A stretch of 64,000 nt of DNA from Dehalococcoidia bacterium. GTDB lineage: Bacteria; Chloroflexota; Dehalococcoidia; Bin125. A program made the translations under genes and the position numbers. Position 1 is the first letter of the stretch, and each line of letters starts with the position of its first letter. The stretch is taken from positions 512,001-576,000 of the forward strand of contig CAXXSR010000002.1 of the NCBI GenBank assembly GCA_963662615.2, given 5' to 3'. Below, one piece after another: positions 1 to 64,000 of this stretch. The notes beneath the pieces are model-generated. The model was not told where the DNA came from, made no database searches, and saw only the letters and a program-made list of their open reading frames with translations.

Positions 1-201
1 CCGGCGCTGCGGGGTGGTCGCGCCGGTGCGCTCGTGGCGACCGCTTGGCGCGTAGGCCCGTCAGGCGACGGGACACGGCTCCGCAGCGCTCCCTGCCGTC
101 GGCACGTTGCAGCATTCGGGTGAGCCAGCGGGAAGTGTTCTGCTAGCATGGCCGCCGTCCATCCGGGGAGGATCCGTAGTGCGACTGTGGAGGAAGGCGC
201 C

Positions 202-588
202 GTGAAAGTCACGCGTTTTTACGCCGACGAGGACGGCGAGACCCACTTTGAGGAAGTGGACGTGCCCTTCAGTGTTGATGTGAAGGGTCCTCCCGGCGGT
301 GGCGACTACCGCCGCTCTCAGGAGTTCGCCGCTCCCAAGGTGCGCTTTTTGGAGCTGCCGCCGGGGCGCGTGGGCGACTGGCACAACGCCCCCGAGATCA
401 TCTTCGGCGTCGTGCTGTCGGGCAGCATGCACGTCGGCACGAGCGACGGCGACAGCCGCGAATTCAGCGTCGGCGACATGTATCTGGCGGAGGATGTGAC
501 CGGCAAAGGGCACATCAGCCGTGTCTTGGAGGGGCCGGTCCGTCTCCTCTACGTGACCCCACCGGACGGCTACGATCTGACACGTTGA
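202..588 (+). CDS. Cupin-domain protein
   Basis: N-terminal FYADEDGETHFEEV, WHNAP...VVLSG..VGTSDG..R.F.VGD...AEDVTGKGH cupin motifs; GTG start after GGAGG. Confidence 0.8.
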   Translation: MKVTRFYADEDGETHFEEVDVPFSVDVKGPPGGGDYRRSQEFAAPKVRFLELPPGRVGDWHNAPEIIFGVVLSGSMHVGTSDGDSREFSVGDMYLAEDVTGKGHISRVLEGPVRLLYVTPPDGYDLTR

Positions 589-619
589 GGGGCGGGACTC
601 GCCCCGAGATGCCGCTCGC

Positions 620-1900
620 TTAGCGGGGCCTGGGCGTCGCGCCTCCATCCAGCGGCAGCGTGATGCGAAACGTCGCGCCCACGGACGCACCTTGGTCGAG
701 CGCCAGGCGGCCGCTGTGCGCCTCCACGATCCCGCGCGCGATCGCCAGGCCCAGGCCGGCGCCGCCGCCGTTGCGCTGGCGCGCGGGATCGCCGCGGAAG
801 AAGGGCGTAAAGACCTGCCGGCTGTCCTCCTCGGAGATGCCCGGCCCGGTGTCCGAAATGGCAAGCTCCACGAAATCTCCGCGAGACTGCGCGGCGATCG
901 CGATATCGCCGCGGGCCGGGGTGTAGCGGACGGCGTTGTCCAGGAGATTGCGGAGCGCGCGCTGCAGGCACCACGGATCGGCGTAGACCAGGGGCAGATC
1001 CGGGGCGATCTCTGTCCGCAGGCGGATCTGGTTGCGCTCGGCTTGCGCGCGCACGTGTTCCACCGACTCCGCTACGAGGACGTCCATGTTTGTGGCCGTG
1101 CGATCGAGGGTGAGCACACCGGCCTCAATGCGGGAGTGCTCGAAGAGGTCGTCAATCAGGCGGTCCAGGAGGATGAGTTCGAGCTTGATGCCGACCAGAT
1201 AGCGTTGCTGGGTGGACTCGTCCAGGAGTTCGTCCTCAATCGCCTCCACCATGAGTCGGGCGCTGGAGATCGGGGTGCGCAGATCGTGAGAGATGGCCGC
1301 GACCAGCTCGCGGCGACTCGACTCGGCGCGGTCGCGCTGGCCGGCGGCATCGCGCAGGCGCGCAGCCATGGCGTTGAAGGCCTCGCCGAGGCGCGCGAGT
1401 TCGTCGTCGCCCTGGGTCCGCACGTGGACCGCGAATTGATCGCCCGGGAGCTGGTCCACGGCCTCGATCAGGCGGACGATCGGGTCGGCGATGGATCGCG
1501 CCACGGCGACGGCGGCCAGGGATGAGATCAGCAGCGCGAAGAGCATCAGCGCGGCGAGCAGGGTGAGGTCGTGACCGCTGAGGAACATGAAGCCGGCGGT
1601 GATGGCGACGTTCACGAGCGCCAGGGCGCCGCCGAAGGCCGCCACCAACGCGATCCGCCCGCCCGGGCCCGCGAGGGGCCTGCTGGGCAGGTAGCGCGTG
1701 AGGAGCCCGTAGGCGACAAGCGAGACGACCGCCGACGCTCCCAGGAGGCCGGCGACGTCGCGCAGCTCGTCCGATGGCGGCCGCAGCGCCGCCCAAATGA
1801 CCGCCAAACCCAGCGCCACCGCTCCGCCCAGCGCCAGAGCCGCCGGCATGATGCGGCGCAGGTGCAGGGCCGCGGGGGCGACGAGCGCGTCACTATGCAT
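620..1900 (-). CDS. Membrane sensor histidine kinase (TM-HAMP-HisKA-HATPase)
   Basis: SHDLRTP H-box, NLLDNAVRY N-box, DTGPG and GAGLGLAI G-boxes; about 4 TM segments; ATG overlaps the response regulator stop. Confidence 0.92.
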   Translation of the reverse strand: MHSDALVAPAALHLRRIMPAALALGGAVALGLAVIWAALRPPSDELRDVAGLLGASAVVSLVAYGLLTRYLPSRPLAGPGGRIALVAAFGGALALVNVAITAGFMFLSGHDLTLLAALMLFALLISSLAAVAVARSIADPIVRLIEAVDQLPGDQFAVHVRTQGDDELARLGEAFNAMAARLRDAAGQRDRAESSRRELVAAISHDLRTPISSARLMVEAIEDELLDESTQQRYLVGIKLELILLDRLIDDLFEHSRIEAGVLTLDRTATNMDVLVAESVEHVRAQAERNQIRLRTEIAPDLPLVYADPWCLQRALRNLLDNAVRYTPARGDIAIAAQSRGDFVELAISDTGPGISEEDSRQVFTPFFRGDPARQRNGGGAGLGLAIARGIVEAHSGRLALDQGASVGATFRITLPLDGGATPRPR

Positions 1901-2576
1901 TGAACTTGTACCCCACCGACCACACGGTCTGGAGATGCCGCGGGTGCTGATCGTCCGGCTCGATCTTCGCCCGCAGGCGTCGGATGTGAACCGTGACGGT
2001 GGCGCTGTCGCCCTCGTAATCCCAGCCCCAGACCCGCTCCAGCAGTTGATCCCGCGTGAAGACGCGCCCGTGATGCGAGGCGAGGAAGTAGAGCAGATCG
2101 AACTCTTTGGCCGTGAGGGCCACGGGGTCGCCATCACGGGTCACCGTGCGCGCCACGGGATCGATCTCCAGCGCCGCCGCCACGACCTTGCGCTCCGACG
2201 TCTCCTCGCTGGCGCTGCGTCGCAGGACGGCCTTGACGCGGGCGACCAGCTCACGCGGGCTGAACGGCTTCACGAGGTAGTCGTCCGCGCCGAGTTCCAG
2301 GCCCAGCAGCCGCTCGGGCTCGCGCCCGCGTGCGGTCAACATGATGATGGGCACGTCCGACTTGGCGCGGACGCGGCGACAGACCTCTTCTCCCTGCACC
2401 TCGGGCAGCATGAGATCGAGAACGATCAGGTCGGGCGTGGACGCGTCGATCATCGCCAGGGCCTCGGCCCCGGTGGTGGCGGTGCGGACCGCGTAGCCGT
2501 CATGTTCCAGGTAGCGGCGCACGACATCGCGTACGGTCGCTTCGTCATCGACGACGAGAACAGTGTCCTGTCCCAT
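1893..2576 (-). CDS. OmpR/PhoB-family response regulator
   Basis: VLVVDDE, LIVLDLMLP, GADDYLVKPF, TVTVHIRRLRAKIE winged helix. Confidence 0.95.
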   Translation of the reverse strand: MGQDTVLVVDDEATVRDVVRRYLEHDGYAVRTATTGAEALAMIDASTPDLIVLDLMLPEVQGEEVCRRVRAKSDVPIIMLTARGREPERLLGLELGADDYLVKPFSPRELVARVKAVLRRSASEETSERKVVAAALEIDPVARTVTRDGDPVALTAKEFDLLYFLASHHGRVFTRDQLLERVWGWDYEGDSATVTVHIRRLRAKIEPDDQHPRHLQTVWSVGYKFNA

Positions 2577-2811
2577 GGCCCTCACGGCGACGAAGAGCCC
2601 GAGGTGCCCCGGGCCGAACTGTCGTCAGCAGTGTACGGCTCCGGCGACACCAATCGCGCCGGTGGCGGCGACGCTGGGGGTCGGGAGCCGGGCGCTCCTT
2701 GGATCGCGTAATCGCCTGCCGCGGCTACCCGGTCTCGGGACCAGCGCCCTCCAGCCCAGACCCGTCCGTCTGACGTGCTCTCATTGGGGACAGTGTGGAG
2801 CGCACATCTTA

Positions 2812-2856
2812 CGGAACTCTAACCCTTGCGCTCGCGGGGCAAGGGTTAGAGTTCCG
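2812..2856. promoter_or_regulatory. Perfect 18-bp inverted repeat (operator or terminator hairpin)
   Basis: CGGAACTCTAACCCTTGC (2812-2829), 9-nt loop, GCAAGGGTTAGAGTTCCG (2839-2856). Confidence 0.6.
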
Positions 2857-2908
2857 GGAGGGGGTTGAAGCTGCGCGCGCAGCGGGGGCTCAGCCAAAGC
2901 GCCCAGTG

Positions 2909-3334
2909 TCAGCCAAAGCGCCACGTGATCGTCTTGCGAGGGTCAATCCCCAGAATGACCTCGCCTCGCCGGGGAGCGCTGGGCAGCTCCGCCTCGGGCA
3001 CGCCGCGCTGGCGACGCGCCTCTCGCTCAAGCTGCAGGCGCTCTTCCGCATCGCGGATGATGGTGACGTCGCCCTGGAGGAGCACGCCGCTCCATTCGCC
3101 GCTGTCCTTGTGACGCGCGACCAACACGGACGCCTTGGGATTCCGCTCCGCGTTTCTGACCTTGTGCGTCCCCGTCGGCGTGCCCAGGTAGATGCGCCGG
3201 CCAATTTGGTAGTAGCCCAGGGGGACGCTGTGCGGATACCCGTCCGCGTCGATCGTCGTCAGGACCGCCCATTCGTCGCGGGCGTCCAACGCTGCGGTGA
3301 TCTCGTCGTCGCTGAGGTGGCCGCGGCCGGCCAT
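2909..3334 (-). CDS. Pyridoxamine 5'-phosphate oxidase-like (PPOX/split-barrel, possibly F420-binding) protein
   Basis: AVLTTIDADGYPHSVPL, KVRNAERNPKASVLV, final ITWRF; RBS AAGGAG. Confidence 0.85.
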   Translation of the reverse strand: MAGRGHLSDDEITAALDARDEWAVLTTIDADGYPHSVPLGYYQIGRRIYLGTPTGTHKVRNAERNPKASVLVARHKDSGEWSGVLLQGDVTIIRDAEERLQLEREARRQRGVPEAELPSAPRRGEVILGIDPRKTITWRFG

Positions 3335-3533
3335 GCGACTCTCCTTCCATGCCACCGACTGACGCCGGCGGTCCGCGCCCCCACGATAGCGGGCTCGATG
3401 ACAGGGCCCAGGGAACCGCCACCGGCGCTTGTGCACGCGCTCGCGACCGCCGCGCATGGGCGCGCAGCGCCCGAGAATCGCGAACGCGGTCGCGCTCGCG
3501 ATCGCCGGGAGGGGGAGGTGGCGCGCGGGCTCG

Positions 3534-4844
3534 CTAACTCACTGGGTTTGCCGCCAACGGCTGGTTGGTGGCTGGGTCCACGTCGAACGGACCGGGGAGA
3601 TCCAGCTCCTTGGCCATCTCGCGCAGGGCGGGGATGACTTCTTCGCCCATGAGGCGGAGGCTGCGCATGGCGTCGTCATGGTTCATGGCGCCATCGCCGT
3701 CCCAGAAGAAGACGCTGCCGGGACGGATCTGTTCCAGGACGTGGCGGATCTTGGGGATCACGGTCTTCGGGGTGCCGGTCACTATGGAGTAATTGCGGAT
3801 CTGCTCATCGAGGGTCCCGCGGGAGTCGAAGTCGGGATCGCCACCCGTCTCGTGCTGCTCCTTGGCCTTCGCCAGCGCCGGCGAGGGCGCGGCGCCGCGG
3901 CCGCGCGCGAACCCGGCGAAGGTGCTCACGGTGGGCAGCAGCTCCTTCCGCGAGGTCAGCCCCGGCAGGGCCTGGAGGTGGGCGCGCACCTTCCCCTGGT
4001 TGCCTTCTATGAAGGGGTTGGCGGGCCCTTGCAGATACTTCCGCGCCGTCGCCTCCGCCAGCTCCTCTGTCTCATCGACGTGGACTTTCCAGAGGTAGCC
4101 CAGGTGCTGCGTGCCGGCCTCGTAGCCCGCTTCCCGCGCGCACTCTTGGTAGTACGCGAAGGTTTGCTTGGTGGGCTCCAGCTCCGTGGCCAGCATGATG
4201 TAGGGGTAGCGATGGCGCGCCGCCCAGGCGACGGTGTTCTTGCTGATGACGCCCGGGATCCAGATGGGTGGGTGGGGCGACTGGTAGGGGCGCGGCCAGG
4301 GGTTCACGTAGCGGTAGTGATAGTGCTCGCCCTCCCAGCGAAAGGGGCCGGGCGTGGTCCAGGCCTTGATGATGAAGTCGTGCGCCTCCTGATAGCGCTC
4401 CCAGTTGTAGGGGGAGGGCGAGTTGTGGGTGACGCTTTCGCGGCCGGTGCCGCGGACCCAGCCCGTGATCAGACGACCGCCTGAGATGACGTCAATCTCG
4501 GCCAGCTCCTCGGCCAGCCAAAGGGGGTCGTCCCAGATGGGGAGGACATTGCCGAGCAGGACGATCTTGGCGCGCTCCGTGATCCGTGCCAGGATCGCGG
4601 CCTCCACGTTCATCACCGCGCCCAGGGTAAAGGGCGTGCTGTGGTGCTCGTTGAGCATGAGGCCGTCGAAGCCCATCTGCTCGGCGTAGACCTTCTCATC
4701 CAAGTAACGGTGGTACAGAGCCCGGCCAATTTCTGGGTTGTAGAGGGCGTTGCTGGGCTCCAGATCGGTCATCTCCTGCCCCGGGCCGAAGAAGGCAGAG
4801 CCTTCGTCTTGGTACGGTCGTTCGGTGAAGTAGCCGACAAACAT
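3534..4844 (-). CDS. LLM-class (luciferase-like) flavin-dependent oxidoreductase
   Basis: AEQMGFDGLMLNEHHST, PLWLAEELAEIDVISGGR, PRPYQSPHPPIW, LRLMGEEVIP. Confidence 0.92.
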   Translation of the reverse strand: MFVGYFTERPYQDEGSAFFGPGQEMTDLEPSNALYNPEIGRALYHRYLDEKVYAEQMGFDGLMLNEHHSTPFTLGAVMNVEAAILARITERAKIVLLGNVLPIWDDPLWLAEELAEIDVISGGRLITGWVRGTGRESVTHNSPSPYNWERYQEAHDFIIKAWTTPGPFRWEGEHYHYRYVNPWPRPYQSPHPPIWIPGVISKNTVAWAARHRYPYIMLATELEPTKQTFAYYQECAREAGYEAGTQHLGYLWKVHVDETEELAEATARKYLQGPANPFIEGNQGKVRAHLQALPGLTSRKELLPTVSTFAGFARGRGAAPSPALAKAKEQHETGGDPDFDSRGTLDEQIRNYSIVTGTPKTVIPKIRHVLEQIRPGSVFFWDGDGAMNHDDAMRSLRLMGEEVIPALREMAKELDLPGPFDVDPATNQPLAANPVS

Positions 4845-5116
4845 CGCTCATCCTCGCGCCCGCGTTCGGTGCAGAAGTGGGCGGCATGGTACCACAGGGG
4901 GCCAGAGGGATGAGGGCGCGAGCGAGGCCGCGCCAGGCCCCGACGGCGTCAGCGCCGGAACGGCGCGCTTTGGCTGCGCGTCGGCGGCGGCGGCGCGTCA
5001 CCGGCTCAGGCGGGGAGGAGCGCGAATGCTCTGAACCGCGCCCTGAGCCGACCGCCCTGCACGGGCGCGCTAGGGGGCATCCCCCTGCGACGGGGCTGCC
5101 TGCCGGAGCGAGCGCT

Positions 5117-5353
5117 CTACCAGGACCGCGCCTGATCGGACTGCAAGCGCTGCTTGGAGGCCGAGCGGGCGAACGTCAAGTTACCGATCCGCGAGCGGCC
5201 TGCGCGGTAGAAGAACCCCAGAGCGGCTGCGAGAGCCACTGCCGCGAGCGCGATGGCCCCCACGTCGCCGTACCAGGCGAGGCCGAAGGTCATCCAGAAC
5301 GTGGCCACAAGGACGCCCACGATGCCGAAGATTACTGACTTCACGATGTTCAT
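5117..5353 (-). CDS. Small two-TM membrane protein, unknown function
   Basis: 78 aa, two hydrophobic helices followed by a basic tail, strong GGGAGG RBS. Confidence 0.65.
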   Translation of the reverse strand: MNIVKSVIFGIVGVLVATFWMTFGLAWYGDVGAIALAAVALAAALGFFYRAGRSRIGNLTFARSASKQRLQSDQARSW

Positions 5354-5620
5354 TCCTCCCTGTCTTGGATTCCAGTTCCCGTGGCGCGCATCCTTGCTCC
5401 CTATTGACGTTCGATGGGGCCCGCGAGTAACGCTGTTTCTGTAAACGACGACACAGAAAGCCGCTTACGGCGCGAATTTCAGGGGCGCGGCCGCTGCGCC
5501 CGCGGCCGCACGGCGGGCGGACCGTTATGCCCGCGATCCTCCCCGTCTTGCGGTCAAGCAGCGGGAATCTTTTCGCCGGCGGGCGTCACGCCGCGACGGG
5601 TGGGGCGTCTATTGACTGAG

Positions 5621-5752
5621 ATGAGCCAGCAAATCTATCAGGCGCAGTTCTCTTTGGTGCGAAGAGCCAGCTTGGCGGTCGCCGGGGTGTGCGTTTTTGG
5701 GTCCATTGCCTCGCTCTTTGCGATCATCGGGCTCGTCCTCGTCGCCAGCTAG
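5621..5752 (+). CDS. Putative 43-aa single-TM small protein
   Basis: MSQQIYQAQFSLVRRASLAVAGVCVFGSIASLFAIIGLVLVAS; hydrophobic C-terminal half; no clear RBS. Confidence 0.5.
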   Translation: MSQQIYQAQFSLVRRASLAVAGVCVFGSIASLFAIIGLVLVAS

Positions 5753-5768
5753 GACGTCGCCAGCTAGG
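5740..5768. repeat. 15-bp tandem duplication containing CTAG (stop of the small ORF)
   Basis: CGTCGCCAGCTAGGA / CGTCGCCAGCTAGG. Confidence 0.9.
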
Positions 5769-6137
5769 CGCCGCTCCAGGCCCGCCAGTTCGCCCCTGTG
5801 GTGTCCCGCCCCATCCTCCCCGCTTGAGGGTCGCTCGCCTCATTCCACCCGCCTCCCGTGGTTCCGCGGCTTGTCCCCTCCGCCGCTCTTCGAACCTCAT
5901 CGCCCGCGGTCACACGGTGCTGGCTCGATTGGGGCGAGCGGTGGGCTGCGAGCGCGCTTGGCTCGGTTCTATTGCGGACACGGCGTCTTGTGGACACGGT
6001 GTCCTGCCGACAGGGTGAATTGGGTCATTCGTCCCCGCAGGAGTGGGACGGATGCACCTCGTCGCGGTCGGGTGCGCCCGGCATCGTAGGGGCAGCGCCG
6101 GCCGATACGAACGGCGCTGCTGAACCGAGGTGAGGCG

Positions 6138-6326
6138 ATGTCTACCATTGAGCAGATCAGGCGCAGGGCGAAGCTTCGACGGGAGCGCTGGCCCCAACTG
6201 GCCGCGCTGGCCGCCGAGCTTGAGAGCTGGGAGCTGGCGAACATTGTTCCGCGGCAGGCGTTCAGGCCTGACCCGGCGGCGACAGGGACGGGGCCACGGC
6301 CTCACGCCTTGCAAGCGCAATCATGA
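6138..6326 (+). CDS. Putative 62-aa small protein
   Basis: GAGGTGAGG RBS before ATG; helical basic N-terminus MSTIEQIRRRAKLRRERW. Confidence 0.5.
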   Translation: MSTIEQIRRRAKLRRERWPQLAALAAELESWELANIVPRQAFRPDPAATGTGPRPHALQAQS

Positions 6327-6505
6327 ACGGTGGCCCCGCCTTCCGGGAGATGCGCGCAATCGCGGTTGGCTGCGGCGATTGCGATCCCTTGGCCGCCACC
6401 GGCGAGGGACGGGCCGGTTCGCGCGCGTGACGTCGCTGGGGCTAGACTTCGTCGCAGGGAGCGATCCTCACCGTTCCAGCGCGCGGCTTGTTGGAGCGCT
6501 CAGCC

Positions 6506-6871
6506 ATGCCGACATACATTCTCTTGCTCACGCTGACACCGGAAGGGCGGCAGAAGACGCTGGAGGAGCCCGAGAGCCTGTTGCGCGCTGAAAACGCGAC
6601 GCGGATCGAAGGAATCCAGGTGCTCGGCCTCTACGGCGTCTTGGGCAGCTACGACTTCGTCAGCATCGTTGAGGCGCCCGACAACGATGCCGTGGCGGAG
6701 TTCTCCCTGGAGCTTGGGGTGAAGGCGGGCGTCCACATCGCGACGCTGCCGGCGATCCCGATCAGCCGGCTGGACCGCGCCTCATCCAATGATGCCCGCC
6801 AGCTCGAAATGGGCGCGCCCGGTCCGGGACAGGGGGCGGGCCCAGAGCAGCCTCCCCCCGTTGGAACGTGA
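6506..6871 (+). CDS. GYD-domain protein
   Basis: MPTYILLLTLTPEG...LYGVLGSYDFVSIVEAPDN family signature. Confidence 0.85.
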   Translation: MPTYILLLTLTPEGRQKTLEEPESLLRAENATRIEGIQVLGLYGVLGSYDFVSIVEAPDNDAVAEFSLELGVKAGVHIATLPAIPISRLDRASSNDARQLEMGAPGPGQGAGPEQPPPVGT

Positions 6872-6954
6872 TCCGCGGCGCTGCGCTGAGGCAGGGCCGG
6901 CTGCATTCGAGACGCCACAGCCTCGCCAAGCCGGCCCGGTCGTGGGTCGCGCCC

Positions 6955-7704
6955 CTACTGGGCCAGGTAGCCGCCGTCGATCACTAACTCCGCGCCGGTA
7001 ATGAAGGCGGCCTCGTCCGAGGCGAGGAAGAGGACGCCGTAGGCCACCTCTATGGGCTTGCCGATTCGCCGCAGGGGCGCGATCCGGGCGGAGGTCTCGA
7101 GCGCTTCCTCCGACGCCGCTGTTGACGAGCGCATCACCGGCATGAAGCCGGGGTGAACGGAGTTGGCGCGAATGCCCTGCGGGCCGTAGGCCACGGCGAT
7201 GGCTTTGGTGAAGATCCGGACCGCGCCCTTGGAGGCGTGGTAGGCCGGGTGCCCGTGGGGCGTGCCAACAAAGCCGAGGATCGAGGAGATGTTCACGATG
7301 GAGCCGCCGCCGCCCTCCAGCATGGCCGGGATGGCGTGCCGCGTCCCCAGAAAGACGCCGGTGGAGTTGACCTCCATGATCGTACGCCAGCCGTCGAGCG
7401 AGAGCGGATCGAGCTGCGACGAGGCGCTCAGGCCGGCGTTGTTCACGAGGATGTCCAGCCTGCCGAAGGCGGCGCGGGTGGCGGCCAGCAGCCGTTCCCA
7501 GTCGCCCTCCTGCGTCACGTCCGCGTGGACGAATTGGGCGTCGCCGCCGGCTTTCTGAATGCCGCCGGCAACGGCCTCGCCCCCCTCATCCCAGGTGTCG
7601 GCGACGACGACCTTGGCCCCCTCTTGGGCGAACAGTTTGGCATCCGCGGCCCCCAAGCCGCTGCCCGCTCCAGTGATGATGGCGACCTTGTTCGCGAGAC
7701 GCAT
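6955..7704 (-). CDS. Short-chain dehydrogenase/reductase (SDR)
   Basis: TGAGSGLG, LVNNAG, NISS, YHASK catalytic motif, ITGAELVIDGG. Confidence 0.95.
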   Translation of the reverse strand: MRLANKVAIITGAGSGLGAADAKLFAQEGAKVVVADTWDEGGEAVAGGIQKAGGDAQFVHADVTQEGDWERLLAATRAAFGRLDILVNNAGLSASSQLDPLSLDGWRTIMEVNSTGVFLGTRHAIPAMLEGGGGSIVNISSILGFVGTPHGHPAYHASKGAVRIFTKAIAVAYGPQGIRANSVHPGFMPVMRSSTAASEEALETSARIAPLRRIGKPIEVAYGVLFLASDEAAFITGAELVIDGGYLAQ

Positions 7705-7848
7705 GACGACTCCTCCCTCCCGCCGACCGTTGCCTGGGATCAGGCCGGTGGCACGGCCCGCTCCCCGCCGGGCCGATGGTGCCCGGCTTGGGGCTCTCCA
7801 CGATTAGGGAGAATAGGGGGAGCGGAGTCGCGGCGCATGTCGTGGGTC

Positions 7849-7923
7849 TGGAGCCGGCGGGGGGATTCGAACCCTCGGCCTGCTGTTTACGAAACAGCTG
7901 CTCTACCTCTGAGCTACACCGGC
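7849..7923 (-). tRNA. tRNA-Thr(CGT)
   Basis: GCCGGTGTAGCTCAGAGGTAGAGCAGCTGTTTCGTAAACAGCAGGCCGAGGGTTCGAATCCCCCCGCCGGCTCCA; cloverleaf, anticodon CGT, encoded CCA. Confidence 0.97.
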
Positions 7924-8170
7924 CCGTCCCGACTCTACCAGATGGGGATCGCGGCGCCACGGGCGCGGGCGGCGGGCTGGGGGGCCGGCCGGCGGCGACC
8001 TCGACGGGGACGTCGTTGGCGCCTCGCTCAGCTTCCGCGCCGCCGGCCTCGGTTCCGCTGATGGCGCCGTCGCTGGATCCGACCGCCTCGCCGCCGCCCC
8101 TCGCCGCCGCCCCTCGCCGGGCGCGATTCGCGGGAGGCGTCGCTCCGGGCTCGGCCCGGCACGGGGGGGT

Positions 8171-8200
8171 TTCCGAGGGACAGGGATGAGCCGCTATAAT
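8171..8200 (+). promoter_or_regulatory. Putative sigma70 promoter of the DUF1800 operon
   Basis: Perfect TATAAT at 8195-8200; weak -35 TTCCGA with an 18-nt spacer. Confidence 0.55.
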
Positions 8201-8232
8201 CTCCGAGCGGATTTCCTGGCCGGAGTGAGGAG

Positions 8233-9642
8233 ATGACGATGGCGGACGAACAGCTGGCTCTGATGGCGCATCTGCTGCGTCGCGCGGGCGCGGGAGCATC
8301 GCGGGAGGAGCTGGAGGAGTACGCGAAGCGCCCGTATGAGGAGGTGGTGGAGGATCTGCTCCACCCCGAGCGCTTCCCGGAGCCGGACGAGGACCTGATC
8401 CGGCGCTACTGCCCCACTCTGACCAACGCCGACACGCCCATCATTTGGGCCGGGCACTGGATCTACCGGATGGTCAACACCCGGCGTCCGCTCGAGGAGA
8501 AGATGGCGCTGTTCTGGCACCACGTCCTCGCCACGGGCTGGTTCAAGGCCGAACACGCGTCCTCCATGGTGGCGCAGATCCAGATGTTCCGCGAGAACGG
8601 CTTGGAAAATCTCCGCACGATTCTCACCGATGTCTCGAAGGATCCGGCCATGATCTGCTGGCTGGACAACTGCGAGAACCTGGCGACCGCGTCCAACGAG
8701 AACTACGGGCGCGAGCTGCTCGAACTGTTCTCCATGGGCATTGGCGGCTACACCGAGACGGACGTGAAGATGGCGGCACGGGCCTTCACCGGCTGGACCT
8801 TCCAGCAGCCGATCCCGCTCTATCCCTACGGCCAGTTCCCGTCGCAGTTCGAATACCACGAAGACGAGCACGACGACAGCGAGAAGACGTTCTTGGGGCA
8901 CAGCGGCCGCTTCAACGGCGAGGACGTGATCGACATCATCGTCCAGCAAGAGGCCACGGCCCGCTTCATCTCACGGCACCTCTACAACTTCTTCGTGGCG
9001 GATGAGCCGCAGGTGCCCGCCTGGAGCGTGACGCCGCCGCAGGATCCCGAGGCGGTCGAGACCCTGGTGCGGGCCTACTTTGACTCTGACGCCGACATGC
9101 GCTCCGTGATGCGGACGCTGCTCACCTCGGACTTCTTCCGGGCCGCCCGCTTCAAGCGCGTCAAATCCCCGGCCGAATTCGTGGCCGGGACGCTCAAGCT
9201 CTCCGGCGAGCTGCGCGCGCCGGAGCCTGCGGTGGGCGAACTGGGAGACGTAGCGGCGGCGATGGGACAGAAGCTCTACGACCCGCCCTCGGTGGAGGGC
9301 TGGCACACCGGCAAGGAGTGGATCGACGGGGGCACGCTGATCGAGCGCGTGAACTTCGCCGTGTCCCATCTGCGTGACGTCTCCAAGCCGGGACCGCGGG
9401 CCATCGTGGAGCGCCTCAGCGAGGGCGGCGGCCCCGTGGGCCCGGACGACTTCGTGGACCGCTGTCTCGATCTGCTCGGGCCCTTGGAGGTGAGTGCGGA
9501 GACGCGCGCCGCGCTGTTGGAGTTCGCCCAGGACGGCGGCGACCTCCGCTTCAACAGCAAGAAGGCGAGGCGCAGCAGCGAAGCTCGCGTCGGCCGGATG
9601 CTGGGGCTCATCGCCGCGGCCCCCGAGTATCAGTTCGCCTGA
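8233..9642 (+). CDS. DUF1800 family protein
   Basis: AHLLRRAG, PLEEKMALFWH, DPAMICWLDN, NENYGRELLELFSMG, ARAFTGW, PPSVEGW, C-terminal PEYQFA. Confidence 0.92.
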   Translation: MTMADEQLALMAHLLRRAGAGASREELEEYAKRPYEEVVEDLLHPERFPEPDEDLIRRYCPTLTNADTPIIWAGHWIYRMVNTRRPLEEKMALFWHHVLATGWFKAEHASSMVAQIQMFRENGLENLRTILTDVSKDPAMICWLDNCENLATASNENYGRELLELFSMGIGGYTETDVKMAARAFTGWTFQQPIPLYPYGQFPSQFEYHEDEHDDSEKTFLGHSGRFNGEDVIDIIVQQEATARFISRHLYNFFVADEPQVPAWSVTPPQDPEAVETLVRAYFDSDADMRSVMRTLLTSDFFRAARFKRVKSPAEFVAGTLKLSGELRAPEPAVGELGDVAAAMGQKLYDPPSVEGWHTGKEWIDGGTLIERVNFAVSHLRDVSKPGPRAIVERLSEGGGPVGPDDFVDRCLDLLGPLEVSAETRAALLEFAQDGGDLRFNSKKARRSSEARVGRMLGLIAAAPEYQFA

Positions 9643-9660
9643 ACGGAAGGAGTGCGAGCC

Positions 9661-10818
9661 ATGGCAGGAAACGGCAACGGACAGGAGCCGGTCCTGGTCG
9701 TGATCCAGCTGACCGGCGGCGTGGACTTCATGAACACGCTCGTCCCCTACACCAACGGCGCCTATCACGACGCCAGACCGGCCGTGGGCATCAAACCCGA
9801 TGAGGTGCTGCCGATTAACGACACCCTGGGGTTCCATCCCTCGGCGGCGCGACTGAAGGATCTGTACGACGACGGCAAAGTCGCGGTGGTGCAGGGCATC
9901 GGCTACGAGAACTCCAGCCGCTCCCACTTCCGCGGCATGGACATCTGGCACACCTGCGAGCCCGACAAGATCTCCACCCAAGGCTGGGTCGCCAAGGTCA
10001 TTCGGGAACTCGATCCTGACAGCGAGAACCCGCTGACCTGCGTCAGCTTCGGCCGCGGCCTGCCCCGAGCCCTGGCCGCGCCCGGCGTCACCGCGACCTC
10101 CGTAGGCGACCTGGACAATTACGGGCTCATGACGGATGCCGAGATTGAGCAGGAGCGGGCCGAGGATCTGGAACTTTTCAAGCGCATGTACACGCCGGCG
10201 GTTGGCGCCGGGGTGGTGACGGACTACCTGGGGCAGACCGGCCGGGACGCGCTGGCCGGCGCGGATGTGCTCAAGCAGGCCCCGGCCCGCTATACCACCA
10301 ACGTGGAGTGGGGAGCGAACCCCATCGCCAAGAGCCTGCGAGACGTCGCCAGGGTCCACACGGCGGGGCTGGGGACCCGGATCTTCTACGCCCAGCACGG
10401 CGGCTACGACCACCACTCGCACGAGCTGCCCAACTTGTCCCGGCTGCTGGGCGAACTGACCGGCGCGATCTCCGACCTCCAGCAGGACCTGCGCGAGCAC
10501 AACGCGGCCGACGAGGTCACGTTCCTGGTGTTCACGGAGTTCGGCCGTCGCATGAAGGACAACGGCTCCGGCACGGACCACGGCTCCGGCGGCGGCGCCT
10601 ACATTATTGGCGAGCACGTGGCGGGCGGTCTCTACGCGGAGTATCCGCCCCTGGACCCCGCCGACTGGTTGAACAGCGAGGACCTCCGCCACACGATTGA
10701 CTTCCGCGGGATCTACGGCACGGTGCTGGAGCAGTGGATGGGGATCGATCCGGTTCCCATGGTGGGCGGCAGTTTCGAGCAGATCCGTCCCTACACGAAG
10801 ACGCTGGTGGGTGCCTAG
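9661..10818 (+). CDS. DUF1501 family protein (no Tat signal visible)
   Basis: LVVIQLTGG.D..NTLVP, SRSHFR, GGYDHH, TEFGRR..DNGSGTDHG, DFRGIY. Confidence 0.92.
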   Translation: MAGNGNGQEPVLVVIQLTGGVDFMNTLVPYTNGAYHDARPAVGIKPDEVLPINDTLGFHPSAARLKDLYDDGKVAVVQGIGYENSSRSHFRGMDIWHTCEPDKISTQGWVAKVIRELDPDSENPLTCVSFGRGLPRALAAPGVTATSVGDLDNYGLMTDAEIEQERAEDLELFKRMYTPAVGAGVVTDYLGQTGRDALAGADVLKQAPARYTTNVEWGANPIAKSLRDVARVHTAGLGTRIFYAQHGGYDHHSHELPNLSRLLGELTGAISDLQQDLREHNAADEVTFLVFTEFGRRMKDNGSGTDHGSGGGAYIIGEHVAGGLYAEYPPLDPADWLNSEDLRHTIDFRGIYGTVLEQWMGIDPVPMVGGSFEQIRPYTKTLVGA

Positions 10819-10861
10819 CCGCGCGCAGGCCCGACCGCTTGAGGGGGAAAGGGAGGGAACC

Positions 10862-11908
10862 GTGGGAGAAGCAAATGGGAAGAGGCCGCACGCGCTGCTC
10901 AGGGCTGGCTTCCCCTACCTGACCACGCTGGGGATGCGGCGTGTCACGACGTTCTGCATGGACCTCGCCATCGGCGATGAGGGGCGCTTGTACGTCCTCT
11001 GCCGCAATGACCTCCCCAACCCGTTCGCCGGCAGCAACAACATCCGCCGCATGAACTGGGACGGTGAGGACCTGGGGACCATTGGCAGCACCGGGTCGGG
11101 CGACGGTGCCTTCATCTGGCCTGCCTGTCTGGTCCGCGACCGAGCGGAGAATCTCTACGTCTCGGACGAGGGCTTGCACCGCATCTCGGCGTTCAGCGGG
11201 GAGGGAGACTTCCTGGGCAAATGGGGGACGCAAGGGTCCGGCCCGGGCGAGCTGAACCGCCCTTCCGGTCTCGCCTTCGACGCCGAGGAGAACCTCTACG
11301 TCGCCGACACGTTGAACCATCGCATTCAGAAGTTCACCAAGGACGGGAAGTTCCTGGACCAGTGGGGCCGCCAGGGCGCCGGCGAGGGCGAGTTCAACAT
11401 GCCCTGGGGCTTGACCGTGGACGCCGACGGCGACGTCTACGTCGCCGACTGGCGCAACGACCGCGTCCAGAAGCTCAGCCCGGACGGCGCCTTCATCACG
11501 CAGTTCGGCCGCTCGGGCGACGGCGACGGGGAGTTCAACCGTCCCAGCGGCGTGGCGGTGGACGCCGACGGCGACATCTACGTCGCCGACCGCGGCAACA
11601 ACCGCGTCCAACTCTTCGACCGCGGCGGCCGCTTCGTGGAGAAGTTCCTGGGAGACGCGACGCTCTCCAAGATGGGCCGTGACTACATCATGGCCAACCC
11701 CAAGGTTCTGCGCCTGCGGGAGATGGTGAGCTTGGAGCCAACCAAGCGGCTGCGCTCGCCTACCTCAGTGCGGGTGGACGCCGAGGGGCGGCTGTACGTG
11801 GTGGACTTCGCCTCGCACCGCATCCAGGTCTACAAGAAAGAGGCCTATCCTCTAGCGGAGGATGAGGTCATGCCCGCGCCGCCGGCGCCCATGCTGATGA
11901 CCGTCTGA
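10862..11908 (+). CDS. NHL-repeat beta-propeller protein
   Basis: Repeated G.F..P.G.AVD.DG..YVAD..N.R.Q.F units; GTG start after GGGAGGG. Confidence 0.9.
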   Translation: MGEANGKRPHALLRAGFPYLTTLGMRRVTTFCMDLAIGDEGRLYVLCRNDLPNPFAGSNNIRRMNWDGEDLGTIGSTGSGDGAFIWPACLVRDRAENLYVSDEGLHRISAFSGEGDFLGKWGTQGSGPGELNRPSGLAFDAEENLYVADTLNHRIQKFTKDGKFLDQWGRQGAGEGEFNMPWGLTVDADGDVYVADWRNDRVQKLSPDGAFITQFGRSGDGDGEFNRPSGVAVDADGDIYVADRGNNRVQLFDRGGRFVEKFLGDATLSKMGRDYIMANPKVLRLREMVSLEPTKRLRSPTSVRVDAEGRLYVVDFASHRIQVYKKEAYPLAEDEVMPAPPAPMLMTV

Positions 11909-11951
11909 TCTCGATCCGCGTGAGATCGGGCTGAGCCGCGGAAGGCGCGCT

Positions 11952-12293
11952 ATGCCGCTGATGTTCGGCTTCGCGCAGCAGCGGCGCAAACTCCTGGAGG
12001 CCGAACTGCTGCGGATCGCCGCTGAGCTGCCGGCGTTGGACGTGGAGCGCGCCGACCTGACCGGCGATCTCGCCTGCGATCGGGTGCAACGCGACTCCGA
12101 GCTGGAGTTGGTGCTCGTCCATCGCACGGGCGAAGCGTTCCATCGGCGCTCGGACTACTTCGTCGACCATCTCCGCCCTCGTGTGGGCACGCGCTTCCAC
12201 GTTTACACGCCCGAGGAGTTCAGGCAGCTGTCCGAGACGGATCCGCTCCTGCAACGGGCACGGCAGCTCGGGTCGCCGGTCTATGTCGTCTGA
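11952..12293 (+). CDS. Minimal nucleotidyltransferase (MNT)-like protein, catalytic motif degenerate
   Basis: Overall MNT pattern (LLEAELLRI...VYTPEEF...P.L..A...G..VY) but LTGDLA...SELELV in place of LFGS.A...SDIDL. Confidence 0.7.
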   Translation: MPLMFGFAQQRRKLLEAELLRIAAELPALDVERADLTGDLACDRVQRDSELELVLVHRTGEAFHRRSDYFVDHLRPRVGTRFHVYTPEEFRQLSETDPLLQRARQLGSPVYVV

Positions 12294-12723
12294 CGCCGGC
12301 CGTCCTCCTCCGGGAGGGCCGCGGGAGTCCGCTCGCTGGCTGAAGCAGGCCGGCCATGACCTGAGCGACGCCCGCCTCTGCGCGGGGGCCGGGCGCCACG
12401 CCCTGGCCTGCTTCCTCAGTCATGCCTGCGCCGAGAAGGCGGTGACCGCGTACTTGCTGGCACAAGGGGCGGAAGAGGTCTGGGGTCATGCGCTGGCCGA
12501 CCTCTGCACCGACGCGATGGCGTTCGACCCTTCGTTCGACTTCATCAAGTCCAGTGCGCCCCTCTTGGACAAGTACTACCTGGGGGCACGCTATCCGTCG
12601 GGCTTGCCGGGCGGCGTCCCCGCTGAAGCGTTCGATTCGCATGACTCGGAGCGGGCCCTGGCGATCGCGGCGGACGTGTACGAGTTCGTGGAGGGCCGGA
12701 TTCAGGCGGCCGGCGAGCCTTGA
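12283..12723 (+). CDS. HEPN-domain protein (MNT-associated type)
   Basis: RWLKQA..DL..A, ACF....AEKA, GH.L, LDKYY..ARYP; overlaps the MNT stop. Confidence 0.85.
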   Translation: MSSDAGRPPPGGPRESARWLKQAGHDLSDARLCAGAGRHALACFLSHACAEKAVTAYLLAQGAEEVWGHALADLCTDAMAFDPSFDFIKSSAPLLDKYYLGARYPSGLPGGVPAEAFDSHDSERALAIAADVYEFVEGRIQAAGEP

Positions 12724-12780
12724 AGCGGCGTCGCCGGGAGCGGCAGGGGGCTGCGGGGAGAGCGGCTGGAGCGGTGGCCG

Positions 12781-13776
12781 TCAGGCGGGCTCAATGACCG
12801 GGGCCAACCGGCTGGGCGCCTGCGCGCCGCGACCGGGGATCTGGCTCTCCGCGTGATACGACGAGCGCACCAACGGCCCCGCCTCGACATGCTTGAAGCC
12901 CAACGCCCGGGCCCTTGCGCCGAGCGCGTCGAACTCATCCGGCCGCACGAATCGCGCCACGGGGAGATGCTTCATGCTCGGCCGCAGGTACTGCCCCACG
13001 GTCAGGACGTCGCAGTCCGCGTCGCGCAGGTCACGCAGGACTTGATGCACTTCCGCCGTCGTCTCGCCCAAGCCCAGCATGATGCCGCTCTTGGTGACCG
13101 GGCGTGGCCGCCAGCCCGCCGCCCGGCGCAGCAGCGCCAGCGAGCGTTCGTAGCGCGCTTTATGGCGCACTCGGCGGTAGAGCCGCGGCACGGTCTCGGT
13201 GTTGTGATTGAGGATGTCGGGCTGCGCCGCGAGCACCGTCTCTAATGCCTTCCAGTCGCCTTGGAAATCGGGGATCAGCAGCTCAATGGAGGTCTGCGGC
13301 ATCAAGCGCCGGATCCATCGCACCGTGTCGTCGAAGATGGCCGCGCCCCCGTCCGCCTGGTCGTCTCGGTTGACGGACGTGATCACCGCGTGCCGGAGCC
13401 CCATTCGCTGGACGGCCATGGCCACGCGGCGCGGCTCGTCCAGGTCCAGCTCCCCAGGACGGCCGCTCGTGATCTGGCAAAAGCCGCAGGCGCGCGTGCA
13501 GACGTCGCCCAGGATGAGGAAGGTGGCCGTGCCCCGATTCCAGCAGTCGCCGATGTTGGGGCAGTGCGCCTCTTCACAGACCGTATGGAGGTCACTCTGG
13601 CGCATGAGGCGGTGCAGGCGCGTGTAATTCGCTCCGCTGGGAGCGCGCACCTTCAGCCACGGTGGTTTCAGGCCGGGTGGCTTCAGGCCCGCTGGTTTCG
13701 GCCCCGCCGCGCCGTGCTCTCTCTGCCTGGGAACGGCTGCCGCCTGGGAGGCGCTGCGCTCGATCATCGCGACCAT
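12781..13776 (-). CDS. lipA: Lipoyl synthase
   Basis: [26 protein letters not shown] radical SAM motif, [10 protein letters not shown]. Confidence 0.97.
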
Positions 13777-13873
13777 GCTAGCAGCGCCCGCGACGGCGAG
13801 CGGCCAGCGCGACCCCGGTCGCCGGCGGGCGAAATCGCACCGCGGGCGCGCTTCAAGCTATGGTGGAGATGCC

Positions 13874-14539
13874 GTGTTCCGGGTCACCTTCGTCACCGCC
13901 GATGACGCGCTGGCCGATAGCGTGGTGGAACCGCTGCGCGCCGCCGGATTCGAGGTGCTGCGCCTCACCGGCTTCGAGGAGGGCGTGGAACCGGACCCCG
14001 CCGCCGCGCCTGACGTCCTCACGCTAGACCTCCGCAACGCGGGCAAGCCCAGCCGCTCCCCCTTGCAAGACGCCTGGGCCACCTCGTTCGCGCTGGCGCT
14101 GGTGACGCCGGCCCAGGTGGCCAGTCTTGACCCCGCCTGCGGCATTGACGACTTCATCGTCACGCCGCTCCATGTCCCCGAGTTCGTGGCCCGGGTGGAG
14201 CAGGCGCTCTGGCGCCACGGGCGCTCCACCAGGCGGAACACCATTGCCGCCGGTGAGCTGCTGATGGACATGACGAACTATCAGGTGTTCGAGTCAGGCC
14301 GGGCCATCACGCTCACGTACAAGGAGTTTGAGCTGCTGCGCTTCCTGATGACGCACGCGGGCAGTGTCTTTGGCCGCGAGCAACTCCTCAATCGGGTGTG
14401 GGGCTACCACTATTACGGCGGCTCCCGCACGGTGGACGTCCACATCCGCCGGCTCCGCAGCAAGCTCGCCGGCTCCCGCTACGACTACATTGAGACGCTG
14501 CGAAACGTGGGCTACCGCTTCAGCGAGCCACTGCGCTAG
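13874..14539 (+). CDS. glnR: GlnR-like orphan OmpR-family response regulator
   Basis: Atypical receiver (GIDDFIVTP, conserved Lys absent), LTYKEFELL, VWGYHYYGGSRTVDVHIRRLRSKL; directly upstream of glnA. Confidence 0.7.
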   Translation: MFRVTFVTADDALADSVVEPLRAAGFEVLRLTGFEEGVEPDPAAAPDVLTLDLRNAGKPSRSPLQDAWATSFALALVTPAQVASLDPACGIDDFIVTPLHVPEFVARVEQALWRHGRSTRRNTIAAGELLMDMTNYQVFESGRAITLTYKEFELLRFLMTHAGSVFGREQLLNRVWGYHYYGGSRTVDVHIRRLRSKLAGSRYDYIETLRNVGYRFSEPLR

Positions 14540-14581
14540 CGCCGACGCCGGCGGCGCGGTCCCCGCACCGGGGCGGCGAAG

Positions 14582-14636
14582 TTAACCAGGCCGTAACACC
14601 GGCGGTCCCGGCGTCGGAGCCCCCCACACGTATACT
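14582..14636 (+). promoter_or_regulatory. glnA promoter with GlnR-type box
   Basis: TTAAC-N6-GTAAC (14582-14597) and -10 TATACT (14631-14636). Confidence 0.65.
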
Positions 14637-14723
14637 TTGCCCGGCCGGCCCTGCGGCGTCTCCGCAGCGGGATCCGCCTCATTGATCAAACCCGGCGTGC
14701 GACAGGTGGAGAGGTCGAACACG

Positions 14724-16136
14724 ATGGAATCGAGCGAGGTCCGCCGCTTCATTGAAGACAACGAGGTCGCGATGGTTGACCTCAAGTTCACCGACCTGCT
14801 GGGGACCTGGCAGCATTTCTCCATTACCCCGGACGAAGTGACGGACGGGCTGTTCCACAACGGCATTGGCTTCGACGGCAGCAGCATCCGCGCCTTCCAG
14901 GGGATCGAGCGGTCCGACATGAACCTGATCCCGGACCCCGCAACGGCGGTGCTGGACCCGTTCACCAGCCACAAGACGCTCCACATGCTGGCCGACATAC
15001 ATGATCCCATCACGGGCGAGCGCTACCACAAAGATCCGCGCGGCGTGGCCCAGCGCGCGGAGGCGTACCTCAAGACCACCGGGCTCGCCGACACGTCCTA
15101 TTGGGGGCCCGAATGCGAGTTCTTCGTCTTTGACGACGTGCGCTACGACAGTGGGCGCAACGAGGCGTACTACCACGTGGACTCGGTAGAGGCGGCCTGG
15201 AACACCGGCCGCCAGGAGCAGCCCAACCTGGCCTATAAGACAAACTACAAAGAAGGCTACTTCCCAGCCCCCCCCCGCGACACGCTCCAGGACCTGCGCA
15301 CCGAGATGGTGCTGAAAATGCAAAAGTGGGGGCTGCAGGTGGAGATCCATCACCATGAGGTGGGGACGGCCGGCCAGTGCGAGATTGACCTCCGCTACGC
15401 GCCGCTGTCGCGGATGGCGGACAGCGTCATGATCTACAAGCACGTGGTCCGCAACGTGGCGCGGGACGCCGGCAAGGTCGCCACGTTCATGCCCAAGCCG
15501 ATCTTCGAGGACAACGGCAGCGGCATGCACGTGCACCAGTCGCTCTGGCGCGGCGACACCAACCTCTTTTTCGACGCCAAAGGCTACGCACTCGCCTCAC
15601 AAACGGCGATGCACTACATCGGCGGACTGATCAAGCACGCCGCCGCCCTGATGGCCTTCTGCGCGCCCACGACCAACAGCTACAAGCGGCTGGTCCCCGG
15701 CTACGAAGCGCCCACCATGTTGGTCTACAGCGCCCGCAATCGCAGCGCCGCCATCCGTATCCCAATGTATTCCAGCGCGCCCCACGCGAAGCGGCTGGAG
15801 TTCCGCTCCCCGGATCCCACCGCCAACCCCTACCTTGCCTTCTCGGCGATGTTGCTGGCCGGCCTGGACGGTATTGAGAACAAGCTCGACCCCGGCGACC
15901 CGGTCGACGTTGACGTCTACGAGCTGGATCCGCTCGAAGGCGACCATCCGCAGGTTCCCAGCTCGCTGGAGGGCGCGCTCGACGCCCTCAAGGACGACCA
16001 CGAGTTCTTGGTCAAAGGCGGCGTCTTTTCGGAGGATCTAATCGAAACCTGGATCAGTTACAAGCGTGAGAATGAGATCGATGCGGTCCGCATCCGCCCG
16101 CATCCGCACGAATTCCAACTGTACTTCGATGCCTAA
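14724..16136 (+). CDS. glnA: Glutamine synthetase type I-beta
   Basis: FDGSSI, HHEVGTAGQCEI, FMPKPIFEDNGSGMHVHQS, NSYKRLVPGYEAP, adenylylation-site Tyr (DVYELDP). Confidence 0.97.
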   Translation: MESSEVRRFIEDNEVAMVDLKFTDLLGTWQHFSITPDEVTDGLFHNGIGFDGSSIRAFQGIERSDMNLIPDPATAVLDPFTSHKTLHMLADIHDPITGERYHKDPRGVAQRAEAYLKTTGLADTSYWGPECEFFVFDDVRYDSGRNEAYYHVDSVEAAWNTGRQEQPNLAYKTNYKEGYFPAPPRDTLQDLRTEMVLKMQKWGLQVEIHHHEVGTAGQCEIDLRYAPLSRMADSVMIYKHVVRNVARDAGKVATFMPKPIFEDNGSGMHVHQSLWRGDTNLFFDAKGYALASQTAMHYIGGLIKHAAALMAFCAPTTNSYKRLVPGYEAPTMLVYSARNRSAAIRIPMYSSAPHAKRLEFRSPDPTANPYLAFSAMLLAGLDGIENKLDPGDPVDVDVYELDPLEGDHPQVPSSLEGALDALKDDHEFLVKGGVFSEDLIETWISYKRENEIDAVRIRPHPHEFQLYFDA

Positions 16137-16151
16137 ACTTTCGATGCCTAG
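16125..16151. repeat. 15-bp period duplication of the glnA stop region (CTAA/CTAG)
   Basis: TTCGATGCCTAAACT / TTCGATGCCTAG. Confidence 0.8.
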
Positions 16152-16208
16152 GCTGCGGCGGCCGCCGGCGGCGGCCGAACCGCGCTAGGCCGAACGAGGA
16201 CGGCCGGC

Positions 16209-17537
16209 ATGGTCGCGGAAACAACTGAGTACGTCCTGGCGACGGCGCGTGAGAACGACGTCACGTTCATCCGCCTCTGGTTCACGGACATTTTGGGCTC
16301 GCTCAAGTCCTTCGCCATCACCGTGGGTGAGCTGGAGAAGGCCATGGAGGAGGGGATGGGCTTCGACGGCTCGTCCATTGAGGGCTTCGCCCGCATCGAT
16401 GAGTCGGACATGATCGCGCGGCCGGATCCCAGTACGTTCGTGCTCCTGCCCTGGCGCCCGCAGCAGCACCGGGTGGCGCGCATGATCTGCGATATCCACC
16501 TCCCCGACGGCCGCCCCTTCTCCGGCGATCCCCGCTTCGTGCTCCGGCGCCAGTTGGAGCGGGCCGCGGCGCTGGGCTACACCTTCTACGTGGGTCCGGA
16601 GCTGGAGTACTTCTACTTCAAGGATCCGGAGCATCCGCAGCCCTTGGATGCGGGCGGCTACTTCGACCTCACTCCCCTGGACGTTGCCAGCGACCTGCGT
16701 CGTGAGACCGTCCTCACCTTGGAGGAGATGGGGATCGCGGTGGCCTACTCGCATCACGAAGCCGCTCCCAGCCAGCACGAGATCGACCTGCGCTACACGG
16801 ATGCGCTCACCATGGCGGACGCGGCCATGACCTACCGGTTGGTGGTCAAGGAGATCGCCTTGAAGCATGGCGTGTACGCGTCGTTCATGCCCAAGCCGCT
16901 GCCTCACGAAAATGGCAGCGGCATGCACGTGCACCAGTCGCTCTTCCGCGGCGACGAGAACGACTTCTTCGACCCCACGGCGTACGCGCACCTCTCGCCC
17001 AACGCGCGGCGCTATATCGCGGGCCTGCTCCAGCACGCAGGCGAGTTCACGCTGGTCACGAACCAGTGGGTCAACAGCTATAAGCGGCTCCAGCCCGGTT
17101 TCGAGGCGCCCGTCTACGTAACCTGGGCCAGGCGCAATCGCAGTGACCTGATCCGCATTCCCGAGTACCAGCCGGGCCGGGCTGACGCGACCCGCGTGGA
17201 GTATCGCGCCGCGGACTCGTCCTGCAATCCCTACCTGGCCTTCAGCGTGCTCTTGGCGGCGGGCCTGGACGGCATTGAGACGGAGGCGGAGCCGCCGCCG
17301 TCCACTGAAGAGAACGTCTTTCTCCTCAGCGACGCGGAACGCCGCGAGCGCGGCATTGAGACGCTGCCAGGATCCTTGGGCGAGGCGATCGACCTCTTCG
17401 CCGCCAGCTCCCTCATGAGGGAGACGTTGGGCGAGCACGTCTTTGCCAGCTTCCTGGAGAACAAGCGCATTGAATGGAACGAGTATCGCACGCACGTCTG
17501 CGACTTCGAGATGAAGCGCTATCTGCCCGTGCTCTAG
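16209..17537 (+). CDS. glnA2: Glutamine synthetase type I-alpha (GlnA2-like)
   Basis: RLWFTDILG, GFDGSSIEGFARIDESDM, HHEAAPSQHEID, NGSGMH; no adenylylation Tyr. Confidence 0.9.
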   Translation: MVAETTEYVLATARENDVTFIRLWFTDILGSLKSFAITVGELEKAMEEGMGFDGSSIEGFARIDESDMIARPDPSTFVLLPWRPQQHRVARMICDIHLPDGRPFSGDPRFVLRRQLERAAALGYTFYVGPELEYFYFKDPEHPQPLDAGGYFDLTPLDVASDLRRETVLTLEEMGIAVAYSHHEAAPSQHEIDLRYTDALTMADAAMTYRLVVKEIALKHGVYASFMPKPLPHENGSGMHVHQSLFRGDENDFFDPTAYAHLSPNARRYIAGLLQHAGEFTLVTNQWVNSYKRLQPGFEAPVYVTWARRNRSDLIRIPEYQPGRADATRVEYRAADSSCNPYLAFSVLLAAGLDGIETEAEPPPSTEENVFLLSDAERRERGIETLPGSLGEAIDLFAASSLMRETLGEHVFASFLENKRIEWNEYRTHVCDFEMKRYLPVL

Positions 17538-17564
17538 GCCGCCCGCGGGGGTGGCGCCGGCCTC

Positions 17565-17594
17565 TGTTTAGAATCCCGGTGTCTAGAATCCCTG
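17565..17594. repeat. 15-bp tandem duplication at the nuoN stop (TTAG/CTAG)
   Basis: TGTTTAGAATCCCGG / TGTCTAGAATCCCTG. Confidence 0.8.
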
Positions 17595-19118
17595 GAACAG
17601 CATGGCGGTGGCGTGGTCGATCGCGTTGAAGAGGGGGGCGGGGTACAGCCCCACCAGGAGCACGGCGGCCATCAAAACGGTGAGCGCTCCCATCATGGGC
17701 AGCGGGATGCGGAAGCGCGCCACGTCGTCGCCCTCCGGCTGGTACAGGTACATCTGTTTGATCACCATCAGGTAGTAGTAGAGGGAGACGAAGGACGCCG
17801 TGACGCCCATGGCTCCCAGCCACAGGAAGCCGTTGTTGACCGCTACCTGGAAGATGATGAACTTGGTCGCGAAGCCGGCGAACAGCGGCATGCCGGCCAG
17901 CGAGAAGAGCCCCATGGACAGGATCAAGGCCAAGTACGGCTGGCGCTCGGCCAGGCCGCGCAGGTCGGGGATATCGTCGCGGCCGGTGCGGTTGTAGAAC
18001 GCGATGATGGCGGCGAAGGCGACGATGTTCGTAGCCACGTAGCCCACCAGGTGGAAGACCAGCGCCGTGGCCGCGTCCTGCGACTCGCGCAGCGAGTCCG
18101 CGTTCAGCGCCACAATGCCAATGAGCAGATAGCCTCCCTGCGCGATCGATGAGTAGGCCAGCAGGCGCTTGAGATTGACCTGCCGCAGCGCCATGACGTT
18201 GCCAACGATCATCGACAAGGCCGCCATGATGGCCACCATCCAGGCCCACTCGTCGGCGGCGGGGAGCAGCCCCTCTGAGAACAGCCGCAGGAAGAAGGCG
18301 AAGGCCGCAGCCTTGCCGCCGGCGCTGAGGAACGCGGTGATCGGCAGCGGCGCCCCCTGGTAGGCGTCGGGCGTCCACTGGTGGAACGGCACCGCGGAGA
18401 CCTTGAAGCCGATTCCGGCGACGATCAGCACCAGGCCCACGATCAACCCCGGGCGCACGTCGGCCGGCAATGGCAGGGTGCTGTCCACGACCTGTGCGCC
18501 AAAATTTCCCAGCTGCTGGGCGATATTGCGGCCCGCTTCCACACCGTCAGGCTCAATCCCGCTGTAGGTGGTGGTGCCGGTCACGCCGTACAGCATGCTG
18601 AGGCCGAAGAGGAACAGCGCGGACGAGAACGCGCCCAGGAGCATGTACTTGAGGGAGCCCTCGTTGGAGAAGGGGTTGAGCTTGTTGAAGCCCACCAGGA
18701 TATAGAGGCTAAATGACATCAACTCCAGCGCCAGGTAGGCGGTGATCAGCTCCCGCGCCGACGCCAGGAGGATCATCCCCAGCGTGGCGAACATGATCAG
18801 GCCGTAGAACTCGCCGTGGTTCTTGAGCCGGTCGCCCGCGAACTGAATGGAGGCGATGATGGTGAAGAAGGCGATGCCCAGGAAAAAGACCCGGAAGAGC
18901 ACGGTGTAGTTGTCCACCGCCAGGACGTTGGCGAAGTCATCGTTCTCGTTGATGTAAAAGACGGCGGTGAGGATCAGCAGCAGGAGCAGACCGGCGGCCG
19001 AGACATAGCCCCAGACTTCTTGGCGGACCGCACGGAACGTCAGCGCCAGCGCCACCACCAGCGTGCCCAAGCCGGCCAGGACGAGCTCGGGGATGATCAG
19101 CTCGTACTCGAGATCCAT
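17583..19118 (-). CDS. nuoN: NADH-quinone oxidoreductase subunit N
   Basis: EGSLKYMLLG, FKVSAVPFHQWTPDAYQGAP, KRLLAYSSI. Confidence 0.95.
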   Translation of the reverse strand: MDLEYELIIPELVLAGLGTLVVALALTFRAVRQEVWGYVSAAGLLLLLILTAVFYINENDDFANVLAVDNYTVLFRVFFLGIAFFTIIASIQFAGDRLKNHGEFYGLIMFATLGMILLASARELITAYLALELMSFSLYILVGFNKLNPFSNEGSLKYMLLGAFSSALFLFGLSMLYGVTGTTTYSGIEPDGVEAGRNIAQQLGNFGAQVVDSTLPLPADVRPGLIVGLVLIVAGIGFKVSAVPFHQWTPDAYQGAPLPITAFLSAGGKAAAFAFFLRLFSEGLLPAADEWAWMVAIMAALSMIVGNVMALRQVNLKRLLAYSSIAQGGYLLIGIVALNADSLRESQDAATALVFHLVGYVATNIVAFAAIIAFYNRTGRDDIPDLRGLAERQPYLALILSMGLFSLAGMPLFAGFATKFIIFQVAVNNGFLWLGAMGVTASFVSLYYYLMVIKQMYLYQPEGDDVARFRIPLPMMGALTVLMAAVLLVGLYPAPLFNAIDHATAMLFQGF

Positions 19119-19119
19119 C

Positions 19120-20640
19120 TCAGCCCCTGATCACCGGCAGATCAGCCAAACGGCCCCCGATCTGCTCCACTCCCGGCAACTCCAAAACCGCACTGGCAAT
19201 GCGATCCACGAACGGGTCCGGCCACACCCCCATGGCGACGATGGGGATCACCAGGGCCATGCCGCCCGCCCACTCCCAGCGGGTGAGGTCATGCAGCCCC
19301 TCCCAGCGGGTGTTGAAGGGGCCCAGCGCCGCCCGCCCCAGCAGTCGCAGGATGTAGACCGCGGTGATCGCCGCCGAGAGCACGCCGATGGCGGCGAACA
19401 GCGGGAAGGCGTCGATCGTCCCCACGAAGACGTGGAACTCCGCCACGAAGCCGCTCAGTCCCGGCAGGCCCAGCGAGGCCAGCCCGGCCAGACCGAAGAA
19501 GATCACGAAGAACGGCATCTTGCGGATGATGCCCCCAAACTGGGTGATGTCGCGCGTGTGCGCTTGGTCGTAAAGGGCGCCCACCATGGCGAAGAAGAGG
19601 GCGGTCATGACGCCGTGGCTGAACATCTGCAGGACGGCGCCGTTCACGCCAATGGTGTTCATGGTGCCCAGGCCCATGAGCACGAATCCCATATGACTGA
19701 CAGAGGAGTAGCCGATCACGAATTTGAGGTCGGTCTGGTGCAGCGCGGAGAAGGCGCCGTAGATGGCGGCGATGGTTCCGAGGACAAGGAGGACGGGCAT
19801 CCAGAGGTCGGTGCCTTCCGGCAGCACCTCAATGCCCAGCCGGATGATCCCGAACGCGCCCAGCTTCATCAGGACCCCGGCGTGCAGCATGGAGACGGCG
19901 GTGGGCGCCGCCACGTGGCCGTCAGGCGACCAGGTGTGGAAGGGCCAGAGCCCGGCCAGCACGCCACACCCGATCATGAAGAAGGGGAAGAAGGTCTGGG
20001 CGAAGCCGGTGTCGAACTCCACGGCGCGGAGCACCGGCAGGTCGAACGTGCCTGTCCCGGACTCCACGAACACGGCGAAGATGCCCACGAAGACCAGGAC
20101 CGACGCCCCCACCAGCACCATGGTCAGCTTCATGGCGCCGTATTCCTTGTTCGTGCTGCCCCAGACCAGGATCAGGAGGTACATGGGCAGCACCGCCAGC
20201 TCGTAGAAGAAGAACCAGAAGAAGAGGTCTTGGCTGATGTAGACGCCAAAAACGCCGGTGACGAGCAGCATGAAGAGGACGAAGAAGTCCTTGTTGCGAT
20301 AGTCGATCTTCCACGAGATCAGCACCCCGGCGAAGGCGACGATCCCGTTGAGGAGTACGAGCGGGGCGGCGATGCCGTCCACACCGAGGTGCAGCGAGAT
20401 CCCGTTCTCCTTCAAGAAGCCCACGTTCTCGATCCAGACGTACTGGAGGTCGAACTGGAAGCCGCCGTCCACGTAGTCGTAGACGGCGAAGACGTAGATG
20501 GCGTTCGCCAGCATGGCCGTTCCGGCCGCCAGCGCGATCAGGCGGATCGCGGTGGGGTAGCGCTGCGGCACCAGCATGATGGCGACGGCGGCGCCAGCGG
20601 GAATCAGCAGTAGGAGCAGAAGCGCTTCGCCTGCGTCCAC
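19120..20640 (-). CDS. nuoM: NADH-quinone oxidoreductase subunit M
   Basis: LGVDGI, FFFYE, WPFHTWSPDGHVAAPT, LMKLG, YSSVSHMG. Confidence 0.95.
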   Translation of the reverse strand: MDAGEALLLLLLIPAGAAVAIMLVPQRYPTAIRLIALAAGTAMLANAIYVFAVYDYVDGGFQFDLQYVWIENVGFLKENGISLHLGVDGIAAPLVLLNGIVAFAGVLISWKIDYRNKDFFVLFMLLVTGVFGVYISQDLFFWFFFYELAVLPMYLLILVWGSTNKEYGAMKLTMVLVGASVLVFVGIFAVFVESGTGTFDLPVLRAVEFDTGFAQTFFPFFMIGCGVLAGLWPFHTWSPDGHVAAPTAVSMLHAGVLMKLGAFGIIRLGIEVLPEGTDLWMPVLLVLGTIAAIYGAFSALHQTDLKFVIGYSSVSHMGFVLMGLGTMNTIGVNGAVLQMFSHGVMTALFFAMVGALYDQAHTRDITQFGGIIRKMPFFVIFFGLAGLASLGLPGLSGFVAEFHVFVGTIDAFPLFAAIGVLSAAITAVYILRLLGRAALGPFNTRWEGLHDLTRWEWAGGMALVIPIVAMGVWPDPFVDRIASAVLELPGVEQIGGRLADLPVIRG

Positions 20641-20689
20641 CTCTGTCCGTCCTCCTCAGCCGGCGTCTTGGCGGCGCCGGCGCTTCCCC

Positions 20690-22627
20690 CTACCCCACGC
20701 GGAGCAGGAACCCCAGGGCGCCGGCGGCGGCGATCCCGACGATCATCAGCAGGGCGTAATCCGGCAGCCGTCCCGTGACGTGATAACGCAGCCAAAAGGC
20801 CGAGTACCGCGTCGCGTCGGCCGGGCCGTTGACGCCGGTGTCGTTGACGATCATGCGGTCGAACCAGGCGATCAGCGCGCCGAAGGGCAGAATCGCCTTG
20901 TCAATGGTCCACTGATAGGCCTCGTCGAAGTAGAACTTGTTCTCCAGCACCGCCGCCATGGCCGGTTGCAGCCGGCGCAGGGCCACGGCCCGGCGGGCGT
21001 TGCGGCCCCAGAAGAGCCAGTAGGCCGCGAAGATTCCCAGCAGCGAGACCAGGCCGGTGGCGGCGGCGACGGTCGCGCTAAAGGCGAAGTCTTCCGGCTC
21101 TGGGAAGTACACGAAGTTGTTGATGCCGCCGGGGAAGCCGAAAGCGTCGCCCACTTGGTCCAGCGCGAAAAAGCCGAGGAACAGCGTGAAGAGCGTGAGG
21201 ATGATGACGGGAACGAGCATCGTTGCGGGAGCCTCGCGGGCTCGGCGGATCACGGCCAGATCCTTGGGCGCGCCGAAGAAGGTGATGATCACCAGGCGCG
21301 CCATGTACATCGCCGAGAGGAAGGCGGCGACCCCCAGCAGAATGAGAACGACGTCGCTCTCCGACCGCGCCACGGCGGCGAAGATCTCGTCCTTCGAGAA
21401 GAAGCCCGAGAGCGGCGCGATGCCCGCGAGCGCCAGCGAGGAGATGATGAAGGTGGTTGCCGTCACGGGCATGCGCCACCACAGACCCCCCAGCCGCTGA
21501 GCGTCTTGCTCCTCCGTCATATGGATCACGGAGCCCGATCCCAGGAAGAGAGTGGCCTTGAACGCGGCGTGGGTGAGCAGGTGGAACATCGCCACGCCCA
21601 CGGCGCCTGCGCCCAGCGCGACGAACATGAAGCCCAACTGGCTGATGGTGGAGTAGGCCAGCACTCGTTTGATGTCGGTCTGCGTCAGGGCGATCACCCC
21701 GGCCAGCAGCGCCGTAATCAGCCCCACCGCCAGCACCACGTCCAGCGCGCCCGGGGCCACGGCGAACAGCGGCAGCAGGCGTGCGACAAGGTAGACGCCG
21801 GCCACCACCATGGTGGCCGCGTGGATCAGCGCGCTCACCGGCGTGGGGCCCTCCATGGCGTCCGGCAACCAGACGTGGAAGGGCACCTGGGCGCTCTTTC
21901 CCATGGCGCCCAGGAAGATCAGGAGCGTGGCCATGGTCAGATAGCCGTCGCCGATGATCTGGGCTTGATCATTGAGGCGGCCGGCCTGGGCGGCCTCAAT
22001 GATCTCGCTAATCTGGAACGTCCCGGTGGCGCGCCAGAAGAGGATGATGCCAATCAGCAGTCCCACGTCGCCCAGGCGCGTGGTCACGAACGCCTTCTTG
22101 GCCGCCTCCACCGCCGACGGTCGCTCGTAGTAGAAGCCAATGAGCAGGAAGGAGCAGATCCCCACTCCCTCCCAGGCCATGTAGAGGAAGAGCAGATTGT
22201 CGGCCAGAACCAGCGCCAGCATGGCGGCGGCGAAGAGGGAAAGCACGCCGAAGTACCACCAGTAGCGTGGCTCCGGCTTGCCGTGGTGGCGCAGGTACTG
22301 CGTGGAGTAGACGTTCACCATCAGCGACACCAAGGTCACGACGCCCAGCATCACGATGGCGAGAGAGTCCACTGTGAAGCCAATGCGCAGGGTGAAGTCG
22401 CCAACGGTGAGCCAGTCGAAGCCCGTGGTGGCGATCCCGCCCAGGCCGGCATTGATGGAGTCCAGGTGCGACTCCAGCACGAAGAAGAAGAGGACGAAGG
22501 CGGAGCCGATGGCGAGGATGGAGAGCCAGTCCCCTTGGCGCGGCAGGAAGCGGCCGCTCAACGCCAGCAGGCCGAAGGCGCAGGCCGGAATGGCCGGCAG
22601 GATCCAGGCGTGGTCAATCCAGAACAT
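20690..22627 (-). CDS. nuoL: NADH-quinone oxidoreductase subunit L
   Basis: WEGVGICSFLLIGF, GKSAQVPFHVWLPDAMEGPTPVSALIHAATMV. Confidence 0.96.
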   Translation of the reverse strand: MFWIDHAWILPAIPACAFGLLALSGRFLPRQGDWLSILAIGSAFVLFFFVLESHLDSINAGLGGIATTGFDWLTVGDFTLRIGFTVDSLAIVMLGVVTLVSLMVNVYSTQYLRHHGKPEPRYWWYFGVLSLFAAAMLALVLADNLLFLYMAWEGVGICSFLLIGFYYERPSAVEAAKKAFVTTRLGDVGLLIGIILFWRATGTFQISEIIEAAQAGRLNDQAQIIGDGYLTMATLLIFLGAMGKSAQVPFHVWLPDAMEGPTPVSALIHAATMVVAGVYLVARLLPLFAVAPGALDVVLAVGLITALLAGVIALTQTDIKRVLAYSTISQLGFMFVALGAGAVGVAMFHLLTHAAFKATLFLGSGSVIHMTEEQDAQRLGGLWWRMPVTATTFIISSLALAGIAPLSGFFSKDEIFAAVARSESDVVLILLGVAAFLSAMYMARLVIITFFGAPKDLAVIRRAREAPATMLVPVIILTLFTLFLGFFALDQVGDAFGFPGGINNFVYFPEPEDFAFSATVAAATGLVSLLGIFAAYWLFWGRNARRAVALRRLQPAMAAVLENKFYFDEAYQWTIDKAILPFGALIAWFDRMIVNDTGVNGPADATRYSAFWLRYHVTGRLPDYALLMIVGIAAAGALGFLLRVG

Positions 22628-22662
22628 CTAGCCGTACATCCCCGGCTCCTCCCGGCGCTGCG

Positions 22663-22977
22663 CTACCACTTGAGGAGGTTGACCTCGTCGACGTTCGCCG
22701 TGGCGCGGGTGCGGAACGTCCGCACCACGATGCCCAGCGCCAGCGCGACCTCGGCGGCCGCAATCACGATGATGAAGAGCGCGAAGACGATCCCGGTGAA
22801 GTTGCCGAACTCGACCCGGCCGTAGACCGCGAAGGCGACCATGTTGAGGCTGACCGCGTTCAGCATCAGCTCCACCGACATGAGAATGAGCACGGCGTTG
22901 CGGCGCGTGAGCACGCCCATCACGCCAATGGCGAAGAGGATGGCGTTGAAGACCAACACGTGCTCAAGCGGCGGCAC
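22663..22977 (-). CDS. nuoK: NADH-quinone oxidoreductase subunit K
   Basis: RRNAVLILMSVELMLNA, AAAEVALAL. Confidence 0.95.
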   Translation of the reverse strand: MPPLEHVLVFNAILFAIGVMGVLTRRNAVLILMSVELMLNAVSLNMVAFAVYGRVEFGNFTGIVFALFIIVIAAAEVALALGIVVRTFRTRATANVDEVNLLKW

Positions 22978-23480
22978 TACTCCTCCTCCTCCGGCGTCGC
23001 GAGCATGATGGCCCCGTCCAGGGCGACCGAGAGGATGATGCCGATGATGATGAAGGGGACGATCCAGACCGTGAAGATGGCGTCGCCGATTCCGGAGAAC
23101 GGAACGGGCTCAATATCGTCGCGGGGAATCTGCTCCACCCAGTCGGTGCTGACCACGGCGCCGATCAGGGCGGCCAAGAGACCGGCCGCGGCGATGGTGC
23201 CCAAGGAGCGGGTGCGGCCGAAGAGGGCCTGGGGCCGTTCCCGCGCCCGCGTCAGCATGAGCGCGAAGAGGATCAGGATCACGACGGCGCCGGCGTAGAT
23301 GAGCAGCTGCACCAGGGCCAGGAACTCCACCGTCAGGATCAGGTAGATGGCGGCGACCGCACTCAAGGCCAGCGCGAAGGCGATGGCCGCATAAACAATG
23401 TTGCCCACGAGCACGGTCCCGAGCGCGCTCAGGATCATGAAGGTGGCAATGATGTAGAAGACGACCTCGGTCGCGCTCAC
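22977..23480 (-). CDS. nuoJ: NADH-quinone oxidoreductase subunit J
   Basis: EFLALVQLLIYAGAVVILILFALML. Confidence 0.93.
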   Translation of the reverse strand: MSATEVVFYIIATFMILSALGTVLVGNIVYAAIAFALALSAVAAIYLILTVEFLALVQLLIYAGAVVILILFALMLTRARERPQALFGRTRSLGTIAAAGLLAALIGAVVSTDWVEQIPRDDIEPVPFSGIGDAIFTVWIVPFIIIGIILSVALDGAIMLATPEEEE

Positions 23481-23599
23481 CCGTCACCTTGCGGCCGTTG
23501 CAGCCTCACTTGCCGGGCCGTCCCCCGCCCGCTGCGGCATACGTACGCGCATCCGGCGGCGCAGCTGAGGCGCCGCGCCCACGGGTTCTCCGCGCCCTC

Positions 23600-24814
23600 T
23601 TACTTGCCGCCGCTGGCTGTGCCTCCGGCTACTTCGGTTGCCGTGATCATCCGCGGGCGGGCGGCCCGGCGGCGGATCGTGCGAGTCCCAGCGCCAGCCT
23701 TCAGCCGCATCTGACCGTAAACCAGGCCCATCAGTAGAGCAAGCATGGCCATGGAGACCAGCCCCACGATCCAATCGGCGCCGCCGTAGGTCAGAATGAT
23801 GGCGTTGGCGAGCACCTGGGCCAGGGCGAAGGGGAGCAGGACCTTCCAGGAGAACGCCATGAGCTGGTCAATGCGCAGGCGCGGCACGATGGCCCGCATC
23901 CAAAAGAGCACGAAGATCAGCGCACTGGCCTTGAAGAACGTCAAGACGAGCTGCCAGCCCAGCCCCAGGTCCGCGCCAAAGGGGAAGCTCCAGCCCCCCA
24001 GGAAGACCGTGGAGGCGACCATCACAATCAGAAACAGGGCGGTGTACTCCGCCAGGAAGAACATGCCCCAGCGCATCCCGCTGTATTCCACGAAGTAGCC
24101 GCCCACCACCTCCGACTCCGCCACCGGCATGTCGAACGGTGGCCGGTGCAGCTCCGCCAGCGCCCCGATCATGAAGATGACGAAGCCCAGCGGCTGCAGG
24201 ATCAGGTAGGGCGTGGTGCGCTGGTCGCCCGCGATGAAGTTCAGGTTCAGCGCCCCGGGTTCACCCGCCGGCAGATGGCTGGCGGCGATGATGACCACGC
24301 CGGCCGCGGCCAGCAGCATGGGCAGCTCGTAGGAGATCGCCTGGGCGGCGGCGCGGATCCCGCCCAGCAGGGCGTACTTGTTGTCCGAGCCCCACCCGGC
24401 CATCACCACGCCCACGATGTTCAGGCCCAGCACCGCGAAGATGTAGAGAAAGCCCAGCTCCAGGTCGCGGATGAACCAGGTTTCGGTGAAGGGGATGGGC
24501 ACGAACATCAGGAAGACGGGGACGAAGACGAAGAAGGGCGCCAGCTGGAAGACCCAGCGGTCGGCGGTGGTCGGTCGCACATCTTCCTTGGCCACGAGCT
24601 TCACCGCGTCGGCAATGGCCTGCAGCATGCCAATGGGGCCCGTGCGTGTGGGCCCCACGCGCGCCTGGAAGCGCGCCAGTACCTTGCGCTCCAAGTAGAT
24701 CAACGCGAACGCGTTGATCGTCATCAGCGCTACCACGAAGACGATGCGGATGAGGGCGTCGATCCAGTCCGGCAGGCCGATCCCAGCGAACTCGCTCAGG
24801 ACCACGGGCGGCAT
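23600..24814 (-). CDS. nuoH: NADH-quinone oxidoreductase subunit H
   Basis: ERKVLARFQARVGP, Q.IADAVKL..KED, PFDMPVAESE. Confidence 0.96.
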   Translation of the reverse strand: MPPVVLSEFAGIGLPDWIDALIRIVFVVALMTINAFALIYLERKVLARFQARVGPTRTGPIGMLQAIADAVKLVAKEDVRPTTADRWVFQLAPFFVFVPVFLMFVPIPFTETWFIRDLELGFLYIFAVLGLNIVGVVMAGWGSDNKYALLGGIRAAAQAISYELPMLLAAAGVVIIAASHLPAGEPGALNLNFIAGDQRTTPYLILQPLGFVIFMIGALAELHRPPFDMPVAESEVVGGYFVEYSGMRWGMFFLAEYTALFLIVMVASTVFLGGWSFPFGADLGLGWQLVLTFFKASALIFVLFWMRAIVPRLRIDQLMAFSWKVLLPFALAQVLANAIILTYGGADWIVGLVSMAMLALLMGLVYGQMRLKAGAGTRTIRRRAARPRMITATEVAGGTASGGK

Positions 24815-25957
24815 CTAGCGGTCCACCTCGCACAGCACGATATCGATCGACCCCAAGATGATCACGGCGTCGGCGATGTAGGAGCCGACGGTCTGGTGCT
24901 TGAGCGAGCCGAGGTTGTGGAAACAAGGGGAACGCACCTTCATGCGCCAGGGTTTGTCCGTGCCGTCAGAAACCATGTAGATCCCGTATTCGCCCCGCGG
25001 CCCCTCTTGCCGCTGATAGATCTCGCCTGGCTCCGGCCGCAGCACGCGCGGGAGCGTCGCCCGCACGGACCCGCTGGTCGGCATCTGGTCCAAGGCTTGG
25101 CGGATGATGTTGACGGACTGCCGCATCTCTTCCAGGCGAACCAGGTAGCGGTCATAGACGTCCCCGTGGTCGCCCAAGGGGATCTCCCAGTCGAAGCGGT
25201 CGTAAATCGAGTACGGCTCGTCGGCACGGAGGTCCAGCGGCACACCGCTGGCCCGCAGCATGGGCCCCGTCACCCCGAAATCAAGCGCTTCCTCCGCCGA
25301 CAGGTTGCCCACGTCGCGGCAGCGCAGGATCATTATTTCGTTCTCGGTCATCAGCGAATCGATGTCTTGGATGCCGTTCGTCGTGACGTCGAGCAGCCAG
25401 CGCGCGTCCTCCATGAACGTCTCGTGCGGCTGCCAGCCCAGCCCGCCCACGTGGAAGTAGTTGTACATCATGCGGTCGCCGCAGATGGCCTCGAAGAAGT
25501 CCTGGATCCGCTCGCGCTCCTTGAACGACCAGCAAAACGCCGTGCCGAAGATGCCCACGTCCGTGCCGAAGGCGCCCATGAACATGTAATGCGACAGGAT
25601 CCGGTTGAACTCCGCCAGAATCAGCCGGATGTACTCGGCCCGCTCCGGGATCTCGATTCCCGCCAAGCGCTCCACGGCGTTGGCGTACACCCACTCGGTG
25701 TTGAACGCGGCCAGGTAATCGGTCCGGTCCTGGTAGCCCAGCCCGCCCCGATAGTCCACGTTCTCGGACAGTTTCTCCCCGCCGCGGTGCATGTAGCCGA
25801 TGTACGCCGTAACGTCCTTGATCTGCTCGCCGTCCACCGTCAGGACCATGCGAAAGACGCCGTGGGTAGAGGGGTGCTGGGGCCCCATGTTGATGTTCAT
25901 ATCGACCGTCTCGAAGTCCTCTTCGACCACGATCGGCTGGCTCACCAGTTCACGCAT
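24815..25957 (-). CDS. nuoD: NADH-quinone oxidoreductase subunit D
   Basis: NMGPQHPSTHGVFR, GYMHRGGEK, DRTDY, C-terminal EVDR. Confidence 0.96.
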   Translation of the reverse strand: MRELVSQPIVVEEDFETVDMNINMGPQHPSTHGVFRMVLTVDGEQIKDVTAYIGYMHRGGEKLSENVDYRGGLGYQDRTDYLAAFNTEWVYANAVERLAGIEIPERAEYIRLILAEFNRILSHYMFMGAFGTDVGIFGTAFCWSFKERERIQDFFEAICGDRMMYNYFHVGGLGWQPHETFMEDARWLLDVTTNGIQDIDSLMTENEIMILRCRDVGNLSAEEALDFGVTGPMLRASGVPLDLRADEPYSIYDRFDWEIPLGDHGDVYDRYLVRLEEMRQSVNIIRQALDQMPTSGSVRATLPRVLRPEPGEIYQRQEGPRGEYGIYMVSDGTDKPWRMKVRSPCFHNLGSLKHQTVGSYIADAVIILGSIDIVLCEVDR

Positions 25958-25966
25958 GGAGTGTCC

Positions 25967-27112
25967 TTAGCCGCCTTCCCTCTTGAGCTCGGCCCGACGG
26001 GCTGCCGCCAGCTCGCGGGCGCGCCGCACGCGCTCGTCCGCGCTCGGCTTGATGGGCGCAGTCTCCAAGGGCGTAGTCTCCGAGGGAGCAGGCTCCGCGG
26101 GGGCGGCCTCGGCGGCGGGTTCCTCCTCGGTGGGGGCGGCCGCCGGCGCCTGTGGCGTCGCGGGCGCACTCGCCGTCGCGGCGGGCGCGGGGGCCTCTGC
26201 TGCGGGGGCGCCCGCTGCCGGGGCCGCTGCCGGCTCGACGCTCGGCGATGGCTGAGCGGGCTTGGCGGCAGCGGGCGGCTCTCCGCTGGCGCGCTTGGCG
26301 GCCCGGCTGGCTGCCGCCAGCTCGCGGGCCCGCTTGACACGCTCGGTCTGCGCCGCTTTCTTGGCCGCCAGCTCCTCCGGCGTCAGCTCCGTGTCCGGCT
26401 TGCGCTCCCCCGCACCGCCGGCAGCCGCGCCCGTTGCGAGCTTCTTGACGGCGGCGATGCGGCTTGCCCGTTCGTCGTCGGCCGGCGCCGCCTCCTCCGC
26501 TGGCGCCGCGGCGGCCGCTTCCTCCGCCGGGTGCTCGCGCCGGAAAAACTCCACGTCGACCCCCTGGGGGATCTCAATGGCGGCGAGCGGATGGCTCTTG
26601 CGCAGGGGGTGGATATCAATGTCTTCATCCAGGAGCAGATTGCGCGGGTCCGGATGCCCCGCGAACTCAATCCCGAACATCTCGCGCGCCTCACGCTCCG
26701 CCCATTCGGCCCCGCGCCAGATGTCCGTAACCGTGGGCAGCGAGGGGCTCTCCGACGGCACTCTGGTCTTGATGGCCACGCTGTGATGGTGACGCGTGGA
26801 GAGGAGGTGATAGACGACTTCCAGCCCCTCCTCCTCCCAATCCACCGCCGTGAGGTTGCGCAGGAGGTCCATGGCCAAGCGCTCGTCGCGCTGGCTCGTC
26901 GCCAGGACGCTATGCAGGCGTTGCGGGGCCACGGTGAGGGCCACGTCCCACTTCGTCTGCTCGGCCTCAAAGTCCAGCGCCGGCAGCACCTCGCGGTACA
27001 GGTCCGCCATGCTCCCCGGCAGTGGCGGAGTCCTCACCCGCTCCTTGGCTCCTTTGCCGGCGGGGCGCGCCCGTGGCGCCGGCTTCGGCGTTGATTCGGC
27101 TCCCGTCGTCAT
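25967..27112 (-). CDS. nuoC: NADH-quinone oxidoreductase subunit C with long C-terminal extension
   Basis: [25 protein letters not shown]...HPLRK, then about 200 aa Ala/Pro/Glu-rich tail with repeated ERV.RARELAA helices. Confidence 0.9.
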
Positions 27113-27672
27113 GCGCCGCGCGCCCGGTCTTCCATGATCTTGTCCTGCAGGGCCAGGAATCCGTCTATCAGGGCTTCGGGGCGCGGCGGGCAGCCGGGCA
27201 CGTAGACGTCAATGGGGATGATCTTGTCGGCCCCCTGGAGCACGCGGTCGTACTGGGTGTAGGGGCCGCCGTTGGTGGCGCAGGCGCCCATGGCGATGGC
27301 CCACTTGGGGTGGGGCATCTGTTCGTACAGCAGCTTCACCGCCGGCGCCATCTTCTTGGTCACCGTCCCGGCGACGATCATGACGTCGCTCTGCCGGGGC
27401 GACGCCCAGGGCACGATCCCGAAGCGGTCGAAGTCGTGGTTGGGCATATAGGTGGCGATCATCTCAATGGCGCAGCAAGCCAGCCCAAAGGTCATGGGCC
27501 ACAAGGACGACTTGCGCGCCGCGGCGATGATGGCGTCAGCGGGCACCTGCAGCACGCCCGGCAGCACCGCCTTGTAGGGGACGGTGGGCGGACCGGTGTC
27601 ATACGGGCGCAGGCGCAACTCTTCCGGCGAGATGATCGCCGGCGCTACCTGGTCACCTTGTCGCTCCGCCAT
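27109..27672 (-). CDS. nuoB: NADH-quinone oxidoreductase subunit B
   Basis: [28 protein letters not shown] (N2 cluster ligands). Confidence 0.96.
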
Positions 27673-28046
27673 TCCAGCACGCCTTTCCGCCAGGCATAAG
27701 CGAGTCCGAAGAGCAGGGTGAAGATGAACAGCACCATCTGCCAGAGGATGACCTTGTCGAACCCGCCGCCGTCCTGCAAGCCCAAGAGGGAGACCCCCCA
27801 AGGGAAGAGAAACACGATCTCTACATCAAAAACCAAAAAGAGGATCGCGAAGATGTAGTAGCGCACGTGGACCTGCGCCCAGTTGCGCCCAATGGGCAGC
27901 ATCCCGCACTCGTAGACCTGCCCCTTGAGCAGACTCTTGCGACGCGGGGCGAGGAGCTGTGTGGCCATGAGTGCCGACAGGACCAGGAAGGCGCCCACGG
28001 GCAGCGCCAGCAGGACGGCACCATAGTTCTCAAGGAGCTGGGACAC
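27645..28046 (-). CDS. nuoA: NADH-quinone oxidoreductase subunit A
   Basis: [28 protein letters not shown]. Confidence 0.96.
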
Positions 28047-28180
28047 GCACGTTCCCTTCGTGACCGCTGTGACTCCGTGAGGGTGGGGGCCATCCCGGTC
28101 GGAGCTGCCGCGACCCTCTGCCGACCAGCTCCGGGCGCCCTCGGGACGGGCACACCGATTGTGCGCTCGTGCGCAGGTCG

Positions 28181-28209
28181 ATCGTATGGCCGGCGAAAAT
28201 GAGTGTCAA
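28181..28209 (-). promoter_or_regulatory. sigma70-type promoter of the nuo operon
   Basis: Minus strand TTGACA-17 nt-TACGAT. Confidence 0.75.
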
Positions 28210-28311
28210 CGAAGAGGGTCAGCGGCCGCTTCCCGGTCGCAAAGCGCCGCGGCGGCCGCGGATGCTGCCGGGGCACGATCGCGGCAAATCGCGGCCTTGC
28301 GGGTGAGCCCC

Positions 28312-31062
28312 CTAGGGCAGGTCCGCCATACGCTCGCGCAGCCCCGCCAGCCGGCCGGCGATTTCGTCCCGGCGGCGCTCTTCCCGGGCCACCACGTCGG
28401 CGGGCGCCTTGCGCCGGAACTGGTCATTGCCCAGTTTCGCCTCCACCCGTTGCAGGTAGCCCTGGGCGTCATTGACCTCCTTCTGCAAGCGGGCCCGCTC
28501 CTGTTCGGCATCCACGAGGCCACCGAGGGGCAGCACGACCTCCGCGCCCGCCAACACCTGCGCCACCACACCCTCCGACGGCGCCTCCTCCCGCGCGCTG
28601 ACGATGTGTAAGGGGCGCGCTCGCGCCAAAACCTCAATCACGGTGGAGCGCTCTGCCAAGGAGCCGTCGCCGCCCCTGTCGATCACATAGGCCGGGACCC
28701 AGCGGCCCGGCTCCACCTTCTTTTCGGCGCGGACCTGCCGGATCGCCCGGACCGTGTTTTGGAGGACGGCGAAGGCACGCTCCGCCTCATCGTCCAATGC
28801 CGGCTGGACGTTGCGCTTGCTGGGATAGCTGGCGGCGATCAGCGCCCGCGCCCGCGGGTTCTGCAGGTGCCGTCGCAATCGCTGCCAGATCTCCTCCGTC
28901 ACAAAGGGCATGAACGGGTGCAGCAGCCGCAGCGAGCGGTCCAGAACGTACACCAGCACGGGCAGCGGGCTGCGGTCGCCGCGTCGCAGGCGGGGCTTGC
29001 TTGCCTCTACGTACCAGTCAAAGAACTCGCTCCAGAGGAAGTCGTGGATCTGCCGGCCCGCCTCGCCCAGCTGAAAGTCGTCCAGCAGTTGCTGCACCGT
29101 GCGCGTCAGCCGGGCCAGTCGAGAGAGGATCCAGCGGTCCTCAAGCGGCCGCGCACGGACGTCTACGGGCGCCGCCGCCCGTTCCCCGGCTTCCAACTCC
29201 CCCAGCACGAAGCGGGCGCCGTTCCACAGTTTGTTGGCGAAGTTGCGGCTGCCTTCCAGGCGCTCGTCCGTGAGCCGCATGTCGTTGCCGGGAGCCGGCC
29301 CGGTCACCAGCGTGAAGCGGAGTGCGTCCGTGCCGTAGCGGTCGATCACCTTCAGGGGGTCGATGACGTTTCCCAGCGACTTCGACATCTTGTGGCCGTC
29401 CTGGGCCCGGACGAGGCCGTGGAGGTAGACGGTCTCGAACGGCGGGACGCCTCGCATGTTGTACATGGACAACATGATCATCCGCGCGACCCAGAAAAAG
29501 ATGATGTCGTAGGCCGTCTCCATGACCTGCGTGGGGTAGTAGCGCCGCAGGTCGTCGCTGTCATCGGGCCAGCCCAGCGTGGAGTGCGGCCAGAGGCCGG
29601 AGGAGAACCAGGTGTCGAGCGTGTCTTCGTCCTGCCGGATGTGCGCGTCTCCGCAGTGATCGCAGGCGGTCGGATCCTGCACGGCGACCGTCAGCCCGGC
29701 GCAGGCGTCGCAGTACCAGACGGGGATGCGGTGCCCCCACCAGATCTGACGGCTGATGCACCAATCTCGAATGTTGTCCATCCACTGCAGGTAGGTGCGC
29801 GCGAAGCGGTCCGGCACGAAGCGGATGCGGCCGTCCCGCACGGCGGCAATGGCGGGCTGCGCCAGCGGCTTGGCGCTGACGAACCACTGCAGCGAGATCA
29901 TGGGCTCCACGATGGCGCCCGACCGTTGCGAATGCCCCACCGCGTGCGTGTACGGCTCCACCTTCTCGATCAGCCCCTTGGCCTCCAGATCGGCCACGAC
30001 GCGGTCGCGCGCCTCGAATCGATCGAGCCCGGCGTACGCCCCGGCCCGCTCATTCAGCGTGGCGTCCGGGTTCATGATGTTGAGGATCTCCAGGCCGTGG
30101 CGCTCCCCGATCTCGAAGTCCAGGGGGTCATGTGCCGGCGTCACCTTCAGCGCCCCCGAGCCGGCCTTCATGCTCACCGCTGCGTCGGCGATCACCGCCA
30201 CTGGCCGGTCCGACGTGGGCACCAGCACGCGCCGCCCAATCAAGGAGCGGTAACGCTCGTCCGCGGGGTTGACCGCCACGGCCGTGTCCGCGGGGATCGT
30301 CTCCGGCCGCGTGGTGGCGATGGTCACGAACTCCTGCGTCTGCCCTCCCTCAGCGTCCAGCAGCGGATAGCGGACGTACCAGAAGTGGCCCGCCACCTCG
30401 CGATAGTCCACCTCCAGGTCGGAGAGCGCCGTCTGTCCCTCCGGGTCCCAGTTGATCAGCCGCTCGCCGCGATAGATGAGGCCGTCGTCGTACAGCCGTT
30501 TGAAGGTCTGGCGGACGGCGCGCTGCGGGCCCGGGTCCATGGTGAAGGCCTCGCGCGTCCAGTCGGCCGACGCGCCCAGCCGGCGGTGCTGCTCCGCGAT
30601 GCGCGACCGCGATCGGTTGACGAAGTCCCACACCCGCGCCAGAAATGCTTCTCGCCCCACGTCGTGCCGCGTCCGGCCTTCGTCCGCCAGCTGCCGTTCC
30701 ACGATCGCGTTCACCGCGATCGCCGCGTGGTCTACCCCCGGCAGCCATAAGGTGTCGTCTCCCAGCATCCGGTGCCAGCGGGTCAAGGCGTCCTCCAGGG
30801 CGACCACCAGGGCGTGGCCCAGGTGCAGCTCCCCGGTCAGGTTGGGCGGCGGCATGATGATGGTGAAGGGCCGCCGGCTCTTCTCCTTGGCGCCGTCCGC
30901 GCGCGGCCGGAAGTAGCCTCCCCGCTCCCAGAGCGCGTAGACGCGTTCTTCCACCTGCGCGGGGTCGTACGTCTTGGGGAGGGCGGACGGCGGCTGCCGC
31001 CGGCTCCTTCCGCCCTCCGGATCTGTGCGCGCTGTCATGACTTCGGGCATACCCACACGCAC
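28312..31062 (-). CDS. valS: Valine--tRNA ligase (exact start uncertain)
   Basis: PPPNLTGELHLGH, DWCISRQIWWGH, KMSKS, C-terminal coiled coil. Confidence 0.97.
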   Translation of the reverse strand: MRVGMPEVMTARTDPEGGRSRRQPPSALPKTYDPAQVEERVYALWERGGYFRPRADGAKEKSRRPFTIIMPPPNLTGELHLGHALVVALEDALTRWHRMLGDDTLWLPGVDHAAIAVNAIVERQLADEGRTRHDVGREAFLARVWDFVNRSRSRIAEQHRRLGASADWTREAFTMDPGPQRAVRQTFKRLYDDGLIYRGERLINWDPEGQTALSDLEVDYREVAGHFWYVRYPLLDAEGGQTQEFVTIATTRPETIPADTAVAVNPADERYRSLIGRRVLVPTSDRPVAVIADAAVSMKAGSGALKVTPAHDPLDFEIGERHGLEILNIMNPDATLNERAGAYAGLDRFEARDRVVADLEAKGLIEKVEPYTHAVGHSQRSGAIVEPMISLQWFVSAKPLAQPAIAAVRDGRIRFVPDRFARTYLQWMDNIRDWCISRQIWWGHRIPVWYCDACAGLTVAVQDPTACDHCGDAHIRQDEDTLDTWFSSGLWPHSTLGWPDDSDDLRRYYPTQVMETAYDIIFFWVARMIMLSMYNMRGVPPFETVYLHGLVRAQDGHKMSKSLGNVIDPLKVIDRYGTDALRFTLVTGPAPGNDMRLTDERLEGSRNFANKLWNGARFVLGELEAGERAAAPVDVRARPLEDRWILSRLARLTRTVQQLLDDFQLGEAGRQIHDFLWSEFFDWYVEASKPRLRRGDRSPLPVLVYVLDRSLRLLHPFMPFVTEEIWQRLRRHLQNPRARALIAASYPSKRNVQPALDDEAERAFAVLQNTVRAIRQVRAEKKVEPGRWVPAYVIDRGGDGSLAERSTVIEVLARARPLHIVSAREEAPSEGVVAQVLAGAEVVLPLGGLVDAEQERARLQKEVNDAQGYLQRVEAKLGNDQFRRKAPADVVAREERRRDEIAGRLAGLRERMADLP

Positions 31063-31131
31063 GCCGGCGAACGCTGGCCTGCGGCCTGGAGCGGAGCGGC
31101 TCTCTCTGCCCCTATGCCGCAGGCGCGCAAG

Positions 31132-31926
31132 TCAGCTCACGGCGCCCGCGACGATGTCAATGACAGCGTCCGCTTCCTCCAGTGGCGGCGTCGCCGCGGG
31201 GGGGCGCCGTCGCCCTGCCAGCGCTTCCAGCCGATGGAGTGTCAGGAGACCTCGGCGCGTGTCACTGGCGACGCGGGCGGGGTCCTGCACGTTGACCCGG
31301 TGTTTGAACAGCCAGTAGGTGAACTCCCGCAGTTCCGTCAGGCTGATGCGGTCCGTGCGGGGACGCTCTTGGGAGGCGCGGAACTGATCCAGCAGTTCCC
31401 AGCGGCTGGCGCCATAGATGCGGGTGAAGACGTCGCCGTCGCTACGCGTGTCGTGCGACAGCATCGTGCTGCCGCGATCCTTGTGCACCCGCTCTTCCAC
31501 GCTGAGCTGCAGCGCTTCCTCCACCCGCACACCGTAGACGAAGTTAAGGTGGGCGCGGTATTTGCTGGGCCCCAGCCGTTGCTTCAACGCCTCCTCCGTC
31601 ATGGGCCGCGGGAGCCGCTCATGCATCAGGAGCGCCTCCACTTCGTCCGCCGGGAGCAGGCCGCCCGGCTCCACGGCGTCGCAGATGCGTTCCGCCAGCA
31701 GCAGCCAGTCGAACGCCTCGCCACCGATGAGGTAGCGGAACTCCCGGCCGTCCACCACCTCCACGGGCAGCTCCCAGACGGCGACGACGTCCAGCAGCGC
31801 CTCGAACCAGGCCCGGCCCGCGAGCAGGTCATCACGAAAGGCCGCGATCAGCGTTGCCGCATCGCGACCGGCGCGGGCCGCCGGCGCGGCCGCTTCACTG
31901 ACGAGGACGCCGTCAGACTGAGGCAC
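31132..31926 (-). CDS. Hypothetical protein between secA and valS
   Basis: Globular sequence ([36 protein letters not shown]) overlapping the secA stop; start inferred. Confidence 0.75.
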
Positions 31927-34600
31927 CGTGACACTTCTTGTACTTCTTGCCGGAGCCGCAGGGACAGCGCTCGTTGCGGCCGACCTTGGGCAGGGTGGCG
32001 GTGGCGACGCTTGCCCCGGCGGCGCTGCTCTCTTGCACCCGGCGCACCCCCAGCGCCTCGGCGGACGTCTTGGCGCCGGCCGCGACGGGTGGCCGAGTGG
32101 GGCGCGCCGACCGCCCTCGGCCCTCGCCGGCGGGCCCGGCGCCCGCCGGCCGGCGCTGCAGATGCAGCAGCGCTTGCACAATGTCGCGCCGGATCGTGAG
32201 GGTGAGCTGGTCGAACATGTCGAACGCTTCGCGCTTGTACGTGACCAGCGGGTCCGTGTGGCCGTAGGCCTGCAGCCCCACGCCCTGGCGGAACGAATCC
32301 ATCTCCGTGAGGTGCTGCACCCAGAGCCGGTCCGTGACCCGCAGGAAGAGCTGCCGCTCCACTTCGTGCAGCGTCTCCGCCCCCAGATCGGCCTCCTTCT
32401 CCTCATAGACGGCAAGCGCGTGGTCGATCAAGGCGTCGGCGAGGCCGTCGATCGATCCCTCCGCGGCCGTCTTGTCGAAGCGCTCCAACGGCACAATGCC
32501 GCCCATCTCCGCCCACAGCCCCTCCAGGTCCGTCCCCATCTCGGAGCGGCCGCCAACGTACGCGCTCACGACGTCGCGGATCTCCCTCTCCATCATCGTC
32601 TGCACAATGGCGTGGACGTCGTCGCCGGCAAGGATCTTGTCGCGCTCGCTGTACATGACCTCGCGCTGGCGGTTGATCACGTCGTCGTAGTCCACCAGAA
32701 GTTTGCGCGTGTCGAAGTGGTGCCCCTCCACCTTCTGCTGGGCCTGCTCCAGGGCCTTGCCCACCACGCCCGATTCCAGCGGCCGCTGGTCGTCCAGGCC
32801 CAGCCGCTCCAGCATGCCCGGCAGCCAGTCCGGGGTGAAGCGGCGCATGATGGTGTCCTCAAAGGAGACGTAGAAGCGGCTGGATCCGGGGTCGCCCTGG
32901 CGACCGGAGCGGCCCCGCAACTGGTTGTCGATGCGGCGCGACTCGTGCCGCTCCGTGCCGATGACGAGGAGCCCGCCCTGCTCCGCGATCCCCTCGCCCA
33001 GCTGGATGTCGGTCCCGCGCCCGGCCATGTTCGTGGCAATGGTCACGGCGCCCCGCTCTCCGGCCTTGGTGATGATCTGCGCCTCTCGCTCGTGCTGCTT
33101 GGCGTTGAGCACCTCGTGCGCGATCCCGCGCCGGCGCAAGTTGGCGGAGAGCCGCTCCGACGCCTCCACCGAGGCTGTGCCCGCCAGCACCGGTTGCCCG
33201 CGCTCGTGCGCCGCTGCGATCTCGTCCGCCACGGCGCCAAACTTGGCCGCCTCCGTGCGGAAGATCACGTCCGCGTGGTCCTTGCGGATCATGGGCCGGT
33301 CGGTGGGGATCGCCACGACTTCCAGCGAATAGATCTTGTGCAGCTCTTCGGCCTCGGTGGCGGCCGTGCCGGTCATGCCCGCCAGCTTGCGGTACATGCG
33401 GAAATAGTTCTGGTAGGTGATGGTCGCGAGGGTGACCGTCTCGCGCTCGATCTTGACCCCCTCTTTGGCCTCGATCGCTTGGTGCAGCCCCTCGGAGTAG
33501 CGCCGGCCCTCCATCAGGCGGCCGGTGAACTCGTCCACAATGATCACTTGGCCGTTGCGGACCACGTAGTCATGGTCGCGGTGGTACATGAACTGCGCCT
33601 TGAGGGCCGATTCCAGGAAGCGCGTCAGCCGCGCATTCTCGCCCTCAAAGATGTTGTCCACGCCTAACGCGCGCTCCACCTTCTCGATCCCGGGCTCGGT
33701 CAGCGAGACGGAGCGCGATTTGTCCTCCCCGGTGAAGTCCCTGCCTTCCTGCAAGGCGGTGACGAGTTGCGCGAAGGTGCGGTAGGTGTCCGGCGGCTCC
33801 TCCGCCTGCCCGCTGATGATCAGCGGCGTGCGCGCCTCGTCAATGAGGATGTTGTCCACCTCATCAACAATGGCGTAGGCCACGGGGCGTTGCACCTTGC
33901 TCTCCTGCGCCGTGACCATGTTGTCGCGCAGGTAGTCGAAGCCGAATTCGTTGTTGGTCCCGTAGGTGATGTCGGCGCGGTAGGCCTCTTGGCGCGTGCA
34001 GGGACGGAGGTGGCGCAGATCGCCCAGGGCGGCGCGTCGCTGCCGCTCTTCATCGTCAATCTCCTCACCGTCCTCCGCCTCGGTGGGGTCGTAATCCGGG
34101 TCGTAGAGGAAGGAGGCTTGATGCTGGAGCACGCCCACGTCGAGCCCCAGCCCGTGGTAGATGGGGCCCATCCAGCGGGCATCTCGCTTGGCCAGGTAGT
34201 CATTCACCGTCACCAGGTGGGCGCCGTCGCCCTCCAAGGCGTTGAGGTAGAGCGGCAGCGTGGCCACCAGGGTCTTGCCCTCGCCGGTGCGCATCTCAGT
34301 GATCTTCCCCTGGTGCAGCACCGCCCCGCCAACGAGCTGGACGTCGTAGTGGCGCATGCTGAGCCAACGCCGGCCCGCCTCCCGCACCAGCGCGTACGCC
34401 TCCGGGAGGATGTCATCCAGATCGGCGCCGTCTTCCAGGCGCCCGCACAATTCGTCCGTCTTCGCCCGCAGCTGGGCGTCGCTGAGGGCCGTGAAGGAGG
34501 GCTCCCAGGCGCCCGTCTCCGCGACGACAGGCTCCAAGCGCTTCAGCACGCGCGCGTTCGAGTCGCCGAAGATTCTTTTCGCCTTGGACAGCAGTGCCAT
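31913..34600 (-). CDS. secA: Preprotein translocase subunit SecA
   Basis: [24 protein letters not shown]-terminal SEC-C motif [13 protein letters not shown]. Confidence 0.98.
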
Positions 34601-34737
34601 GCCACGTTCGCGCGGGGCCCAAATCGCCCCGATGTCTTTCCTGCTTCCTTTACAGAATAGCGGCGCAGCGCCGGTGGCGGGTAGGGTTGGACGGCGGCGC
34701 CCGCCTGCCGGCGTCTCCGTCGCCGCCCCATCTGCCC

Positions 34738-35679
34738 CTATTGAAAGAGCGCCCCGACCGATTGGCCGCTGTGGATGCGCTGGATCGCCTCACCCAGCAG
34801 TGGGGCGACGCTGACCACGCCGATCTTGCCGCTGTTGACGTAGCGCCGGGCCGGCAGCGTGTCGGTGACAATGACCTGCTTCAGCGGGCTCTCTTCAATG
34901 CGCTCAACGGCGCGGCCGGAGAGAACTCCGTGGGTCGCCGCGGCGTAGATATCATGGGCGCCCTGCTCCTTCAGCAGCGTTGCCACCTCCACCAGCGTGC
35001 CGGCCGTGTCCACTTCGTCGTCAATGATGAGCGCGTCGTGGCCTGCCACTTCACCGATCAGATGAAGGGTCTGGACCTGGTCATCGTTCGACACCCGCCG
35101 CTTTTCGGAAAGGGCCAGCGGCACATTGAGCCGCTCCGCCAGATTGCGCGCTCGCTTGGCGCTGCCCAAGTCGGGCGCCACCACAACGCCGCGGAACTCC
35201 TGATCGCGGAAGTGCTCCGCCAGCAGATTGAGGGCGGTCAGTTCATCGGTGGGCACATTGAAGAAGCCCTGGATCTGGCCCGCGTGCAAGTCGATCGTCA
35301 GGACCCGGTCGGCGCCGGCGGTCTCAATGAGATTGGCCATCAGCCGCGCCGTAATGGGGACGCGGGGCTGGTCTTTCTTGTCGGAGCGGCCGTAGGGGAA
35401 ATAGGGCACCACGGCGGTGATGCGGCCCGCACTGGCGCGTCGGGCCGCGTCGATCATGATGAGCAGCTCCATGACGTTGTCGTTCACCGGCATCGCCCCC
35501 GGCTGCACCAGGAAGACGTCGCGCTCGCGCACGTTCTCGCAGATGCGGACGAAGATGTTCTGGTTGGAGAACGCGAAGACCTCGGCCTCGCCGAGCGATT
35601 GGCCCAGAGCGTCGCAGATATCCGCCGCCAGCTCTTGGTTGGCGTTGCCGGAGAGGATGACGGGTCTGTGGATAGTCAG
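34738..35679 (-). CDS. prs: Ribose-phosphate pyrophosphokinase (start probably CTG)
   Basis: [39 protein letters not shown]; AGGAGG 6 nt before CTG. Confidence 0.93.
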
Positions 35680-35903
35680 GGAGAGCCTCCTCAGCAGTTC
35701 CGAGGCGGGGCCCCAGAGGGTCCAGGCCGAGTATCGGGTCCACCTCACCCGCCCGGCAAGTCCGGGGGGGCCACGCCGGCAGGGAGGACCGCTGGCGCCG
35801 GGCGGCCTGCGCTCGCCGCCGGCCCCACCCCTGCCTGCGCCGCGGGCGAGAGTAACCGGCATGACAGAAGGGAGCCGCAGCCCTGGGGCAGCGATTGACG
35901 GGC

Positions 35904-36386
35904 GGTAGTGTCCTAATTTGCCTCGGGCCAGATAGCGTCGTGGAATCCGGTTACGTCAACGGTGAAAATTATTCCGCCGCCGACTCCTCCGTGAGTTCGA
36001 GAATCCTCTCGATTCGCTCCATCAGCTGGAGGTCCGGCTCGTCTGCTTTGCCCTGTGACTTCAGCATCTCGATGAGCGCGGCCACGTAGTCTGCCTGGAG
36101 ATTCTCACGCGATTTCGTACCACGCCCCAACATCTGCGCCCCCGATCATGCGACCCGATGATCGGACGTGGAGTCCGTTGCACCGGTGCCCTTGGCTCTC
36201 CGCTGCGAGGCATCGCCGCGCGCGCGGAGTCTAGTTCACTGCCCACCCCCGCGAGCCTCTTGGATGATTGCCGCCTGGGCCGCCTTCCGCGGCGAGTCCA
36301 CCGGCCATGTGCCATCGCGTTGACAGAGTGCCTTTCGCGGGCGCCCCGTTCTGTCGTCGGGAGAACCCTCAAACTAGGACACTACC
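35904..36386. mobile_element. 483-bp non-autonomous IS-derived element (MITE/transporter-IS-like, IS1-family-type ends)
   Basis: Left end GGTAGTGTCCTAATTTG (35904-35920), right end CAAACTAGGACACTACC (36370-36386), 16/17 identical inverted; 9-bp direct repeat TTGACGGGC at 35895-35903 and 36387-36395. Confidence 0.88.
35969..36133 (-). CDS. 54-aa passenger protein within the element (not in the ORF track)
   Basis: MLGRGTKSRENLQADYVAALIEMLKSQGKADEPDLQLMERIERILELTEESAAE; two amphipathic helices; GGGGG upstream of ATG. Confidence 0.6.
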   Translation of the reverse strand: MLGRGTKSRENLQADYVAALIEMLKSQGKADEPDLQLMERIERILELTEESAAE

Positions 36387-36415
36387 TTGACGGGCCACCC
36401 CCCATTGCCTATGAT
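36387..36415 (+). promoter_or_regulatory. Putative rpoBC promoter
   Basis: TTGACG-17 nt-TATGAT about 330 nt upstream of rpoB. Confidence 0.7.
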
Positions 36416-36747
36416 GACGCTGGCTGCGCATGCCCAAACGTCTCATTCCTTGGCAACTTCGATAGTGGTTCTCGACCGGCACGGCGGAGAGCGTTGCTCT
36501 GCGTTCAGGGATGCGGTGACCTCTCGATTACCTTCGGGCGAACGCCGGCTCGGCGCGGGCCGGCCGCGAGGCTCCGCCGACCGAGCGGATCGGAGACCGC
36601 TGTGCGTGCGCGCCATTGTGGCGGCGAGCCGTCGCCGAATCCGCGCCGGCGGAAGTCCGCCGCGTGGGCGCTGGACCGAGCCCGTCCTTCCCTGGAGGGA
36701 CCACCGCGATCCTGGGCGATCCGAGCCGTGAGGAGTGCACACTGCCT

Positions 36748-45010
<8,263 letters not shown>

Positions 45011-45051
45011 GAGTAGCTGCGGGGAGCGGGGGCGCTGGCGCCGCCCTCAGC

Positions 45052-45085
45052 GGCAGTGCGCCACTAGTGGCAGTGCGCCACTAGC
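45052..45085. repeat. 17-bp tandem duplication containing CTAG
   Basis: GGCAGTGCGCCACTAGT / GGCAGTGCGCCACTAGC. Confidence 0.9.
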
Positions 45086-45159
45086 GGCCGCACCCCTTCC
45101 GCGCCCGCCCCGGAACTCAGTGCGGGTGGCCGCCGCCGCGAGCGCGCACCGGCCGCACG

Positions 45160-45186
45160 AAACCGGGGGCCTCCACGGCCCCCGGT
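45160..45186 (-). terminator. Hairpin between convergent rpoC and groEL
   Basis: ACCGGGGGCC-TCCAC-GGCCCCCGGT, short T run on the minus strand. Confidence 0.55.
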
Positions 45187-45214
45187 GCATGGGAGTAACA
45201 GGCGCCGTCCCGGC

Positions 45215-46840
45215 CTAGTAGTCCATGGGCGGTTCCGGCATGGCGGCGGCCGACGGCGGCTCCGGGATCTCGGTCACCAGTGAGTCGGTGGTCAAGACCA
45301 TGCCGCCAATGGAGACCGCGTTCTCCAAGGCCGAACGCACCACCTTGACCGGGTCCACAATGCCCTTGCGGAAGAGGTCGCCGTACGTGTCTTCGAGCGC
45401 GTCGTAGCCGAAGCTTGCACTCTTGTTGCGACGGACCGCTTCGATCACGACCGACCCTTCCTGTCCCGCGTTGGCTGCGATCTGCCGCAGCGGCGCCTCC
45501 AACGCCTCCCGCAGGAGGTGGATCGCCGTGCGCTCGTCGCCCTCGCTTTCCGCTTCCAGCGCGCTCAGCGTCTCGCCGCTGCGAAGGAGGGCCACACCGC
45601 CACCGGCGACGATCCCCTCTTCCACGGCCGCACGGGTCGCACTGAGGGCGTCCTCCAGCTTCGCCTTCCGCGCTTTCAGCTCCACCTCCGTGGGCGCGCC
45701 CATCTGGATCACGGCAACGCCACCGGACAGCTTGGCCTGCCGCTCTTGCAGCTTCTCGCGGTCGAAGTCGGAGGTGGTGGCGTCGATCTGCGCCTTGATC
45801 TCTTTGATGCGGTTCTGAATCGCCTCGCTGGCGCCGCTGCCTTCAACGATCGTCGTGTCGTCCTTAGTGGCGACAATGCGGCGGGCGCGGCCCAGGTCGG
45901 CCACTTGCGCGTCCTCCAGGGTGCGCCCCATCTCCTCGGTGATCAAGGTGCCGCCCGTGAGCACGGCAATGTCCTCCAGCATGGCCTTGCGCCGGTCACC
46001 GAAGCCCGGGGCTTTCAGCGCCAGCGCGTTGATGGTGCCGCGCAGCTTGTTCACCACCAGCGTCGCCAAGGCTTCCCCGTCGACGTCGTCGGCAATGATG
46101 ACCAAGTTCTTGCTCACCGCCATCAGCTTTTCCATCAGCGGCACAATGTCCTGGACGGAGGAGATCTTGCTGTCGGTGATGAGGATGTAGGCGTCCTCAA
46201 TCACGGCTTCCATGCGCTCCGGATTGCTGACGAAGTAGGGCGAGACGTAGCCACGGTCCAGCTGCATGCCGTCCGTGTACTCCGTCTCCATGCGCAGGCC
46301 TTTGCCCTCCTCCACCGTGATGACGCCGTCCTTGCCCACCTTCTCCATGACGTCGGCGATGAGGTTGCCCACCTCGGCGTCCTCGGAGCTGATGGAGGCG
46401 ACCGCGGCGATCTCGCCCTTGGACGCCACGGGGCGCGCCGAGCTGCGCAGCTCCTTGATGAGGACGTCGGCGCCGCGGTCGAGGCCGCGCTTGAGGCTCA
46501 TGGGGTCCGCGCCCGCGGCGATGTTCCGCATCCCCTCGCGCACGATCGCCTGGGCCAGCACCGCCGCCGTGGTCGTGCCGTCGCCGGCGACGTCGTTGGT
46601 GCGCGTGCAGACCTCCTTGGCCAGCTGCGCTCCCAGGTTCTGGAACGGCTCTTCCAGTTCAATGTCCCGCGCAATCGTGACGCCGTCATTGATGATCAGC
46701 GGCGCCCCGAACTTCTTCTCCAGAACCACGTTGCGACCCCGGGGGCCCAGCGTCACCTTGACCGGGTTGGCCAAGCCGTCCACGCCCTCTTTCAGGGCTC
46801 GCCGCGCCTTCAGATCGAAGAGCAGCCTTTTTGCCGTCAC
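45215..46840 (-). CDS. groEL: Chaperonin GroEL
   Basis: [28 protein letters not shown]; C-terminus PEPPMDY. Confidence 0.98.
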
Positions 46841-46954
46841 CCTCAGCCTCCCTTTCTAATCACCGCCCTAGACCCCGCCCCCGCAGCGACCCGCCCCTGC
46901 GGCCGGCCGATGCCGGTCTGACGGGGACGCTCCGCGGCGGTGACGATGCGGATG

Positions 46955-47269
46955 TTAGCCGACGACCTTCGCCAGCACCTCGCGCTCCTCGAGCACGATC
47001 AGGTCGTCGCGGTCGATCTTGATCTCTTGGCCCGTGTACTTCTTGTAGAGGATGCGATCGCCCACCATCACGTCGAGGGGAACGCGCGCACCCTTGTCAT
47101 CCCGTTTGCCGGGACCCACGGCAATGATCTCCCCCTGCTGCGGCTTCTCTTTGGCCGTGTCCGGAATGAGGATGCCGCTGGCCAGCACCTGCTCCGCTTC
47201 CACGGGACGGATAACCACCCGGTCCGCCAGCGGTTCAAGCCTGACTCCAGATCCGTTCTTCTTCGCCAT
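46955..47269 (-). CDS. groES: Co-chaperonin GroES
   Basis: PLADRVVI, SGILIPDTAKEKPQQG. Confidence 0.97.
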   Translation of the reverse strand: MAKKNGSGVRLEPLADRVVIRPVEAEQVLASGILIPDTAKEKPQQGEIIAVGPGKRDDKGARVPLDVMVGDRILYKKYTGQEIKIDRDDLIVLEEREVLAKVVG

Positions 47270-47336
47270 TTTCCCTGTCCTTGGTGCTTGAGCTTGTGCT
47301 GCCTGAAACTGCCTTGTTCTGCCGTCGTGATGGCAA

Positions 47337-47363
47337 TTAGCACTCTATCGTCGGGAGTGCTAA
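47337..47363. promoter_or_regulatory. CIRCE element (HrcA operator)
   Basis: Perfect TTAGCACTC-N9-GAGTGCTAA; arms extend by GGCAA/TTGCC. Confidence 0.97.
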
Positions 47364-47379
47364 TTGCCGATCCGAGCGC

Positions 47380-47408
47380 ATAGTATCCAGGGCGGCCCAA
47401 TCTTGCAA
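47380..47408 (-). promoter_or_regulatory. groESL sigma70-type promoter
   Basis: Minus strand TTGCAA-17 nt-TACTAT just upstream of CIRCE. Confidence 0.75.
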
Positions 47409-47470
47409 TAGCGCCGGCCGCACCCGTGTGGACGTGAGGGCGGCCGGCCTCGCCCTGGTCGTTCGCCCGT

Positions 47471-47532
47471 TCGCCAAAGCCCATGCCAAAGCCCATCGCC
47501 AAAGCCCATCGCCAAAGCCCATCGCCAAAGCC
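47471..47532. repeat. 13-bp tandem repeat, nearly 5 copies
   Basis: TCGCCAAAGCCCA units (one unit 12 bp). Confidence 0.9.
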
Positions 47533-47581
47533 GCAGGCCTGACCCTTGCCGGCGCTACACTTTTCCGTGTATGTTGGCGCC

Positions 47582-47929
47582 ATGGCAGACCGCAGCGGGG
47601 GGGCCTACCGCAGCCGCGGCCGTAGGGCCGGCGACGACGACTGGGATGCCCAGCAAGTGCGAGAGCTGCGACGGCATCTCCAGTTGACGCAATGTGCTTT
47701 CGCGGACGAACTGAACGCCCGCCAGCAGACCGTTTCCGAATGGGAGACAGGGCGCTACCGGCCCCGGGGACCTTCGGCGCGGCTGCTCACCTGGATCGCG
47801 GAGGGGTCCGGTTTCCCCTACGAAGCCAGACCTCCGCGAAGGGAGGTCGGCGCCGCCGTGCAGACGGGCAGCAAGCGCAAGGGGGAGCCCCCTGGGGATC
47901 GGAGGCGGCCGCTGCCGCCGAACGGCTAG
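47582..47929 (+). CDS. XRE-family helix-turn-helix protein
   Basis: VRELRRHLQLTQ..FADEL..RQQTVSEWETGRYRP. Confidence 0.85.
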   Translation: MADRSGGAYRSRGRRAGDDDWDAQQVRELRRHLQLTQCAFADELNARQQTVSEWETGRYRPRGPSARLLTWIAEGSGFPYEARPPRREVGAAVQTGSKRKGEPPGDRRRPLPPNG

Positions 47930-47965
47930 GGCCGGCGCACCTTGCCGGCCGAGAGGGCGGCGCGG

Positions 47966-49081
47966 ATGGAGACGGAAGCGGCGCTTTAGGCCCGCTGGGC
48001 GGCCCGGCCGCCGCGCTGGATCACCACCACGACGGGGGATCGCCTGCGGGTGATCTTCGCCGGCAGTTGGAACCGTGGCCCTGGACCGGACTTCCGCGGC
48101 GCCATCTTGGCGCCCGAGGGCGGCCGGGCCCTGCTCGCCGGCGATGTGGAGGTCCATCGCCAAGAGCAAGACTGGTGGCGCCACGGTCACGACCGCGACC
48201 CCGCCTATGACGGGGTCGTGCTCCATCTGCTCGGCGGCGCCGGCGGCGGGCCGCCCCGAGCTGGGGGCGGGGATGGCGCCCGGCCCCTGTCCGCCGCCGT
48301 GGCCCGCCTGCCGCTCCCCGAACTCCGGGAAGCCGCAGGTGGGGCAGCAGACGGCGCGGACGCATCCGCTCCGGATTGGGCGCCGCCCTGCACGGACGTG
48401 GTGCAGCGCGCGGGCGTGCGCGTCGTGGAGGCGCGCCTATTCCGCATCGCGCGAACACGATTTCAGTCCAAGACAGCGCGCGCCCGAGTTCAGTTGCGGC
48501 AGGGCGCGCAGCGGGGCCCGCTTTCGGCCGCGGCGGCGTACCTTCTCGGCGGGAGCGGGCCCGGCGGGAGTGGGAGCAGGCGCGGGCGGCCCGCCAACCA
48601 TCCCGCCCGCAGGCTGGCTGCTGCGGCCACCCTGGCCGGGCGCCTGCAGCTGGCAGGGGGAGTCGCCGCCGGGCTGGCGGCGCTGGCGGCGTTGCCTGAG
48701 GGGCGGGCTCTGCAACGGTTGCGCGTCCCCGGCCTCCTCGGCGTCGAGCGCGCGCGCCAGCTCCTCGTGGACGTCGCCTATCCGCTGGCGGCGGCGCGGA
48801 GTGGGGGCGAGCCGGGCCTGGCCGCGCGCTGGCTCGCGCTCGGCGGCGCCCGCTACGGGCGAACGGAGGCGCTGCGCCAGCGGCTCAGCCGTGGCGGGCT
48901 CCGTAGCTGGCGCAACGGGGAGACGCAGGCGTTGCTGGACCTGGAGCGCTTCTATTGCCGGAACGGCGCCTGCGCGGTCTGTCCCTTAGCCGCCCTTGCG
49001 CCCAGCCGCCGGCGCGGCCCCATCGGCAGCCCCAACCTGCCGCTCCCGCCCAGCGAGGATGCCGCCGCCGCGGCGCACTGA
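47966..49081 (+). pseudogene. DUF2851 family gene with an in-frame TAG at codon 8
   Basis: METEAAL*ARW...TTTGDRLRVIFAGSWNRGPGPDF, GDVEVH....W..HGHD.DPAYD.V.LH, C-terminal YCRNGACAVCP. Confidence 0.65.
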
Positions 49082-49107
49082 GCGCAGCCGTCAACGATAC
49101 CGGCGTC

Positions 49108-50148
49108 TCAGCTCCTGCCGGGCGTGAACACGCCCGGGCCGGAGGTGCTGAAGAGGTCGAAGCGAAGGGAAGCGTCGGCCTGATCGCGCTTGTAAAACGC
49201 GGCGGCGGCGATCATGGCCGCGTTATCGGTGCAGAGGGCCGGCGGCGGCCAGCGCACGGGCACCGGACAGCGCTGACGCAGCGCTTCGCGGAGGACGCCG
49301 TTAGCGGCGACGCCCCCCCCCACGATCACGGTCCGCGCGCCGAACTCTTGCGACGCCGACGCCGTCTTCGTGGCGAGCACCTCCACCACGGACGCCTGGA
49401 ACTCCCGCGCCAGGACCGGCACGTCCGGCGCTGATCCCTGGCGCACACGCCGGAGCACCGCCGTCTTGAGCCCGCTGAAGGAGAAATCGTACGTGCCCGG
49501 CAGCCAGGCGCGGGGCAGCCGCTCGCCGCCTGCGCCGTTGGCCCCCTGCGCCGCCTGCTCAATGGCGGGACCGCCGGGAAAGGGCAAGCCCAGCAGCCGG
49601 GCGACCTTGTCGAACGCTTCCCCGGCGGCGTCGTCCACGGTCTGGCCCAGGCGCTCGAAGCGGCCATGGTCGTGCATCAGCAACAGCTCCGTGTGTCCGC
49701 CGCTGACAACCAGGCAGAGGGCGGGGAAGAGGGGCGGCTCTCCGCCGTGCGCCGCCAGTGCCGTATCCAGCCAGTTGGCGTAGAGGTGCCCTTCAATATG
49801 GTGCACGGGAATGCAGGGCAGCCCCCGCGCCCAGGCGACGGCCTTGGCCGCGTTGATGCCGACCAGCAAGGAACCGCCCAAGCCCGGGCCCTGCGTCACC
49901 GCGACGGCGTCGATCTCGTCCCAGTCGCGCCGCGCCTGGGCCAGCGTCTCGGCCAGCACCGGCGCCACGCTGCGCAGGTGCTCGCGCCCCGCCAGCTCGG
50001 GCACCACGCCGCCGTAGCGGGCGTGCAGCGCCGCTTGCGACGCCACCACGGAAGCGAGCAGGCGGTGGCCGTCCTCCACCACGGCGCCCGCGTACTCGTC
50101 GCAGGACGACTCCAGACCAAGGACGGTGTAGGGCCTGGTTCGGGGCAT
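49108..50148 (-). CDS. tsaD: tRNA N6-threonylcarbamoyltransferase TsaD
   Basis: LGLESSCDE, HHIEGH, VSGGHT, DDAAGEAFDK, FSFSGLKT, CTDNAAMIA. Confidence 0.97.
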   Translation of the reverse strand: MPRTRPYTVLGLESSCDEYAGAVVEDGHRLLASVVASQAALHARYGGVVPELAGREHLRSVAPVLAETLAQARRDWDEIDAVAVTQGPGLGGSLLVGINAAKAVAWARGLPCIPVHHIEGHLYANWLDTALAAHGGEPPLFPALCLVVSGGHTELLLMHDHGRFERLGQTVDDAAGEAFDKVARLLGLPFPGGPAIEQAAQGANGAGGERLPRAWLPGTYDFSFSGLKTAVLRRVRQGSAPDVPVLAREFQASVVEVLATKTASASQEFGARTVIVGGGVAANGVLREALRQRCPVPVRWPPPALCTDNAAMIAAAAFYKRDQADASLRFDLFSTSGPGVFTPGRS

Positions 50149-50208
50149 CCCCCACCCCCGCGGGCGCGCAGCGCCCGCCCTGATGGTACGCGAACCAGCG
50201 CCGGCGAT

Positions 50209-50240
50209 CGATCTAGCGCAGGAGCGATCTAGCGCAGGAG
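50209..50240. repeat. Exact 16-bp tandem duplication containing CTAG (gene stop)
   Basis: CGATCTAGCGCAGGAG x2. Confidence 0.92.
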
Positions 50241-52940
50241 CTCCTCCGGCAGCGCCGACGTCAGCAGCGCGTCCTCGGTGACGTAGTAGAGCCGACGGTT
50301 CACTTCATCCGGGACCACAGCGCGCACCCCGATCAGGAGGTCGGCGCGAAGCTGGGCCACCAACTCTCCCCTGGTGGTGAAGATGACCACGCGATTGTTG
50401 CCCCGGTCCACCGCGTAGACCAGCCCGCTGGTCTGTCCCACCGCCAGCGAGGCGGGCACGAGCAGGGGCCGGTCCAGTTCGGGGACGGGAAAGCCCTGCT
50501 CACCGCTCTCACTGAGCCGTCGGATGCGTCCGTCTGATCCGGACACGAAGATCGCCTCGTCAACCACCAGCGCGGTCGCCGCCGTCAGATCGGTGCGCTG
50601 GATCGCTGGCGCCCCCGGCGCCAGGCCGCCGTCGCTGAGAACCGGGATCTGCCACACGATCCCCCCCGCCCGATCCAGCACGTAGAGGCTGCGATCGCGT
50701 ACGGCCACGGCGTCCGCGGAGCCCAATACTTCGCTGTTGGGCAGATCCAGCGCCACCACCCCGGTGGCGGGCGTATAGCGGTAGAGCCGCCGATTGGCGT
50801 CCAAAATCGTCAGGCTCGCCCCCTCCACCCCGGCGCCGGCCTCAGCGCTCCATTCCATACTGATCGGGGCGGCGGCCTCTGGGCCGTTGAACTCGAAGAT
50901 GAGCGGGTAGCGCTCACCGGCCCGGAAGATGACGCCGGGCTCGCCGCCCGCCAGCGCCAGCGCGAAGATGCGCCCGCCGCTCTCGTCCAGGACGTAGAGA
51001 TGCTCGCTACCAACCTGGACCGCGCTCAGGGCCAGCGGTTGCGCCGCGCGCTCGCCGAAGTCCAGGACCAGCGCCAGCTCCGCCGGCGCCAGGATGGCGT
51101 TCGCCTGCCGCAACGCCGCGGCCACATCCTGCTGTAAGGCGAGGGCGGCGGGTTCCAGCGGGCGCAGCGTCAAGGCGCGCACGATTGCCGCCTCAGCGAC
51201 CGTCAACTCATCCCGGCTGGCGCCGGGCTCGTTGGTGAGGGTGGCTGCCGTCACGGCCCGTCGCGCCTCCTCCAAGTGCTGCTCGAAGCGGCTGCGCTCC
51301 GAATCTTCCAGCAGGTCCGGGACCAACAGCGCCGCCGCGACGATCGCCAGGACCAGCAGCATGGCGCCCAGGCCGAGCGTGATCGCCCCCCAATGTTGGC
51401 GCCAGCCCGGCTCGCCCTCCGCGCCCGCATCGTCGGGGCGCGGCCAGGACGGCGCCCGAAGCCGCAAGCGCGGGGTCGAGGCCCGCAGGCTGAACAGCGG
51501 CCGCGACATTCGCGACGCGTCCACCTCCAGCGACGATTCCAGCACTTGCGGAGGTGGGGGCGCGAAGGGATTGCCGGGCCAGGCGGCCAGTGCGGGCTCC
51601 CGCGCCGGCCCCGATGCGCTCGCCGGGGCGAAGTTGAGAGCGATCCGCTCATACCCTTCGTCCGCTTCCCCTGCAGCCTCCTGACGCTGCCCGCCCTCAG
51701 GCGCGCCCGCGTCTTGGGGTGCGGCCGGGGGGGTGTCGTCCCCGCTCTCCCCGGGCTCCGGCGAGGCCGCGGACGCCGAGGGGGGCGCCGACGGTGGCGC
51801 TGGCGGTGGCGCTGGCGGTGGCTCATCGGGCCCGGCGGACTCCTCCTCTTCCGGCGCCGGCTCTTCCGGCAAGCGCTCTTCTGGCAACGGCTCCGCCTTG
51901 CCGGGCTCCTCTTCCAGCGGCCCTTCTTCAGGCGGGACAGTGGCGCTCGGCGCCGCTTCCGCGGACGGGGTGGCGCCGGCAGCAGCGGAGGCGGGCGGCT
52001 CGGCCTCTTCGCTCCAGATGTCGGGGCGGCGCCTGCGTCGCAGTAAGCGGCCTGCGGCATCGCCCAATCCGCCCAGCCACGCCCCCACCGCCTCGGAGAC
52101 GGGGGTGCGCTCGGGAACGCTCTCCGCCTCGGCGGCCTCGTCGACGGCGACCGGCTCCGCGGCGGCCGGGGACGGCGGCGCGGCCCCTGCATGCCCTTCC
52201 CTGCCCGTCCCCGCCTCACGGTCACGCGCGTCACGGTCACGCGCGGTGGCGGGATCGATGGGCACCGGCTCGCGCAGCGACCCTTCTTCCCTGGCCGGGG
52301 CGACAACCAGCGCCGACACGCGCGGCAACGGTCGCAGCAGCGGATAGAGCGCGGGCAGCACGTCCTCTGCCTCCAGCTGCCGCAGTGAGGCCAAGGTCGC
52401 GTCGCCGATCACGCTGGCGGCGCCGCTGTTAATCAGTAACGCCCAGTCGCCGGGCCCGATTTCCAGCTGCGAGAATTCGGGTGCGACGATCTCCGCGCCT
52501 CCCAGCGCCGTCGCCGCGCGCTCCGTCGCCGGCCGTCGTCGCAGAAGCTGTTCACCTTGGCGGTAGTAGGCCAGGCTGGGCCCGATCTGGGCCAGGAAGG
52601 CATCCGTCTCTCGCATGATCAGGCAAGAGAGACCGTAGCTGGCCTGATTGCGGGGAATGCTGCTGCGGTTCCAATCCAGCAGTTCGTTGTGCCACTGCCG
52701 CAGCGACCGTTGCAGAACGCCGGTGAGGGAGCCTTCGTGCGCCTTGAAGTCCTCGCCGATGCGATCGACCAACTGGGCAATGAACTGGTCGCTGCCGGGG
52801 CGGTCGGGCTCCGCCACAATGTAGAGGCGGGCGGGCAGCCCGCGGCTGTCCAGCCGCTCCGCGTAGGCGATCTCCGGCGCCTCCTCGCTCGCTTCCCCAG
52901 CGACGATGTGCAGCTGCGCGGTCCAGGGCTTGGCCGCCAT
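50229..52940 (-). CDS. Bitopic membrane protein: PP2C-like N-domain, Pro/Glu-rich linker, TM helix, C-terminal beta-propeller
   Basis: TM AITLGLGAMLLVLAIVAAALLV; repeated LYVLD/VYAVD..N.RV blades; N-domain FLAQIGPSLAY. Confidence 0.75.
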   Translation of the reverse strand: MAAKPWTAQLHIVAGEASEEAPEIAYAERLDSRGLPARLYIVAEPDRPGSDQFIAQLVDRIGEDFKAHEGSLTGVLQRSLRQWHNELLDWNRSSIPRNQASYGLSCLIMRETDAFLAQIGPSLAYYRQGEQLLRRRPATERAATALGGAEIVAPEFSQLEIGPGDWALLINSGAASVIGDATLASLRQLEAEDVLPALYPLLRPLPRVSALVVAPAREEGSLREPVPIDPATARDRDARDREAGTGREGHAGAAPPSPAAAEPVAVDEAAEAESVPERTPVSEAVGAWLGGLGDAAGRLLRRRRRPDIWSEEAEPPASAAAGATPSAEAAPSATVPPEEGPLEEEPGKAEPLPEERLPEEPAPEEEESAGPDEPPPAPPPAPPSAPPSASAASPEPGESGDDTPPAAPQDAGAPEGGQRQEAAGEADEGYERIALNFAPASASGPAREPALAAWPGNPFAPPPPQVLESSLEVDASRMSRPLFSLRASTPRLRLRAPSWPRPDDAGAEGEPGWRQHWGAITLGLGAMLLVLAIVAAALLVPDLLEDSERSRFEQHLEEARRAVTAATLTNEPGASRDELTVAEAAIVRALTLRPLEPAALALQQDVAAALRQANAILAPAELALVLDFGERAAQPLALSAVQVGSEHLYVLDESGGRIFALALAGGEPGVIFRAGERYPLIFEFNGPEAAAPISMEWSAEAGAGVEGASLTILDANRRLYRYTPATGVVALDLPNSEVLGSADAVAVRDRSLYVLDRAGGIVWQIPVLSDGGLAPGAPAIQRTDLTAATALVVDEAIFVSGSDGRIRRLSESGEQGFPVPELDRPLLVPASLAVGQTSGLVYAVDRGNNRVVIFTTRGELVAQLRADLLIGVRAVVPDEVNRRLYYVTEDALLTSALPEELLR

Positions 52941-53154
52941 GACCCGGGTACCCCTCCTTCGCGCTCGCCGGTGCAGGAGATACCTCAGCCTAGCCCCTGC
53001 CGGAAAGCCGGTGCAATCGAGCCCCCGCGCTAATCGACCGTCCCCGGCGGACGAGGCATAACGGCGAACACGATGGCTCACCCCTTCCTCCGCAAGGGCC
53101 GCCGCAACGACGCCGGCCGGCGCGGCACCTATAATTTTGAGCGGCAGCCGAAGA

Positions 53155-53583
53155 ATGCGTGAGTCGAGACAGGACCCGGAGGCGCGGCTTCGTGACGCCG
53201 AGCAGATCCTCGATCGGGCGGCCGAGCAACTGCTCGTGCTGCTGAAGCAGGCATCGCGGCAACTGCGCCCGTTCCCGCCCTACCCCGGCGCCTTCTTTAC
53301 CTTCGGCGTGGAGGTGGAGCCGGACACCGCGCACGCTCCGGACGTGGGCTGCGTGGTGGTCACGGAGGAGGGTGATCTGAAGGAGCTGCGGATCGGGCTG
53401 GATGCGGAAACCGCCGCCGGCCTCGGCAGCCTCGATCCCGTGTCGCTCCGCGACGAGCAGCTCGTCGACCTCCACCTCAATTCCCGCGACCGCCTCTTCT
53501 ACGCCTATGGCGGCCTGCGGGCGATCACACGGCTGCTGCGCGAACGGGCCGCCGGATCGCAAGAGGCGCCCAACGGCGCCTGA
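53155..53583 (+). CDS. Hypothetical protein
   Basis: Globular ORF (LRPFPPYPGAFF, GCVVVTEEGDLKEL); TATAAT at 53130-53135. Confidence 0.7.
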   Translation: MRESRQDPEARLRDAEQILDRAAEQLLVLLKQASRQLRPFPPYPGAFFTFGVEVEPDTAHAPDVGCVVVTEEGDLKELRIGLDAETAAGLGSLDPVSLRDEQLVDLHLNSRDRLFYAYGGLRAITRLLRERAAGSQEAPNGA

Positions 53584-53607
53584 CCCTCTCGAAAGGAGGC
53601 CTGCAGC

Positions 53608-54651
53608 ATGCGTTCGCTCCTCCCGCTCCTGCAGTTCATGACCGTTGGGCTGTTGGGCTACTGGCTCTTCCGCGCCCTGGAGCAGCAGTATCAGTTCCAA
53701 AAAGATCTGGCGGACGATCGGATCCGCGACCTAGAACGAACGCTGGCAAGCGAACGAGGACGCCGTGAGGAGGCCCAGCGTCTCGCCACCGCGCCGCAAC
53801 CTCCCGAACGCGCTGCCCCTGCGCCACCACCCCTGCCGGAAGCGGATCAGGGCGGTCCCGTGGCGGCCCTTGCGCAGGAAGGGGCGGCCACGGAGCCCCT
53901 GGCGATGCCTGACGCGATGCCTGACGCGATGCCCGACGCGATGCCCGCGTCAACGGCGGCGCTGGAGACGCCCGCAGCGCTGGAGAGGAAAGCGCCGCCG
54001 TTCGCCCGGGCCGCGCACGACGATGGCGGGGCGGCGGTCGCCGCCGCCCGCACTGCGGCGGAGTTCCTGGAAGCGGGCAACGCCTATTTCTCGGCGGGGG
54101 AGTACGAGCAGGCCGTTGCGGAGTATACGCGGGCCCTGAAGGCGGACCCGAATTCCGCCGCCTCGTACTACAACCGCGCCAACGCCTACGCCCGCCTGGC
54201 CCGCCGCGAGCAAGCGCAGCATGACTACGACCGCGCCCTGGAACTTGCCCCCGACGATGCCGACGCCTTCGTGAACCGGGGCCTGCTCCACCTCTACGAG
54301 CACGACTTCGCCGCCGCCGAAGAGGACTTTGACCAGGCCCTGGCGCTTCGTCCGCAGGACGGCGCCGCCTTCACCAATCGCGGTCTCGCCCAGCTCTACC
54401 TGGAGCGCGCGGAAGAGGCGCTGGGCTCGTTCTGGCGCGCCGCCGAACTGCTCCCGAACCAGCCTGGGGCCCACTACGGCGCCGCCAGCGCCGCCGCCGC
54501 CCTGGGCCGGAGCCAAGACGCGCTGAGCGCGCTGCGACAGGCCGTTGCTCTCAACGGTCGCTACGCCGTCGCCGCCGCCACCGACGACCGCTTCGCCTCC
54601 CTGCAAAACGACCGGGAGTTTCAAGCGCTCGTGGCGGGCGCCGCCAACTGA
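53608..54651 (+). CDS. Membrane-anchored TPR-repeat protein
   Basis: N-terminal TM, coiled coil, TPR units (YYNRANAY, FVNRGL, FTNRGL); AAGGAGG RBS. Confidence 0.88.
   Translation: MRSLLPLLQFMTVGLLGYWLFRALEQQYQFQKDLADDRIRDLERTLASERGRREEAQRLATAPQPPERAAPAPPPLPEADQGGPVAALAQEGAATEPLAMPDAMPDAMPDAMPASTAALETPAALERKAPPFARAAHDDGGAAVAAARTAAEFLEAGNAYFSAGEYEQAVAEYTRALKADPNSAASYYNRANAYARLARREQAQHDYDRALELAPDDADAFVNRGLLHLYEHDFAAAEEDFDQALALRPQDGAAFTNRGLAQLYLERAEEALGSFWRAAELLPNQPGAHYGAASAAAALGRSQDALSALRQAVALNGRYAVAAATDDRFASLQNDREFQALVAGAAN
53902..53946 (+). repeat. In-frame 12-bp tandem repeat (AMPD, about 4 copies)
   Basis: GCGATGCCYGAC units. Confidence 0.9.
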
Positions 54652-54758
54652 TCGGCGGCCGCGGCACGCCCTCCTCTCGCGCCGGTGGGCGGGCCGAGCA
54701 GCGCGGTGCAGCCGCGAGGCCGGGGCGCGCCGCTTCCGTGATCAGGGCAGCCCCGTCA

Positions 54759-55301
54759 TTAGGGCAGATCGATGGCGCCGGACCGTCCGCCGCTCTTGTG
54801 GCGCAGCCGCACGTCGCTGATGCGCATGCCGCGGTCCACGGCCTTGGCCATGTCGTAGACGGTCAAGGCGGCAACGCTCACCGCCGTCAGCGCCTCCATC
54901 TCCACTCCGGTTTGGCCGCTGCAGCGCACCGTGGCGCGAATCGTCACCGCGCCCCCAAATCCGTCCGGCGCGTCATCGCGCAGGCCCAACTCTACGTCCA
55001 CGTGCGTCAGCGCCAGCGGATGGCACAACGGGATCAGGTCAGACGTGCGCTTGGCCGCCATCACCCCAGCGATCTCCGCGGCGGCCAGCACGTCCCCTTT
55101 GCCCAGGGCGTTGTTGCGGATTAAGCGCAGCGTTTCCGCCTGCGTGAGCACGCGCCCCTCCGCAATGGCGACGCGATCGCTCGTCGGTTTGCCGCCCACG
55201 TCCACCATGCGGGCGCGCCCGCTCGCATCCACGTGCGTCAGCGCGGGGGGCGGCCGGCTAGCCGGACGGTCGTCGTCGCGGCGCTCGGCCGGCGCGCTCA
55301 C
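54759..55301 (-). CDS. moaC: Cyclic pyranopterin monophosphate synthase MoaC
   Basis: [36 protein letters not shown]. Confidence 0.96.
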
Positions 55302-55302
55302 C

Positions 55303-56322
55303 TCAGCCCCCGATGTACGACATCTCGATCTTGGGCAGAGCGGCCGTCTCTTCAGAACGGATCTCGGAGTAGCGGTCGTCCCGCACGGCCCAGATCGAGC
55401 GCAGGGTGGCCGCAATGGCGTCGTCATCGCGGCCGTCGCGCAGCGGCGCGCGCAGATCGGCGCCGTCTTGCGCGAAGAGGCAGGTGTAGAGCTTGCCCTC
55501 CGCCGATAGACGCGCGCGGGTACAGTCGCCGCAGAACGGCTGTGTGACCGAGGTGATCACGCCGATCTCGCCGCTGCCGTCGGCGTAGCGCCAGCGCTGC
55601 GCGACCTCACCGCGATAGGCTGCCTCAACGGGCTCGAGCGGCATCGCCGCGTCGATCAAGTCAACGATCTCGCGGCCGGGCACTACCTCGTCCAGCTTCC
55701 AGCCGTTGCTGGCGCCCACGTCCATGTATTCAATGAAACGGACCACGTGGCCGCTGCCCCGGAACCGGCGCGCCAGCTCCACCACCGTGTGATCGTTGAT
55801 GCCGCGGCGCACCACCGCGTTGATCTTGACCGGCGAGAGCCCCGCTCGCGCCGCCGCCGCAATGCCGTCAAGGACCCGGCTGACGGGGAAGTCGGCGTCG
55901 TTCATCTGGCGGAAGACGGCGTCGTCCAGCGTGTCCAGGCTCACCGTTACCCGGTCGAGCCCCGCCTCGGCGAGCGGCTGCGCCTGCGTGTCCAGCAGGG
56001 ATCCGTTCGTGGTCAGCGCGATCTCCAAATCCGGCAGCGTGCGCAGCATCGCCACCAGCGTGGGCAGTTCATTGCGGAGCAACGGCTCTCCGCCGGTGAG
56101 GCGCACCTTGCGCAGGCCGAAGCGGGCGCAGAGGCGGACCAGCCGCGCGATCTCTTCGAAGGTCAGGATCTCCCCTCGGGGGAGGAACTGGTACGCGGGC
56201 CCAAACACCTCCCGCGGCATGCAGTAGCGACAGCGGAAGTTGCAGCGATCCGTTACGGAGATGCGCAGGTCGCGCAGGGGCCGCCCCAAGCGGTCCCGCA
56301 GCGCCGCCTCTTCAGCCGCCAC
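55303..56322 (-). CDS. moaA: GTP 3',8-cyclase MoaA
   Basis: [17 protein letters not shown]...CLF, C-terminal MSYIGG. Confidence 0.97.
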
Positions 56323-57004
56323 GCCCTTCCTCCTCTCGATCCCCGCTTGACCGCGCCAGCGCCTTCAGCACCGCGGCCAGCGCCCAGCCGGCGTCCTGCA
56401 GTGCACGGGCGCGATGGCTGATCCGGCTCTTCTCCAGCGGCGAGAGTTCCGCCATCCGCCGTCCGTCGGGCAGTTCAAAGAGCGGGTCGTAGCCGAAGCC
56501 GTTGCTCCCGCGCTCGTCCTGCGCTATCCGACCCTCCACCGTGCCCTCGCCGTACCACACATCCGGTCCGTAGGGGAATGAGAGCGCCACCACGGCGCGG
56601 AAGCGCGCGCTGCGCTGCGCTGCCGGCACGCCGGCCAGATCCCGCAGCAGCTTCGCGCGATTCGCCTCATCCCCGGAGACGGAGCCGTCCGACTCTCCTT
56701 CAGCATAGCGCGCGCTCCGAATCCCCGGCGCTCCGCCCAATGCATCGACCTCCAGCCCCGAGTCGTCCGCGAGCACCGCCATCCCGCTGGCATTGGCGTA
56801 GGCGCGCGCTTTCCTGGCCGCGTTCTCCCGGTAGGTCAATGCGTCCTCAGGCACGACGAGGGCGGAAACGCCCGCCTCCGCCGGCGCCACCACCTCCCAG
56901 ACGTCGGAGTCCAGGATCTGCGCGAACTCGCGGATCTTGCCGGGATTCCCGCTGGCGATAAGGAGCCGCTGCCTCCGCCCGGCGGCCGGCTCGCCGTCAG
57001 TCAT
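56312..57004 (-). CDS. rdgB: Non-canonical purine NTP pyrophosphatase (RdgB/HAM1)
   Basis: [46 protein letters not shown]. Confidence 0.95.
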
Positions 57005-57047
57005 TGCCGCCCCTCACGGCGCCGTCAGGCGCTGCGGTCGCCACTGC

Positions 57048-57092
57048 CGGCTGCTGCACAGACGGCTGCGGCACAGACGACTGCTGTCCAGG
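57048..57092. repeat. Degenerate 15-bp tandem repeat x3 (intergenic)
   Basis: CGGCTGCTGCACAGA / CGGCTGCGGCACAGA / CGACTGCTGTCCAGG. Confidence 0.7.
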
Positions 57093-57198
57093 CGGCGGCG
57101 ATTCGTTCCCACGCAGCTAGCCCAACGAGCCCGACCGACGTCGCCGGCCCGACCGCGAGCGCCTGCCTTCCGGGCCCGCGTCCCGCCCCCGGCGACTC

Positions 57199-58242
57199 CT
57201 AGACGCGTGCCGGCTCCTTCTCCATCTCCGGACTGTAGACCCCTTGTCGCGCGGCGCTGGTGACCTGGGCGCGATGGGCGAACGCCGCTTGCGCCTGCTC
57301 CAGGTTGCCCGCGTCGCCGCCCCATACCTTGAGCGGCGTCGCTTGGAGGCCGCGCCCGTAGGAAAAGCTGAGCTGCCAGGGAGCCGCCTGAGGAGACTGT
57401 GCAGCCAGCTTGTTGATGGCATTCAAGTTGAGCGTCGCCTCCTCGTCGCTCTGCCCTCCCGAGAGGAAGACGACGCCCGGGATCGCCGCCGGGACCGTCC
57501 GGCGGAAGCAGCCGATCGTCGCCTCCGCCACCGCCTCCGCACCGGCGCGGTTGGCGGCATTCTTGCCGGACAGCACCATGTTCGGCTTCAGCAACGCCCC
57601 CTCCAACACGACGCCCTGATCGAACAGCGCCTGGAAGACGCGCTGCTGGGTCGCCGCGGTCACCTGCAGGCAGCGCTGGATGTCGTGGTCGCCGTCCATC
57701 AGCACCTCCGGCTCCACGATCGGCACCAGCCCCGCTTCCTGCGAGAGCGCGGCGTAGCGCGCCAGCGCGTGCGCGTTCGTGTCAATGCAGTTCGCCGTGG
57801 GGATCCCTTCGCCAATGGTGATCACGGCGCGCCATTTGCTGAAGCGCGCGCCCAGCTCGTAGTACTCCTCCAGCCGCTCGCGCAGACCGTCCAGGCCCTC
57901 GGTCACGGTCTCGCCGGGCCCGCCGGCGAGTGCTTTGGCGCCCTTATCAACCTTGATGCCCGGGATCACCCCCTGGTCCCGCAGGATCTCCACGAGGCGC
58001 CGGCCCGTGGAGGCGCTCTGCCGCGCCGTTTCGTCGAAGAGGATGACCCCGCTGATGAACTCGCCGATCCCCTCGGTCGTGAAGAGGAGTTCGCGCCAGG
58101 CGCGTCGCGTCTCCTCCGTGGCGGCGGTATTGATGCTCTTGAACCGCCTCGCAATGGTGCCATGGCTCTCGTCCGCCGCCAGGATCCCCTTCTTCTCCGC
58201 GACGAGCGCCCGCGCCGTCCCTTCAAGCTCCGCCACGTTCAT
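57199..58242 (-). CDS. Fructose-bisphosphate aldolase class I (eukaryote-like family)
   Basis: KGILAADES, GIKVDKG, KWR, VPIVEPEVL, LLKPNMV, FSYGRGLQ. Confidence 0.95.
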   Translation of the reverse strand: MNVAELEGTARALVAEKKGILAADESHGTIARRFKSINTAATEETRRAWRELLFTTEGIGEFISGVILFDETARQSASTGRRLVEILRDQGVIPGIKVDKGAKALAGGPGETVTEGLDGLRERLEEYYELGARFSKWRAVITIGEGIPTANCIDTNAHALARYAALSQEAGLVPIVEPEVLMDGDHDIQRCLQVTAATQQRVFQALFDQGVVLEGALLKPNMVLSGKNAANRAGAEAVAEATIGCFRRTVPAAIPGVVFLSGGQSDEEATLNLNAINKLAAQSPQAAPWQLSFSYGRGLQATPLKVWGGDAGNLEQAQAAFAHRAQVTSAARQGVYSPEMEKEPARV

Positions 58243-58269
58243 CTGACCCTCCTTCGCTGCTGGCAAGTT

Positions 58270-58303
58270 CCTAGCGCCACCGCCTAGCGCCACCGCCTAG
58301 CGC
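58270..58303. repeat. 13-bp tandem repeat (2.6 copies) containing CTAG
   Basis: CCTAGCGCCACCG CCTAGCGCCACCG CCTAGCGC. Confidence 0.9.
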
Positions 58304-58392
58304 GACGGACCTGCGCAACCGCCCCGCGCAACGGAATCGCCGGCCTCACGCACCTCATCGCGACGCTCGCGTCGTCCGCCCGTACCCCCGCT

Positions 58393-58418
58393 CTCTTAGG
58401 CGCCACTCTTAGACGCCG
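58393..58418. repeat. 13-bp tandem duplication at the fbp stop (TTAG)
   Basis: CTCTTAGGCGCCA / CTCTTAGACGCCG. Confidence 0.7.
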
Positions 58419-59443
58419 CCCCCGGCGATCGTCGCCTCCGCCTGGCGCACTGCATCGGCGTTGCCAACGATTAGAGGCGTCCGCTGGTGCAGCGTCGTCG
58501 GCGCGACGTCCAGGATGCGCTGCCTGCCGGTGCTGGCCGCGCCCCCGGCCCGCTCCGCCACGAAGGCGAGGGGGTTCGCCTCGTAGCTCAACCGCAGCTT
58601 CCCGGACGGGCTCTCGCGCTCGCCCGGGTAGAGGAAGATGCCGCCTTTGAGCAGGTTGCGGTGGAAGTCCGCAACCAGCGATCCCACGTAGCGCAAGCTG
58701 TACCGCTCGCGCAGACCGATCACCGCGTTCTGCATCCCCGCCTCCCAGCGGTCGAAGTAGTGTTCGTTGACGCTGTAGTACGGAGCTGCGTCGGGAATGC
58801 GGACGTCCGGATGCGTGAGGATGAGCTGCCCCGATTCCGGGTGCAGCGTGAAGCCGTCGACACCGTCGCGCGTGGCGACCACCAGCACCGTGCTGGAGCC
58901 GTAGAGGACGTAGACGGCGGCCACCTGCTCGCGGCCGGGACGCAACAGCGTCTCCGGGGTCACGGCGCCGCCGTCACGGCGACGGTGGATGCCGAAGATG
59001 GAGCCAATGGTCACCGCCACGTCGATGTTGCTCGACCCGTCGACGGGGTCGAAGACGGCCAGGAAGGGGAAGGAGGTGTCGTCACTGATCTTGACCATCT
59101 CCTCCAACTCTTCGCAGGCCAGGGCGGCGACGACGCCGCTGTCGCGCAGCGCGCTGACGAAGATCTCCGTGCCCAAGGTGTCGAGATGCTGGACCACTTC
59201 GCCCTGCACGTTGATCGCCCCGTCGCTTCCCAGCACGTCAGCCAGCGACGCTAGGCGTACGGACCGCTCCAGCTTCACCGCCCCCTGGGCGATCGCCGCG
59301 ATGACCGTGTCCAGCCCCGCATGCTCGGGCGCCGAGGCGGCGATCCTGCCTAAGCACGCCGCCAGCGGCGGCGCGACCGTCGCCGTTGCGCCTCTGGCAC
59401 GCCCCAACGGTGGGGAGGGAGGGTGGCCGGCTTCCGCTGGCAT
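58409..59443 (-). CDS. fbp: Fructose-1,6-bisphosphatase class 1
   Basis: NVQGEVVQHLD, FDPVDGSSNID, RYVGSLVADFHRNL, GKLRLSYEANP. Confidence 0.95.
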   Translation of the reverse strand: MPAEAGHPPSPPLGRARGATATVAPPLAACLGRIAASAPEHAGLDTVIAAIAQGAVKLERSVRLASLADVLGSDGAINVQGEVVQHLDTLGTEIFVSALRDSGVVAALACEELEEMVKISDDTSFPFLAVFDPVDGSSNIDVAVTIGSIFGIHRRRDGGAVTPETLLRPGREQVAAVYVLYGSSTVLVVATRDGVDGFTLHPESGQLILTHPDVRIPDAAPYYSVNEHYFDRWEAGMQNAVIGLRERYSLRYVGSLVADFHRNLLKGGIFLYPGERESPSGKLRLSYEANPLAFVAERAGGAASTGRQRILDVAPTTLHQRTPLIVGNADAVRQAEATIAGGGV

Positions 59444-59674
59444 GGGGACCGCCTCTTCGCCCGCGCTCGCAGCGCCGGCGGCGCCGTGCCGTCGGCGGCT
59501 CCTGGCCCGGAGCCCGAGCGCCGTTCGACGCGGATCTCGCCGGGAGGACGGGAGCGCGCCAACGGCGGCCGCGCGAGAGCAGGACGATGCTCGCACCAGC
59601 GCCCAGGCAGGTCAAGCCATCGGCACGATCCGATGGCGCCGGCCCGGCCGGCCCCGTGCGGCTCTCTGCTCCGC

Positions 59675-59702
59675 CGCGCTAGAACACTCGCGCTAGAACA
59701 CT
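59675..59702. repeat. Exact 14-bp tandem duplication containing CTAG
   Basis: CGCGCTAGAACACT x2. Confidence 0.92.
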
Positions 59703-59833
59703 AAGGTGGAGGGGCCCTACCATGTCCCCGAGCGTCGGGTGGCGCGCGGCGCAGCGCTCGGGCCGAGATTCTGCGTCCGGCGGTCGTTTGTCGGGCGGTC
59801 TCCGCAACAGGAGGCTCGCTCCCGGAGTTCCCG

Positions 59834-61237
59834 GTGGACCAGCTCATGCATTACCGCGCGGCCGTTGATTACCTCTTAGAATTCGCCGACTTCGAACGCG
59901 CGTCCGCCCGCCGCCGCCAAGCCGGCGCCTTCGCTCTGGACCGGATCCACTCCCTCCTCCGCCGCCTGGACCGGCCCCAGGACGGGCGCATCACCGTGCA
60001 CGTCGCGGGCTCCAAGGGCAAGGGGTCCACCGCGGCCATGATTGAGGCCATCCTGCGGGCGGCCGGCTTCCGCACCGGCCTCTTCACCAGCCCCCACCTG
60101 CACGAGTTCACCGAGCGCATCCGCCTTGACGGCCAGCCGTTGAGCCCGGAGGCCTTCGCGGAGCTCGCGCAGGCGCTGCGCCCCACCATTGAGCAGGAGC
60201 TGGCGGAAAAGCCCGGGCGTCTCAGCACGTTCGAGATCCTCACGGCCATGGGCTTCATGGCCTTCCGCGACGCCGACGTCGACGTGCAAGTGGTGGAGGT
60301 GGGATTGGGCGGCCGTTTGGACAGTACCAACGTCTTCTCCGAGACGGCTGTCGCTGCTATTACCGCGCTTTCGCACGAGCACACCGACATTCTGGGCTCC
60401 AGCCTCGCCAAGATCGCGGCGGAGAAGGCCGGCATCATCACCGCCGCCACGCAGACGGCCGTGCTCGCTCCCCAGCGCTCGGCCGTTGCCGCCGCCGCGG
60501 TCGTCAAATACGCCGCCGACGTCCCTGTCCCCCTCATCGACGTCGCGCGGCGCTATCACTGGGAGGGAGCCGGACTCGAGTTGGCGCAGCCGCGCCGGCA
60601 GCAGTGGTTCCGCCTCACGCGCTCGGCGCCGCGCGCGGATGAGGCGGAGCGGTCGCTGTATCTGACGCCCCTGCTCGGCCAGCACCAGATCGAAAACGCC
60701 GCCACCGCCATCGCGACGGTGGAAGCGCTGCAGGCTCAGGGACTGGCGGTCCCCGCCGGCGCCATCCATCACGGCTTGGCCACGGTGGACTGGCCGGCCC
60801 GTCTGGAGGTGCTCTCTCGCCAGCCCTGGATCGTCATTGACGGCGCCCACAACGAAGAATCGTTGGAGCGGGTGCTGGAATCCCTGCCCACCTCCTTCGA
60901 CTATGAACGGCTGATCGTGGTCCTGGGCGTCCTGGGCGACAAAAACCTCGATGCCATGGTGGCCCGCATCACCGGTCGCGCCGCGGCCCTCGTCGTGACG
61001 CGGCCCGATCATCCCCGCGCACGCAGCGCCGAGTCCGTCGCGGCGGCCTGCCGCGGCTGGGACGGTCCCCTCATCGTCGAGCCCGCCGTGGACGACGCCC
61101 TCAAGGCGGCCGTGCAACTCGCCGCCCCCTCCGACCTCATCTGCGTGCTCGGGTCGCTCTTCGTGGCGGCGGAGGCGCGGGCGCGAATTCAGCGGCAGGT
61201 GGGCGCCGCGCCCACCTCCGCCTCGGCGGACCGCTGA
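59834..61237 (+). CDS. folC: Folylpolyglutamate synthase/dihydrofolate synthase
   Basis: HVAGSKGKGST, FTSPHL, EVGLGGRLDSTN, DGAHN. Confidence 0.95.
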   Translation: MDQLMHYRAAVDYLLEFADFERASARRRQAGAFALDRIHSLLRRLDRPQDGRITVHVAGSKGKGSTAAMIEAILRAAGFRTGLFTSPHLHEFTERIRLDGQPLSPEAFAELAQALRPTIEQELAEKPGRLSTFEILTAMGFMAFRDADVDVQVVEVGLGGRLDSTNVFSETAVAAITALSHEHTDILGSSLAKIAAEKAGIITAATQTAVLAPQRSAVAAAAVVKYAADVPVPLIDVARRYHWEGAGLELAQPRRQQWFRLTRSAPRADEAERSLYLTPLLGQHQIENAATAIATVEALQAQGLAVPAGAIHHGLATVDWPARLEVLSRQPWIVIDGAHNEESLERVLESLPTSFDYERLIVVLGVLGDKNLDAMVARITGRAAALVVTRPDHPRARSAESVAAACRGWDGPLIVEPAVDDALKAAVQLAAPSDLICVLGSLFVAAEARARIQRQVGAAPTSASADR

Positions 61238-61240
61238 GCC

Positions 61241-62497
61241 ATGGGCCGCCAGCGTGGCCGTGTCGTCGTCACCGGGTTGGGCGCCGCAACGCCGCTGGGC
61301 ATGGGCGTGGAGCGGTTCTGGGAACGCTGCTTGCGCGGCGAGAGCGGCATCGCGCCCATCCAGAGCTTCGATGCCAGCGCCTTCCCCTGCACGGTCGGCG
61401 GTGAGGTGTCCGATTTCACGCCCACCGACTACATGGACCGCAAGGCCGCCCGCCGCATGGCCCGCTTCTCCCAGCTCGCCGTCGCCGCCGCCGCTGAGGC
61501 CCTTGGCGACGCCGCGCTGGATCTGGACGCCGAGGATCGTGAACGCATTGGGGTGATCCTGGGCAACGGCAACGGCGGCTTCCCTGAGGTGGCGGCGGCG
61601 GCGGCTGTCCTGCTGGAGAAGGGCGGCATGCGCATTGAGCCGCTCTTCATCCCCCGCATCCTGCCCAACATGGCGGCCGCCAACGTGGCCATGCGCTTCG
61701 CCCTGCTGGGCTACAACAACACGGTGGTGACCGCCTGCGCCGCGGGCACGCAGGCCATTGGTGACGCGGCGGAGGTGATCCGGCGCGGCGCCGCCGATGT
61801 CGTCGTCGCCGGCGGGACGGAGGCCGGCTTCAGCGCGCTGGGCCTGGGCGGCTTTGCCGTCATGCGCGCGCTCGCCACCCGCAACGACGAGCCCCACAAG
61901 GCCAGCCGCCCCTTCGACGCCCTCCGCGACGGCTTTGTGCCGGCCGAGGGCGCCGCCGTGCTGATCCTGGAAGCGGAGCAGCACGCGCGCTCCCGCGGGG
62001 CCCACGTCCGCGCGGAAGTGGCCGGCTTCGGCTGTAGCGCCGACGGACATCACCTCGTCAAGCCGGACGAGGATGGCGCCGGGCCGCTCCGTGCCATCCG
62101 CTGGGCCCTGGAGAGCGCCGGCGTGGCCGCGGACGAGGTCGATTACATCAACGCCCACGGGACCGCCACGCCGCTCAATGACGTCTCCGAGACCCGCGCG
62201 ATCAAGGCGGCGCTGGGCGAGGCCGCCTACAAAGTCCCCATTAGTTCCACGAAGTCCATGATCGGGCACGCCCTCGGCGCCGCCGGGGCGATTGAATCGG
62301 TGGCCGCCGTTCGCACGATCGAGGACGGGATCATCCATCCGACCGTGAACTTGGACACGCCCGATCCCGAGTGTGATCTGGACTACGTTGCCAACCATGC
62401 CCGTCGCGCGGACGTGCGCGTGGTCCTGAAGAATTCGTTCGGCTTCGGCGGCCAGAACGCCTGCCTCGTCTTCCGGCGCTACGAGGGGACGGCGTAA
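61241..62497 (+). CDS. fabF: Beta-ketoacyl-ACP synthase II
   Basis: VVVTGLG, TACAAG, YINAHGT, STKSMIGH, NSFGFGGQN. Confidence 0.95.
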   Translation: MGRQRGRVVVTGLGAATPLGMGVERFWERCLRGESGIAPIQSFDASAFPCTVGGEVSDFTPTDYMDRKAARRMARFSQLAVAAAAEALGDAALDLDAEDRERIGVILGNGNGGFPEVAAAAAVLLEKGGMRIEPLFIPRILPNMAAANVAMRFALLGYNNTVVTACAAGTQAIGDAAEVIRRGAADVVVAGGTEAGFSALGLGGFAVMRALATRNDEPHKASRPFDALRDGFVPAEGAAVLILEAEQHARSRGAHVRAEVAGFGCSADGHHLVKPDEDGAGPLRAIRWALESAGVAADEVDYINAHGTATPLNDVSETRAIKAALGEAAYKVPISSTKSMIGHALGAAGAIESVAAVRTIEDGIIHPTVNLDTPDPECDLDYVANHARRADVRVVLKNSFGFGGQNACLVFRRYEGTA

Positions 62498-62602
62498 ATC
62501 GGCGGGCCCAGGCGCGTAAGCGACAACGCCGCCCCGGAGAGACGGGGGGCAGGACGGCGGCGGCGCTCGCGCGGCGGGCCGCTCGGCCCGGGCCGCACCC
62601 CG

Positions 62603-62860
62603 CTAGGCGGCGGTGTGGACCAACTGCAGATCCGGCGGCAGCATGTCGTGCAGGATGCGTTGCATGGCCATGGAATGGCTGCAGGTGGCGTAGTCCGCGA
62701 AAAAGAGGCAGTCGCAGTGCCAGGCGCCATCGGCGAGCGTCACCGTATGCTCGTCGTTGTCGCCCCGCACCCGGCACGTCAGCTGCGAGAGCTTGACGCG
62801 GTCAGGCTCCTGGGCGTAAGTCCGAGCCTTCTCGATCTTGCCGATCAGACTGCTCTTCAT
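62603..62860 (-). CDS. Small SWIM zinc-finger-like protein
   Basis: WHCDCLFF...TCSHSMA (CxC-x8-CxH); N-terminus SSLIGKIEKARTYAQE. Confidence 0.8.
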   Translation of the reverse strand: MKSSLIGKIEKARTYAQEPDRVKLSQLTCRVRGDNDEHTVTLADGAWHCDCLFFADYATCSHSMAMQRILHDMLPPDLQLVHTAA

Positions 62861-62931
62861 GCGGATCTCCACTCTCCATGAAGGCCGCTCAGGCCCCGTG
62901 AGACGGCGAAGCGCAGGTGGCGGCCGCCAGC

Positions 62932-63591
62932 CTAGCCTAGCGGATCGGACGGCCGCCTCAAGGCCGTTATCGTCACCGATTCATAGCGGCTCGCCCCCGG
63001 CTCCAAGTAGCTCCGGATGAGGCGCAAGGCGGTGACGGGGTAGGGGAGCGGCGGCGGGCCGGCGACCCGTTCCACGGCGGCGCGCAAGGCCTCCCGGTCC
63101 TGGGCTGTGGCGCGCTCCGGCAGGCGCGCCAGCGTCAGGTGAGCGGCGAGCGGCCGGCGGTCCCCCTCCCGTCTGTCTAGGGGGAGCCCGTGTCCCTGCA
63201 ACGCTTGGTCCAGCCGCCCGGCACAGGCCCTTACCTCTTCCACCGCTCCCCCCAGGCCGGCCCAGAGGACACGTGGGCGCCGCTGCGTGAAGATCCCGAA
63301 GCCGCCGAGCTGGAGCAGGTGCGGCGGGGTCGCCACCGCCGTTTCCTCCATGGCTTCCTCAATCCTCGCCTGCAGCCGGAGCGGCGTGTCTCCAAGAAAC
63401 TTAAGGGTGAGATGGATCTTGTCGGGCCGCACCCAGCGCAGCCGCGGGACGTGCGCCGCCTCGAATGCCGCCCGCGCTGCCGCCATGGCGTCGATCACGT
63501 CCGGCGGCGGCACCACGGCGATGAAGAGGCGCGCGCGCGCACCGCTGTCCGCATCGATGGGGCCGTCCGCGTCGATGGGGCCGGGCGCCAC
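62932..63591 (-). CDS. thpR: RNA 2',3'-cyclic phosphodiesterase (2H phosphoesterase)
   Basis: RLFIAV, two HxT motifs (IHLTLKFLG, AHLTLAR), PRVLWAG. Confidence 0.92.
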   Translation of the reverse strand: MAPGPIDADGPIDADSGARARLFIAVVPPPDVIDAMAAARAAFEAAHVPRLRWVRPDKIHLTLKFLGDTPLRLQARIEEAMEETAVATPPHLLQLGGFGIFTQRRPRVLWAGLGGAVEEVRACAGRLDQALQGHGLPLDRREGDRRPLAAHLTLARLPERATAQDREALRAAVERVAGPPPLPYPVTALRLIRSYLEPGASRYESVTITALRRPSDPLG

Positions 63592-63593
63592 CG

Positions 63594-64000
63594 CTAGCGC
63601 CCGAACAGGCGCGCGGCGTTGCCGCCCAAGATGGCGCGCTCGTCCTCGGCCGGCAGCCCCAGCGAGCGGATGTGCGCGATCTCCGCTGTGGGGTCGCGCA
63701 GCGGGTAGTCGCTGCCGAAGAGGATCTTCTCCGCCCCCACCAGACCGGCCACGATGCCGAAGATCGCGTCGTCGTAGAGCAGCCGCGTCGCCGCCGTGTC
63801 CACGTAGGCGCGCTCCAGGTCCGCGCGCACCTCCGGCATCGTCGCGAACAGCGGCAGCCCGCCGCCCCAATGCGCGCCAATGACCGTCGCCTCCGGCTGC
63901 TCCCTGATGAACTGGGCGAAGTCGGCCAGAGGCAAGCCCTCCTTGCCGGGATAGCCGTGCCCCACCGGCTCCGAGACGTGGAAGAGGAGGGGGAGACCGA
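63594..64000 (-). CDS. Amidohydrolase family protein (5' end outside the window)
   Basis: FHVSEPVGH.YPGK, AHWGGG, KILFGSDYP, ILGGNA. Confidence 0.88.
   Translation of the reverse strand, partial: GLPLLFHVSEPVGHGYPGKEGLPLADFAQFIREQPEATVIGAHWGGGLPLFATMPEVRADLERAYVDTAATRLLYDDAIFGIVAGLVGAEKILFGSDYPLRDPTAEIAHIRSLGLPAEDERAILGGNAARLFGR

Follow-up and report, generated by a model that had tools for sequence, protein, structure and literature searches.

A transposase-less IS1-related element at the predicted rpoB promoter of a Dehalococcoidia bacterium and a likely promoter-targeting preference of its family

Introduction

In the genome of a Dehalococcoidia bacterium, a 483-bp segment with inverted ends lies between the divergent genes prs and rpoB and abuts the predicted rpoB promoter, which raises the question of what this segment is, where it came from and whether its landing at a -35 box is a matter of chance. 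The window, that is, the whole stretch of 64,000 nucleotides analysed, contains the prs ORF (ribose-phosphate pyrophosphokinase; 34738–35862, minus strand, true start probably near 35680) and, on the plus strand, rpoB (36748–40530; start codon inferred from the alignment with relatives) and then rpoC, the last two named from sequence features. The predicted sigma70-type rpoB promoter, TTGACG-17-TATGAT, occupies 36387–36415 on the plus strand; the prs promoter, predicted by eye as TTGCCG-18-GATACT (35730–35759, minus strand), is about 140 nt to the left of the insert and is untouched.

Results and Discussion

The Insertion between prs and rpoB

The miniature element spans 35904–36386 and is bounded by a left inverted repeat (35904–35920, plus strand) and a right inverted repeat facing rpoB (36370–36386, minus strand), each of 17 nt and with one mismatch between them. 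Exact copies of a 9-bp target-site duplication, TTGACGGGC, flank it at 35895–35903 and 36387–36395, and the right copy includes the -35 hexamer of the rpoB promoter (36387–36392). All of this agrees exactly with the initial annotation, as do two of its further claims: neither the ORF list nor profile searches gave a transposase ORF inside the miniature, and the core rpoB promoter, with its TTGACG inside the duplicated target, is intact and is the sole sigma70-like site in 35600–36850 (one found vs 0.1 ± 0.4 in shuffles).

The same annotation had proposed looking for an empty site in relatives and had named conserved ancestral DNA as the finding that would speak against an insertion. Among 19 relatives' loci, prs adjoins rpoB in 13, and all 13 are empty, none carrying the ends; the intergenic region measures 390–725 nt in these relatives vs 1,140 nt here (648 nt minus the insert), and the end motif is absent from 64 genomes of the family. 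It follows that the segment is an insertion and not ancestral DNA, the same ends being present elsewhere in the genome as well. The promoter has a counterpart in 12 of the 13 relatives, which retain a TTGA-type -35, a TA...T -10 and a downstream ATGCCC motif (36430–36435, plus strand, in the window). This ATGCCC stands just 3' of the rpoB -10, before a leader of about 300–490 nt, in 12/13 relatives (L002–L016), and could be a leader element.

Meanwhile, contigs from all four conspecific runs examined (from four studies; 24 runs are listed) span both miniature junctions, and the partner element described below is also present in 4/4. No joint skipping the miniature was found in four runs and none skipping the partner in four, where run contigs lose rare variants and a rare empty allele could thus escape. 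Two runs showed loose ends at the termini of the partner; these may stem from other organisms and were left out, as was the one RNA run, which contains 0.06 of the words. In one conspecific run, two changes turn the rpoB -10 into TACAAT with the consensus positions retained.

Anatomy of the Miniature

The interior of the miniature is not empty, a point that the initial annotation did not raise, as it holds a conserved 54-aa ORF (35969–36133, minus strand; five other clusters at 73–80% identity) and a broken 3' remnant of a 100-aa cargo gene (36236–36358, minus strand; about 38 codons, with indels). The 54-aa ORF has no match in Pfam, NCBIfam, PHROG or PADLOC and was absent from 64 family genomes with the 54-aa query, yet a 5' piece of it is present in G016, where this piece and the DNA preceding it are fused in frame to an apparent hsdM fragment (L023:2240–2529, G016:C239); this fusion to a type I methyltransferase piece is joined at a short shared motif, as could arise by recombination or misassembly. 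Within the ORF, at window position 36042, all four conspecific runs examined differ from the window base, which is therefore a minority allele or an error. Structured RNA was sought inside the miniature, and the four Rfam matches were all far below the gathering score.

The Full-Length Partner and a Third End

The initial annotation had also suggested searching the genome for other copies and a full-length partner. The end 17-mers have exact matches at five genome sites, any other site having at least four mismatches, and two of the five enclose a transposase gene and are flanked by a separate 9-bp duplication, so that the ends of the miniature are not a chance occurrence. The partner element, of 2,599 bp, is located at G000:C2:438089–440687 (L021:4090–6688), 107 kb from the miniature, whose asymmetric ends it shares exactly; it has a 9-bp duplication and encodes an intact DDE transposase of 273 aa with D66, D137 and E201. 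It also carries a Fic-domain gene (best PADLOC match SoFic, E 7e-41) and a 100-aa hypothetical gene (L021:6344–6646). One and the same base distinguishes the two ends in the partner and in the miniature, which identifies the left end of the miniature as IRL, the partner end upstream of the transposase, and the right end as IRR, the end downstream of it. Between the partner and a TTGACC -35 there are 16 nt, made up of the duplication and 7 further nt; this -35 precedes a CIRCE-like repeat and hrcA-grpE, so that the partner stands just upstream of the hrcA-grpE promoter.

A third family end is present at C1:1649228 (L022, G000:C1:1649228–1652025), with a further copy of the 100-aa gene next to it. 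This third end is cut off by two adjacent IS3-like copies, the first of which is partial; no promoter was found on its sole surviving flank. The duplications are 9 bp in both complete host copies vs 8 bp in 22/22 class relatives and in 51/55 other complete elements.

Origin of the Miniature

The cargo remnant starts 11 nt inside IRR, marking an internal deletion, and matches the 100-aa gene of the partner in 81 of 117 aligned columns with several indels. The position of the remnant together with its divergence makes the miniature an internal-deletion product of a sibling element and not of the partner; judged from its sequence, it is a transposase-less internal-deletion derivative of a sibling IS1-related element, likely mobilised in trans by the partner transposase. 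No excess of A:T to C:G changes was evident in the remnant against the partner (2/22 changes).

A possible but less likely alternative is that the window copy was inserted at full length and lost its transposase by deletion in place, never having moved as a miniature, a history compatible with the targeting result given below. The miniature is a single copy in the genome, 401 class genomes yielded no second full copy, and its presence in all the conspecific runs examined means that it is not very recent, all of which fits such a history; its ends and duplications, however, are perfect where the remnant has several indels, which fits decay before the last jump, and members of the family that lack a transposase but have duplications of their own are frequent, making up 30 of 55 complete IS1-like elements (11 of the 30 in the register described below).

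MITEs are multicopy elements without coding capacity, and mobile insertion cassettes likewise carry IS ends without a transposase. The miniature resembles both in having IS ends without a transposase, a flanking duplication and a cognate transposase elsewhere in the genome. A MITE in the strict sense does not describe it, since there is one copy with a conserved small ORF, and it is nearer to a cassette: intact ends, a duplication, no transposase of its own and a cognate transposase in the genome place it among non-autonomous IS derivatives or insertion cassettes. Taken alone, the miniature is an ordinary kind of non-autonomous IS derivative.

The Transposase and Its Family

The 273-aa transposase matches PF03400 with 25.6 bits over a cut-off of 24.1, and 120/120 aligned homologues match this family as well; the NCBIfam model NF033558 scores 56.9, under its cut-off of 100. 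In a profile comparison with E. coli InsB the probability is 96.8 and the alignment spans D66, D137 and E201, and the helix-turn-helix (HTH) aligns weakly with that of InsA, over InsA residues 52–89 only, with no zinc finger. At E ≤ 1e-20, at least 7,415 clusters of IS1-like transposase homologues were found among 8,000 candidates scored. The structural model (pLDDT 89.7) combines an HTH and an RNase H core with a beta-hairpin insert, near residues 154–190, that is absent from InsB and in which K161, Y172, P174 and G188 are invariant; the 63 residues between D137 and E201 are modelled as one helix and a beta hairpin. In a fold search, the top match was the ISCth4 transposase, presumably an IS256 family member (Z 14.4, rmsd 3.9, 227 aligned residues, 15% identity), followed by retroviral integrases with Z 11–12; sequence searches found no IS1 transposase among solved structures.

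The initial annotation had named IS1 as the family, with IS256 as an alternative. The first part stands, on PF03400, the InsB alignment and the ends; the second does not, as no Mutator-type Pfam is among the 11 families matched by 120 members. The long alpha-helical insert and C/D(2)H signature of p-MULT transposases are likewise not present, and no conserved His follows D137. By sequence, then, the transposase is IS1-related and not Mutator-type, with deep shared ancestry possible.

The ends of the IS1 family follow the consensus GGnnnTG, for which the IS1A ends were checked directly. An IS1-type DDE domain, GGnnnTG ends and an 8–9-bp duplication place the family described here within IS1. 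Its likeness to the classic IS1 of E. coli consists of the InsB-aligned DDE core, the weakly InsA-like HTH, the ends and the duplication. It is not part of the classic group, since it has a single 273-aa ORF starting at the HTH, without an N-terminal zinc finger or an insA/insB -1 frameshift; unlike classic IS1, it also has some 40 additional residues separating the second D from the E, a protein extended at the C-terminus, cargo genes and a fixed promoter register. The ISMhu11 group of the IS1 family has an HTH without a zinc finger, a C-terminal extension and passenger genes, and the architecture found here fits this group when compared by description only.

The 100-aa cargo gene occurs in 16 of 55 complete IS1-like elements, across phyla, and profile searches found no named family for its protein. 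As a required targeting factor it was rejected: 11/16 elements with the gene and 17/39 without it are in register, so it is not needed in cis.

A Promoter Register across the Family

What the initial annotation overlooked is that the landing at the -35 box probably reflects a family-wide targeting preference. The gap is defined here as the number of nucleotides from the element end to the first base of a -35 box within one mismatch of TTGACA. The discovery set comprised IS1-like elements delimited from 401 class genomes and a scan of a genome collection; of the 27 whose ends matched well, a -35 at gap 15/16 was present in 8 and a -10 at 38/39 in 2 others. The register test was then fixed in advance of fetching the validation data, which came from exact-end scans of metagenomes (at least 132 stretches) and viral contigs (71) and yielded 221 unique outward flanks. 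Among the matches listed, a -35 stands at gap 15 in 28/221 independent flanks, where about 1 would be expected for any one offset, and at gap 15/16 in 36/221, whereas 1000 single-base shuffles averaged 1.7 and never exceeded 8; on the inward strand of the flanks listed there is a small peak of 6 at gap 16, attributed in part to neighbouring family ends.

The validation flanks and two further end types were pooled into 380 flanks from the matches listed, flanks under 70 nt and near-duplicates being dropped. Among these listed matches, gap 15 was found in 40/380 and gap 16 in 9/380 with a background of 1.3, gaps 12–14 had 1–2 each and those beyond 17 had 0–4, and gaps 5 and 10, with 7 and 6, were only suggestive; by set, gap 15/16 was found in 32/147, 5/77, 12/147 and, for the smallest set, 0/9. 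The -10 likewise peaks at gaps 38/39, with 25 and 17 of the pooled matches listed, as a 17-bp spacer predicts; the second end type gave no clear -10 peak. In this second end type, GGTAGTGGGTCA (L310–L449), an outward TTGACC stands 7 nt from the tip when the next base is A and could form hybrid promoters, as classic IS1 does.

Complete elements behave in the same way: among the matches listed, 28/55 are in register vs 2.7 for slid offsets, with 18/21 from metagenomes and 6/16 and 4/18 from viral contigs. An in-register promoter is thus lacking in about half of the complete elements, and viral contigs give a weak signal. Delimitation in 40 regions from the host class gave 22 elements, six of which also belong to the discovery set; 9 of the 22 have a -35 at gap 15 and 4 more a -10 alone, one of these being doubtful as it lies in a tandem array. 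Orientation is free, with the promoter at IRL in 11 cases, at IRR in 6 and at neither in 8. In the same viral collection, the IS1-like family has 17/233 at gaps 15/16 vs 1/199 at gaps 15–17 and no peak for classic IS1. Among distant relatives (26–27% identity), 0/2 delimited elements are in register, a small sample. No tRNA genes were found as targets in 79 in-register flanks. In a crude test of downstream ORF direction, -35 sites gave 12 sense, 9 antisense and 28 too short, and -10-only sites gave 8 to 2.

Proposed Mechanism of Targeting

We consider it probable that the miniature is an internal-deletion derivative that likely moved in trans and that its family targets sites 15–16 bp upstream of -35 boxes, likely via RNA polymerase. 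The element would be excised as a circle and reinserted, as for IS1, with the transposition complex positioned by promoter-bound RNA polymerase. Capture would take place at the upstream edge of the bound holoenzyme, and the duplicated target would lie at about -50 to -43 if the spacer is 17 bp, a zone that would normally seat the tail of the alpha subunit. The candidate targeting part is the conserved beta-hairpin insert (residues ~154–190) that classic IS1 lacks. Such a site may be a safe haven, in which the core promoter survives and the target is restored, so that elements could stack. A target regenerated by insertion fits the further family end found directly after the duplication in 10/380 flanks among the matches listed. 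In the tandem family stacks (L047/L755, L130, L150, L249 and L158), one duplication stands between neighbouring ends, which is consistent with repeated use of one promoter target.

It is unlikely, by comparison, that the same element and targeting operate without RNA polymerase, the transposase reading TTGACA directly via a DNA-binding part of its own. Such a reading would account for a -35 peak far above the -10 peak, for the perfect TTGACA in 20 of the 40 gap-15 sites and for a strict -10 in only 13 of 49 in-register -35 boxes (all among the matches listed), and the transposase does have an N-terminal HTH and an extra conserved hairpin. Against it is the excess of -10 boxes that keep this register without a recognisable -35: among the matches listed, flanks whose -35 has three or more mismatches show a -10 at 38/39 in 19/270, vs 6.6 in shuffles, a count reached in 0/1000 shuffles and exceeding the slid maximum of 12. 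This 38/39 window was narrowed after the first validation, where a 37–40 window had given 15/147 (3/1000 shuffles). The -35-less in-register flanks are enriched for the extended -10 type (6/19 vs 23/308 elsewhere, p = 0.003), and the transposase profile shows no likeness to host sigma region 4 (probability 0.2). Since the -10 excess occurs at promoters without a -35, it indirectly favours guidance by the holoenzyme over sequence readout.

The Window Copy and Its Effect on rpoBC

The window copy is itself off-register, with a gap of 0 to the -35, a gap found in 1/380 flanks and not above background; neither of its flanks has a promoter at the modal register. In the pooled flanks, paired promoters have a tail at gaps 3–14 and none at 0–2. 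The probability that a random genome site has promoter-like sequence within 0–17 nt of either flank is 0.0008, and this, together with the position of both complete host copies at promoters, makes it likely that the window copy landed by loose targeting. It would have inserted off-register on the -35 itself, the duplication preserving the hexamer, and on the sequence features of the locus it is probably near neutral for rpoBC.

That the insertion was instead kept for changed rpoBC or prs expression, an effect that the initial annotation had thought possible, for example through a displaced regulatory site or insulated divergent promoters, has quite a low probability. A GACAGA-like motif (35863–35868, plus strand; a loose motif picked after viewing the alignment) precedes the rpoB -35 by 22–64 nt in 11 of the 12 relatives that have the promoter, and its distance to the -35 here was 32 nt before the insertion and is now 524 nt; this displacement, the intact 54-aa ORF and the occurrence of the miniature in 4/4 runs from four studies speak for such a benefit. 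Neither predicted core promoter is disrupted, however; the upstream DNA that was replaced is rich in GC and does not resemble an UP element, a terminator-like hairpin inside the miniature is no more than chance would give (1 vs 0.6 ± 0.9 in shuffles), intergenic length among relatives itself ranges from 390 to 725 nt, and the partner is equally widespread among the runs, so that drift suffices. Survivorship alone, that is, near-random insertion with persistence where genes and core promoters are spared, is highly improbable, for although only surviving insertions are visible and both complete host copies are in all runs examined, selection would permit any gap and would not be expected to give a peak one base wide at gap 15 beside the low counts at 12–14 and beyond 17, and classic IS1 has no such peak.

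Significance

Promoter-register insertion by an IS1-related transposase is apparently an undescribed property of the family. No report of it by IS1-like elements was found in the article listings and abstracts searched, and the available parts of PMC9208149 and PMC9330008 do not mention it. On a broader and more tentative reading, not far from evenly balanced, a cross-phylum IS1-related clade of at least 7,415 transposase clusters may have independently evolved a tether to sigma70 RNA polymerase via the hairpin insert, inserting in the 15–16-bp register of Mutator-type elements, also at extended -10 promoters without a -35, and stacking cargo upstream of rpoBC and hrcA-grpE. If true, the clade would be a promoter-guided system that delivers cargo genes to sites upstream of housekeeping operons. 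That a second transposase family, found in many phyla, uses this register suggests that initiation complexes offer a general safe-haven target at their upstream edge, and the ends of the family could mark promoters in uncultured bacteria. The tether question is testable, given a 273-aa enzyme, a non-targeting close relative in IS1, a discrete candidate module and cultured hosts such as Acidiphilium.

Comparison with Known Promoter-Targeting Systems

According to the available text of PMC3942029, TnGBS, ISLre2 (p-MULT 3) and some ISKra4 (p-MULT 4) elements insert 15–17 bp upstream of sigmaA promoters; this insertion is there termed atypical, contact with an RNA polymerase subunit is proposed by analogy with Ty3, and an N1–N2 motif with a conserved Asp is linked to promoter targeting. 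A distance of 15–16 bp with 8-bp repeats is confirmed in the accessible part of PMC4701971. The likeness to these systems consists of the 15–17-bp register and 8–9-bp duplications, the register being that of the IS1-like family and of the partner but not of the window copy. As far as the source text available goes, ISKra4 members with near-perfect ends insert both ways, as the IS1-like family does with its promoters at either IRL or IRR. The enzymes differ, in that TnGBS, ISLre2 and ISKra4 have Mutator-type transposases with a long alpha-helical insert and C/D(2)H, whereas the family described here has a 273-aa IS1-type enzyme with a beta-hairpin insert. The Ty3 retrotransposon targets Pol III start sites (as cited in the available text of PMC3942029) and likewise inserts at a constant position ahead of a transcription initiation complex; it is a eukaryotic retroelement with a demonstrated host tether, whereas the tether of the IS1-like family is inferred. 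On present evidence, the IS1-like family is no member of the TnGBS, ISLre2 and ISKra4 group yet appears to work as they do.
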